DNA from: Candidatus Tagabacteria bacterium
Lineage (GTDB): Bacteria > Patescibacteriota > Minisyncoccia > GCA-002779875
Direction: 5' to 3'
NCBI GenBank assembly: GCA_963820595.1
Contig: CAWGAO010000001.1
Coordinates: 1-59,611, forward strand
DNA: 59,611 nt
Shown here: positions 1 through 59,611 of the stretch, piece after piece
Numbering within the stretch: the first letter of the stretch is position 1
How the letters are laid out: the number at the start of each line of letters is the position of its first letter
The notes under the pieces: model-generated
The model's database searches: none
Told to the model about the DNA's origin: nothing
The model's input: the letters and a program-made list of their open reading frames with translations, nothing else
Made by a program: the position numbers and the translations under genes

Positions 1-8737: not shown

Positions 8738-10435
8738 ATGGTGAAATTTGAAGAGGAAAAGCAAAAAAAACAACTCGAAGAACTTCGCGAACGCGAAGAG
8801 GAAGATTTAGCGGGACTCTTGGCTCAACGTTATAATCTACCCTATCTCAACCTCTCAAAAATGACCATTGACCTTGATTATTTAAAACTTATTCCGGAAG
8901 AAACCAGTCGGCTAGCTAAAATCGCTGTTTTCCAGGGAATCGGTAAAAAACTTCAAGCAGCCGTAACTAACCCAAAATTAAACGAAACCGAAAAAGTTAT
9001 CCAAGACTTGGAAAACAAAGGTTATCAAGCCAAGCTTTTTTTGGTTTCAACTATCAGCCTTGAACATACTTGGAAAAAATATAAGGAAATTCCGGCTTTT
9101 GTGGAAATGTCGAAAGGTATCATCGACATTTCGCCGGAAAAAATGGAAAAATTTGCGGAAGAGGTCCAGACCCCACAAGACCTGGAGAAAACTTTCTCTT
9201 TCATGGCTTCAACAAAAGAAAACCGAAGAGTTTCGGAAATTCTAGAACTTATTTTGGCGGCGGCAATATCAATGGACGCTTCCGATGTCCATATCGAACC
9301 TCAAGAAAAACGAGTTCGCCTAAGGTTTCGTCTCGACGGCGTTCTTCGAGACATTCTTTATTTTCCTCACCAGCATTTCCAGCTTATTCTTTCCCGCATA
9401 AAACTTGTCTCCGAGATGAAACTTAATATTCATGACAAACCGCAAGACGGACGTTTTAGTATTCACTTAAAAGGGATTGAAATCGAAATCAGAACATCCG
9501 CTCTTCCGGGTCCTTACGGCGAATCTTTGGTATTGAGAATTCTCAATCCAAAAACCATCTCTGTAGCCTTCGAGGATTTGGGTATGCTGCCGATGCTTTC
9601 CAAATTGCTTCTTAAAGAAATAGAAAAACCAAACGGGATGATTTTAAACACTGGCCCCACCGGCTCGGGAAAAACCACTACCTTGTACGCTTTTTTGAAA
9701 AAAGTTTATACGCCAGCCGTAAAAATCATCACTCTCGAAGAACCAATCGAATATCATATAGAAGGAATCACTCAAACCCAAACAAATCCGAAAGCAGGCT
9801 ATGATTTTGCAAGTGGATTGCGTTCTATTTTACGCCAAGACCCCGACGTTATTATGGTTGGCGAGATTAGAGATCTGGACACCGCAAAAACGGCGATAAA
9901 CGCGGCCTTAACAGGCCACCTTGTATTTTCAACTTTGCACACAAATGACGCCGCCGGCACAATACCGCGTTTAATAGATTTGGGTGTTGAAGTGAATATT
10001 TTGGCTCCGGCTATCAACGTTTCGATGGCTCAGCGGCTCGTTAGAAAATTATGTAAAGACTGTAAAAAACAAGACAAACCAACCGATGAAGAACTTAAAA
10101 TTATAAAAACTATAGCGGAATCCCTGCCCAACACCGTTGAAAAACCGCCTTTAACCGATATCTCCATCTGGCGGCCGGTGGGATGCTTAAAATGCCATAA
10201 CACCGGCTACAAAGGACGAATAGGCATTTTTGAAGCTATTTTCGTGGGCGACGAAATGGAGCGTTTAATTCTAAAAATGCCTTCGGAAGTAGAAATAAAA
10301 AAAGCTGCAACTCAGCAGGGAATCCCGAATATGCAGCAGGATGGCATCTTGAAGATCCTCGACGGGACAACTTCGATCGAAGAATTAAGTCGCATAATAG
10401 AACTAGAATCCACTGTTCCTGCTATGAAAAAATGA
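8738..10435 (+). CDS. pilB: type IV pilus/type II secretion assembly ATPase (PilB/GspE)
   Basis: ASDVHIEP, PQDGRF, GPTGSGKTTT, TLEEPIEY, LRQDPDVIMVGEIRD, TLHTND, CxxC pairs. Confidence 0.9.
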   Translation: MVKFEEEKQKKQLEELREREEEDLAGLLAQRYNLPYLNLSKMTIDLDYLKLIPEETSRLAKIAVFQGIGKKLQAAVTNPKLNETEKVIQDLENKGYQAKLFLVSTISLEHTWKKYKEIPAFVEMSKGIIDISPEKMEKFAEEVQTPQDLEKTFSFMASTKENRRVSEILELILAAAISMDASDVHIEPQEKRVRLRFRLDGVLRDILYFPHQHFQLILSRIKLVSEMKLNIHDKPQDGRFSIHLKGIEIEIRTSALPGPYGESLVLRILNPKTISVAFEDLGMLPMLSKLLLKEIEKPNGMILNTGPTGSGKTTTLYAFLKKVYTPAVKIITLEEPIEYHIEGITQTQTNPKAGYDFASGLRSILRQDPDVIMVGEIRDLDTAKTAINAALTGHLVFSTLHTNDAAGTIPRLIDLGVEVNILAPAINVSMAQRLVRKLCKDCKKQDKPTDEELKIIKTIAESLPNTVEKPPLTDISIWRPVGCLKCHNTGYKGRIGIFEAIFVGDEMERLILKMPSEVEIKKAATQQGIPNMQQDGILKILDGTTSIEELSRIIELESTVPAMKK

Positions 10436-10546
10436 ACCCCGTTAGAAGTCGTAACGTCAAAAATTTTAAGCTTGGGATTAAAATACAAGAAAGTTACTAA
10501 ATAACAAAACATATGGCAAAATTTATACCGAAACTTCTAACGGGGT
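10436..10546. repeat. ACCCCGTTAGAA...TTCTAACGGGGT element
   Basis: Perfect 14-bp inverted repeat starting directly after the pilB stop codon. Confidence 0.85.
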
Positions 10547-10547
10547 G

Positions 10548-10720
10548 AATCTTTTCAAAAGTCTCTAGGCAATTGCTTTAAACGTGGGCGCCTAAAGCTT
10601 AGAATTCCCTCGAGGATAGCTTCCGCAAATCCTACACGAGGCAGGTAACCGAAACGTCCTCTAAAAGAAATCCCGGTAAAGTACATAAAACTTCATTGCC
10701 TAGAGGCTTTTGAAAAGATT
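10548..10720 (+). ncRNA. candidate structured RNA or MITE-like element (173 nt, long closing stem)
   Basis: 26-bp terminal inverted repeat (25/26, one U-G), further pairing TGCTTTA/TAAAGTA and an internal CCTCG-AGGAT/ATCCT-CGAGG hairpin; no ORF. Confidence 0.4.
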
Positions 10721-10777
10721 TAAATGATTTCAATTCTTACACATTGTATCAAATAATTATAACTTTGTCAATACCCA

Positions 10778-11791
10778 ATGCCTCAAGACAAAACAATCAA
10801 TTTTAATGACCAATCTCTTGATTTGAAGCTGCGGCCGAACATTTGGGATGAATATGTTGGCCAAGGATCTATTAAGAAGAATCTGCAGATTCTTCTTAAA
10901 GCCGCCAGCGAAAGAAACGAGCCGATTGAGCACCTCTTGCTTCACGGTCCAGCCGGCCTCGGCAAAACAACTCTTGCCCATCTAATTGCGAAAGAAGCTC
11001 AGGCGCCGATAAAAGTAACTTCTGGTCCCACTATTGAACGCGTTGGCGATCTCGCTTCGATTCTTACCAACCTCCAACCGGGCGAGATTCTTTTTATTGA
11101 CGAAGTTCATCGCTTGAATAAATTAATCGAAGAAGTGCTTTATTCAGCGATGGAGGAAAGATCCCTAAATATTATAATCGGGAAAGGCCCTTCGGCAAGG
11201 ACTATCCAATTGGAACTTGCCCCATTCACTCTTGTCGCCGCTACAACGCGCATTTCCTTACTTTCTTCGCCTTTGCGTTCCCGTTTCGCGGGAGGAACTT
11301 ATCGTCTCAATTTTTACACTCCCGAGGAGATAAAAATCATCCTGACGCGTTCGGCCAAAATTTTAAATATCAACATCGACCCCGAAGCCAAAGCTGAAAT
11401 TGCCCAAAGAAGCAGGGCAACGCCCCGAATTGCCAACCACCTCCTGAAACGCTGCCGCGATTATGCTCAAGTTAATAAGCGGAATATTCTGGACATGGAT
11501 ACGGCCAAAGAAACTTTCGATCTTCTGGAGATTGACGAAGCAGGGCTCGAACCAGCCGACCGCCGGATTTTGGAAACTTTAATCACGAAATTTAGCGGCG
11601 GGCCGGTGGGATTGCAAACCATTTCCGCGGCCACTTCAGAAGAAGAAGGAACAATAGAAGAAGTTTACGAACCATATTTGATTCAACTCGGATTCCTGGA
11701 GCGTACACCTCGCGGCCGAATCGCCACTCCGAGAGCCTACGAACACCTCCACTTAAAAATGCCTCAACAGCAACAAGATAAATTATTGTAA
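10778..11791 (+). CDS. ruvB: Holliday junction branch migration helicase RuvB
   Basis: LRP..WDEYVGQ, GPAGLGKTTLA, FIDEVHRL, RSRATPRIAN, YEPYLIQ, RTPRGR. Confidence 0.98.
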   Translation: MPQDKTINFNDQSLDLKLRPNIWDEYVGQGSIKKNLQILLKAASERNEPIEHLLLHGPAGLGKTTLAHLIAKEAQAPIKVTSGPTIERVGDLASILTNLQPGEILFIDEVHRLNKLIEEVLYSAMEERSLNIIIGKGPSARTIQLELAPFTLVAATTRISLLSSPLRSRFAGGTYRLNFYTPEEIKIILTRSAKILNINIDPEAKAEIAQRSRATPRIANHLLKRCRDYAQVNKRNILDMDTAKETFDLLEIDEAGLEPADRRILETLITKFSGGPVGLQTISAATSEEEGTIEEVYEPYLIQLGFLERTPRGRIATPRAYEHLHLKMPQQQQDKLL

Positions 11792-11794
11792 TTT

Positions 11795-12356
11795 ATGTCC
11801 GGTCATTCTAAATGGGCGCAAATTAAACACCAAAAAGGAACGGTTGACGCCAAAAGAAGTAAAACTTTTGGGAAGTTAAGTCATCTTATCGCTCTTGCCG
11901 CCAGAAAAGGCGGCGATCCGTCTGCAAATGCGGCTTTAAGAGACGCAATCGCAAAAGCCAAAGCCGAAAACATGCCTTCCGACAATATCCAAAAGGCGAT
12001 AAAAAAGGGGGACCGGCGAATTAAAAGGCGAGGGATTAGAAGAAGTTCTTTATGAAGTTTTCGGGCCGGGCGGATGCGCTATTTTAATCGAAGGAATTAC
12101 CGATAATAAAAACCGGACTCTTGGCGAAGTCAGGCACATTTTAGCAAAACACGGCCTGCAACTGGCCGGAGCCGGCTCGGCATTGTGGGCGTTTGAAAAA
12201 ATCACTCAGGACCCCGCCAAAGGCGGGGCAAGCTGGCAGCCCAAACACTCACTAGAAATTTCAAAGCAAGATCAGGAAAAATTAAAGACATTATTCGAAG
12301 AAATAGACGATCTGGAAGACATTCAGGATATAACCACTAACTGCGTTTTCGAGTAA
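11795..12356 (+). CDS. yebC: YebC/PmpR family protein, short CPR form; +1 frameshift in a G-run near 12010
   Basis: [12 protein letters not shown]; continues in another frame as [12 protein letters not shown]...ITDNKNRT to TAA 12354-12356. Confidence 0.9.
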
Positions 12357-12379
12357 TATTTCAATATTATTAAAACATC

Positions 12380-12901
12380 ATGATCATTCTGGGCATCGAT
12401 CCGGGATTCGGCCGTTTAGGTTATGCGGTCTTAGAAACCGGTAAAAACAACAAAAAAGACGCCGAAGTTGTCGAATGTTCCTGCCTTGAGACTGACCCTA
12501 AATCGGATTATCGCAAAAGGCTGGTTCTCGTAGCGGATAAAGTAAAAGACTTAATCGCCAAATACAGGCCCGAAGTCATTTCTCTTGAAAAAGTTTTCTT
12601 TACTCAAAACCAAAAAACGGCTTTCCAAATCGCCGAGGTGCGGGGCATTTTACTGTACCTGGCCACATCGGCCGGCATTCCTTGCTATGAATACACCCCG
12701 CTCGAAGTAAAAATGGCTCTGTGCGGCTATGGAAAAGCTACCAAAGAACAGGTTCAAAAAATGCTTAAAATCCTCTTCAAGCTACAAACTCTGCCAAAAC
12801 TGGATGACGCAACGGACGCCATGGCAATCGGCCTGACTTGCGCGGTTTGCCAACCGAACCAGCAAAAAACCCTTTCGGGACAGAAAACAGGAAAAAGATA
12901 A
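12380..12901 (+). CDS. ruvC: crossover junction endodeoxyribonuclease RuvC
   Basis: ILGIDPG, EKVFF, EYTPLEVK, GYGKATKEQV, DDATDAMA. Confidence 0.97.
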   Translation: MIILGIDPGFGRLGYAVLETGKNNKKDAEVVECSCLETDPKSDYRKRLVLVADKVKDLIAKYRPEVISLEKVFFTQNQKTAFQIAEVRGILLYLATSAGIPCYEYTPLEVKMALCGYGKATKEQVQKMLKILFKLQTLPKLDDATDAMAIGLTCAVCQPNQQKTLSGQKTGKR

Positions 12902-12905
12902 TTAG

Positions 12906-13025
12906 TTATCCAGAAGTTATCCACAAACCCACCCTTACCTTTTCGTCCCGTTAGAAAACTCACATACTTAAATCGGCTGTTTTTCATGCTTTATAAGTTA
13001 TCCACATAATATTTTCTAATGGGGT
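12906..13025. promoter_or_regulatory. DnaA-box cluster with a degenerate CCCGTTAGAAAA element
   Basis: TTATCCACA at 12917 and 12998, TTATCCAGA at 12906; arms CCCGTTAGAAAA (12947) and TTTTCTAATGGGGT (13012-13025). Confidence 0.6.
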
Positions 13026-13126
13026 TTACATAAAATTATATTTTTGATAAAAAAAGATAATCCTAACCTTGGACTAAAAAACCAAGAAAAAATAAAAGGT
13101 CGTCATATTAAAAAATTTAATCTTTC

Positions 13127-13339
13127 ATGAACGAGATATTCAAAAAAGGTCCCCTCTTGAATCAGGATTTTGATGATAATGGAGGTCTCGGAAACGACGA
13201 CAAAGAAGAAGTAGAAATAGAAGTGGAAGGAGTGGAGATAGAAGAGCCGGGAAAAGAAGAAGATGATGAAAAAGAAGAAGATGATGAACTTTATTCCGCC
13301 GAAGACAATTTATATTCTTCTTCTGAAGAAGAATTTTAA
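13127..13339 (+). CDS. small highly acidic protein (70 aa)
   Basis: About 29 of 70 residues are D/E; followed by a terminator. Confidence 0.65.
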   Translation: MNEIFKKGPLLNQDFDDNGGLGNDDKEEVEIEVEGVEIEEPGKEEDDEKEEDDELYSAEDNLYSSSEEEF

Positions 13340-13346
13340 GAAAATA

Positions 13347-13381
13347 AAAAAACACACCCGCGACTGCGGGTGTGTTTTTTT
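13347..13381. terminator. bidirectional intrinsic terminator
   Basis: AAAAAAACACACCCGC-GACT-GCGGGTGTGTTTTTTT. Confidence 0.8.
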
Positions 13382-14567
13382 ATTTCGTAAGTATCTTTAA
13401 AAATCTTTTTTTGCCGACTCTGACGACGCCGGAATCTTTCACCGAGAAATTAATGTCACTTATCGGAACGCCATCCGCTTCAATCGCTTTTTCTTTTACT
13501 AGTCTTCTGAATTCGCTTTTTGAAAAAACTACGCCGGCTTCAACAAGAACATCCGCTAATCTTTCACCTTTTTTTATTTTTACTTCAGGCACGTCTTCTG
13601 GAATTTCTTTTTCCTGAAAAGTTTTTCTAAATTGTTCTCTTGCTTTCTCGGCCGCGGCTTTTCCGTGATACAAATTCGCTATCTCGAACGCCAAATCGCT
13701 TTTAGCTTTAAATGGGTCGGGGTTTTTCCCTTCTAACCCTTTTCTAATTTCTATGATTCTTTTGTCCGAAACATTCGTACATCGTAAAAAGTATTCGGAG
13801 ATTAATTCGTCCTTCATCGACATCACCTTCCCGTACATTTCATTAGGGTCATCGGTGATATTGATGATATTGCCTGCGGTCGTAGACATTTTCTGGCCGT
13901 CGAGACCGGGCAACATTTCCAACATAAAAATATCCTGAGGTTCCTGTCCGTAAAACTGCTGGATCTCTCTGCCGGCTTTCAGATTAAACAGCTGATCCGT
14001 ACCCCCCATCTCGACATCCGCTTTAATGGCAACCGAATCGTAGCCTTGAAGAAGAGGATATAAAAGTTCGTGCAAACCAAGCTTCTGACCTCTTTCGAAT
14101 CTTTCTTTAAAGTTCCTGCGATTAATCATTTGATGAATAGTAAAAAGAGACGACAAATAAATAGCGTCTTTTAAGGTCAATTTGGATAACCACTCTCTGT
14201 TGTAACGAAATTCCACTTTCTTTATATCTAAAACCTTACCGATTTGCTCGGGATATGTAGCCATATTTTCCTTAAGCTGCTCCGCTGTCAGCATCGGCCT
14301 TGCCGCTCTTTTATCGGAGGCGTCGCCGACTAAACCCGTGAAGTCTCCAATAATCAAAACTATCTGGTGTCCCAAATCCTGGAATTCTCTCAGTTTCCAC
14401 AACGCAACGGCGCGCCCCAAATGAATTCTGGGACCGGTTGGATCAATGCCTAACTTAACCCGCAATTTTTTTCCGGATTTCAAAGCTTTGCGTAAATGGT
14501 CTTTGTCGATGATTTCGACAACATTTCTAGTTAAAAGGCGCTCAATTTGCTCTTCTTTTTTCTGCAT
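13380..14567 (-). CDS. tyrS: tyrosine--tRNA ligase
   Basis: LGIDPTG..IHLG, PLLQGYDS, GGTDQLFN, KMSTT, C-terminal S4 domain. Confidence 0.96.
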   Translation of the reverse strand: MQKKEEQIERLLTRNVVEIIDKDHLRKALKSGKKLRVKLGIDPTGPRIHLGRAVALWKLREFQDLGHQIVLIIGDFTGLVGDASDKRAARPMLTAEQLKENMATYPEQIGKVLDIKKVEFRYNREWLSKLTLKDAIYLSSLFTIHQMINRRNFKERFERGQKLGLHELLYPLLQGYDSVAIKADVEMGGTDQLFNLKAGREIQQFYGQEPQDIFMLEMLPGLDGQKMSTTAGNIINITDDPNEMYGKVMSMKDELISEYFLRCTNVSDKRIIEIRKGLEGKNPDPFKAKSDLAFEIANLYHGKAAAEKAREQFRKTFQEKEIPEDVPEVKIKKGERLADVLVEAGVVFSKSEFRRLVKEKAIEADGVPISDINFSVKDSGVVRVGKKRFLKILTK

Positions 14568-14654
14568 AAATATACCTTATCATAAATGAAATGAAATGGA
14601 AAATTAAGCACCGACATCATTGCCAGAACGCCATTATTAGAGTAAATTCAAGTT

Positions 14655-17219
14655 ATGGTTTTGTATCGACAGAGAAATTTATGGAGGGTTCTAAAACCCG
14701 TTATTTTGATAACGGCGGGAGTTTTTTTTATTTCGGGCTCTATTTTAGTTGTTTGGGCTTCTACTCTTTCCATCCCTGATTTCCAATCTTTTGAAAGCCG
14801 AAAGGTTGCCCAATCAACAAAAATTTACGACAGCAGCGGAAAAATTCTTCTTTACGATATTCATCAGAACACCCGGCGGACCGTCGTGCCGTTTGAAAAC
14901 ATATCGCGAAATATCAAAAACGCCACCGTCGCTATCGAAGATTCTGATTTTTACCACAACTACGGCATAAGCCTGACAGGAATTATCCGTTCTATTTTGG
15001 TAAATTTAGGCTCGGGTCAACTGCGTCAAGGCGGCTCAACTATCACCCAACAACTTATTAAACAAACACTTCTGACGTCAGAGAAAAGTTTTACTCGCAA
15101 ATTTAAAGAAATTATCCTGGCGCTCAAGCTGGAAAGAATTTACTCAAAAGAAGAAATTTTGAATCTTTATTTAAACGAAATTCCTTACGGAGGCAGTAAT
15201 TACGGAGTGGAGGCCGCTTCCCAGTCTTTTTTCGGCAAAAGCGCAAAAGACCTTTCGCTGGCGGAAGCGGCTTATCTGGCCGCTTTACCGAAGGCACCGA
15301 GCTATTATTCTCCGTACGGCAGCCACCGCAAAGAGTTGGACCAAAGAAAAGACTTAGTCTTACAGCGCATGTTTGATTTAGGTTTCATCTCAAAAGATGA
15401 AATTGAGCAGGCCAAAAAAGAAAACGTGATTTTTGCCGACAGTGCCGAACAAAATATCAAAGCGCCTCATTTTGTTATGTTTATCAAAAGTTACTTAGAA
15501 GAAAAATATGGCAAAGATATGGTTGAAGAAGGAGGACTTAAAGTGACTACAACTCTGGACTGGGATTTACAGCAAAAAGCGGAAGAGATAGTGAAACAAT
15601 ACGCCGCCGATAACGTTAAAAAGTACAACGCGTACAACGCGGGTCTTATTGCCGTCGACCCTAAAACGGGAAAAATCATGGTTATGGTCGGCTCAAAAGA
15701 TTACTTTTCAAAACCCGAACCTGACGGCTGTGCTCCCGGCAAAAACTGCCTTTTTGAGGGCAACTTCAACGTGACTACGGCTTCGCGCCAGCCCGGCTCT
15801 TCTTTTAAGCCTTTCGTTTATGCGACTGCCTTTAAAAAAGGCTTCACTCCCGACACAATATTATTTGATTTGCAAACGGAGTTTAATTCTTCTTGTAACC
15901 CCGACGGAACGCCAAAAGAAGGAACCAAACAGGAAGAATGTTATCGGCCGGAAAACTACGATAATATTTTTCGCGGGCCGGTCATTTTAAGAAATGCTCT
16001 TGCTCAATCAATCAACATACCATCAGTAAAAGTGCTTTATCTTGCCGGTGTTAATAATTCCATCCAAACAGCCCAAAGTATGGGCATCACCACTCTCAGC
16101 GACCCTTCAAGATACGGGCTTACTTTAGTTCTCGGAGGAGGAGAAACAAATTTATTGGAAATGACCGGAGCGTATTCCGTTTTCGCAAACGACGGAATCA
16201 GAAATCCCGTCACCGGAATTCTCAAAGTTGAAGACAGCCATGGGGAAGTTTTAGAAGAATTTACGCCTCAATCAAAAGAAGTTTTGGATTCCAATGTTTC
16301 CCGCCAAATAACCGACATACTCTCGGATAATGAAGCAAGGACTCCTGCCTTTGGCGCTCAATCTTTCTTATACTTTCCGGGAAGAGATGTGGCGGTTAAA
16401 ACGGGAACTACAAACGATTATCGCGATGCTTGGGTAATCGGCTACACTCCTAATTTTTCTCTTGGAGTATGGGTTGGAAATAATGACAACACGCCGATGG
16501 AAAAAAAAGTAGCCGGCTTCATTGCCGCTCCTATGTGGAACACGTTCTTCCAGAAAGTTTTACAAAAATTGCCAGAGGAAAAGTTTATAAAACCGGCTCC
16601 GATTCCCAGTGATATAAAGCCGGTCTTAAGAGGAGAATGGAAAGGAGGAAATACTTATTTAATCGACAGTATCTCTAAAAAGAGAGCGACCGAGTTTACT
16701 CCTAAGGAATTAATAGAAGAAAAAGTTCTCACTCAAGTCCACTCAATTTTATACTGGGTTAAAAAAGACAGCCCTCTCGGCCCCTCTCCCGAAGATCCTA
16801 ATCTCGACCCTCAATTTTCACTCTGGGAAAAACCAATTAGAGACTGGGTAAAAGCGCAGGGTGCTAAAGAAGAAACCTTAACAGATATTTCCCAAACATT
16901 TGACGATGTTCACCTGCCGGCTTATGAGCCGAAAGTACAAATTATTTCTCCTCGAGCTGGTCAAATTAATGATTTGAAAAAGGTTATGAACGTTAAAATA
17001 ACGTCTCAAAGTCATTTCCCTTTAAACGAAGCAGATTTCTTTCTAGACGACACTTACCTTGGTTCTTCAAACCAATCTCCCTTTGAATTTTCTTTCGTTC
17101 CCGGAAAATATCTTAATGAATCGCAACTTCAAGAAAACCTCCGCGTTGTTGTTTATGACGAAGTTAAAAATAGAGGCGAAACTAATCTTTTTCTTTATTT
17201 TCGTCCGACTAACCAGTAG
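14655..17219 (+). CDS. bifunctional transglycosylase/transpeptidase (class A PBP) with C-terminal Ig-like domain
   Basis: AIEDSDFY, GGSTITQQL, YLNEIPYG, RQPGSSFKP, AQSINIP, KTGTT. Confidence 0.95.
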   Translation: MVLYRQRNLWRVLKPVILITAGVFFISGSILVVWASTLSIPDFQSFESRKVAQSTKIYDSSGKILLYDIHQNTRRTVVPFENISRNIKNATVAIEDSDFYHNYGISLTGIIRSILVNLGSGQLRQGGSTITQQLIKQTLLTSEKSFTRKFKEIILALKLERIYSKEEILNLYLNEIPYGGSNYGVEAASQSFFGKSAKDLSLAEAAYLAALPKAPSYYSPYGSHRKELDQRKDLVLQRMFDLGFISKDEIEQAKKENVIFADSAEQNIKAPHFVMFIKSYLEEKYGKDMVEEGGLKVTTTLDWDLQQKAEEIVKQYAADNVKKYNAYNAGLIAVDPKTGKIMVMVGSKDYFSKPEPDGCAPGKNCLFEGNFNVTTASRQPGSSFKPFVYATAFKKGFTPDTILFDLQTEFNSSCNPDGTPKEGTKQEECYRPENYDNIFRGPVILRNALAQSINIPSVKVLYLAGVNNSIQTAQSMGITTLSDPSRYGLTLVLGGGETNLLEMTGAYSVFANDGIRNPVTGILKVEDSHGEVLEEFTPQSKEVLDSNVSRQITDILSDNEARTPAFGAQSFLYFPGRDVAVKTGTTNDYRDAWVIGYTPNFSLGVWVGNNDNTPMEKKVAGFIAAPMWNTFFQKVLQKLPEEKFIKPAPIPSDIKPVLRGEWKGGNTYLIDSISKKRATEFTPKELIEEKVLTQVHSILYWVKKDSPLGPSPEDPNLDPQFSLWEKPIRDWVKAQGAKEETLTDISQTFDDVHLPAYEPKVQIISPRAGQINDLKKVMNVKITSQSHFPLNEADFFLDDTYLGSSNQSPFEFSFVPGKYLNESQLQENLRVVVYDEVKNRGETNLFLYFRPTNQ

Positions 17220-17481
17220 TGAATCTGATTTCCTTTAGGTCTTGGTTGCCGAGTTTCGAATTAATTTTTTCTAAAATTTTTCTTTGATTGACATTAATTT
17301 CGTTTCTGACTACGAAGTTTATTTTTCTTAATAAAAGTATAGGTGGTTTAAAAAAGACATTATTTCGATGGACGGAAATATTAAATTCTTCTTTTAGTAT
17401 TAATTGCACAGCTTCTTCTACAGCTTCTTTTAATGATTTAAAAAGAAAGAATTTTTCCAAAAGAATCTTAATTTGTTTCAT
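17209..17481 (-). CDS. small conserved-position protein after dnaN (possibly DciA/DUF721-like)
   Basis: Abuts the dnaN stop; function inferred only from position and size. Confidence 0.5.
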   Translation of the reverse strand: MKQIKILLEKFFLFKSLKEAVEEAVQLILKEEFNISVHRNNVFFKPPILLLRKINFVVRNEINVNQRKILEKINSKLGNQDLKEIRFTTG

Positions 17482-18588
17482 TTAAATATCTTTCATCGGC
17501 ATCACTAAGTAATAAAACGAATTGTCTTTTGTGCCGGTAACGAGAAGGGGTCTACTTTCGCTATTAAATCTCAAAATAATTTTATCCGAAGGGACAAATC
17601 TTAAACCATCTGTCAGATAACGGTGATTAAAAGTAATTTTTAATTTTTCACCGCTTATTTCGGCGGGGACATTTGTCGTATTTTCGCCGATGTCTCCATG
17701 GGAAGCTTGAATTTTTATTAATTTTTTATCCGGGATAATCTCAATTTTTACTTCATTTAATTTACCCGAAAAAATACTGGCAGTCTTCAAACTGCTATTA
17801 AATAGTGTTTTATCAATTGTAATATTTGTTGAAAAAGTTTTAGGAATAATTTCTTCGTAATCAGGAAATATTCCTTCGGTAAGACGAGAGACTAGTTTAA
17901 TTCTTTCGGAAAAAAGAAACAGTTGATTTTTATTCGGCACTATTTTAATATCTCCGCTTTCATTTTCAAAAACGTGCATTATTTCGATTGCATTTCGGTA
18001 AGGTATTAATAAAGGCGGGAAATCAGAAAAATTATAAGGAATACTTTTTTTTGCTAAACGGAACGAATCAGTAGCGACAAAAGTAAGAGGTTCATTTTTA
18101 CGGGACATTAAAAAAATACTGGCAATTTCTGGCTTCATTTCTGTTAACGAAGATGCATAATAGACTGAATTAAGACCAAGAAGAAAATCGTTTATTGGCA
18201 GACTAAAGAAGGTTTCTTTTTCTTTTATTGAAGGTAAAAGAGGAAAGTCTTCAATAGGATATCCTTTAATAGTTGTGGAACTATTACTAGTAGAAAGAGT
18301 AAGGTTATTCTGAGAAGATTCCAAATCCATACTTTCATTAGAAGGAAAATTAGATAAGAAATTATAAAGTAATTTTGCAGGAATAGCATTTTCTCCTTCT
18401 TTTTCTATTTTTGCAGGAATTTTGACTTCAATGCCTATTTCGAGATTTGTAACAATAATTCTTAATTCTTTCTTTTTTGCCGAAATTAAAACACTGTTTA
18501 ATATCGGTAATGTTGCGTTTTTACCGGAAATTTTTTCGGATAGTGCAAGAGCGTCTTTTAAATAATGAATTAAACATTTTAATTTCAT
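17482..18588 (-). CDS. dnaN: DNA polymerase III beta sliding clamp
   Basis: TLPILNSVL, TNLEIGI, VATDSFRL, GIFPDYEEIIP, LVMPM. Confidence 0.97.
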   Translation of the reverse strand: MKLKCLIHYLKDALALSEKISGKNATLPILNSVLISAKKKELRIIVTNLEIGIEVKIPAKIEKEGENAIPAKLLYNFLSNFPSNESMDLESSQNNLTLSTSNSSTTIKGYPIEDFPLLPSIKEKETFFSLPINDFLLGLNSVYYASSLTEMKPEIASIFLMSRKNEPLTFVATDSFRLAKKSIPYNFSDFPPLLIPYRNAIEIMHVFENESGDIKIVPNKNQLFLFSERIKLVSRLTEGIFPDYEEIIPKTFSTNITIDKTLFNSSLKTASIFSGKLNEVKIEIIPDKKLIKIQASHGDIGENTTNVPAEISGEKLKITFNHRYLTDGLRFVPSDKIILRFNSESRPLLVTGTKDNSFYYLVMPMKDI

Positions 18589-18819
18589 ATTTCTATTATA
18601 AACTAGTTTAGTGGATATGTTGAAAAGTTTTTTTATCCCGATAATTCAAGATTTAAGAGGAATTATTTTTTAATAAGTTGTTAATAACTATTAGTAAAAA
18701 TTGTTGATAAAAAGTGGTTAAAATTTAGAGGAATATTTTCAAAATTTAAAAACTATATTTTTAAATTTTTTATTCAGTTGTTATTATTTCTTATGCACTG
18801 TCTTTACACTTTTTACAGT
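18589..18819. other. probable replication origin (dnaA-dnaN intergenic)
   Basis: 231-bp very AT-rich gap with degenerate DnaA boxes (for example TGTTGATAA 18702, TGTTAATAA 18679); this is a typical oriC position. Confidence 0.55.
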
Positions 18820-20202
18820 TTATGCCTCCTTTTGATAAACCATCTCTCTTATTTGTCTGATTTCGTCGCGTAGTTTTTCATTATTTTTTACGTCGGCTGC
18901 AATTTTTTCATAGGCATGGATTACCGTGGTATGGTCTTTGCCTCCGAATTTTTCCCCGATATAAGGATAAGAGCTATTAAAATCTTCCCGCAGCAAATAC
19001 ATGGCGATTTGTCTAGGAAAAACTATCTGCTTTTTCCGGGTTTGTTCAAAAATATCTTTTTCGGAGATGCTATAAAATTCGGCCACAGTTTTTATCAGAT
19101 GGACGACCGTCGTTTTTTTACGTGCTCTAATATTTTTTTGAAGAACTTCACGCGCTTCCTGTAAAGAAGGGATTTTACCCAAGAGTTTCGAATGGGCAAA
19201 GACAGATTGTAAAGACCCCTCGAGCTCACGGATGTTATTTTGAACGTTATGGGCAATGTATTCGAGTATTTCCTCGGAAATAGCAAGCTCTTTTTGAGCC
19301 GCTTTCGTTTTTAAAATAGCCAGTCGTGCTTCATATTCGGGAGGAGCGATATCGGCCATCATACCTCCTTCAAAGCGCGACCTTAAGCGCTCTTCAAGTT
19401 CGGGAATAATTTTAGGCGAGCGGTCGGAGGAAAATACTATCTGCTTATTCGCTTCGTAAAGAGTATTGAAAAGATGGAAAAATTCCTCTTGAATTTTCAT
19501 CTTTCCGGAAAAAAACTGAATATCATCTATAATTAAAAGGTCGTGCTGGCGATATTTTTCCTTAAAAGACGGAATTGACTGATTTTGCATTGCTATAACA
19601 AATTCATTCGAAAATTTTTCAGATGTGAGGTACCGGATTTTAGCGTTAGGGTTGTCTTGTTTTATCTTATTGCCGATCGCCTGCAGTAAGTGTGTTTTAC
19701 CGAGACCAGTTCCTCCATAAATAAACAATGGATTATATGATGTGCCTAGGTTTTTGATTACGGCTTGAGCGGCAGCATGCGCCAATTCATTAAATGAGCC
19801 GACAATAAAATTATCGAACGTATAGCGAGGGTTTAGATTAAACTCTTTGTCTATATATACTCCGTCGAATTCGAGCTGTTCTTCTCCGGTAACTTTTAAA
19901 ATCGATTTGTAGCGCGGAATAATTTTATTACTATTGATCGGCTGGGGCAAAATAATGTATTCAACGTTTCGGATAACCGGAGATAAGGCGCGCAAAGCTT
20001 TAATGATAACTTTGTGATATTTATTAGAGAGCCATTCTTTTACAAAGGTATTCGGGACATTAAGGGTGACGACATCGTTATTTTGTTCAGCAATACTGGT
20101 GTTTTGAAACCACGTTAGGAAGTTTGGCCGAGAAACAGAGAGTTCGATTTCGGCCAACGCCTTTTCCCAAAGTTGTTCTTTTTCTATAATGTCGGTAGGC
20201 AT
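18820..20202 (-). CDS. dnaA: chromosomal replication initiator DnaA
   Basis: NPRYTFDNFIVG, YGGTGLGKTHL, IDDIQF, NIRELEG, KDHTTVIHA. Confidence 0.99.
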   Translation of the reverse strand: MPTDIIEKEQLWEKALAEIELSVSRPNFLTWFQNTSIAEQNNDVVTLNVPNTFVKEWLSNKYHKVIIKALRALSPVIRNVEYIILPQPINSNKIIPRYKSILKVTGEEQLEFDGVYIDKEFNLNPRYTFDNFIVGSFNELAHAAAQAVIKNLGTSYNPLFIYGGTGLGKTHLLQAIGNKIKQDNPNAKIRYLTSEKFSNEFVIAMQNQSIPSFKEKYRQHDLLIIDDIQFFSGKMKIQEEFFHLFNTLYEANKQIVFSSDRSPKIIPELEERLRSRFEGGMMADIAPPEYEARLAILKTKAAQKELAISEEILEYIAHNVQNNIRELEGSLQSVFAHSKLLGKIPSLQEAREVLQKNIRARKKTTVVHLIKTVAEFYSISEKDIFEQTRKKQIVFPRQIAMYLLREDFNSSYPYIGEKFGGKDHTTVIHAYEKIAADVKNNEKLRDEIRQIREMVYQKEA

Positions 20203-20276
20203 GCTAAATTTTGTTATTACATTGAGTATTATACTTTATATTGGCGAACCTCTTTTCATAAAAAATCTTAACAAGA

Positions 20277-20285
20277 TGTGGATAA
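20277..20285 (-). promoter_or_regulatory. consensus DnaA box upstream of dnaA
   Basis: TGTGGATAA (= TTATCCACA on the minus strand). Confidence 0.7.
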
Positions 20286-20332
20286 TCTGTGAATATTGAC
20301 CCCGCGAGATGTCTGTCGTATGCTTTAGGTAT

Positions 20333-20471
20333 GCCCCGTAAAGCAAAATCGAAACTAATTTCACTGTCTTGAGGGGTAAAAACAAACATTATTAAAAGAT
20401 TGATTTAATTAAGTAAAGTCGGATGTTTAGAAGAAGAAATTAGTAAGACATTCGATTTTGCCTTACGGGGT
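20333..20471. repeat. CCCCGTAA...TTACGGGGT element abutting the rpmH start
   Basis: 21-bp arms matching 19/21; the ATG of rpmH follows GGGGT directly. Confidence 0.75.
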
Positions 20472-20606
20472 ATGCTTTCTGGAACCCAGATGAAAAAAAG
20501 GAAGAGAAATAGGACGCACGGCTTTTTAAGGCGCCAACGGACAAAAAAAGGCAGTTTGGTTATTTTAAGGAGGAGGAGGAAAGGTCGGAAAAGGCTTAGC
20601 GTTTAA
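20472..20606 (+). CDS. rpmH: 50S ribosomal protein L34 (44 aa, absent from the ORF track)
   Basis: Translated by hand: MLSGTQMKKRKRNRTHGFLRRQRTKKGSLVILRRRRKGRKRLSV; canonical position divergent from dnaA. Confidence 0.93.
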   Translation: MLSGTQMKKRKRNRTHGFLRRQRTKKGSLVILRRRRKGRKRLSV

Positions 20607-20608
20607 AG

Positions 20609-20772
20609 GAATTTGCCCGCGATTTGCCGTATAGCGACAAATCGCGGTTGCAAAACCTTTACCCCGCCCTCTAAGCGGTTCGCACTTTTTTCTTTTGTGA
20701 TTATTGGTTTGATGTTTTGCTTCATATTTTCTCTTTAAATTTATGCATAGATGGGCGGGGTGCTCAAATTTT
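20609..20772 (+). mobile_element. non-autonomous copy: hairpin module + ACCCCGCCCTCT element (20661-20761) + GCTCAAATTTT
   Basis: Same ends as the GIY-YIG cassette; interior about 90% identical to 28441-28540. Confidence 0.65.
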
Positions 20773-20813
20773 CAGCAAAATTTTATTCACTTCGTTCTAA
20801 AGTTTTGGAAATT

Positions 20814-21155
20814 ATGGCACTTCCTAAAAAGCAGCGTCTTGAGAAAAAGTTAATTAGGGAGATATTACAGAAAGGCAGGACCGTTCACAATAACAATATT
20901 TCTCTAAAATATCTTATAAAATCCGACAGACAAAAAGCTTTTGCCTTTATAGTGTCCGCAAAAACTGTTAAAAAAGCTGTAAATAGAAATCTTCTGAAAA
21001 GGAGGGGACGGGCTATTGTTTTTAAACTTCTGCCTCGAATCGAAAAAGGGTTGCTGGCTCTTATTTTTTTTAAGAAAGGGAGTAAAGAGTTGTCGTTTTG
21101 CAGCTTGGAAGCAGAAATTACGCAAACTTTTCAGAAAACAGGCCTTTTAATTTAA
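20814..21155 (+). CDS. rnpA: ribonuclease P protein component
   Basis: MALPKKQRL...KKAVNRNLLKRRGR; synteny rpmH-rnpA-yidC. Confidence 0.92.
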   Translation: MALPKKQRLEKKLIREILQKGRTVHNNNISLKYLIKSDRQKAFAFIVSAKTVKKAVNRNLLKRRGRAIVFKLLPRIEKGLLALIFFKKGSKELSFCSLEAEITQTFQKTGLLI

Positions 21156-21164
21156 ATTCAAATT

Positions 21165-21902
21165 ATGATTGGGAATTTGTTTCACCTTATTTTTTATCAG
21201 CCGCTATACAACGCGCTCGTTTTTCTTGTCGGCGTAATTCCTTTCCACGACGTCGGAATTGCCGTTATCGCTTTAACTCTTATAGTTCGGGCCATTCTTT
21301 TCCCGTTGAGCCATCGCTCCATTATTACTCAACGGAAAATGAGGGAAATAGAGCCGGAAGTTAAAAAAATCAAAGAGCAATACAAAAAAGATTCTCAAGA
21401 GCAAACGAAAAAAATAATGGCTCTTTATAAAGAACATGGCGTTAGCCCCTTCTCGGGTTTTTTTATGCTGATAATTCAGCTCCCGATTTTAATCGCCTTA
21501 TATAAGCTGTTTTCAAGCGGTATAAAGTTTAATCTTGGTGATTTGTATTCGTTTATGAGTATGCCGGCTGTTATAAAGGCGCAATTTCTCGGTCTTATAG
21601 ATATTTCCAAAAGTAATTATATTTTAGCCATTCTCGCCGGTCTCACTCAATTTTTTCAAATGCAACTGGCGATGCCTAAAATAAAGAAGCAGGAAGCCGG
21701 AGGCGGTTCTTTCCAAGACAATCTTAGCCGCAGTATGAGCGTTCAAGCCAAATACATCATGCCCGTTTTCATATCTTTCATCGCTCTTAAATTTTCTTCC
21801 GGCATCGCTTTGTATTGGACAGCAATGAACGTTTTTGCTATAGTGCACGAAGCCATTGTGGCTTACCGGGCCAAAAAGATTAAAGAAAATAAGGAGCGTT
21901 AG
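21165..21902 (+). CDS. yidC: membrane protein insertase YidC/Oxa1
   Basis: IVRAILFPL, IKEQYKKD..EQ...MALYKEHGVSP, QLPIL, ALYW. Confidence 0.95.
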   Translation: MIGNLFHLIFYQPLYNALVFLVGVIPFHDVGIAVIALTLIVRAILFPLSHRSIITQRKMREIEPEVKKIKEQYKKDSQEQTKKIMALYKEHGVSPFSGFFMLIIQLPILIALYKLFSSGIKFNLGDLYSFMSMPAVIKAQFLGLIDISKSNYILAILAGLTQFFQMQLAMPKIKKQEAGGGSFQDNLSRSMSVQAKYIMPVFISFIALKFSSGIALYWTAMNVFAIVHEAIVAYRAKKIKENKER

Positions 21903-21991
21903 CGACTATATTTTTCTTAACCCGCCCAAGTTTTTGCTTCGCAAAAATTTAGGCGGGTGATGATTTTTACAGTCGTTTCACTCCTTAAAAA
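21902..21991 (+). repeat. minimal family member: ACCCGCCC hairpin with shared flanks
   Basis: GCGACTATATTTTTCTTA-ACCCGCCCAAGTTTTTGCTTCGCAAAAATTTAGGCGGGT-GATGATTTTTACAGTCGTTTCACTCCTTAA. Confidence 0.75.
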
Positions 21992-21997
21992 TCTATC

Positions 21998-22462
21998 ATG
22001 AAACCGCAATTAGAAACCATTAAAACAATTATTGAAACGCTATTAGCGAGATTAGGGGTTAGAGGAGAGGTTGAGTATATGGAAACGGGCGAAGGAACCC
22101 GTTTCCTTATTAAAACTCACGAAGGAGCTCTTTTAATCGGCGAAAACGGGCAAAATTTGTTGGCGTTGAGTCATATAGTAAAAAAAATAGTCGATCAGAC
22201 TCTTAACGAGCCAAAGGAAACGAAGCCTATTTTTTCATTGGATGTCAATGATTATCAGGCGAAAAGAATTGAAGATTTGAAAAATTTGGCACGTTTAAAT
22301 GCTCAACGGGTGCGATATTTTAAAAAAGAAATTATAATGAGGCCTATGACGTCGTTTGAGCGGCGCATTATTCACGCCGTGCTTACTGAATGTCCCGATA
22401 TAACGACGGAAAGCACGGGTGAAGAGCCGAATCGCAAAGTAGTGATAAAGCCTTATCCGTAA
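21998..22462 (+). CDS. jag: Jag/EloR/KhpB RNA-binding protein (KH + R3H)
   Basis: LLIGENGQNL, LDVNDY, MTSFERRIIH, STGEEPNRKVVI. Confidence 0.92.
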   Translation: MKPQLETIKTIIETLLARLGVRGEVEYMETGEGTRFLIKTHEGALLIGENGQNLLALSHIVKKIVDQTLNEPKETKPIFSLDVNDYQAKRIEDLKNLARLNAQRVRYFKKEIIMRPMTSFERRIIHAVLTECPDITTESTGEEPNRKVVIKPYP

Positions 22463-22464
22463 AA

Positions 22465-22502
22465 AACAAAAATCGTTCCTCTTTTGAGGAACGATTTTTG
22501 TT
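22465..22502. terminator. bidirectional intrinsic terminator
   Basis: 17-bp stem AACAAAAATCGTTCCTC/GAGGAACGATTTTTGTT between convergent operons. Confidence 0.8.
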
Positions 22503-22513
22503 AAAAAATCTGA

Positions 22514-23749
22514 CTACGAACTCACTTGAAGGCTCCATAAGGTGCCGTCTTTTTTGTTTTGGAAGAAAAGATAATCTTCGTTTTTGCTAAGAAAAAGATT
22601 TACAAGGTCAAACCCATTATTAGTTTCATTCGAGAGAATTTCGGTCGACCCATTAATAGTATCAATCCTCCAGATTCTGTCGGAGAAAGAAACCAGTCCC
22701 TGGTACCAGTCATCCGGATACGTCCCCGTAGGAATAGAGGAGGGCGCTGCGCAGTAGAGAGTTCCTTTTTTTAATTTGCTCCAGGCGCATTTTTCCGGTA
22801 AAGTAGTCAAGCTAAAAAGGGTTGTTTTTTTTTCTTTGACGTCGAAGAGGCTTGTTTTCAGCCCCTCGAGACTTTCTTCGCTATAAAGGATGCGTTCGCC
22901 GTCCGGCGACCAAAGCGCGGTCAATCCTTGGACATTGCCTAAAACTCTATCAAAAGAGCCGGTTGCCGGATCTAGTTTGTATAAAAAGCCATTAATAGCC
23001 GCTGAAGGTTTTGAAAGAAGAGCGATAATATTTGCCGAAGGCCATGAGGCGAGCCAATCTCCAAACGGCGTCGAAAGAATCTGTTTTTGTTTTTTATCTT
23101 CAAATGTTGCGGTTATGCCGACGTTCGTGCCTTCAAAGGGAGTCAGGTAAAATATAGTGTTTCCTTTTGGAGAAGAGGCGAGAGTCTTGATTGTTGACAA
23201 TAAGAAAATGCCGCGAGTTATCATGGTAGCTGTTGTAGTAGCTATGGAAATTACCGAGAAATTCCGGATTATGTCTTTAACGCCTGTTTCGTTTTCTTCA
23301 ATGTAACGAATTACGGCTTGATTTCCGCTTGGCGACCAATAAACTTCGAAAATATTGGGGATAGTGGTGTTCGAAATTCGGACAGGAGTCCCGTTTGGCA
23401 ATTTTATATCGTAAATATGGCCGGTTGCTTTTTCAAAATAACGCACCGTTTCGATTTTAGTTTTATCCGGATTTATTTTTTCAACAAAAGTCGCGCCGAT
23501 GACCGGCTTTTGAGTGAGTTGAGTCAAAGATTTTAACGGCCCCGGTGAAATGATTGTTGGGGTTGTTGCGGCGCCGGGAGTTGTGGGCTGGCCCGAGGTC
23601 TTGCCGCCAGCCGCGGGAAAAGTGCCTCCGCCGGGAAAAGTCGGTTGGGTGGCAGGAGCAGGCTTGGCAAAATAAACCCAGAAAACAATAAGACCGATAA
23701 TAACAAGGCCTACGATTGCGCCTATAAGAACTAAATAACGTTTATCCAT
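22514..23749 (-). CDS. membrane-anchored TolB-like beta-propeller protein
   Basis: N-terminal TM helix, Pro/Thr linker, repeated WSPSG/WSPDG motifs. Confidence 0.7.
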   Translation of the reverse strand: MDKRYLVLIGAIVGLVIIGLIVFWVYFAKPAPATQPTFPGGGTFPAAGGKTSGQPTTPGAATTPTIISPGPLKSLTQLTQKPVIGATFVEKINPDKTKIETVRYFEKATGHIYDIKLPNGTPVRISNTTIPNIFEVYWSPSGNQAVIRYIEENETGVKDIIRNFSVISIATTTATMITRGIFLLSTIKTLASSPKGNTIFYLTPFEGTNVGITATFEDKKQKQILSTPFGDWLASWPSANIIALLSKPSAAINGFLYKLDPATGSFDRVLGNVQGLTALWSPDGERILYSEESLEGLKTSLFDVKEKKTTLFSLTTLPEKCAWSKLKKGTLYCAAPSSIPTGTYPDDWYQGLVSFSDRIWRIDTINGSTEILSNETNNGFDLVNLFLSKNEDYLFFQNKKDGTLWSLQVSS

Positions 23750-24170
23750 AATTTTTTATCTGACTTATTGATTGCGTAGGTATAGGAGGAACTGTTAATT
23801 TTCCTTTGGCCAAGTCGGGGTTGATTGTGTATAAAATGAGCCAGGCAGCTACCGCCAAAAGCAGGCCGAGGAGAGCTTGGGTGATGCGGTCTTTCGCATT
23901 TTCGACTGCGGATGAATTGCCGTAAGCAGTCATATACTGAATGCCCCCAATGACAATCATTGCCACTGCGAGGATGCCGGCTATGCTGATGCCAAAAGCA
24001 AAAACCGCTTCCAGATAAGTGGAAAGGCCAATGCCTTCTCCGGGAACAAGCTGAGAGCCGTAGTAAGGTATAGGTTCCAAAAGTTTGTATTGCTCCGCGG
24101 CAAAAACGCTGATAGCTCCTAAAAACCCGATAATTATTAATAATTTTATTACAAAAGAAATTTTTTTCAT
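23742..24170 (-). CDS. CPR pilin (VirB2/TrbC-like)
   Basis: Signal peptide, then hydrophobic pair LAVAMIVIGGIQYM...AKDRITQALLGLLL. Confidence 0.8.
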   Translation of the reverse strand: MKKISFVIKLLIIIGFLGAISVFAAEQYKLLEPIPYYGSQLVPGEGIGLSTYLEAVFAFGISIAGILAVAMIVIGGIQYMTAYGNSSAVENAKDRITQALLGLLLAVAAWLILYTINPDLAKGKLTVPPIPTQSISQIKNYG

Positions 24171-24172
24171 TT

Positions 24173-25168
24173 TTATTCGAAATTAAAATTAACCTGCAAG
24201 GACCTTGAGGCTGCTTCCAAAATATTTGCCTGATTATTGAGGGTTAATTTTACGTTACTGACGCCTTTCGTGCCGGAGGAAACCGCTAATTTAAGCACGT
24301 TAGGTTTCTGGGGAGTATCGATTGTTTTGTCGTTCATCTGCCAAACGTATGAAAGTCCCGGTAAGCCTCTTTCGGAAAAAAAGAAGGGTTCGGCTCGAAG
24401 GATCAGCTCCTCTTTGGAGAGGGTAAAATTGCTGCCCAGTTCGTTCTGGTACCTGGGTCCTTCAAGGGGGTTTTCTTCGTAGAAAAGGATCTCAGGCTGG
24501 ATTATATAGATGATGACTTGGCTTTCCGCCGTTGCGCTTTTATCCAAAGTCGAAACTTTAACGTCAATCACTTCTTGCCCGGATTCGTCGGAATAAAAAG
24601 TTAAGGTTTTCTTTCCCTGACCCGAGGCATCGGGAAGATTCTTGTCGTTCCGCTGCCATTCGTAAACGAGTTTTGAGTCGGACACCCCAAGACCTTGGGG
24701 TATGGCAGTGACTTTTATCGATGCCTGAGGCGAGACTAGAGCTTTGCCCCGGTATTGGGGTGGAGTGTAAGTCGGGGTTTCCCAAAGGAGGTCTACCGCG
24801 CCCGCCCTGAACGTAAAAGATTTGCTTAGCGTATGTTCCTCCGCCGTGATGATTGAAACGTCGAGGTCGGTTTCGGTGCCGAGGCCGCCGGTAGTGAAAG
24901 AAAAGGTGTTTCCGGTCGCCTGGATTTTACCGTTAACGAGCCAGGCAACGGTGGCACGGTTGATGTCGAATGTGTAGCTTATCGCCTGGGCCGAAACCTG
25001 CGTGTTGGGGCCGGGGTGTTCGGGAGCGAACTGAACGATGAAATCTTCTCCGGACGTAGCCGGTACGGTTGGCATTGTGACATTATATTGCGCGTTAACG
25101 TGGTTTAACGTGAAAAAGACTGCGATTATCGCGAAAATAACAAATGTTTTAAGGATGTCTTTTTTCAT
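24173..25168 (-). CDS. secreted Ig-fold repeat protein
   Basis: Signal peptide; repeated beta-sandwich-like YEWQ/YVWQ segments. Confidence 0.7.
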   Translation of the reverse strand: MKKDILKTFVIFAIIAVFFTLNHVNAQYNVTMPTVPATSGEDFIVQFAPEHPGPNTQVSAQAISYTFDINRATVAWLVNGKIQATGNTFSFTTGGLGTETDLDVSIITAEEHTLSKSFTFRAGAVDLLWETPTYTPPQYRGKALVSPQASIKVTAIPQGLGVSDSKLVYEWQRNDKNLPDASGQGKKTLTFYSDESGQEVIDVKVSTLDKSATAESQVIIYIIQPEILFYEENPLEGPRYQNELGSNFTLSKEELILRAEPFFFSERGLPGLSYVWQMNDKTIDTPQKPNVLKLAVSSGTKGVSNVKLTLNNQANILEAASRSLQVNFNFE

Positions 25169-25641
25169 ATTGCCTTTTTTGCTATTCCTTCGATCTCCTC
25201 TCCTAATTTTCCGGCCACTTTTCCGAGCATTTTTTGGTCTTGTATCAATAAATATATTATAGCACCAAAATAACCGCCGAAAAAACTGCCCGCTGCGCCG
25301 TAATAAAGAGCTTTAATCCATTTTTTGGGCGCCCCTTTTGCGATTTTGCCGGTTAGCCAAATAAAAAATGCAAATCCTACAAAGATATTGATAATAAGAT
25401 TGATTATCCATCCCGCGAACGGAATAAAATCTAGCGCCCATGACACCACTGCCACGAGTCCGGTAAACGCCAGAAGCAATATCGCTTCTCCTTTATTGAT
25501 AAACTGTTCTTCGGCTGGTTTTGCCGCTCCTTTTTCAGTTTCTTCCTCTCTTTCTTCTTCGGCCGCCATTTCATCGGCCATCCGCGCTTGTTGCAACTCC
25601 ATCAGACGTTGTTCTTCGATTGTAATTTCGCCATTTGGCAT
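25165..25641 (-). CDS. small integral membrane protein
   Basis: Acidic N-terminus and about three hydrophobic helices; translationally coupled in the operon. Confidence 0.7.
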   Translation of the reverse strand: MPNGEITIEEQRLMELQQARMADEMAAEEEREEETEKGAAKPAEEQFINKGEAILLLAFTGLVAVVSWALDFIPFAGWIINLIINIFVGFAFFIWLTGKIAKGAPKKWIKALYYGAAGSFFGGYFGAIIYLLIQDQKMLGKVAGKLGEEIEGIAKKAI

Positions 25642-25645
25642 TTAT

Positions 25646-27523
25646 TTATACATTGATTATTTTCGGCGACATTTGCTGCGCTTGTTTGTTTTCGGTTGCC
25701 TCCGAGGCTTGCGCGAATTCCTGTTTTGCCTTTTTAATCGCCAAGAGCTGGGCCGGGTCGGAAGTTATAATCTGGTCTTCGGTATAAGAGCTTATAATTT
25801 TAATGGCAACGTGTTTTAAGCCGGCGAAAAATATTCCTTCGCCGACGTCCGATTCCAAAAGAAGGAATTTTTCTTCTTCCGTAAGATTGAAAGTTTGTTT
25901 TACCAGGTCTATCGTAGCCGGTGATTGTTTCAGGAGAACCTGAATGGAAGAGTTTGTGATAATGGGTACGCCATAAGGCGATTTCATAAAATCGCCTACG
26001 TCCTGCGTAATGGTCGCTACGCCCAAGAAATATTTTCTGGCGCGCTTGCAAAGGCCGAAAAGGAACGAGGCGGCGTCTTCCGACTTCATCATTGTCCAAG
26101 CCTCGTCGATAACCAGCAGTCTTTTCTTAATTTGGCGTCGAATCGCGTTCCAAATGTAGTGAGTGATAATGTACATTGCCGCCGGCCGGAGTTCGTCTTC
26201 CATATCGCGTATGGAGAAAACAATGAACTTTTGATTGATATCGACATTCGTAGGCTGATTGATAAATCCTGCCCATGTTCCTTTTGTGTATTTTCGCAAT
26301 TTTTGCGCCAAGGTTTCTCCGCCCTCCATATTCAAAAGAACCAGTTCCAGATCCGACAAAATCGGAGGGGTGGCCTTTAAAAAATCAGTTTCTTCCGTGA
26401 TGTCGCGGGAAGCGTAAGTTTCGGTGATTGCCCTGTCTAAAACAGAATCTTCTTCAGGAGACAATCCGCCAAGTAAAATCCTGAATAAGCCTACTAAGTT
26501 AATTATATTTGAACGCAAGATATCGCCCGGAGCTTCGTCTTCGCGAGGAATGGGCAGGTCAAAGGGGTTAATATGGTGCCGGGAAGTAAGAGAGATGTTA
26601 AAGTAGCGGCCGTCGACGGCCTGGGCCAAATATTCGTATTCCCGCTCGGGATCGATGACAATAATGTCCGTGTCGAACATCAATGAGCGCAGAATTTCCA
26701 GTTTTGTGGTGTAACTTTTGCCGGCGCCGGCTTTGGCAAAAATCACCGAGTTGTAATTCTCGAGAGAATAGCGGTCAAAAAGCACCAAACTGTTATTGTG
26801 GCGATTTATGCCGTAGAGAATGCCTCTGTTGGATGTCAGGTCAAACGATACGAACGGGAAAACACTTGAAAGGGGAGATGAATTAAAACGGCTGTGGATG
26901 CTCAACTTGTCGGTTCCCAGAGGAAATACTGTATTTATGCCTTCGTTTTGCTGGAAAAGCGCGGGCTTAACGTAAATAAGCCGTGATTCGAGCATGGAGC
27001 GGATTTCGGTTTCAACTTTATCAAGTTCTTCCAGCGTATTGCCATAAAGCGTGATATAAATTCCGAGACTGAAGAGTCGTTCCGAGGCTTGCTGGAGTTT
27101 GTCCCGCAGTGTTTCCAGGTCTTGGTAGGCGATATCAAGCGCCGGATCCCTTACCAGGCCTTTTTCTTCGCGGATGTGGATTTGCGATTGGACTTCGGCG
27201 ACTTTTTTCTGGAGTTGGCGCATAACGCCTACGGTTTCAATCGGATGGACAAATATCGAAATATCAAAAACCTTATCCAAATTAATAATAGGCGAAAACC
27301 AATTAGCGGCCAAAAACCTGGGATAAGACATGATAAAAAACGTGCGTGCGACTTTATCGCCCAATCGGATATAATTGGCGTTTATCTCAAGCGCGGATGG
27401 AGCAATGACGTCTTTGAGCTCCATTATGCCTGCCGCGTATATTTCTTCCGGAAAAGTCGGGAGAATTTCGCCGCTTACTTCTTTTTTCGCACCTCTTGTT
27501 TTGAAAATATCCGCTATGTCCAT
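25646..27523 (-). CDS. VirB4-like ATPase (C-terminal/ATPase part)
   Basis: Walker A AKAGAGKS, VIDPEREY, INPFD, Walker B LLVIDEAW, RARKY, ITQD. Confidence 0.9.
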   Translation of the reverse strand: MDIADIFKTRGAKKEVSGEILPTFPEEIYAAGIMELKDVIAPSALEINANYIRLGDKVARTFFIMSYPRFLAANWFSPIINLDKVFDISIFVHPIETVGVMRQLQKKVAEVQSQIHIREEKGLVRDPALDIAYQDLETLRDKLQQASERLFSLGIYITLYGNTLEELDKVETEIRSMLESRLIYVKPALFQQNEGINTVFPLGTDKLSIHSRFNSSPLSSVFPFVSFDLTSNRGILYGINRHNNSLVLFDRYSLENYNSVIFAKAGAGKSYTTKLEILRSLMFDTDIIVIDPEREYEYLAQAVDGRYFNISLTSRHHINPFDLPIPREDEAPGDILRSNIINLVGLFRILLGGLSPEEDSVLDRAITETYASRDITEETDFLKATPPILSDLELVLLNMEGGETLAQKLRKYTKGTWAGFINQPTNVDINQKFIVFSIRDMEDELRPAAMYIITHYIWNAIRRQIKKRLLVIDEAWTMMKSEDAASFLFGLCKRARKYFLGVATITQDVGDFMKSPYGVPIITNSSIQVLLKQSPATIDLVKQTFNLTEEEKFLLLESDVGEGIFFAGLKHVAIKIISSYTEDQIITSDPAQLLAIKKAKQEFAQASEATENKQAQQMSPKIINV

Positions 27524-27525
27524 AA

Positions 27526-27728
27526 CAAAAATTAAGGAGTTAAACGACTATAATTTTTGAGCACCCCCTCTTTTACACCCAAAAATGGAATTTTTATTTT
27601 CCAGATTTTGTTTCGGTATTCATTGTGTGATTTATTCATAATTTTCATTTTTATTGGGGGTTAAAAGAGGGGGTAAAGGTTTTGCAGCCGCGATTTGTCT
27701 CTTCGTTCCAAATCGCGGGCAAATTCAC
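27526..27728 (-). repeat. family element (ACCCCCTCTTTTA arms, 27563-27674) with hairpin module and 42-bp leader
   Basis: 13-bp perfect arms; hairpin module at 27675-27728; 27526-27567 is identical to 28404-28445. Confidence 0.85.
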
Positions 27729-27729
27729 T

Positions 27730-28401
27730 TTATTGCTGGGATGAGGCCATGCCTCCTTTTGCGAGTTCGCCGGGGTTATATAATGTATAAAAAAGTTCGA
27801 TTAATTCTTCCGTATTTAATAAAACAGCCCTGACGCCGGTTCGAGCCAGACCTTGGATAACCGATTCAACCCGCTGCTGAAGCTGGCTTTTATATTCTTC
27901 GAATTTATCCTCCCCTAATCCTTTTTTATTGGTTTTTTTGCCGCCAAATAGCGTGCTGAAGACGCCTTTTGCTTCGCCTAAAGGTCCGCCTTTGCTTCCG
28001 CCGAAGGTGGGAGGGCTGTAGGGGATGACAACGTAAAAAGTTTTTGAAACTATTTCCGTCAAGCTTACAAAATTTTTGACGAATTCGATATATTCCCGGA
28101 TTTGGATTTTTAAAAGGTCATTAACCTGTTTTTTCTCGGCATCTCTTAAGCTGTCCAGATAGGGTTCTATGTTCAGGCGCCTTGATTCGATAAAAAATTG
28201 AATTGAGAAATCGAGCGAATTTAAAAAATCCTGGTATTGGTCGATAATGGCTTCCTGTTCGTCGGCCGATTTTAACGCAAAGTTAAGAGAAGACGTCATT
28301 AATGCCATGCGCATACCGCCGTCTTCCAAAATAATGACGCCATCACGGATTTCTTTTATGGATACGAATTGCTGTGAAGCTTTTGCTTTTTGTACGGCCA
28401 T
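27730..28401 (-). CDS. VirB4 N-terminal-like protein of the CPR T4SS-like locus
   Basis: SLNFALKSADEQEAII..Y..FLNSLDFSIQ...LNTEELIELFY, resembling the N-terminal region of Gram-positive-type VirB4. Confidence 0.7.
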   Translation of the reverse strand: MAVQKAKASQQFVSIKEIRDGVIILEDGGMRMALMTSSLNFALKSADEQEAIIDQYQDFLNSLDFSIQFFIESRRLNIEPYLDSLRDAEKKQVNDLLKIQIREYIEFVKNFVSLTEIVSKTFYVVIPYSPPTFGGSKGGPLGEAKGVFSTLFGGKKTNKKGLGEDKFEEYKSQLQQRVESVIQGLARTGVRAVLLNTEELIELFYTLYNPGELAKGGMASSQQ

Positions 28402-28403
28402 GC

Positions 28404-28540
28404 CAAAAATTAAGGAGTTAAACGACTATAATTTTTGAGCACCCCGCCCTCTAAGCGGTTCGTGCTCTTTTCTTTTGTAATTGTTGGTTTGATGTTTTGC
28501 TTCATATTTTTTCTTTAAATTCGTGCGTAGAGGGCGGGGT
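28404..28540 (-). mobile_element. non-autonomous ACCCCGCCCTCT element (28441-28540) plus 42-bp leader
   Basis: Same terminal arms as 7000-7246; about 90% identical to 20661-20761. Confidence 0.65.
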
Positions 28541-28544
28541 AAAC

Positions 28545-28979
28545 CTAGCGGTTTACTTTTTCTTTAATATCTAAACTCCAGGCCAAATCGCCAAGTTTAT
28601 TTTTAGTCAGTTTGGGCATATACATGGGCGTTTTTTCTCCTGCCTTGCCGGCAGGAAGACTTTCTTTTGTTTTTTGTATTATTTCCGGAGTTGCCTCGGC
28701 TTCTCTTTTTTTCCAAAGGTAAAGCTTGTTCGAAGTAAGATAGCGAAAAGCGTTTTCGACGACCTTTATAAAAGGCTGATTATTAATTCTATAAAAAGCG
28801 AGAGCTAAAGAAAAAAGGGCGATGGGAATGCCGAAGAAAACGGTTAAATACAGAGGCAGGAGGGCGTAGCAGACAAAAACAATGCCTCCGCCTCCGATTA
28901 GATAAATAAACTGTTTAAAAGTAAGAGGCCCAAAAATTTTATCTTCGATCTCGGTAAATTGAGGGACTTGAAACCTCAT
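28545..28979 (-). CDS. PrgI-family (VirB3-like) membrane protein
   Basis: MRFQVPQFTEIEDKIFGPLTFKQFIY, two TM helices. Confidence 0.88.
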   Translation of the reverse strand: MRFQVPQFTEIEDKIFGPLTFKQFIYLIGGGGIVFVCYALLPLYLTVFFGIPIALFSLALAFYRINNQPFIKVVENAFRYLTSNKLYLWKKREAEATPEIIQKTKESLPAGKAGEKTPMYMPKLTKNKLGDLAWSLDIKEKVNR

Positions 28980-29833
28980 AATATTGGTTCTTTATAAGGG
29001 TCAATTTTTTTTACGGCTGTTTCCGGTTTTAGGGGTTGGCCGGTTTCCGCCGGTTTTTCGGATACTTGTAAGGGTGAACGAGAAATTTCTTCTTTGGTTT
29101 TTGATTCAAAAATTCCCGGACCGCTGATGTCCGCTTCCAGTTCCGGCGTTTCTGTCGGAGCAGGTGATAATATCGGGACTTCGACCTGGCCGCCCGGCAG
29201 GCGGTCCTCTTCGAGCGTCGGAGCCGACACGCTTGTTATTTCCGGCGCTTCCGGTATTGCCGGCGTTTCCGATGAAGGCGTTGGCGTGGCGGGCGTTTCG
29301 GCTGGAGGTAACATTATTTCAGGCGCCGACGGCATTTCGGAAGGTGTCGGTTCGGGCATTGATGGAATTGGCGGTATCTCTTGGAAGGCAGGAGAAGTAG
29401 GAGTTTCAGGGGCAGGCATTACTTGTGGCATTTCTTTTTCCGGTATTGGCTCCGACGGGGAAATTTTAACTTCCGATGGCATTTCTTCGGCTAACCGCGT
29501 TTCCTCCATCGCGTGAATTTTCTTCAGGTTTTCCCGAATCGGAAAAAAGATTTTTGTATTTATTTCTTCCGCGATTTCTTTTGCCAGCGTCCGGTCAACG
29601 TCAAGTCTTTCGCTAAGGTGGGGTATAAATTCCGAAGGATGAGTGAATCCCAGCATTACCAATCCGGTTTCATCGGCCAATTCTCCGATTTTATCAATCA
29701 TCAACTTATGATTTTCTCCTATTTCGCGGATAATATCGGCCGTGTCAACGCTCAAAATCGCGTCCTGAATGTCTTTGGGTAGATTTTGGTAGCTTTCTAA
29801 TAATTCTTCGTTTGTGTATGTGCGGTTTGCCAT
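28976..29833 (-). CDS. hypothetical protein: helical N-domain, Pro/Glu-rich linker, DPYKEP C-terminal motif
   Basis: Coupled to prgI; the N-terminal ~105 aa are duplicated in 45129-46538. Confidence 0.8.
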   Translation of the reverse strand: MANRTYTNEELLESYQNLPKDIQDAILSVDTADIIREIGENHKLMIDKIGELADETGLVMLGFTHPSEFIPHLSERLDVDRTLAKEIAEEINTKIFFPIRENLKKIHAMEETRLAEEMPSEVKISPSEPIPEKEMPQVMPAPETPTSPAFQEIPPIPSMPEPTPSEMPSAPEIMLPPAETPATPTPSSETPAIPEAPEITSVSAPTLEEDRLPGGQVEVPILSPAPTETPELEADISGPGIFESKTKEEISRSPLQVSEKPAETGQPLKPETAVKKIDPYKEPIL

Positions 29834-29927
29834 AAATTTTTACTTATCGCTGTTTTATATTTCTTTATGTCGAAGTAATTTCTTTCCCGGACGGCGTTTT
29901 ACTGTCCAGGGTTTCTCCGGGGTTGCC

Positions 29928-31789
29928 CTACTTTGGAGGGGTTTCTTCGGAAGGAGTTTTTGCCGCTCCTATCGGTGCTCTTGTCGTTGCTATTGCCCTT
30001 GCTTTAACGATCGCTTTCGCCTCTTCCGCCGTCTCTTTCGCCTCTTCCGCCGTCTCTGCTCCCGCCTCAGCTGCTTTTTTAAAAGCCTCTGTCGATCTTA
30101 CTTGCAACAATGAAATCATTGCCTGGGCAGCCATTATATCCCTAAGACTGCCGTTCTTGGTAGCTTTAAGCAATCCCTCTTGTGCTTTAGTTAGCTCAGT
30201 TTTCCTCTCTTTGTCTTCCTCTTCTACTTTCTTTTTTCTTCCTTCTTTTTGTTCCGGTGTTTCTTTCTTGGCTTCTGTCTCGCGTTTTTTTAATATGCCT
30301 TCAATTGCTTCCCTTTTTGCGGTAGTGATAATCGGAGTTTTTAACATAGCCCGTAAGCCCGTTTCTGCTGTAGCTACCGTAAGCTTTTTTGTATTCTGCC
30401 TGTTGTGTCTCTCTGCGTTTTACCTCCATTCCGGAAACTTTTGCCAAACCGCGGGTGGCAAGAGGCAGGGCTTTAATAGTTCTCGCAGTGACTCCTTCGC
30501 CCTTTAACACTTTTTCGGCCATAGCGCCGCCCGCTCTTGTGCCGACATATCTGCCGACTTTTCCGGCGTAGCCTTGGGCTTTCTTTCCTATCTTTGATAG
30601 GCCTTTTTGCGCCGAATCGGCTCCCATGGCGCCCATTTGTTTGGCTACTATCAGGGACGCGATAAGGAAAATGATTATAATGACGAAATTTAATATGAAT
30701 GCAATATTGCCATACGCTCGCGGGGGACTTTTTGAACCAACCCAGTCGAATTCGGCCGCGTAAGACAACGCCGAATTTGTCCCAGCTGGATTAAGTGCTT
30801 TTTTGATAAAACCGCTATTTATAACGGTAGCGGTAAACCAAAGCATGAAAAGCATTGCCGGTGCGAAAAAAGATTGTTCAAAGAGAGTATGCAACCATTT
30901 CGTAAAGTGCTTTTTGGTGCTAGGAAGGACGTAAGCGCCAAAAGCGAGCGGAGCGAAAACCATTAAAATCATCAAAACTACCATCCGGATGACAAAGAGA
31001 ATGCCGGCGACTAAGAATATGAATCCGGCAATCGCAAGAATAATACAGCCGAAACTGACCGCAAGGAGCATTTTTATTGTTTGGTCAAAATCATTGCTTG
31101 TGCTTGGGTCAAACGAATTTTGGGAAGAAGGCAAGATGCCCGCATCTGAAACAATTTAATTCGATATTCAAGCCTTCTATGAACGAGTCGGCGACATTAA
31201 CGGTAGTAGAAGAACTCGAGCCCGCGGCAAGACTGTTATAAAATTCCACTGCCAAAATATTTGAAGCGTCAACAACCAGTTTAGTTATCACCAAACTGAA
31301 GTTCACTAAAAACGCGATAACAATAAGGGAAACCAAAAGTTCTTTTGCTCCGTATCCGGAAACTTGCAGGATAGTGGCAATGGCAATGTAAAGAAGAATG
31401 AAAATCAAAAAAAGATTGACTATGTCCCGGCACAGGCCCCAACCCACGTTTACCGCGCTGGTTGGGTCGCTAAGTAAACTGCTAAAAGTGCTGCCGGTGA
31501 TTGAAAGAGTGACGCTTTGGCTTAAAATAAAACTGGAAAAATATAAAAACGCCGAAGCGATTTTAAAAGGAACATAATAAATAAATTGATAAACGAGATT
31601 TACCACTGCGGTTGCCGGGTCGGAAAGGAGAGTCCATAAATTAGGAGTTGATACTTCTGCGGGTTTTGCATTCCAGTCGTTTTGGGTTGCGCCACTGCCT
31701 TTGGCTATATTAACCAAGAAAGGACTGAAGAATATTCCTAAAATCACAGCCGTTATTAAGATATAATTTATTGTTTTTTTAGAAAGCAT
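29928..31789 (-). CDS. VirB6/TrbL-like polytopic membrane protein, broken into three ORFs (frameshifts near 31120-31160 and 30350)
   Basis: Three overlapping same-strand ORFs; GWGLCRDIVNLF, LVNFSL, IRMVVLMIL..FAPLAF, W...LF...FFAP motifs. Confidence 0.7.
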
Positions 31790-31805
31790 TTTATCGGCTT
31801 AATTT

Positions 31806-33320
31806 TTATTGAGTGGGAACGGTGGGGGCAGGAGTTGAAGCTTGACAGGTGGTAAGGTAGTTTTGCGCGTCTGTTAAACTGGCTTTAGCGTTGTTAAATT
31901 CGTCTTGGGCGTTGGAAACTTTGTGGAGCGAAGGTGTGAGGATGCTGTACTCCTGGTTAAGACTGGCAAGATCAGCCGAAAAAGTCGAAGAATTCACATC
32001 CGGAAGCCGCGACTTGATGTCTTTTAATTTTTCGACCATCGGGTCAACCTCGGCTATTCCGCTATTTATGCGAGGTATGACAATGTTTTGGATAAGCTCG
32101 ACCTTTGAAGTAATCTCGGTAATTGCCAAATTGGCAGGGGAATTGACCTCCTCGCTGCTTTGCGCTTGATAGCATATTTTTGCTTCGTTGTATTTGGCAA
32201 CTGTGTCGTTTAGCTTATTGATAACATCGGTCTGCATAATATTTTTAAAGGAATTTTCCGAAGCAATACTGTCATCGAGAGAAGTTTCAACCCTGTTCCG
32301 TAGAACTTGGTTGCCTTGACCGGGGTTCGTTGGCGTATAATTTGAACCGGAAATGCCTTCGTTCCCGCTTCCGCCGCTTACGGCCCAAGTCATCAATTCG
32401 GAGAGCAGAGCGGAGATGAGTTCGTCGATTTCGTCAGCAAGAGCTAATTCGTGAAAATCTATACCGGTCGCGTTCGCAAGTTCGCTTTCCACCCATTTGC
32501 CCGGCGAAGTAGTCGTGTACCTTATGCATGTTGATTCGTAAGTCCACTGATTAGTAGAATATTCTGCGCACTTTTTCACCGACAAAAATCCCGAGTTGAA
32601 GATGCTTTGGGTTTGGACGTTTAATTGGGCGGCCACTTGTTGCGCTCTCATTTGGTTAAAGGAAGTGATATAGGCGCCATAAGGGTCGTTTTGGCTGCTT
32701 CCGGTTATCGCAAGAAATGCGCTCCACCCGCCGTTATTAAAACTATCGCCGAAATTTATTGCGTTGCCGGAGATTGAGCTCAAGGTGCAACTCATTCTTT
32801 TTCCGTAGTCGTAGTAATTGTTATTGTAGTTTGTAAGAGCTAAACGGAGCTGGGCTCGGAAAGGGGAGCAGATTGCATTATAAACATCCGGACTCAAAAA
32901 TTTTTTCATAAAAATGCCGGTTCCCTGGTCAAACGCGTCTTTTAAATATTGATTGAAGTCTGTGATAAAAAGCGGGCTTCCCTGAAAACCGCTTTTTATC
33001 CAGTTGACGACGCTTTTAGTAAGGCTTTGCAGCAGATAGTGGGCAAGAGTTTTAACAATGGGGTCGAGGATATACTCTTTGTTCTGGAGAGAAGCCACTG
33101 AACCGTAAATGTCTTTGGCTGTATTCCAGACGCTCGACAGCGTGCTGTAAATACTCCCGAGGGTGCTTACCGTTTGGATTGCTTCTGCATAAACGGACGA
33201 ATCGCTGACTGGCACCGTTGCGGAAGCCTTTCTGGGAAAAGCGAAAAAAATGCTGGGCAGTAATATCAATATGATGACGCACTCAGCCGTTATTTTTTTG
33301 GAGTAATCAGGCAATTTCAT
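31806..33320 (-). CDS. secreted protein of the T4SS-like locus
   Basis: Signal peptide, TVPVSD start, VVNWIKSGFQGSP, paired Cys, helical C-terminus. Confidence 0.75.
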   Translation of the reverse strand: MKLPDYSKKITAECVIILILLPSIFFAFPRKASATVPVSDSSVYAEAIQTVSTLGSIYSTLSSVWNTAKDIYGSVASLQNKEYILDPIVKTLAHYLLQSLTKSVVNWIKSGFQGSPLFITDFNQYLKDAFDQGTGIFMKKFLSPDVYNAICSPFRAQLRLALTNYNNNYYDYGKRMSCTLSSISGNAINFGDSFNNGGWSAFLAITGSSQNDPYGAYITSFNQMRAQQVAAQLNVQTQSIFNSGFLSVKKCAEYSTNQWTYESTCIRYTTTSPGKWVESELANATGIDFHELALADEIDELISALLSELMTWAVSGGSGNEGISGSNYTPTNPGQGNQVLRNRVETSLDDSIASENSFKNIMQTDVINKLNDTVAKYNEAKICYQAQSSEEVNSPANLAITEITSKVELIQNIVIPRINSGIAEVDPMVEKLKDIKSRLPDVNSSTFSADLASLNQEYSILTPSLHKVSNAQDEFNNAKASLTDAQNYLTTCQASTPAPTVPTQ

Positions 33321-33321
33321 A

Positions 33322-34335
33322 TTAATTTTGCGTTGGTTTCTCTAAATAAATTTTAAAAAGCGTTGCAGGCTCATTAACGGCAAAAACCACTTGTTTGGTT
33401 GTAAAATAGCCGTTCAGGTTTTTCAGAATTAAGTAAGCCATAATGGAATCTTTTTGGTAGTTTTTTACCGCTACAAGAGACTGGGCAGGGTCGCTAAGCG
33501 TTTTTTGCATCGCATCGATTTCTTTGGCAATGTTGTTGAAGCGATTTATTAATTCCAGATGAAAATCGGAAAAACTTTTGGGTGTATTTAAAAAGACCAT
33601 TTCTTTGGCGGTGTTGCGATAAGCGCTGGCAATCGGCTTCAGTTTTTTAAAATCCGATTCGCTTTCCGTCAGTAGCGCATCTTTTAGAACCGTCATTTCG
33701 GTTTCCGGAAGCGGATCAAAATATTTTTTAATGATAAGAGCAAGATTGTTGCCGTAATCTTTTATTGCGTTTTGGTCGTCGTTCGCGGAAAGTTTGATGT
33801 CGGAAGCGATGTAGTTTTCCTGCCCGTTTCCGAATGTGTCGAGGGTCCCGGTGAAGGATTGCAGGATGTTGCTTTTGTCGCTGTCGCTGACTTTGCCGTT
33901 TCCTTGTGCTCTTGCGTCCAAGTACTCGGCCATAAATTCCTGGCTCAGGGCTTCGGTAAGAGTAGGTGTGGCTTCCGAAGACGAAGCCGATTCAGTTTTT
34001 TCGGGTTTAAAATCCAGCAATTTATCGGTTTTGCCGTCTTTACTGGCCACGAGCGGGTTGCGGCCTTCTTTTACTTCTTGGCCGTCGGGCGTGCCATCGC
34101 CGTCCGTATCGGGGTTATTCGGGTCGGTTCCCCGGAGAGCCTCTTCCCAATCTTTTAAGCCGTCATTGTCGCTGTCTTTGGCTGTTTCCTGCGCGATGAT
34201 TGGTCCTCCGGCTGTTTGTTTCTCAACGGGTTTCTGCGTTTTACTTGGATTTCTAAAAATCAAAAATCCGCCACCGATAATAAGGAGGCTTATAATGCTC
34301 ACCAAAATAAATTTTTTATTTGGTAAATAGAGCAA
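33322..34335 (-). CDS. membrane-anchored protein with Ca-binding (TSP3-like) DxDxDG repeats
   Basis: KDSDNDGLKDWEE...TDPNNPDTDGDGTPDGQEV. Confidence 0.8.
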   Translation of the reverse strand: MLYLPNKKFILVSIISLLIIGGGFLIFRNPSKTQKPVEKQTAGGPIIAQETAKDSDNDGLKDWEEALRGTDPNNPDTDGDGTPDGQEVKEGRNPLVASKDGKTDKLLDFKPEKTESASSSEATPTLTEALSQEFMAEYLDARAQGNGKVSDSDKSNILQSFTGTLDTFGNGQENYIASDIKLSANDDQNAIKDYGNNLALIIKKYFDPLPETEMTVLKDALLTESESDFKKLKPIASAYRNTAKEMVFLNTPKSFSDFHLELINRFNNIAKEIDAMQKTLSDPAQSLVAVKNYQKDSIMAYLILKNLNGYFTTKQVVFAVNEPATLFKIYLEKPTQN

Positions 34336-34460
34336 AATCTTGGTGATATTACACCTTCTTTATTATACCACTATTGGTTTTTTTAACGTATGTTAAAAAA
34401 ACGGTTTTTGTGGATAAATAAAGGCAAGGATTTTTCTTTGAGTCGAGGTATAATGAAAAT

Positions 34461-35438
34461 ATGAAAAGATGGCGGAGTAATTGGTTTAAGCTGGGTTTGG
34501 GCGGTTTGGTAGCGTGCCTGGCAGTTTTTTTGTTTTTTGTTTGGCGGTTGGCGTTGGAGCCGGGAAAGGATGGCGGGCAGGAAATCGTGGCCGGAGGGCA
34601 AAAGCAATCGTCTGAAACGTCCGGAATCTTGCCGCGGACGGCAGAGCTTGGAACTCCAAAAGAACCCGAATTTAAGCCATTTATTGACCAAGAAAGCGAG
34701 AAAATTAAGAATGATTTTTTAAAGCGGTTTTCTGATTTAACTAATCCTCCTGTTTCCGCTCCTAAAGCCGCATTCTCCGCACCTGCTAAAACCGAAGCGC
34801 CGGAACAGCCAACCCAGGAATTTTTACAGCCGGCAAAGCCGAGACGGGTTTTAACCGACGAAGAGTGGTTTAAGATTGCTTATCCTGATTATTATCTAGA
34901 CGCTCTTAAGGGAATAGAACAATTCATGCGCCAACAAGGTTTTTTAGCGACATCGGAGAAATTTGAATTTAAAACGGAAAAAGAAATTTATGCTTTTGCC
35001 TATAGAATGATGGATTTTGCTCTCGCTAAAAATATAATTGACGAGTCACAGGCAAAAAACTTCAGGCATGGACTTGAAATGGTACTTCCGGAACTTCAGA
35101 AGGACGAAAGAAATCTCTGGGCACAACAGTTGAGCATTCTTTTAGAAAATATTTTCGGAACTAAAATAGCTTGGGCTCTAGGAAGCGATTGTTATAGGCA
35201 AGGCGTAAGCACTGGTTCTGGCTCAAATACTCCTTGGCCAATATGCTGTAATTGCGGTACTGGTTATGTGGGGGAAACTATTATGTATTATACGGATTGT
35301 GGTTACGGTCTTATAAGTTCGATCACATGCAATGTATCCGAGTTAGGTTGTTTAAATTCTGTTTGTAAATTTCCTAAACCTGCAATTTGGGATCGCTATA
35401 GGCATTTGCGGTTGCGGATAGTCAATAGTGATAAATGA
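34461..35438 (+). CDS. membrane-anchored protein with Cys-rich C-terminal domain
   Basis: N-terminal TM helix; CCNCG...CG...C...GCLNSVC; a probable terminal frameshift hides GICGCG-stop at 35401-35421. Confidence 0.75.
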   Translation: MKRWRSNWFKLGLGGLVACLAVFLFFVWRLALEPGKDGGQEIVAGGQKQSSETSGILPRTAELGTPKEPEFKPFIDQESEKIKNDFLKRFSDLTNPPVSAPKAAFSAPAKTEAPEQPTQEFLQPAKPRRVLTDEEWFKIAYPDYYLDALKGIEQFMRQQGFLATSEKFEFKTEKEIYAFAYRMMDFALAKNIIDESQAKNFRHGLEMVLPELQKDERNLWAQQLSILLENIFGTKIAWALGSDCYRQGVSTGSGSNTPWPICCNCGTGYVGETIMYYTDCGYGLISSITCNVSELGCLNSVCKFPKPAIWDRYRHLRLRIVNSDK

Positions 35439-35480
35439 CAAATGACTAATAACAAACAACAGCCAAGCAGAATACTGTTA

Positions 35481-36302
35481 TTATTCGTTATCAGGTATTT
35501 GTTTGTAGAGGCATTTCCAATCTTCGAGAGATAATTCTTCCGCCCGCGCCAAAGGCGGGATTTTGCATTTTTGGAGAATTTTTGCTTCAACCCCAAGATT
35601 ATTTTTGAGCAGTTTTCTTTTATGGCTGAAGCCGAGTTTTAATATTTTGAAAAATTTTTCTTCTAAAATCTTGTTTCCGCCATCTACTTTGTCGTCCGCC
35701 AACTGGCGGAGCGGATTGAAAAAATCTTTGGAAATATTTCCGATTACGATAATGGCCGAATCAACTTTTGGCGGAGGCGAGAAATTTTTGGCCGGGACTT
35801 TGGCGATGATGCGCGGCTGTCCATAAGCCTTTACGCTAATGGACAAAAGGCTTTCTTTCCTCCGCCGGTTGGCGGATTTGGCAATAATTCTTTCGGCTAC
35901 TTCTTTTTGAACCATTAGGGCCATTAGCGCTGGTTGGCAATTTGATTCCAAAAATTGCCGCAGAAATCGGGAAGTAATGTAATAAGGAATATTAGCGACA
36001 ATTTTATATTTGTGAGGTTTGAGTGGAAAATTTTGAGGTCTAAATTTTAAAATATCGTCATGGACAATTTTTAAATTGTGATTGTCTTTAAATTTGTCCG
36101 TTAGAAAATCCACTAATTCTTTATCTTTTTCAACGGCAATAACTTGTTTGGCTTTTTGGATAAGCAATTCGGTCAGGCTGCCTTTGCCCGGCCCGACTTC
36201 CAATACAATATCATTTTTACCGACTTTCGCCGCTTCTATGATTTTTTCGGCAACATTTTTATTTTTGAGAAAATGCTGCCCCAGATATTTTTTAAATCTC
36301 AT
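35481..36302 (-). CDS. rsmA: 16S rRNA adenine dimethyltransferase
   Basis: KKYLGQHFL, EVGPGKG, VANIPYYITS, MVQKEVAERI, FSPPPKVDSA, RAEELS. Confidence 0.97.
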   Translation of the reverse strand: MRFKKYLGQHFLKNKNVAEKIIEAAKVGKNDIVLEVGPGKGSLTELLIQKAKQVIAVEKDKELVDFLTDKFKDNHNLKIVHDDILKFRPQNFPLKPHKYKIVANIPYYITSRFLRQFLESNCQPALMALMVQKEVAERIIAKSANRRRKESLLSISVKAYGQPRIIAKVPAKNFSPPPKVDSAIIVIGNISKDFFNPLRQLADDKVDGGNKILEEKFFKILKLGFSHKRKLLKNNLGVEAKILQKCKIPPLARAEELSLEDWKCLYKQIPDNE

Positions 36303-36382
36303 ATTAGGAAAAGGATTATCTTTTTAGCCCTACGTCTTTATTTTAAGCCTTATTTTCTGAATCCGCAAAGAGGTATTTACTC

Positions 36383-36410
36383 TTGACAAGAAATAGAGAT
36401 ATGCTATAAT
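36383..36410 (+). promoter_or_regulatory. consensus sigma70 promoter
   Basis: TTGACA-16-TATAAT with an extended TG. Confidence 0.75.
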
Positions 36411-36478
36411 GTATTTAAATCGTATCCTTGAAAAAAGAGCGAAGCGAAAATTCAAAAAAATCAAAAGGAGGAAGGAAA

Positions 36479-37102
36479 ATGAAAACTTTAAAAGGAATTT
36501 TAATGGTATTGGTTGCAATGATTTTGGTGGTGATGGCAGTAAATTATTCGGAGGCAAAGAGCTTGAGCAGAGATGAAGCGAAGAAGATGCTCAACGAAAA
36601 ATTTTATCCAGGCATTCTTTACGGGGTGCTCGGTGCCCACTATGGTTACATGTGTTGGAATGGCCCAGGGACATGCTCTGGTAGTGAGGATGTAAAGAAG
36701 ACAGTAAAGAATCTTGAAGCTGAAGGATTTATATCTGTCGTTCGTAAGGGTGACGATCTAAATATCACTATTACCGACAAAGGAAAAGAGTTTCTTCTTC
36801 CTCAAGATAAGGATAGTGTCAATATCTTTATTCTTGCTGAAGTTCAGGTAGTAGAAGTTACGGGTATTCAAACAAACGGAAATGTCGCAAAGATTGAATA
36901 CAATGTGATACTAAAACTCACTCCCGTTGGCAGATGCTGGACGACGTTACCTTTCCGCGAAAAATTCAAAACAACGAAAGTCTCAAACTCTTTTTCTTTT
37001 GACTCTCCGGGAAATTTTTGGAAATCACTCCTAGAGCTAGAGGGCAAAGAAGTTAAAAGAAATGCGACTGCTGAACTCTATGATGACGGTTGGAGATTTT
37101 AG
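36479..37102 (+). CDS. secreted hypothetical protein
   Basis: AAGGAGG RBS; signal peptide MKTLKGILMVLVAMILVVMAVNYSEA; ends DDGWRF. Confidence 0.8.
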   Translation: MKTLKGILMVLVAMILVVMAVNYSEAKSLSRDEAKKMLNEKFYPGILYGVLGAHYGYMCWNGPGTCSGSEDVKKTVKNLEAEGFISVVRKGDDLNITITDKGKEFLLPQDKDSVNIFILAEVQVVEVTGIQTNGNVAKIEYNVILKLTPVGRCWTTLPFREKFKTTKVSNSFSFDSPGNFWKSLLELEGKEVKRNATAELYDDGWRF

Positions 37103-37148
37103 ATGATTACATTCAGTAAACGTTGTAAGCTTCCAAAAAAAATCAAGG

Positions 37149-37178
37149 AAAGGCTCGGCCAAAATGGTCGGGCCTTTT
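37149..37178. terminator. intrinsic terminator
   Basis: AAAGGCTCGGCC-AAAAT-GGTCGGGCCTTTT. Confidence 0.65.
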
Positions 37179-37195
37179 AATTTTACGCAGTTTTG

Positions 37196-38641
37196 TTAAA
37201 GCCATTTTATCAGATGAGCGGGAATATCCGTCAAAAATTGAGACGGCTGATTGATTTGCTTGGCACCGAAAACCGTGCGAAAACGGGCAAAAGAAAGGAA
37301 AACTTTTTCTTGTCCGCGGGTCAGAGCGACATAAAATAGCCGCCGTTCTTCTTCAGTCGGTGCGTACGGGAAAAGTCCTTTTTCCAGCCCAGGGATGAAA
37401 ATATGCTTGAATTCAAGCCCTTTTGCGGCATGAACGGTCATCAAACGAACCGGTTGCCGTTCGCCAAGAAGGGCGTCCTGGTTTGTCGCGGCTTGATAGG
37501 GGAGAGAATATTTCAGGAAAGCTTCTTCAAAAGCAGGGAATTGAAAATTGGCGCGGCATAATACGGCTATCGGAGAAAGCAGAGTTTCTTTTTGGAGCAT
37601 GCTTTTTATTTTTTTCGCGATAAAATCCGCTTCTTCTTTTTCGCTTTCCGCTTCGAATGCTTCCAGTTTGACGCCCGCCTTTTCTTTTGTAAAAAGATTT
37701 TTTTCCCGCCGCAATTTATTTTTTGCAATGACCGCGTTGGCGGCATCAAGGATTTTTTGAGTCGAGCGGTAATTTCTTTCGAGAGTGACAAGCTTCGAAT
37801 CGGGCCAGGTTTTTTCAAAATTCAAAATGTTCGTAAAATCCGCTCCCCGGAAACCGTAAATGCTTTGGTCTTCGTCCCCGACGGCGCAAATATTTTTTTC
37901 CGCTTCACTTAAAAGTTGAACTAATCGATGCTGGGCTCTATCAGTGTCTTGGTATTCGTCAATATGAATATACGGCCATTTTTCCTGGTAAATTCGCAAA
38001 ATTTCGGGGTAGCGTTCAAAAAGCAGAACGGTTTTTTGGATTAAATCGTCAAAATCAAGAGTCCCTTGCGCTTTCAGGCGTCCGTTATAGTTTTCTAAAA
38101 TTGAATTTAAATTTTTCGGGAAAAAATCTGTGTCCTCCGTGGCTTTCTCGAAAGCGGAGTCGCTTGTTTCCGCCGCGTCTTCCCGTTCGGTAAAACGCGA
38201 TTTTTTTTGCGAGATAAGATTTTGGATTGTTGACGGTCGGAATTGCCTCTGGTCCAAACCTAATTCCTCAATGCCGGATTTTACTATCTCAAGACTTTGT
38301 TTCTCGTCTAAAATTGAAAAGCGGGGAGAGATGCCGATATGTTCTCCGTATTTTCTTAAAATATCCGCGGCTATAGAATGAAAAGTTCCTATGGTCGGAT
38401 AATTTCCGATTTCCGAGCCCACTAAATTATTAACGCGCTCTGCCATCTCCTGGCTGGCTTTATTGGTAAAGGTAACGGCCAAAATTTTTTTGGGCGCGAT
38501 GCCTTGGTCAATGAGGTGGGCAATGCGGTAGGTGATGACTTTTGTTTTTCCGGTTCCTGCTCCGGCGACGACTAAAAGAGGGCCTTTTATTGAACGAACC
38601 GCTTCTTTTTGGGCTTTATTTAGCCCTTTTAGTAAATCCAT
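37196..38641 (-). CDS. UvrD/PcrA-family SF1A helicase, compact (481 aa)
   Basis: AGAGTGKT, TFTNKA, DFDDL, DEYQD, VGDEDQSIYGFRGA, LERNYRS, TVHAAKGLEF, RRLFYVALTR. Confidence 0.93.
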   Translation of the reverse strand: MDLLKGLNKAQKEAVRSIKGPLLVVAGAGTGKTKVITYRIAHLIDQGIAPKKILAVTFTNKASQEMAERVNNLVGSEIGNYPTIGTFHSIAADILRKYGEHIGISPRFSILDEKQSLEIVKSGIEELGLDQRQFRPSTIQNLISQKKSRFTEREDAAETSDSAFEKATEDTDFFPKNLNSILENYNGRLKAQGTLDFDDLIQKTVLLFERYPEILRIYQEKWPYIHIDEYQDTDRAQHRLVQLLSEAEKNICAVGDEDQSIYGFRGADFTNILNFEKTWPDSKLVTLERNYRSTQKILDAANAVIAKNKLRREKNLFTKEKAGVKLEAFEAESEKEEADFIAKKIKSMLQKETLLSPIAVLCRANFQFPAFEEAFLKYSLPYQAATNQDALLGERQPVRLMTVHAAKGLEFKHIFIPGLEKGLFPYAPTEEERRLFYVALTRGQEKVFLSFARFRTVFGAKQINQPSQFLTDIPAHLIKWL

Positions 38642-38999
38642 AGGTTCAGATTAGTATAACCTCGTCAAAATCACAAATTTCAAGGCAAATTTCAAATAAA
38701 CCGCCTTGGAATTTCCTTTCAGGCCCAAAGAGAGGTTTGTGGATAAGTTGATTGACTTTTGACTTCTGCCGAGGTAGACTAAAGTTGTATCGGAAATGGC
38801 CGCTTTTTCTGAAAAACGGCTTTAAATATAGAGTTTTGGCCAAGGTTGATTGCCGATACACTAATTTTAGTCTTTAAATAACAGTAACAAAATATAGTTT
38901 AGTACCCGGGAATTCCGGTAGGAAGAGCCGTCGTGCTGATTATATTTTAGGCATATTTTAGACAATCAAACGTCTCCTTCTAGTCCCCGTTATACAGGG

Positions 39000-40067
39000 G
39001 TGAAAAAGGATGCGAAGAATAATCAAATAGCATTTTTAAGGCTTCTTAGATTAAAGAAGTTTTTAGTGTTTTGTTTTATTTTTTCACTTTTCGGTTTTGC
39101 TATATTGAATTCCGCCGAAGCAAGTATTTTTTCTTCCGTTATTAATTGGTTAGGAGGCAATGAAGCAGATACCGGCTTGTTCCAATCCGGAAATTCTCAA
39201 ACTATGCCTGTATTGCAAGCTCCTCTGAATTTCGATTTGCCGACCGCTTTGGGAGGAGCGGATCCTCCTACAATCGTTGATGAAAATTCGCTTTTAGCGG
39301 TGGTAGGACCGGAAGGAAGTATAGCCGATATCGTAGACAAAGTTCCGTCAGACCAAATCAGTATTTACGTAGTCCAAAAGGGAGACAATCTGGCTCAAAT
39401 TGCGGAAATGTTTGGCGTAAGTGTGAATACTATTATTTGGGCAAACAATCTTAATCGTGGCGACATTATCACCGAAGGCCAGACTCTTATTATTTTGCCG
39501 GTTTCGGGCATTCGTTACGAAGTCAAAGAAGGAGACACGATAGCAAGCATCGCCAAGAAATGGAAAGGCGACACGGATGAGATTGTTAAATTTAATGATT
39601 TATCTCCGAACCAGTCTCTTGTTGTGGGCACGACAATTATTATTCCCAGTGGCGAGGCCGCAGCTCCTTCCTCGACTTATACTCCTACTCTTCGTGGAGG
39701 AAGCGGACCTTATTATACTGATTATTATATTCCGCCTCTTGCCGATTACTATAAAACTCAAGGACTTCATGGTTATAATGCCGTGGACTTGGCTAGTAAT
39801 TACGGCTGCGGCGCGCCCGTTCTCGCTTCTCATTCGGGTGAAGTTATTGCAGACCGTACCGGCGGTTGGAACGGTGGTTATGGAAATTTTATAATTATTA
39901 ACCATGACAACGGCACACAAACTTTGTATGCTCATATGATTTCGACTGTTGTCGGCATTGGTTGGAACGTAGCCCGAGGTCAGGTTATTGGTTACGAGGG
40001 TGCTACAGGCAATAGCACCGGATGCCACGTTCACTTTGAAGTCCGCGGCGCAAAAAATCCATTTTAG
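39000..40067 (+). CDS. LysM-domain M23 family peptidase
   Basis: Two LysM repeats (YVVQKGDNL, YEVKEGDTI); HGYNAVD, GGYGN, TLYAH, HVHFEV. Confidence 0.92.
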   Translation: MKKDAKNNQIAFLRLLRLKKFLVFCFIFSLFGFAILNSAEASIFSSVINWLGGNEADTGLFQSGNSQTMPVLQAPLNFDLPTALGGADPPTIVDENSLLAVVGPEGSIADIVDKVPSDQISIYVVQKGDNLAQIAEMFGVSVNTIIWANNLNRGDIITEGQTLIILPVSGIRYEVKEGDTIASIAKKWKGDTDEIVKFNDLSPNQSLVVGTTIIIPSGEAAAPSSTYTPTLRGGSGPYYTDYYIPPLADYYKTQGLHGYNAVDLASNYGCGAPVLASHSGEVIADRTGGWNGGYGNFIIINHDNGTQTLYAHMISTVVGIGWNVARGQVIGYEGATGNSTGCHVHFEVRGAKNPF

Positions 40068-40188
40068 TCATTAGTTTACTAGTTAACTTAACCATTTATG
40101 CGTATCGGCGATTTCCTTAGAGGATATCGCTTTTTTTGAATTGCTCTTATAATAAAAGCATTACAAACTAATTTTTAATAAAAAAACT

Positions 40189-42703
40189 ATGAATAGAAAA
40201 ATAATTTTATTGACAGGCATCTTCCTGGCGTCGGCATTAATACTTTCGGTTTTTTGGTTCGGTGATATGCCGAACAGTTCATACGCGCAAACTCAGCAGG
40301 ATTGCCACACTTTTTCTGCCAATTTGAGAGTGGGAAGCCAAGGTTCAGAAGTTCAATGGCTCCAAAAATTATTGGAAAAAGAAGGATTCGCGATTGATTC
40401 AAATGAAGAGAATAACAGCGACTTTGGCGAATCCACTGCCTCCGTAGTTACCGGTTTTCAAGAGAAATACAGAAGCGAGATTCTGACTCCCAATGGTTTA
40501 AGCTTCGGTACCGGGTTTTTCGGTGCGTCAACAAGGGCGAAATTAAACAAACTTTACGGATGTGCTATTGCCGCTGACTGTCATACTTTTTCCTACAATT
40601 TAGGGGTAGAAAATCAGGGTTCTGAAGTTCAGTGGCTCCAAAAAATATTGGAAAAAGAAGGATTTGCGATTGACTCAGATGAAAAGAATAACTATGACTT
40701 TGGCGAATCAACTGCTTCGGCAGTTTCCGGCTTCCAACAGAAATATCTTGATGAAATTTTAACTCCTTCGGGCCTGAAATACGGCACCGGTTATGTTGGC
40801 AAGGCCACCCGAGCGAAATTAAACAAACTTTACGGATGCGGCGCAACTGCTTCGCCGGTTACCTCTACTCCGGCCTGCAATGTGTTTCTCACTTGTGAAA
40901 TAGGATACACGCCCCAAAACACCGGCGAGAAAGACAACCAGGGTTGTCCGGTGATAAAATGTGTTGTTCCTCCGGCTTCGATTGCCCCTGTCCCCGCCAC
41001 TCCCGTCTCTATTCCTACTGTTTCCGAACAGGTTAAATGTCTTTTTCACGATTCAACGACTAAGCAGGAATGTTATTCTTCAAGTGGTTCCAACTGCGCC
41101 GACATCAGCGCTTGCGTGGTTGACGTGAAAGGCGCAAAAGGTGAGCAGATAACTTGGAAAAGCACTTGTGGCGGCTATGCTTATACCACAATGGACGGAA
41201 ATAACGAATATGCCGAATTCAAATGCGCCGTTTCTGCTCCAGCATCTACCCAAACCACACTAACTACTCCAGTTCCAATCACTCCAGTCCCAACCACTTC
41301 GGTCACCCCAGTCACTTCTTCCCTTATCACAGTCCTTTCGCCGAACGGAGGAGAAATTTGGACAGGAGGTTCAACGCAGATTATCAAATGGAATTACCAA
41401 AACGTTTCTCGCGTCTATATTAAATTACGAAAGGGAAGCGATACTTATCCCGACAAGGAGGGAGTAGTTTCCAATATAATGCCGAATCAAGGTTTTTATA
41501 AATGGACAATTCCCTCCACCTTGCCCAGCGGAAACGATTACGCGATTCGCATTGTTGACGCCGATAATCTAAATACGCTGGATGACAGCGACGCGCCGTT
41601 TTCTATTGTGGCAGCGGGAACTCCAGCTATCCCCTCCTCCATCACCGTCCTTCCATCGACCGGAAATCAACTGACAGCTCTTTCGGCAGAAATTATAGGC
41701 GGTCAGTCAACCTATACTCCCTGGTCAAACGATAAAGTTCAGCGTGAAAGGTGTAGCATCTGACGGTTCTATTGCCGTGCCCACAAAAGGATTTAATGTT
41801 CAGGCTTGGATGCAAAAAACCAATCCGATAGAAACCGTTAAAATCGGCGATATGTATCAATCCTTTAACGCCAGTTATGATTCAAACACCGGACTGTGGA
41901 ATGTAACAATGACAGTGCCCTCTGATGATACCTTGCAAATATATAAAATCGAAGCTGCGCTTTACTGTTCAAATTCTTCTCTAGGGTGTTCTAGGCCCGG
42001 ACAAATAAATAAGTCGTTTACTTTCAGTATTGTGTCGGCCGGCACTAATCAACCAACGGAAAGTACTAATCAGCCGCCGACAATCACTGAAGTCACTGGC
42101 CCAAACACCCTAAGAATGTTTGAAAATGGCACCTGGACAGTTAAAGCCAGCGACCCAGAGCAAGGAGTTTTAACTTATTCCGTTTCCTGGGGAGACAGCC
42201 AGCAGACCGCTAGTGGCTATTATCCAACTACCTATACTCAAACTGCCACCTTCAGTCATATTTACGATTATACCGGTATCTATCAACTAACCTTCACAGT
42301 TACCGACAACAAAGGACTTTCAGCAAAAACCAGTATTAGTGTGAATGTAGGAGAAGTGCCCCCTCCCTCCATCACTATCCTTTCGCCGAATGGAGGGGAG
42401 GTTTTTAAACTCGGCTCTACTTATAATATTATCTGGAAATCGTCCAATGTTACGCGCATAGTATTGGATTTAGTTGATAATACAGGAAAACTTCTTATAA
42501 TGAAGAATTTAGTGAACGTGTCGGGCAACCCCGGTAGCGCATCTTGGACAATTCCGACCTATACTGAACCAGGACAATATTGGATGAGAGTTGGAACTTG
42601 CAGTATTTCCGTAACGAATTGCGCAACCACAGGAGCCGAAGACCCGGTGACAATCTATGATGTTAGCGACGCAGCGTTTTCTATTGTGTCAGTTATTTAT
42701 TGA
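40189..42703 (+). CDS. large surface protein: 2x peptidoglycan-binding repeat, Cys-rich domain, Ser/Thr-rich Ig-like and PKD domains; frameshift near 41745
   Basis: Tandem repeats CHTF..NL..GSEVQWLQK..EKEGF...TRAKLNKLYGC; two ITVLSPNGGE domains; YSVSWGD PKD motif; overlapping ORFs 40189-41763 and 41744-42703. Confidence 0.78.
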
Positions 42704-42811
42704 AAATTCCGAGCTTGAACAAATGGCAAGTGTTTTACAAAACATCAAAGCGGCTATAGAAGGATTGACGCGTTAAAAAAGGTAAAACAGAAGTCTATCT
42801 ATTTTATTAAG

Positions 42812-42856
42812 AAAAGCCGCCCCGCATCCGCCATTTGGCGGAGCGGGGCGGCTTTT
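42812..42856. terminator. GC-rich hairpin/terminator containing a TCCGCC-N4-GGCGGA palindrome
   Basis: AAAAGCCGCCCCGC-ATCCGCCATTTGGCGGA-GCGGGGCGGCTTTT. Confidence 0.7.
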
Positions 42857-42968
42857 CACATCGCGACGTCCGGTGTCGGCGTAACGTAAATAGATTTTAG
42901 GCGGCTCAAAGCCACTGTTTTTATTTAAGGGCCTTGCATTTTCAAACGAGATATGTTAATATAAACAT

Positions 42969-44756
42969 ATGGCAGAGTCTTATGAAATGAACAAAAAAGA
43001 AGCAGTGAAACCGGAGACAGAAGGAGCCGAAAAGTCTCTAATTGAAGCGGCAGCTCCCATAGGAGAACAAGGCAGAAAGCTCAGTCCTAAAACATTAGAG
43101 GAGAATAGAAAATTTCTTCAAGAACTTAGAGAAAAGAAGGCGATTAAAGAGAAAATAGCTGGAGGGAAATTAATTTCTCAACAAGAAGCAGTTTTATTAA
43201 GGGAATCAGAGTTAAAGAGTAAAGAGAAAGCGGAAGAAATAATTGCTACTACACATGGCGAGAGACCTTTAACTCCCGAACAAGAAGCAAATAATGCGGC
43301 GGTGGAGGCAAAGACGCGTGCGCAAGCAATTGCAGAAGGTCTTGATCCAGATGGAACTTATGCTGAAAATCGCGCAAGAATGATAAAGTATCGTGAAAGA
43401 TTTGTAACCGAAGGCCTTGACCCGCACGCTCCTTATAAAGAAAATATTGCAATATTAATGAAGAAAGATCGTGAAAAAGCAGAAAAAAAGCCCGAGGTAG
43501 AATCTAGGAAAGAAGGGGAAGAGGCGGTTGTAGGGAAAGGGGAAGCTAAGGAGGCGCCGGAGAAAAAAGAGACGGCGGAGATTTTTCCCGACGCTGACAA
43601 TCGCAGTTTTTTCGAAAAACTTTCCGACAAAACCAAGGAATTTACAATCGATTTATATAAAGGTGCAAAAGAGAACACTGTTGATAGGGCTCGCATAATG
43701 TTCAACGACAAAAAATTCGGCTCGCACCACGGAAAGGCATCAATGTTGAAATTTAAGCTAGAAGGAAAGCAGAAGGAAATTGAGCGTCTAATAGAGCGGA
43801 AAGAAGGATATGATGTGGATATGGAAAAAATTAAAAAATCTGGCCTACCGTTTGATGTAAAATCATTATCAAAAGCGAACAGTCACAAAGAAGAGTTAGA
43901 AAGAGAAATTGGAAAAGAAGGAGTAAGTGCGGATAAAATCAAGGCGAAATTAGAGTTCCGCAACCAAAAAAAAGGCGTTTACGAAACAAAAAGAAACCGT
44001 ATTTGCGAAAATATTATTGATAGGATGAAAGAAAAGCTCGAGCCTTACGAGAAAAAATTAGGAGATTTAAGAGGACAGAAGGAAAAGTTGACTTCTGAAA
44101 TTGGGGATTTTAAGACCAAACAAAGGGAAAACGCTGGAAAAATTAGAAAGTTGGAACAAGAGATAAAAGAATATTCTTTCAGGGCTGACAGGAAGCGCGG
44201 TCGGGCCGCAATTAAAGAGCTTCAAAGAAAAATAAATAAAAATGAGAAACATATCAATAAAAGAGAAAAAGAGGAAGCAAGGATAGGGCATCAAATTGCA
44301 AAAACTGATTATAAGGCAAGTCCGTGGAGAAATAAAGAAAAAGAGATTTGGTTAATTATGCATCCAAAGATTATGGAAACAGCCGTGTCGGAAAGAGAAA
44401 AAAGCACGACAGAATCCCGGCCAGATGGAGTGGAGGAAGAAGTAGAGAAAGCCGGGGGAGAAGAAAAAAAGAAAGAAGTCGAGAAAGAGCCGGAATTCAC
44501 GATTAGTGACTTTATTGAAGTTTGGAATCGTTATTTTGGAAGCGAGTTATCCTTATCCGTCAAAGGTATGGAAAAGGTTCTCCCCGAAAATTACGATTCG
44601 GCCAAAAAAATGGGTTTGGGAGCTTTTATCGAAGATCTGGATGAATACTATTTTCGTTTGAGCAGGAAAAGAGGCATCAATAAAAAATTTAAAGAGAAAG
44701 ACTTTAAAAAAGACGTGAAGACATTCAGAGATTTTATAAAAGAGAAATCTAATTGA
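42969..44756 (+). CDS. charged coiled-coil protein
   Basis: K/E-rich heptads; C-terminal ~75-aa domain shared with 45129-46538. Confidence 0.8.
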   Translation: MAESYEMNKKEAVKPETEGAEKSLIEAAAPIGEQGRKLSPKTLEENRKFLQELREKKAIKEKIAGGKLISQQEAVLLRESELKSKEKAEEIIATTHGERPLTPEQEANNAAVEAKTRAQAIAEGLDPDGTYAENRARMIKYRERFVTEGLDPHAPYKENIAILMKKDREKAEKKPEVESRKEGEEAVVGKGEAKEAPEKKETAEIFPDADNRSFFEKLSDKTKEFTIDLYKGAKENTVDRARIMFNDKKFGSHHGKASMLKFKLEGKQKEIERLIERKEGYDVDMEKIKKSGLPFDVKSLSKANSHKEELEREIGKEGVSADKIKAKLEFRNQKKGVYETKRNRICENIIDRMKEKLEPYEKKLGDLRGQKEKLTSEIGDFKTKQRENAGKIRKLEQEIKEYSFRADRKRGRAAIKELQRKINKNEKHINKREKEEARIGHQIAKTDYKASPWRNKEKEIWLIMHPKIMETAVSEREKSTTESRPDGVEEEVEKAGGEEKKKEVEKEPEFTISDFIEVWNRYFGSELSLSVKGMEKVLPENYDSAKKMGLGAFIEDLDEYYFRLSRKRGINKKFKEKDFKKDVKTFRDFIKEKSN

Positions 44757-44764
44757 GTTTAAAT

Positions 44765-45007
44765 ATGACGGATCAAGCGCAAGATTTAATTAAGCAGGCA
44801 AAACAGCTGGCCGACGACATCAAAAAATCCGGCGATGAATTTGATAAAAAGACATCAAAGATTATTTCCGATGCCGATAAAATTGCCAAAGAATTGGATG
44901 AAATGGATTTGGACGGGGAGATGAAAAAAATCGAAAAGGAAGGTGTAAAAGAAATGGACAAGGCTGTTTTGGATTTTTTGAGCGAGGAAGGAGAAGAGGA
45001 AGAATAA
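44765..45007 (+). CDS. small acidic helical protein
   Basis: ORF coupled to the previous gene, followed by a terminator. Confidence 0.65.
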   Translation: MTDQAQDLIKQAKQLADDIKKSGDEFDKKTSKIISDADKIAKELDEMDLDGEMKKIEKEGVKEMDKAVLDFLSEEGEEEE

Positions 45008-45032
45008 AGGCGATTTTACTGGGTATTTCCCG

Positions 45033-45060
45033 AAAAGGCGTCAAAAGCTTGACGCCTTTT
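45033..45060. terminator. intrinsic terminator
   Basis: AAAAGGCGTCAA-AAGC-TTGACGCCTTTT. Confidence 0.75.
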
Positions 45061-45128
45061 TGTTTTTATGGTAAAATCATAGCAAATAAAGATTTTTGAA
45101 AAAAAATAACAAGCAAAGGAGAAAAAAG

Positions 45129-46538
45129 ATGTGGAGATATGAACATGGAGAAATTGAGAAAGATGGTAGAATCAGGTTTAATGATGATTTTTTTGATGAC
45201 CTTAAGGATGCATTTAAGGAGGGTTTTGATGACCTTAAGGATGCCCTTAAGGAGGGTGGCGTTGATGAAACAGAAGGAAAGAAGTTTTCCATTAGGACCG
45301 GTTACACAAACGAAGAATTAATGGAGAGCTACCAAAATCTGCCCAAGGACATTCAGGACGCGATTTTGAGCGTTGACACGGCCGATATTATCCGCGAAAT
45401 AGGAGAAAATCATAAATTGATGATTGATAAAATCGGAGAATTGGCCGATGAAACCGGATTGGTAATGCTGGGATTCACTCGAATCGACGAGTACGTTCCT
45501 CGCTTAATTGAACGTCTTAAAGTAGGCGAGAAAATCGCCAAGGAAATCGCCGAAGAAATCAACGGCAGGATATTTTATCCTATTAGGGACAGTTTGCAGA
45601 AAATCCAGAATGGATTATTAAAAGGGGATTCACGCGCATCCATCCGAAGTCCTTCTACTAAAAGCAGTTATCCCAATGTAATCAGGAGCGCCGATGGGAA
45701 ATTACAACCGGCATCCGGTTATCAATGGGTCAATGCAGATGATCCTAAAGATTTCCGAGTTGAGCTGAAACTTGAAGCCAAGGAAGAAAAGCAAAGGAAT
45801 GCCATTGTCAAAATAAACGAAACAATGTCGTCTTACAAGACGGCCTTGGAGCATTTGAAAAGCAGAAAAGAATTTTTGACTAGCCAGATAGGCGAATTGG
45901 AAAAGGCAAAGGTACAATATGTTCAGCAGTACGACCAGCAAAAAATATCTTTAGAAAAAGAGATTACGGATTTGAAGGACTATGTAAGTCATTTAGGCGA
46001 ACTGATTGAAGAGGCTGAAGAAAATTCGACGTTCATCATTATGATTAATGATTTTATAGAAGCCTGGAACGGTTATTTCGGCAGCAAACTATTGCTTTCC
46101 ATTGAACGCATGGAATGGATTTTGTGCAAAAAATATGACCCCGCCGAAGAAATGGACATAGGGTCTTTCATTGAAGATTTGAATGGTTATTACTATTGGG
46201 CCAAGAAAAAAGGTGTCACTCAAGCTAAAAAACTTAAAGAGAAAGACTTTAAAAAATATGTGAAGATGTTCGCGAGCCCAAGAGTTTATGGGATGGAGAT
46301 GTTTAGAGACAGTATAAAAGATTCACGGATAAATGTGTTGATTGAGATAAGAGCTGAATCTGTTAGAGAAAGGAGGAATTTAGAGAGTCCCCTTAAGAAT
46401 CTTCAAAATAGCATAAAAGATTGCGACGAGCGTCTTGCTAAAATTCCTGCGGAAATAGTCGAAATAGATCGGCGTATTCCAGTGCTTAACGATAATATTT
46501 ATAATTTACAAAGCAAGAAAACCATCTTGCAGTTGTAA
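45129..46538 (+). CDS. chimeric coiled-coil hypothetical protein
   Basis: Contains domains shared with 28976-29833 and with 42969-44756. Confidence 0.78.
   Translation: MWRYEHGEIEKDGRIRFNDDFFDDLKDAFKEGFDDLKDALKEGGVDETEGKKFSIRTGYTNEELMESYQNLPKDIQDAILSVDTADIIREIGENHKLMIDKIGELADETGLVMLGFTRIDEYVPRLIERLKVGEKIAKEIAEEINGRIFYPIRDSLQKIQNGLLKGDSRASIRSPSTKSSYPNVIRSADGKLQPASGYQWVNADDPKDFRVELKLEAKEEKQRNAIVKINETMSSYKTALEHLKSRKEFLTSQIGELEKAKVQYVQQYDQQKISLEKEITDLKDYVSHLGELIEEAEENSTFIIMINDFIEAWNGYFGSKLLLSIERMEWILCKKYDPAEEMDIGSFIEDLNGYYYWAKKKGVTQAKKLKEKDFKKYVKMFASPRVYGMEMFRDSIKDSRINVLIEIRAESVRERRNLESPLKNLQNSIKDCDERLAKIPAEIVEIDRRIPVLNDNIYNLQSKKTILQL
45303..45480 (+). repeat. 178-bp inverted duplicate of 29641-29818
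   Basis: Manual alignment shows 6 mismatches in 178 bp. Confidence 0.9.
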
Positions 46539-46557
46539 AGAGTAGATTCTTAATATT

Positions 46558-46586
46558 GAATCGGGCAGAAATGCCCGATTTTTTTG
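46558..46586 (+). terminator. intrinsic terminator
   Basis: AATCGGGCA-GAAA-TGCCCGATT followed by a T-tract. Confidence 0.75.
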
Positions 46587-46599
46587 TTTTTTCAAATTG

Positions 46600-46712
46600 A
46601 CCCCGTTAGAAATTTTCAACATGCTTCTGTATTTTTGCTAGCCAGAGCCGTAAGGCGGATTCGCAGTAGCGCAATTAAGATTATCGGCGTTCAGCTGAAT
46701 TTCTAACGGGGT
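46600..46712. repeat. ACCCCGTTAGAAATT...AATTTCTAACGGGGT element
   Basis: Perfect 15-bp inverted repeat; same subfamily as 10436-10546 with unrelated interior. Confidence 0.85.
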
Positions 46713-46811
46713 TGACGCCTGCTTTTCCGGAGAGTATGTATTAGTATAAGGTATTTGTTCCTTGAGAAATTTTTAATTTATTCTAATTTACCGCGAATTA
46801 CAGGAGGGTTG

Positions 46812-47693
46812 ATGTTACTCAATTTCAGTTTTTTCTCGATAATTATCCAGGTAATCTTTCTGGAAGGCATTTTGTCCATTGATAATGCTGCTGTTTTGGG
46901 GGCCATGGTTTCCGTACTTCCGGCAAAAGAGAAAATACCCTGGCCGGGTCCTCTTAAGTTTCTCGGCACTTCGGCTCACCGCCTTCTCGGCGGCCAACGC
47001 TCGGCTGCCTTAAGAGTCGGCCTTCTGGGCGCTTACATTGGCCGGGGTCTTATGCTCATTATGGCCAGCTTTATTATTCACAACGCTTTCCTTAAATTCC
47101 TGGGTGCGGCGTATTTGATTAAACTGGCTTTTGAGAATCTCGGATTGTCGAAAGCCGGCGATGACGCGGAAGTAGCGGCTAAAAGCGTAAAGGGCAAGAG
47201 TTTTTGGGCAACGGTTCTGGCTGTGGAATTGGCCGACTTGGCTTTCTCCTTGGATAACGTGGTAGCCGTCGTTGCTCTTTCGAATAATTTATACATCGTT
47301 ATGATGGGCGTGGCCATCGGGATTTTCACGATGCGGTTTGCGGCAGGAATTTTTGCTTATCTGATTACTAAGGAGCCCATTCTTAAGCCTGCGGCATACT
47401 TGCTCGTGCTAAGTATCGGTCTTCAACTGCTTTTAGACGAGTTTCTGGGATTAAAAATCGGCGGCAGTATGAAGCTTGTAATTTCTGCCGGCATCATGAT
47501 TTTGACCGTGGTTTACAGTCGGGTCAGATGGTTGCATATTTTCCAGCCTGTTTTCCAATGGATAGGCGGGCGTATGGCTAATGCCAACGAAGTTTTAGGA
47601 TGGTTGTTTGTTCCCATTAAACTTGGTTTTAAAATAACTTTCCGGGCCGTAAGCGCTTTAATCCGTCCAATTCGTTTTTATTTTCGCAATTAA
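46812..47693 (+). CDS. TerC-family integral membrane protein
   Basis: LEGILSIDNAAV, AVELADLAFSLDNVVAVVA, MRFAA; GGAGG RBS. Confidence 0.9.
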   Translation: MLLNFSFFSIIIQVIFLEGILSIDNAAVLGAMVSVLPAKEKIPWPGPLKFLGTSAHRLLGGQRSAALRVGLLGAYIGRGLMLIMASFIIHNAFLKFLGAAYLIKLAFENLGLSKAGDDAEVAAKSVKGKSFWATVLAVELADLAFSLDNVVAVVALSNNLYIVMMGVAIGIFTMRFAAGIFAYLITKEPILKPAAYLLVLSIGLQLLLDEFLGLKIGGSMKLVISAGIMILTVVYSRVRWLHIFQPVFQWIGGRMANANEVLGWLFVPIKLGFKITFRAVSALIRPIRFYFRN

Positions 47694-47702
47694 AATTCCG
47701 CT

Positions 47703-47732
47703 AAAAAAGCCGTCAAAACTTGGCGGTTTTTT
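47703..47732. terminator. intrinsic terminator
   Basis: AAAAAAGCCGTCAA-AAC-TTGGCGGTTTTTT. Confidence 0.7.
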
Positions 47733-47834
47733 GTTTCACTTTTTTTGTTGACAAATTAAGTTTTCGGTAGTATGAATAGATTGAAAATGAGACAGAGTTT
47801 TTTGAAAAAATTTTGATTTGAAGGGGTAATAAAA

Positions 47835-48416
47835 ATGCTTAAAATCAGATTTCACGGAAGAGGTGGTCAGGGAGCAGTAACGGCGGCGGAAGTGCTTGCC
47901 TTGGCGGCGTTTCTTGAAGGCAAAGAAGTTCAATCTTTTCCTCAATTTGGAGTGGAAAGACGAGGCGCTCCAGTGGCGGCTTTTTGCCGGATTGACGATG
48001 AGCCGATTACCGACCATTCCAATGTCTATCAGCCGGATTGCGTCATCGTTCTTGATATTTCACTGGTCAAAACGGTGAAGGTTACCGCTGGTTTGGAAAA
48101 GGACGGTTTGCTTATTTTGAATACCGATCAGCCGCCCGAAAATTACAGACATTTGGGTTCTAATCGTATAGCTACGGTTGACGCAACCAGTATCGCTCTT
48201 AGCAAAAAGCTTGGCTCCGAAAAGGCGCCGATAGTCAACACGACGATTTTAGGGGCAGTTGCCAAAGTAACGGGCGCGGTAAAACTTGTGTCCGTCCTCG
48301 AAGCGATTTCCAAAAAAATCGACAAAAAAGTAAAAGATAATCTTTGCGCCTGCGAAGAGGCTTACGAACAGATTCAGATTAAAATATTTGAGGAAGGCGG
48401 TGAAAACTGTGGATAG
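47835..48416 (+). CDS. porG: pyruvate/2-oxoacid:ferredoxin oxidoreductase gamma subunit
   Basis: IRFHGRGGQGAVT, FGVERRGAPV, PIVNTTILGA. Confidence 0.93.
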   Translation: MLKIRFHGRGGQGAVTAAEVLALAAFLEGKEVQSFPQFGVERRGAPVAAFCRIDDEPITDHSNVYQPDCVIVLDISLVKTVKVTAGLEKDGLLILNTDQPPENYRHLGSNRIATVDATSIALSKKLGSEKAPIVNTTILGAVAKVTGAVKLVSVLEAISKKIDKKVKDNLCACEEAYEQIQIKIFEEGGENCG

Positions 48417-50034
48417 AAACTCGATTCTATTGCCAAAGTCAGACAAAAGCAGCCTGGAAGCGTTTAAGACCGGCGACTGGCGGACGCTGCGGCCCGAGAT
48501 TCGGACTAAAAACAGCGCTTGCCGGGCCGCTTGCCCTATCTCAAACCGGATTCGGGATTATCTCCAGCTGGCAAAAAGCGGAGAGATTCGAAGAGCATGG
48601 CAAATACTTGTCGAAACAAATCCTTTGCCAGCGGTTTTGGGAAGAGTTTGTCCTCATCCTTGTGAAACTGATTGCTTGCGAGGCGAATGGGAACAGGCGA
48701 TTCGTATCAACACCATCGAAAGGTTTTTGGGAGACCTCGGCCTAAAAAACGGCTGGCGTCCAGAAGGTTATCAAGAATTGACGCCCAAATTGCTTACGCG
48801 CCAAAAGATAGCGATTATCGGCGCAGGACCAGCGGGTTTGAGTTGCGCTTATCAGCTGCGCAGGATGGGTCACTGGGTGGAGATTTTTGAAACGGAAAAA
48901 GAACTTGGCGGAATGTTGTATTTTGGCATCCCCGCCTATCGGCTTCCGAAAGACATCCTGAAGCGAGAAATTAAAAATAACATCCTTTCTTTGGAAGGAA
49001 TCGAGGTTCATAGAGAGGCGGCTGTCGATAGTTCTACTTGGCCGGCTATAGCGCATGATTTCGACGCCATTCTTATCGCGACTGGAACCACGAAAAGCAG
49101 AAAATTGAAAATAGACGGAGAAGAGGGTAATCCTCAAGTAATTTCCGGCTTGGAATATCTTAAAAAGATAAATCTCGGCCGGGAAGTCAGTATTGGCGAT
49201 ATCGTCGCCGTTGTCGGCGGAGGAAATACTGCTATTGACGCGGCGCGTTCGGCAAAAATGAACGGCGCACGATATGTCGTCGTTCTTTACCGCAGACGCG
49301 AAGAAGATATGCCGGTTTTCGAGGAAGAAGTGAGGGCGGCCAAGAAGGAGGGCATTGAGATAAAGCCTTCGACGACGCCTGTCCGCGTTGAAAAAGAATG
49401 TGATAGTCTCTTAAAAATCGGATGTCTGAAAATGAGTTTAGGGGAATTAGATTCTTCAGGGAGACCGAAACCGGTTCCGATAGTAAATTCCTCTTTCTCT
49501 GTTTTTGCTCACACTCTTATTGTTGCCGTCGGTGAAGAGTCGGATTTGTCTTTTATAACCGATTACGACGACGAAAAAATCCTACTCGAACACGTTTTTT
49601 CCGCCGGCGACGCTTCACTTTACGGAGCGGGTACTGTAGCGGCGGCAATCGGTTCCGGAAACAGAGTGGCACAGGAAATCGACGCCTATCTGAAAACGGG
49701 TGTGAGGAAAGAGATATCCCTCGCTTCGGAAAAGGTTGTTGGCTTCGAAGATTTGAACACTGAACATTTGGAATGCAAACTAAGCCTCATTGAAAGCTGT
49801 CTGAGCGAAGGAAAATCAATCGAGCAAAAAATAGAAGAAGAAGCCGAGAGGTGTTTTTCCTGCGGTGCTTGCAACGGCTGCGGCGGTTGTTGGTTGTATT
49901 GTCCTGATGTCGCGGTCAGAGAAACCGAAGACGGCAAATACGAAATCAACTACGAATTCTGCAAAGGCTGCGGCATTTGCGCAAACGAATGTCCGCGGAA
50001 TGCGATAGATATGGAAAGAGAGGTGAAGTTATGA
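48400..50034 (+). CDS. GltD/SudA-like FAD/NAD(P) oxidoreductase fused with PorD (2x[4Fe-4S])
   Basis: KTGDWRTLRP, CRAACP...GRVCPHPCE, GAGPAG, GGGNTA, YRR, then CNGCGGCWLYCPD and CKGCGICANECP. Confidence 0.88.
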   Translation: MKTVDRNSILLPKSDKSSLEAFKTGDWRTLRPEIRTKNSACRAACPISNRIRDYLQLAKSGEIRRAWQILVETNPLPAVLGRVCPHPCETDCLRGEWEQAIRINTIERFLGDLGLKNGWRPEGYQELTPKLLTRQKIAIIGAGPAGLSCAYQLRRMGHWVEIFETEKELGGMLYFGIPAYRLPKDILKREIKNNILSLEGIEVHREAAVDSSTWPAIAHDFDAILIATGTTKSRKLKIDGEEGNPQVISGLEYLKKINLGREVSIGDIVAVVGGGNTAIDAARSAKMNGARYVVVLYRRREEDMPVFEEEVRAAKKEGIEIKPSTTPVRVEKECDSLLKIGCLKMSLGELDSSGRPKPVPIVNSSFSVFAHTLIVAVGEESDLSFITDYDDEKILLEHVFSAGDASLYGAGTVAAAIGSGNRVAQEIDAYLKTGVRKEISLASEKVVGFEDLNTEHLECKLSLIESCLSEGKSIEQKIEEEAERCFSCGACNGCGGCWLYCPDVAVRETEDGKYEINYEFCKGCGICANECPRNAIDMEREVKL

Positions 50035-51173
50035 AAGCGTTGATTACCGGCAACATGGCTGCCGCTCTTGGAGCGAAGCTTTGTCGGCCCGAAGTTTTAT
50101 CGGCGTATCCGATTACTCCTCAAACAACTATCATCGAATATTTGGCAAAAATGGTGGCTGATGACGAATTGAAGGCAGAATATATCAAAGTAGAAAGCGA
50201 GCATTCGGCAATGGCCGCTTGCATCGGAGCTGCTGCGGCAGGTTCTCGCGTTTTCACGGCGACATCCTCCCAAGGATTACTCCTAATGCACGAGATGCTG
50301 TTTCAGGCGTCCGGTCTGCGGCTTCCGATTGTGATGGTTAACGTTAACCGCGCTGTCGGCGCGCCGTGGAATACCGCCACCGACCAAACCGACAGCTTGG
50401 CGCAGCGCGATACCGGCTGGGGCCAATTTTACTGCGAGAATTGCCAAGAGGTCCTTGATACGGTTATCCAGGCCTACCGAATCGCCGAAATTGTTTCTCT
50501 TCCGATAATGGTCGTGTCCGAAGGGTTTATTCTTTCGCACACTTCCGAGCCGGTTGAGATTCCCGAACAGGAAAAAGTGGATTTTTTTCTCCCGTCTTAT
50601 AAACCCGTTTGGCAGCTTGATAATGATCATCCGGCCGCTTACGGCGCGCACGCATACCCTATGCATTATAGCCAACTTAGGCGGGATATGCAGAGGGCTA
50701 TGATGGAAGTCGCTTCCGTTCAAGTAGACGTAGCAGATGAGTTTTATAAAATTTTCGGCAGACGATATGCAGCCGTTGAATACATCGGCCCGCAGTCTCC
50801 CGAAATACTACTCATCACGTCGGGCACAACCAGCGGTACGGCCAAGATGGTTTTAAAAAATCATCCCGAAGTCGCTTTGATGAAAATCAGAATGTTCCGT
50901 CCGTTTCCGGCTGATTTAATCAGAAATCTGGCGCGGTGCGCGAATAAAATCGCGATAATAGACCGGAACATTTCGTTCGGCAGCCGAGGCATTTTTGCCG
51001 AAGCAGTAAGGTCAAGTTTATACTATATTACTAATCGTCCCTCGATATTCGAATTCATTCTGGGAATCGGCGGAATAGATATCACTCCGGATACGATTTC
51101 AAAAGTCATCGAATACACGACCAAAGCCTGTTCTGCTCCGGAAGACCCTATCTGGCAGGAGGATTTAAAATGA
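50031..51173 (+). CDS. porA: 2-oxoacid:ferredoxin oxidoreductase alpha subunit
   Basis: AYPITPQT, VESEHSAM, TATSSQGL, RMFRPFP. Confidence 0.95.
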   Translation: MKALITGNMAAALGAKLCRPEVLSAYPITPQTTIIEYLAKMVADDELKAEYIKVESEHSAMAACIGAAAAGSRVFTATSSQGLLLMHEMLFQASGLRLPIVMVNVNRAVGAPWNTATDQTDSLAQRDTGWGQFYCENCQEVLDTVIQAYRIAEIVSLPIMVVSEGFILSHTSEPVEIPEQEKVDFFLPSYKPVWQLDNDHPAAYGAHAYPMHYSQLRRDMQRAMMEVASVQVDVADEFYKIFGRRYAAVEYIGPQSPEILLITSGTTSGTAKMVLKNHPEVALMKIRMFRPFPADLIRNLARCANKIAIIDRNISFGSRGIFAEAVRSSLYYITNRPSIFEFILGIGGIDITPDTISKVIEYTTKACSAPEDPIWQEDLK

Positions 51174-52076
51174 ACTGGAAAGATAACGAACTTAGAGAAG
51201 ACCAGATAAATTCCGGGTTAGTTTCTTGTTTGGGCTGTGGAGCAACAGTGGCGATGCGGATGGTTTTAAGACATTTGGGCCCGGAAACACAGATTGTAGT
51301 TCCGGCTTGCTGTTGGACTATAGTCTCCGGCGCTTACCCTTACACCGTTTTCAAGATACCGATGCTTCATGCCGCTTTTGAGACTACGGCGGCTGTCGCT
51401 TGCGGCATAGCGCGTTCTCTAAAAGCAAAGGGAAAATCCCATATTACGGTCATTGGTTGGGCGGGTGATGGGGGAACATTCGATATCGGCCTTCAGGCGA
51501 TTTCCGGCGCGGCCGAACGAGGTGAAAACATCATCTACGTCTGCTACGACAACGAAGCCTATATGAATACCGGAATTCAGAGGAGCTCCGCGACTCCGCA
51601 AGGCGCGTGGACAAATACCACCCCCACGAACAATCCGGAAGACAGGCCGAAGAAGGATATTATGGCCATTATGATGGCTCATGAGATTCCTTACGCGGCC
51701 ACAGCGACTATCGCTTACCCGGAAGATTTAAGGAAGAAAGTGAATAAAGCCAAAGCTTTAAACGGCCAAGGTTTGAGATTTCTGCATATCTTGGCACCCT
51801 GTCCGACCGGATGGAAAGCCGAACCTTCGAAAACAATCGAGTTGGCGCGGCTTGGGGTGCAGACCGGCGTTTTCCCTCTTTATGAATACGAAAATACCGG
51901 CGGTAAAAAAAGTGCTGGAAATAAACGAAGCCGGCAATGTACCGGTTGAAAAATATCTTTCGCTTCAAGGAAGATTCTCTCACTTGAAAAAAGAAGACAT
52001 TGAGCGAATCCAACAAGAAATCAAGAAGAAAAAAGAATTCCTTTACAAACTAAGAAGTTTGTACGGGAACAGTTAA
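51170..52076 (+). CDS. porB: 2-oxoacid:ferredoxin oxidoreductase beta (TPP) subunit; +1 frameshift in an A-run near 51908
   Basis: CLGCG, GDGG...DNEAYMNTG, APCPTGW; C-terminus VEKYLSLQGRFSHL lies in the next frame. Confidence 0.93.
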
Positions 52077-52081
52077 AATCA

Positions 52082-52112
52082 AAGGCCGTCAGCCTAGACG
52101 GGACGGCCTTTT
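52082..52112. terminator. bidirectional intrinsic terminator
   Basis: AAAGGCCGTC-loop-GACGGCCTTTT. Confidence 0.7.
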
Positions 52113-52133
52113 TATTTTTATATTTATATTTTA

Positions 52134-52538
52134 TTATCTTAAACTTTTGGCATATACTTCTGATTTTTTGAAAACTTCATAAACATCAGGTTCGCTTTGG
52201 GTTATATTTACGGCGTAATCAAAAACTTTTTTCGCTGTTTCCTGATCAGCAGAAATATAGAAAAGCATATCGGAAATCCCTTTCTTTTCTGTTCCTTCGC
52301 CGGGTTCTATTTGAGGAAAAACTAATGCGTAGTAACGACCAATATTGTCCCATTTGCAGACAATATTAATTCCATTAATTTCTGTTTCTTCGTTGAATTT
52401 TTCTTTTTCAATATTTTCTTCTTTTTCCCTCGCTTTTTTAGCTTCTTGTTCCAATTTAGATTCGGGAACTATTATTACCGATGAGTTTTCCGGGTGTAAA
52501 AATGGTTTATCGTTTTCTTCCGGTTTTTCAAATGTCAT
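52134..52538 (-). CDS. hypothetical protein
   Basis: 134-aa ATG ORF with protein-like composition. Confidence 0.65.
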   Translation of the reverse strand: MTFEKPEENDKPFLHPENSSVIIVPESKLEQEAKKAREKEENIEKEKFNEETEINGINIVCKWDNIGRYYALVFPQIEPGEGTEKKGISDMLFYISADQETAKKVFDYAVNITQSEPDVYEVFKKSEVYAKSLR

Positions 52539-52598
52539 AATTTTAATAAAAATTATTTTTAATTTATATTAATAATAATATTATTTTGAGATTTTTTA

Positions 52599-54129
52599 TC
52601 AAGAATTTTTCGGTCGGTATTGAAGGGCTTCAAAAATGTGGATTCTTGATATTTTTTTCTCCTTCCAAGTCGGCGATGGTGCGGGAGACTTTGATGACGC
52701 GGTGATAAAGGCGGGCGGAAAGGTCGAGCCGTTTTGCCGCCTGAAGAAGCACTTGTTTCGCGTTTTCGGAAAGATGGCGCGAAAGATTTCAAATCGCGCA
52801 CGCCCATTTCGGAATTCGTCAGAATATTTCTTTTCGCAAATCTTTCTTTTTGGATTTCCCGCGCTTTTGCCACCCTTTCTCTGATTATTTTTGAAGATTC
52901 GCCGACGCGGTTTTCATCGGACAATTTTTCATGTTCAACTTGCGGCACTTCCAGATGGAGATCTATGCGGTCGACAATCGGGCCGGAAATTTTTCTTTGA
53001 TAACGCAAAATGTCTTTTTGGCCGCAGACGCAATGTTTTGTGTTCGAACCCAGATTTCCGCAAGGGCAGGGATTCATGGCGCAGATTAAAATAAATCTTG
53101 CGGGAAATCGCAGTGGCCGGCGGGCCCGTGCAACGCGTAATTATTCCGTCTTCAAGCGGCTGGCGCAGGGCTTCGATAACCCGGCGTTCAAATTCGGGAA
53201 ATTCGTCCAGAAACAAAACTCCGCGGTGGGCCAAAGTGATTTCTCCGGGTTTTGGCCAGGCTCCGCCGCCGACGAACGCGACATAAGAAGCGGTGTGATG
53301 GGGATTGCGGAACGGTCTGGAGGTTACAAAATTTTTGTTCAAAACTCCGGCGACGCTGTGAATGGAAGTGACTTCAAGAATTTCTTCAAAAGAAAGAGGA
53401 GGAAGAATGGCGCTGAACGCTTTCGCGAGCATTGTTTTGCCCGTGCCGGGCGGGCCGATCATCAGAACATTGTGGCCGCCCGCGGCGGCGATTTCCAATC
53501 CGCGCTTGGCGGTTTCCTGTCCTTTGATATCGGAAAAATCAACCAAGGAAAATTCTTTTTCATTATTGTCAATTTTAAGATTTGTCGCTTCCTGCGGCGT
53601 TAATGTTTTTTCATTTCTAAAATGTTTTACCGCTTCGGCTAATGAATTCGCAGCCGAAAATTTTTATTCCTTTTATCAGAGCCGCTTCTCTGGCATTTTG
53701 TTTTGGCAGAAATAATTCTTTAAAACCCGCGTCGCTAGCCGCCTGGGTCAGAACAACGAGCGCCTTTAATCGGCCGGAGAGTGCCGTCTAAGCCCGAGTT
53801 CTCCCAAAAATAGTTTTTCTTTTGAGTCAAAATTTAGTTGTTTGGATGCGGCGAGATAAGCCATCGCAATTGCGAAATCAAAAACCGGCCCTTCTTTTTT
53901 AATGTCGGCCGGAGCCAGAGAAACGATAATTCGCTGGTTTTTCTTTTGCGGAGAAAGAAATCCGGTGTTTTTAATAGCCGCCGAGATTCTTTCTTTTGCT
54001 TCCTCAACCGCTTTGTCGGGCAAGCCGACGAGCGTGAAATTATAAAGTCCGGGCGACAAATCAATTTCAACGTCAATAATAGTGCCCTTTGAGCCCTATA
54101 ACCTGCGCTGATTGTATTTTAACTGCCAT
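52599..54129 (-). CDS. comM: ComM/YifB Mg-chelatase-family AAA+ ATPase, several frameshifts in this assembly
   Basis: [80 protein letters not shown] across several frames. Confidence 0.88.
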
Positions 54130-54233
54130 GAATATATTCGTATAAGTTTTAGCCATTTTAAGCAAGAGGGCTGGTAAAAAAAACAGGCCGCCGAAAGGCA
54201 GCCTGATTTTTATATCCGCGCAAAACTCTTTTT

Positions 54234-55016
54234 CTACTTGATTTCGTAAGTAAGAGTTATGTCTACCGTAATTTCCTGGGAGCCGGGTTCAATTGTGGGC
54301 GAGGGTAAGGCTTCGGCGCCTCCTAGAGAAGCGGCGGATTTCAAGTCATAATATCTCGGCGCTGTCGGCGCATAGCCTTCGGTGATGGAAAGAAGCCGTC
54401 CCAAACGGAATCCGCCCGCCTTAGCGACAGCTTCGGCTTTTTCTTTGGCTTTGGAAATAGCTTCGGCCCGAGCTTCGCTTTGGAATTTATCCGGCTCGTC
54501 AATCACGAAAGAAAGTCCGGAAACGGAATTAGCTCCTTTCCCTACGACGCCCGCGAGAATGTCTCCTATTTGTTTAAAGTCTCTTATTTTTACCAAAACA
54601 GTTTGGGTTATAGTGTAGCCGACTATTTCTGGCGGAGGGCAAGGCGTGACACTGCTTTCCGGATGGTCGCAGCTGTAATATTGATACCGCGGGGAAATGT
54701 CATAATTTTGAGTTTTAATATCTTTCGCCTCCACGTTTTTCGATTTTACAAATTCGATTGCTTGATTTGTTTTCTCCGTATTGCTTTTTTGCAAATCTCC
54801 CAAATTCAATCCTCCTTCGGTTATTGTTTTGAAAGTAAATTGAGCTACGTCAGGAATGGCCGTTACTTTTCCTTCTCCGCTTACTTGAAAACTGCGGAAA
54901 GAAGTGGGTTCAACTGATTTTGAATAAGCCCTGACATAAAAAGCAATAGCAATTGCCGAACCGAGCAAGGCAATAATAATCGCAATTCCCAGATAATTTT
55001 TAATTTTTTCGTTCAT
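54234..55016 (-). CDS. SIMPL (DUF541) domain protein
   Basis: VSGEGKV...PDVA, DIKTQNY.ISP.Y, GANSVSGLSF, IEPGSQEI. Confidence 0.9.
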   Translation of the reverse strand: MNEKIKNYLGIAIIIALLGSAIAIAFYVRAYSKSVEPTSFRSFQVSGEGKVTAIPDVAQFTFKTITEGGLNLGDLQKSNTEKTNQAIEFVKSKNVEAKDIKTQNYDISPRYQYYSCDHPESSVTPCPPPEIVGYTITQTVLVKIRDFKQIGDILAGVVGKGANSVSGLSFVIDEPDKFQSEARAEAISKAKEKAEAVAKAGGFRLGRLLSITEGYAPTAPRYYDLKSAASLGGAEALPSPTIEPGSQEITVDITLTYEIK

Positions 55017-55051
55017 AAAAGATTTAAATATTTTAGCTTTTAATAATGAGT

Positions 55052-55402
55052 TTAAGCGTGTTTTACGCAAGTCGAAGCGGCCGGGTTTGCTTCCAGCCTG
55101 TCTTCATCGATTTTTTCTCCGCCAACTTCGCAAACGCCATAAGTCCCATTTTTGATTTTTTCCAGGGCGGCGTTGACTTCGTTTAATTTTTCCTCTAAAT
55201 GCACTTCGGTCGCGGACCTGTTTTCCATCTGTTCAAACTTGTCGGCCAGTTCGCTTTGTTCCGAAGCTCTGGTGTCCATTTCGGCCGGTGTTGCTTCCCA
55301 ATCTCCGGGAATTTCGGGATTTTTTTGGCCAACGGTCGCAAGGTCGACCAAAAGTTTTTTCTTTTCCTCCTCTAATTTATTTTTAAAGTATTCTAAATTC
55401 AT
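55052..55402 (-). CDS. TraR/DksA-family protein
   Basis: Coiled coil with DKFEQ, then ALEKIKNGTYGVCEVGGEKI...RLEANPAASTC. Confidence 0.88.
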   Translation of the reverse strand: MNLEYFKNKLEEEKKKLLVDLATVGQKNPEIPGDWEATPAEMDTRASEQSELADKFEQMENRSATEVHLEEKLNEVNAALEKIKNGTYGVCEVGGEKIDEDRLEANPAASTCVKHA

Positions 55403-55487
55403 AATTGTATCTTTAAACAATATCAGATATGGTTATAATTTTCAAATCGATAAAAAATAATTATTAATTTTTTAGAATAAATTACAG

Positions 55488-56420
55488 CTATGGAGATATA
55501 ATGAGGCGACGGATGAGTTCCTGGACCGTATCCGCATCGACGGTGATGATAAGATAAATTTTTCCGATGAAAGTGTATATAAGTACCGGATTATTGGATG
55601 AGTCGTATAAAATTCTGCTGTCGTAATTTTTTATTATTATATCATGAAATTCCGGAATGCCTTTCGGCTGATTTTTGATAAGCAGGATATCGCCGAGGTC
55701 GTTTGCAATATTTTTTTCCCAGCTTAGCATGCCGCTTAACGCAAGATCGTAATTCTGGATTCCAAAAACCAGAAATGGACTGTTTTTTTTCAAATAAAAC
55801 ACTCCGAGCGTAAAAGAGCCGTCGAGCGATTGAATAAGATTGGCCGGCGGATTTATTTGGAGAATTCGAAATAAATCCGAAGCGCCGAGAAAATTTGTTG
55901 CTTCGGGGGTTTTTTCGAGAATAGGAATATCGAGGACTGTTGTTATCGCAATCGGCGCTCCAAGGGCGTTTTGGGCGGAACTGATAAGTTCCGAGCGGCG
56001 TTCCGATGTCAGAGTGATAATCTTTTGTTTCTCCGAGAGAACCAGCGATTTAGGCGGCTGAAGATTAGCTGTCGGCGCGCCGGCTTTATTTCCCGAGAAA
56101 AATAAATATCCGCCAACCGCCAATCCGGCGACGAGCAAAATAACTCCGCCTATCAAGAATAAGAATCTCCGTGATTGAGTCGTTTCCTCTTCTTCGTCGT
56201 AACGGCGCCTTTTTGCTGTTTCGGCGGCAATATCAACCAGAGACAAGTCTCTCTGTTTCATATATTCCATGATATCGCCTTTGAGAGTGTGAAGAACGGG
56301 AATTTTAGCCCCTTCTTGGCCCTCTTGATCGGGGCCGGTCGTTGGGCCGACGGTCTCCTGAATCCCTTCTCCTTTCATCTCCGGGCCATTCGCTTGCTGG
56401 TTTTGTTCTTGTTCCGGCAT
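55488..56420 (-). CDS. single-pass membrane hypothetical protein
   Basis: Central TM helix [23 protein letters not shown]; start uncertain because it overlaps the pnp 3' end. Confidence 0.75.
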
Positions 56421-58533
56421 AATTTGGGTCAATTTCTTTAAGAGAAAGATTTATTCTTCCCATTTCGTCGATGCTGATGATTTTTACGGGGATGACGTCG
56501 CCGATATTCACCACGTCGGTAACTCTGTTGACGCGAAAAGGCGCGAGTTCGGAAATGTGCACCAAGCCTTCCGTTTTCGGCGCAATTTCCACCATTGCGC
56601 CGAATTCGAAAATGCGGCTTACTATCCCTTTTTCGAAAATTTCGCCTACTTGATACTCATGAGTGATTTCTTTGATGATTTCTTCCGCTTTCTTCGCGCC
56701 TTCTTCGTTTTTCCCGGTGATAAAAATCGTGCCGTCCTGTTCGATGTCGATTTCAGCACCGGTGTCGGCCATTATTTTATTTATCACTTTTCCTCCGGGG
56801 CCGATGACGTCGCGGATTTTGTCCGGATTAATCATAAGTTTTATGACTCGGGGCGCTTGCGGAGGAAGTTCTTTTGCCGGTTCGGGAATGGTTGTGAGCA
56901 TTACTTCCAAAATTTTCATTCTTGCATCTTTTGCGCGTTCGAGCGCTTCTTTTAATATCTTCGGTTTTATGCCGTCCACTTTTATATCCATTTGGATTGC
57001 CGTTATGCCGTCTTTTGTGCCGGCAACTTTGAAGTCCATGTCGCCGTGATGGTCTTCCGGACCCTGGATATCGGTCAGAAGTTTATATTCGTTTCCGTGA
57101 GTCATTATTCCGATGGAGATTCCCGCAACCGGATTTTTTATCGGCACTCCGGCGGCCATAAGGGCCAGAGTTGAAGCGCAAATCGAACCTTGCGATGTCG
57201 AGCCGTTCGAAGAAAGACATTCCGAAACAACGCGAACGGTGTAGGGAAATTTATCGCTGGTCGGAATAACCGCCATGAAAGCGCCTTCTCGGCCAACGCG
57301 CCGTGTCCTATTTCGCGCCTTCCCGGATTTCCCATTCTTCCGGTTTCTCCCGAAGAAAACGGCGGAAAGTTGTAATGGTGCATGAATCTTTTTTTCATTT
57401 TTATTTCCATTCCTTCGATAAGCTGGACGTCGCCGGGCGCCCCAAGAGTGACGACGGAAAGAATGTGCGTGCTTCCGCGGTAGAAAAGTCCGGAGCCGTG
57501 CACGCGGGGAAGAAGATTGACTGCGGCAAAAATAGGCCGAAGTTCGTCCATTTTTCTGCCGTCCGCCCGTTTGCCGAATTTAATGGCGTTTAAGTGAATG
57601 ATTTCATTTATTGATTCTTCAAAAAGTTCGTCGGCGAAATCTTTTATATTTTCGCCGAATTCCGTTTTCATGCTTTCCATCCATTCCTTTTTCAGATCGC
57701 TGATTGCAAGTCCGCGGCCGGCTTTTTCGCTTAAACCGCTGGAAGCGGCGTTTTTCAAAAATTGCGTCTTCGAGCCGTTTGTTGAAATGTTTTATTGAAA
57801 GCTTCTTTCACTTTTTCCGGCTCTTCTTTACGCCGCAATTATTCTTTTGGATTTTCCGATTTCTTCGATGATTTTTTCCTGCCACTTTTGGATTTTTTCT
57901 ATTTCTTTCACGCGTGGTCGAAAGCTTCGCCGACGATTTTTTCCGGCACTTCGTTCGCTCCCGCCTCCATCATATTGATTTGTCCGTCTTTTCCGCAGAC
58001 AACCATATCCAAATCGGATTTTTCTCTTTCAGCGTAAGTGGGGTTTGCGATAAAGCCGGGATGGCTGATGCGAACCGCTCCAATGGGTCCGTTCCACGGA
58101 ATATCAGAAGTTCCCAAAGCCAAAGAAGCCGCGATAATTGCGACTATATCGGGATCGTTTTCGCCGTCAACGGCCATAGCCGTGGCGGTAACTTGGGTTT
58201 CGTTTCTTGTTTTTTGGTTGAACAGCGGCCGGATTGTGCGGTCGATTAAGCGGCCCGTCAGAATCGCTTCTTCAGAAGGCCTTCCTTCGCGTCTTAAAAA
58301 TCTGCTGCCCAGAATTTCTCCGGCAGCGTAAAATTTTTCTTCGTAATCAACCGTGAGAGGGAAATAATCCAGATCCCAGGCGTTCGTTTGGCGACATCAC
58401 GGCCGTTGCCAAAACAACCGTATCGCCGTAACGAACGAGAACCGAGCCGTTTGCTTGCTCGGCCAAATTGGAGAATTCAGCCGTCAAGAGTCTTGCCGGC
58501 AAATTCGGTTGTGTATTTTTTAACTTTCATCAT
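56305..58533 (-). CDS. pnp: polyribonucleotide nucleotidyltransferase, several frameshifts in this assembly
   Basis: [50 protein letters not shown] and S1 domains in successive frames. Confidence 0.93.
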
Positions 58534-58546
58534 ACAATTAAATAAT

Positions 58547-59050
58547 TTACATCAAAAATCTTTTAGCATCTTCTCCGAAGTCAATGAAATCATCCGCCAC
58601 TTCTCTTAATTTTGCGGAAGTGGATTTTCCGAACGACGACAACTTCAACCTGCCTTCCTTTTCCTTTAAGATATTCGACTAGAGGAATAAAATCTCCGTC
58701 GCCCGTAACCAGAACAATGGCGTCAATCACCAAATCGGCCAGTCGCACGGCGTCAATCGCCATTCCCACATCCCAGTCGGCTTTTTTCATTCCTCCGGGA
58801 AAAATCTGAAGGTCTTTGACTTTTAATTCTATTCCCATTTTGGAAAGCGCTTCAAAAAACGGCTGTTCTTCGCCGGATTCGGTGCGGATAACATAACCGA
58901 TGGCGCGAATCAATTGCCTTCCGCTAACAGCGGCTTTGAGAATTTCTTTAAAATTAGCTCGGGCTTTGTAAATATTTTTGGCGGAGTGGTACATGTTTTG
59001 AACGTCAATCAAAACCGCCACTCGCTGATTTTTATGTTTAGGTATGTCAT
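58547..59050 (-). CDS. NYN domain (PIN-like) protein, frameshifts near both ends
   Basis: VLIDVQNMY, KKADWDVGMAIDA, VTGDGDFIPLV; C-terminus SFGKSTSAKLRE in an alternative frame. Confidence 0.88.
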
Positions 59051-59056
59051 TATAAT

Positions 59057-59335
59057 TTAATTTATTTTCTTTGTTTTTAATCCGACTTTTTTCGTCAGGC
59101 TTTCGTATCTTTTTTCGCTGGTTTTTTTAAGATAGTTCAGAAGCGTCCTGCGCTTTGACACCATTTTCAAAAGCCCCCGGCGGGAAAGATTATCTTTGGG
59201 GTTCTTTTTGAGATGGTTGACCAATTTTTTGATTTGTTCGGTTAATACGGCAATTTGCACTTCAGGCGAACCCGTGTCTTTTTCGTGAATCTGATGTTTT
59301 TCAATGACTTTTTTCTTTGTTTTTGAAGTTAACAT
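59057..59335 (-). CDS. rpsO: 30S ribosomal protein S15
   Basis: [15 protein letters not shown]...[18 protein letters not shown]. Confidence 0.98.
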
Positions 59336-59383
59336 GCCAAAATTTTTTAAAATTTATGAATGATAATGAATAAATTTTTGTTA

Positions 59384-59540
59384 AATTTTGAGCATCCCGT
59401 TCCAATTTTTCCAGAGATAGCGCATTATTTTTACTTTTTAAAAAAGATAAAAAATTAATCTCGCGGCGCAGAGCCGGAATAGGCCGAGCGAAGCGAGTGC
59501 GCCGCCCTAATCAAGTTTCGAAAAATTGGGGCGGGATAAC
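59384..59540 (-). repeat. family element upstream of rpsO (ATCCCG...CGGGAT + GCTCAAAATTT)
   Basis: Plus-strand arms ATCCCGTTCCAATTTTT and AAAAATTGGGGCGGGAT, with TTTTGAGC flank and an internal CGAGCGAAGCGAG. Confidence 0.7.
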
Positions 59541-59611
59541 TACGGTTAGTATTCTACTAAATTTCCTGATTTTTTGCAAGAAATATATAAAGCCCACGTT
59601 TCGTGGGCTTA

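What the first reader, a model, noticed from the sequence alone, without database searches (positions are those of the whole stretch)
20609..28540. Same cargo, opposite orientation relative to its flank: signature of inversion at the repeat arms
Seen: 20661-20761 and 28441-28540 are about 90% identical and co-oriented on the plus strand. The conserved flank GCTCAAA(A)TT lies to the right of the first copy on the plus strand, but to the left of the second copy on the minus strand. Relative to the flank, the interior is therefore flipped between perfect arms. In the GIY-YIG copy the GCTTAG arm also faces downstream, as in the 28441 copy. Inference: the arms are recombination or cleavage sites and the cargo is invertible, or inserts in either orientation into a preferred target. 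This could switch expression of the downstream rnpA-yidC operon or the T4SS genes.
Basis: partly seen in the sequence, partly recalled or inferred. Interest (0 to 1): 0.75.

Follow-up and report, generated by a model that had tools for sequence, protein, structure and literature searches.

The report
Flipped copy of nuclease-linked hairpin repeat
The two 100-base repeats are copies of a small hairpin-ended mobile element of ultra-small (CPR) bacteria whose full-length form carries a tiny GIY-YIG nuclease gene; one copy really is flipped relative to its neighbours, but this looks like a rare, fixed accident, not a genetic on/off switch.

Summary
20661-20761 (B) and 28441-28540 (D) are 88% identical and co-oriented on the plus strand. 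Both are bounded by ACCCCGCCCTCTA/TAGAGGGCGGGGT arms, and the interior is inverted relative to the flank that starts GCTCAAA.

B and D belong to a family of about 17 elements of roughly 100 nt in this 570-kb CPR genome. One member (7000-7246) holds a 74-aa single-domain GIY-YIG nuclease gene whose start and stop codons lie in the arms. Each element is the middle hairpin of a three-hairpin spacer running from stop codon to start codon; "GCTCAAA" is the head of the third hairpin, itself a repeat.

The same arms occur in 20 of 401 genomes of the class, including inside 16S and 23S rRNA genes. Relatives have an empty rpmH-rnpA junction, so the spacer is an insertion.

Orientation is normally fixed. 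Long copies are 18 "co-directional" to 2 "flipped" (B is one); short copies (70 nt or less) are about 50:50. Three related copies keep one orientation across 24, 20 and 3 independent assemblies. No promoter lies in the cargo, and no recombinase lies nearby.

Best reading: an Ssn/SRM-like nuclease-repeat element with a rare passive flip or reverse insertion.

The parts
20604..20660 (+). H1: hairpin module that starts at the rpmH stop codon (GGAATTTGCCCGCGATTT-loop-AAATCGCGGTTGCAAAACCTTT)
   Evidence: Folds as a closed hairpin. At least 13 close copies in the genome, each directly after a stop codon.
20661..20761 (-). Element B (H2). Arms at 20661-20673 and 20748-20761, with an extra T at 20752. 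74-nt AT-rich interior. The GCTTAG ('stop') end faces upstream, so B is flipped relative to the usual arrangement.
20762..20819 (+). H3: leader hairpin module starting GCTCAAATTTT and enclosing the rnpA start codon (20814-20816)
   Evidence: Fold. The same module type sits beside other arm families at C7:101624 and C8:9516. RnpA is confirmed by Pfam.
28441..28540 (-). Element D (H2). Perfect 13-bp arms at 28441-28453 and 28528-28540. Co-directional with the minus-strand genes: degenerate start end ACG faces upstream, GCTTAG end faces downstream.
28400..28440 (-). H3 module of D (GCTCAAAAATTATAGTCGTTTAACTCCTTAATTTTTGGCATG), ending at the start codon of the 223-aa gene (28401-28399)
   Evidence: 92% identical to the copy at 27515-27567 (repeat family D2).
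28541..28559 (-). Short hairpin AAACCgctaGGTTT that contains the stop codon of the PrgI-family gene. D has no H1 module.
7000..7246 (+). Full-length family member A. Same arms, enclosing a 74-aa GIY-YIG ORF (7012-7236). The ATG lies in the left arm and the TAG in the right arm. Flanked by H1 (6948-6999) and H3 (7247-7296).
27563..27674 (-). Element C. Same three-hairpin layout but different arms (ACCCCCTCTTTTA/TAAAAGAGGGGGT). H1 at 27675-27732 and H3 at 27524-27562.

Best explanation
B and D are two ORF-less copies of a hairpin-ended mobile element. Its boundaries are CCCCGCCCTCTAWGC ... GCWTAGAGGGCGGGG. Its autonomous form carries a 74-aa single-domain GIY-YIG nuclease gene lying exactly between the arms.

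In this CPR genome the element is the middle hairpin (H2) of a three-hairpin spacer, H1-H2-H3, that fills the gap from one gene's stop codon to the next gene's start codon. Copies of about 100 nt or more almost always have the ATG-side arm facing upstream. B is one of two exceptions in this genome.

The flip is most likely a rare, fixed, passive event. I slightly favour an in-place inversion of the hairpin loop through the inverted arms, by intramolecular recombination or template switching, as in the hairpin-associated small inversions of plastid DNA. A fresh insertion in the reverse orientation cannot be separated from this with the data at hand. Either way it is not a regulated switch.

Shown: anatomy, family size, link to the nuclease, insertion status, orientation bias, and fixed orientation of related copies.
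Inferred: that the nuclease acts on the arms (by analogy with Ssn nucleases and their flanking hairpin repeats), and the route of the flip.
For: - Family: about 17 copies with the same arms, plus one with the GIY-YIG ORF. A second GIY-YIG gene (C7:165608-165853) is bounded by the arms of a second mini-element family.
- Three abutting hairpins, RNA-fold z about -4 for both loci.
- Insertion: the orthologous rpmH-rnpA junction has a 1-nt spacer in L005, L006 and L011. In L007-L010 it has a 47-nt insert without H2.
- Patchy spread: identical arms in 20 of 401 genomes of the class, in 19 genera. They bound orthologous GIY-YIG genes whose DNA has diverged (L002, L061, L063, L119, L187).
- Identical arms also sit inside 16S and 23S rRNA genes, so H2 moves on its own.
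- Orientation census against H1->H3 or gene direction:
  - copies of 95 nt or more: 18 co-directional, 2 flipped (binomial p=0.0004);
  - copies of 70 nt or less: 5 to 5 or 6 (Fisher p=0.01-0.03 against the long copies).
- B is the only flipped member of its subfamily. B, D and C8:59581 share 89-93% interior identity.
- Signs of arm-to-arm copying: the flipped copy C8:9516 carries the same variant (ATCCC/GGGAT) in both arms, whereas unflipped copies have it in one arm. L048 has both ends converted to AAGC. B has an indel inside an arm.
- Fixed orientation across assemblies: 24 contigs for the P0118 element, 20 for P0101, and 3 for a 101-nt ORF-less copy.
- Precedents: Ssn nucleases with flanking hairpin repeats (PMC11893778); hairpin-associated inversions (PMC2903610).
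Against: - No reads could be mapped, so low-level ongoing inversion at B or D is not excluded.
- No close relative carries B or D at the same locus, so an in-place flip is not directly shown.
- The census classed flanks by eye and its copies are not phylogenetically independent.
- Interiors of the ORF-less copies show no clear homology to the nuclease gene. Their derivation from the full-length form rests on the shared 16-nt ends only.
- Nuclease activity on the arms is untested.
- Membership of the Ssn clade (cd10448) could not be tested.
- In rRNA genes orientation is 3:2, and relatives have an H2-less spacer at this junction. Both fit reverse insertion as well as an in-place flip.
Confidence: 0.72

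Rival explanations
1. Reverse insertion. H2 elements insert on their own between pre-existing H1 and H3 modules or into hairpin tips. Because their ends are near-perfect inverted repeats they can land either way, so B simply landed backwards and was never inverted in place.
For: - H2 alone occurs inside rRNA genes in both orientations (3 same, 2 opposite).
- Relatives L007-L010 have an H1-like plus H3-tail spacer without H2 at the very same rpmH-rnpA junction.
- Modules are shuffled between loci: the H3 type of B also sits next to other arm families.
Against: - The 18:2 bias of long copies in gene spacers needs added selection or an orientation-specific mechanism.
- The dependence of orientation on loop length, the arm homogenisation in C8:9516 and L048, and the indel inside B's arm (not at its outer edge) fit arm-mediated events better.
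Confidence: 0.3
2. Programmed invertible switch. The cargo flips reversibly in the population and so changes expression of rnpA-yidC or the T4SS-like genes.
For: - Inverted arms bracket a short segment directly upstream of genes.
- In co-directional copies of this subfamily a small ORF reads through the arm and H3 and stops 6-8 nt before the next start codon. In B it is antisense, so orientation could in principle matter for translation.
Against: - No promoter-like site lies in either cargo on either strand.
- Interiors of family members are unrelated.
- No PF00589 recombinase was found in the genome, and the only PF00239 hit is on contig C6 (the genome is 56% complete).
- Orientation is 18:2, not mixed.
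- Related copies are fixed in 24, 20 and 3 assemblies.
- From my own knowledge, a 74-bp interior is shorter than that of described recombinase-driven invertons.
Confidence: 0.05
3. Host-selected structural spacer. The three hairpins are conserved operon punctuation (RNA processing, termination or translational-coupling signals), not mobile DNA, and the orientation of the loop is irrelevant filler.
For: - The hairpins run exactly from stop codon to start codon and fold far better than shuffles.
- The arms are perfectly conserved while the loops drift.
- Element length clusters at 96-104 nt in many genomes.
Against: - The junction is empty in relatives.
- The arms have a patchy distribution across 19 genera.
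- The same element is inserted in rRNA genes.
- It is physically linked to a nuclease gene, with decaying nuclease copies (L063, L100).
These points do not exclude secondary domestication.
Confidence: 0.08

Closest known systems
Ssn single-domain GIY-YIG ssDNA nucleases with NTS/SRM hairpin repeats (Chenal et al. 2025, PMC11893778)
   Same: - A very small single-domain GIY-YIG protein.
- Its gene is bracketed on both sides by inverted-repeat DNA.
- Many ORF-less copies of the repeat lie in intergenic DNA of a small, host-dependent bacterium.
- The repeat has a built-in asymmetry that gives it an orientation.
   Different: - Here the two 13-16-nt arms pair with each other across the whole gene, with the ATG and TAG inside the arms. 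In Ssn loci each repeat is a local 20-50-nt hairpin.
- ORF-less copies keep a loop of about 70 nt.
- Copies also sit in rRNA genes and in exact stop-to-start spacers.
- The protein is 74 aa, against 94 aa for SsnA.
- Membership of the cd10448 clade and ssDNA cleavage are untested.
- The paper's main text does not mention Patescibacteria or candidate phyla.
REP/REPIN elements with RAYT transposases, and BIME/NIME mosaics (my own knowledge; also discussed in PMC11893778)
   Same: - Palindromic repeats dispersed between genes.
- One enzyme gene is flanked by the same repeats.
- Modules are combined as mosaics.
   Different: The enzyme is a GIY-YIG nuclease, not a Y1 HUH transposase. No orientation link to the replication strand was found here.
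Insertion sequences and intervening sequences in CPR rRNA genes (PMC11270868)
   Same: That survey reports GIY-YIG ORFs in non-intron rRNA insertions and many short (<200 bp) ORF-less insertions at the top or base of stem-loops. I found this very element in 16S and 23S genes of relatives.
   Different: The survey does not link those insertions to intergenic repeats with identical ends, or to their orientation.
Hairpin-associated small inversions of plastid non-coding DNA (e.g. PMC2903610)
   Same: The inverted piece is exactly the loop between inverted-repeat stems. The events recur and are passive.
   Different: Those are single-locus hairpins in organelle DNA. Here the hairpin is a multi-copy mobile element, and a resident nuclease might provoke the event.
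Recombinase-driven invertible promoters (fimS, hin, Bacteroides and Clostridioides invertons; my own knowledge)
   Same: Short inverted repeats bracket a segment upstream of genes.
   Different: There is no promoter in the segment, no dedicated recombinase nearby, and orientation is fixed in the related populations examined.

Membership tests
Ssn nuclease / SRM repeat system | Small single-domain GIY-YIG protein | tested here: met
   74 aa. Pfam GIY-YIG at E=3e-11; the only other hits are two related, overlapping models (T5orf172, MUG113). At least 335 clusters of 71-116-aa homologues; every source-given organism name is a Patescibacteria/CPR lineage.
Ssn nuclease / SRM repeat system | Belongs to the cd10448 clade | not testable with these tools
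   No CDD model or SsnA sequence is available. NCBIfam gives only a sub-threshold hit to TIGR01453. The nearest PDB sequences are UPF0213 proteins at E=0.015.
Ssn nuclease / SRM repeat system | Gene flanked on both sides by the repeat, with many ORF-less repeat copies in the genome | tested here: met
   Arms at 7000-7012 and 7234-7246. About 17 ORF-less copies. Two other paralogous GIY-YIG genes in this genome have their own inverted-repeat arms.
Ssn nuclease / SRM repeat system | Each repeat is a local 20-50-nt hairpin | tested here: not met
   The arms are 13-16 nt and pair with each other across 70-220 nt. Local hairpins H1 and H3 do flank the unit, but their link to the nuclease is unknown.
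Ssn nuclease / SRM repeat system | Strand-specific cleavage of ssDNA next to the repeat | not testable with these tools
   Needs biochemistry.
Programmed invertible switch (inverton) | Promoter or coding junction inside the invertible segment | tested here: not met
   No sigma-70-like site within 20661-20761 or 28441-28540. Interiors are unrelated among copies.
Programmed invertible switch (inverton) | Site-specific recombinase | tested here: inconclusive
   No PF00589 hit. One PF00239 hit on contig C6, not near either copy. The genome is only 56% complete.
Programmed invertible switch (inverton) | Both orientations present within one population | not testable with these tools
Related copies elsewhere are fixed.
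MITE / TIR transposon | Terminal inverted repeats and many dispersed copies | tested here: met
MITE / TIR transposon | Target-site duplication | tested here: not met
   The bases outside the arms (e.g. ...CCTTT|A...T|GCTCA...GAAACT|G...A|GGAAGG in 16S) are not direct repeats.
MITE / TIR transposon | Empty sites in relatives | tested here: met
   The rpmH-rnpA spacer is 1 nt in L005, L006 and L011.
Hairpin-loop small inversion | The inverted segment equals the loop between inverted-repeat stems; events recur and are more frequent with short loops | tested here: met
   Flipped copies are B, C8:9516, L049, L050, L055, L056 and L062, against unflipped relatives. 2 of 20 long copies and 5-6 of 10-11 short copies are flipped.

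The most novel reading that the evidence does not exclude
The arms are the recognition hairpin of the resident 74-aa GIY-YIG nuclease, and nicking of the extruded hairpin drives recurrent, recombinase-free flip-flop of the loop.

The one asymmetric arm base (T or A at position 14) flips with the loop, and so does the small ORF that reads through the arm into the leader hairpin. A flip would therefore change which DNA strand the nuclease can cut. It would also change whether the downstream essential gene (here rnpA) stays translationally coupled. That would make it a new kind of nuclease-driven inversion switch.
Probability: 0.06. Interest if true: 0.8.

Novelty: new variant of a known kind. 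Interest (0 to 1): 0.4.

Why it matters
For the finding itself, there is no sign of a phase-variable control of RNase P/YidC or of the secretion genes.

The element behind it is more interesting.
- It ties together three things so far described separately: Ssn-type mini-nucleases with flanking hairpin repeats, the unexplained short and GIY-YIG-bearing insertions in CPR rRNA genes, and the highly structured stop-to-start spacers of these tiny genomes.
- It suggests that a minimal nuclease gene sitting in a hairpin loop is a widespread selfish module in Patescibacteria.
- Practically, such elements cause misplaced start codons. An ORF from 20751, inside the arm, runs in frame into rnpA.
- They can also mimic invertons in automated screens.

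Tried and rejected
- **Replication-strand rule (as for IS200/IS605).** The three window copies fit a fixed orientation relative to GC skew, but genome-wide the rule gives 9 matches, 6 failures and 2 ambiguous, so I rejected it.
- **ORF-less copies as internal-deletion derivatives of the nuclease gene.** An anchored comparison of interiors with seven GIY-YIG gene ends shows no 5' homology and only marginal 3' similarity (p=0.04). This is not demonstrable.
- **'Relay' ORF reading through arm and H3 as a general feature.** It is present in the B/D subfamily and a few other copies, but not generally.
- **Known RNA families.** No Rfam hit at gathering threshold in the window. The only permissive hit is spurious (mir-23, E=0.11). 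No tRNA in the window.
- **Phage DNA.** No match.
- **Exact-protein look-ups to find sister assemblies.** L34 and the 223-aa gene returned nothing.
- **Extending the metagenome relatives to the D locus.** Their records are not held. They also carry no H2 elements near yidC.
- **Genome-contig scan with the 15-mer arm.** It mostly returned chance single hits in GC-rich genomes. Only loci with paired hits were usable.
- **Short-form copy L103.** It has no second assembly.
Full report
**1. Observation**

The two copies are real. 20661-20759 and 28441-28539 form a 99-nt direct repeat at 88% identity. A 24-mer from their interior occurs nowhere else in the window, with 0 matches expected in shuffles.

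Both copies are bounded by ACCCCGCCCTCTA / TAGAGGGCGGGGT. The arms are perfect in the second copy (D). In the first copy (B) the right arm has one extra T at 20752.

GCTCAAATTT follows B on the plus strand. Its reverse complement precedes D. Read from that flank, the two interiors are therefore mutual reverse complements.

A third unit with the same arms (7000-7246) is filled exactly by a 74-aa ORF. Its ATG lies in the left arm and its TAG in the right arm. Pfam calls the protein a GIY-YIG domain (E=3e-11).

**2. Anatomy of the loci**

The window is contig C1 of a 570-kb, 56%-complete genome. Named homologues of its GIY-YIG protein are all from Patescibacteria/CPR lineages.
- B lies between rpmH and rnpA, next to dnaA and to the GC-skew switch.
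- D lies between a PrgI-family gene and a 223-aa gene of a T4SS-like operon on the minus strand.

Folding either spacer gives three abutting hairpins with no free bases between them, z about -4:
- **H1** starts at the upstream stop codon.
- **H2** is the arms plus the interior.
- **H3** starts GCTCAA and encloses the downstream start codon.

H1 and H3 are themselves repeat families. They are combined in different ways with several H2 families.

**3. The family**

The genome holds about 17 units of roughly 100 nt with these arms, plus the nuclease-bearing one.

The two ends differ at one base: TCTATGC at the start-codon end and GCTTAGA at the stop-codon end. This gives every copy a polarity even though most interiors share no sequence.

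A second GIY-YIG gene (C7:165608-165853) is bounded by the arms of a second mini-element family. A third is bounded by its own 25-bp inverted repeat.

At least five other arm families of 100-150 nt exist, and all begin ACCC(C).

**4. Evidence that it is mobile**

- **Empty site.** In metagenome relatives (YidC 73-78% identical) the rpmH stop and rnpA start are 1 nt apart in three contigs. In four others they are separated by a 47-nt H1-like plus H3-tail insert that lacks H2.
- **Patchy spread.** The exact 15-mer arm occurs in 20 of 401 genomes of the class, in 19 genera, against 3 hits in 3 genomes for the reversed control pattern. Paired arms also occur in genomes labelled Saccharibacteria.
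- **Size classes.** Units come as 41-68 nt, about 100 nt, and about 245 nt. The largest carry orthologous GIY-YIG genes whose DNA has diverged while the 16-nt ends stay identical. Two of these genes carry stops or frameshifts.
- **Insertion in rRNA genes.** The same unit, without H1 or H3, is inserted in 16S and 23S rRNA genes of five relatives, confirmed with Rfam. It probably also sits in an RNase P RNA gene; that is my reading and is not confirmed. This sets the element boundary at CCCCGCCC...GGGCGGGG.
- **Fit with the literature.** A published survey found non-intron GIY-YIG insertions and short ORF-less insertions at stem-loops of CPR rRNA genes (PMC11270868).

**5. Orientation**

I classed each copy lying between co-directional genes by whether its ATG-side arm faces the upstream gene or H1 ("same") or the downstream gene ("opposite").

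| Class of copy | Same | Opposite |
|---|---|---|
| This genome | 7 | 2 (B and C8:9516) |
| All copies of 95 nt or more, this and other genomes | 18 | 2 |
| Copies of 70 nt or less | 5 | 5-6 |
| Inside rRNA genes | 3 | 2 |

- The 18:2 split has binomial p=0.0004.
- Short copies differ from long ones at Fisher p=0.01-0.03.
- Other arm families in this genome add nine more "same" copies and no "opposite" copy.
- Within B's own subfamily (B, D and C8:59581; 89-93% interior identity) B is the only flipped member. C8:59581 has an H1 and a GCTCAAATTT-headed H3 on the same sides as B but the opposite interior orientation.
- Polarity does not follow GC skew.

The census has limits. I classed flanks by eye, and the copies are not phylogenetically independent.

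**6. Is it flipping now?**

As a proxy I looked at related copies that occur in many independent assemblies.
- A full-length copy between rnc and rpsP has one orientation in 24 contigs, of which ten were inspected, with at least three haplotypes.
- A full-length copy between nusG and rplK has one orientation in 20 contigs.
- A 101-nt ORF-less copy has one orientation in three assemblies with two haplotypes.

Other points also argue against a switch. Neither cargo contains a promoter-like site. The genome shows no tyrosine recombinase, and its single serine recombinase is on another contig.

**7. How the flip arose**

Two routes remain.

*(a) In-place inversion of the loop through the inverted arms*, as known for hairpin-associated small inversions (PMC2903610). 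In favour:
- The share of flipped copies rises as the loop shortens.
- The flipped copy C8:9516 carries the same arm variant on both sides, whereas unflipped copies carry it on one side only.
- One short copy (L048) has had its asymmetric base converted, giving a perfect palindrome.
- B's indel lies inside an arm and not at its outer edge.

*(b) Insertion in reverse.* In favour:
- Orientation in rRNA genes is mixed.
- Relatives have an H2-less spacer at this same junction.

I put (a) slightly ahead. On either route the current state is a fixed, rare variant.

**8. Comparison with what is known**

The closest described system is the Ssn family: single-domain GIY-YIG ssDNA nucleases whose genes are flanked by hairpin repeats that also occur in many ORF-less copies (PMC11893778).

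This element differs from that system in several ways:
- The two arms pair with each other across the gene.
- The start and stop codons lie in the arms.
- ORF-less copies keep a loop of about 70 nt.
- The element also invades rRNA genes and exact stop-to-start junctions.

Membership of the Ssn clade and ssDNA cleavage could not be tested. I therefore call it a new variant of a known kind. It works like an Ssn/REP-RAYT-type partnership of nuclease and repeat, but family membership is unproven.

**9. Verdict**

The switch interpretation is not supported. The underlying element is a worthwhile but partly anticipated object.

Earlier notes of this scan on this and other genomes reached similar readings. 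I treated them as leads and re-derived the points above from my own calls.

Noticed in passing
window 20751-20816: The extra T at 20752 in B's right arm creates an ATG at 20751 that is in frame with rnpA (native start 20814, as aligned with relatives). This gives an open 21-codon extension through the H3 hairpin, and ORF callers would misplace the rnpA start there.
   Followed up: partly
window 28402-28505 (minus strand); genome C8:59616-59715 and C8:60118-60230: A small ORF (MKQNIKP.ITKEKS.NRLEGGV...) starts inside the interior, reads through the stop-side arm and H3, and ends 6-8 nt before the next gene's ATG in three copies. In B the same ORF is antisense. Other family members do not share this pattern.
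   Followed up: partly
whole genome (e.g. window 27563-27674, 10436-10546, 46600-46712): At least six families of 100-150-nt hairpin-ended elements, all beginning ACCC(C) and ending (G)GGGT, amounting to roughly 55 or more copies in 570 kb. One family (ACCCCGTTAGAAGTT, about 25 copies) often abuts a TTGACA motif.
   Followed up: partly
many genomes: Units with the CCCCGCCCTCTA arms cluster at a total length of 96-104 nt in unrelated genomes although their interiors share no detectable sequence. This looks like a length constraint without a sequence constraint.
   Followed up: no
L119, L121, L122, L187 (other CPR genomes): A compact spacer form: stop codon-GCGAAA-[element]-GCTCAnnnnnTTCGC-ATG. 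The outer GCGAA and TTCGC are complementary and enclose the element.
   Followed up: no
L053, L065 (16S); L058, L066, L083 (23S); L064 (probably RNase P RNA): The same element is inserted into structured-RNA genes of relatives. L083 lies in the first 1190 positions of the 23S model; I take the site to be the helix-25 region known for enterobacterial intervening sequences, which was not mapped here. The RNase P RNA assignment rests on my reading of GGAAAGTCCG... and did not reach Rfam's threshold on the fragment.
   Followed up: partly
L003 and L061 (G009, G392): A second element type with related arms (CCCAGCCGTCTAWGC...) is nested inside the H3 or H1 hairpin next to the main element, that is, hairpin elements inserted into the loops of other hairpin modules.
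   Followed up: no
whole genome: No Phage_integrase (PF00589) match at all, so no XerC/D-type recombinase was detected, though the genome is only 56% complete.
   Followed up: no
L063 (G150), L100: GIY-YIG genes with an internal stop or frameshifts lie inside perfectly intact arms. The nuclease decays while the ends are kept.
   Followed up: no
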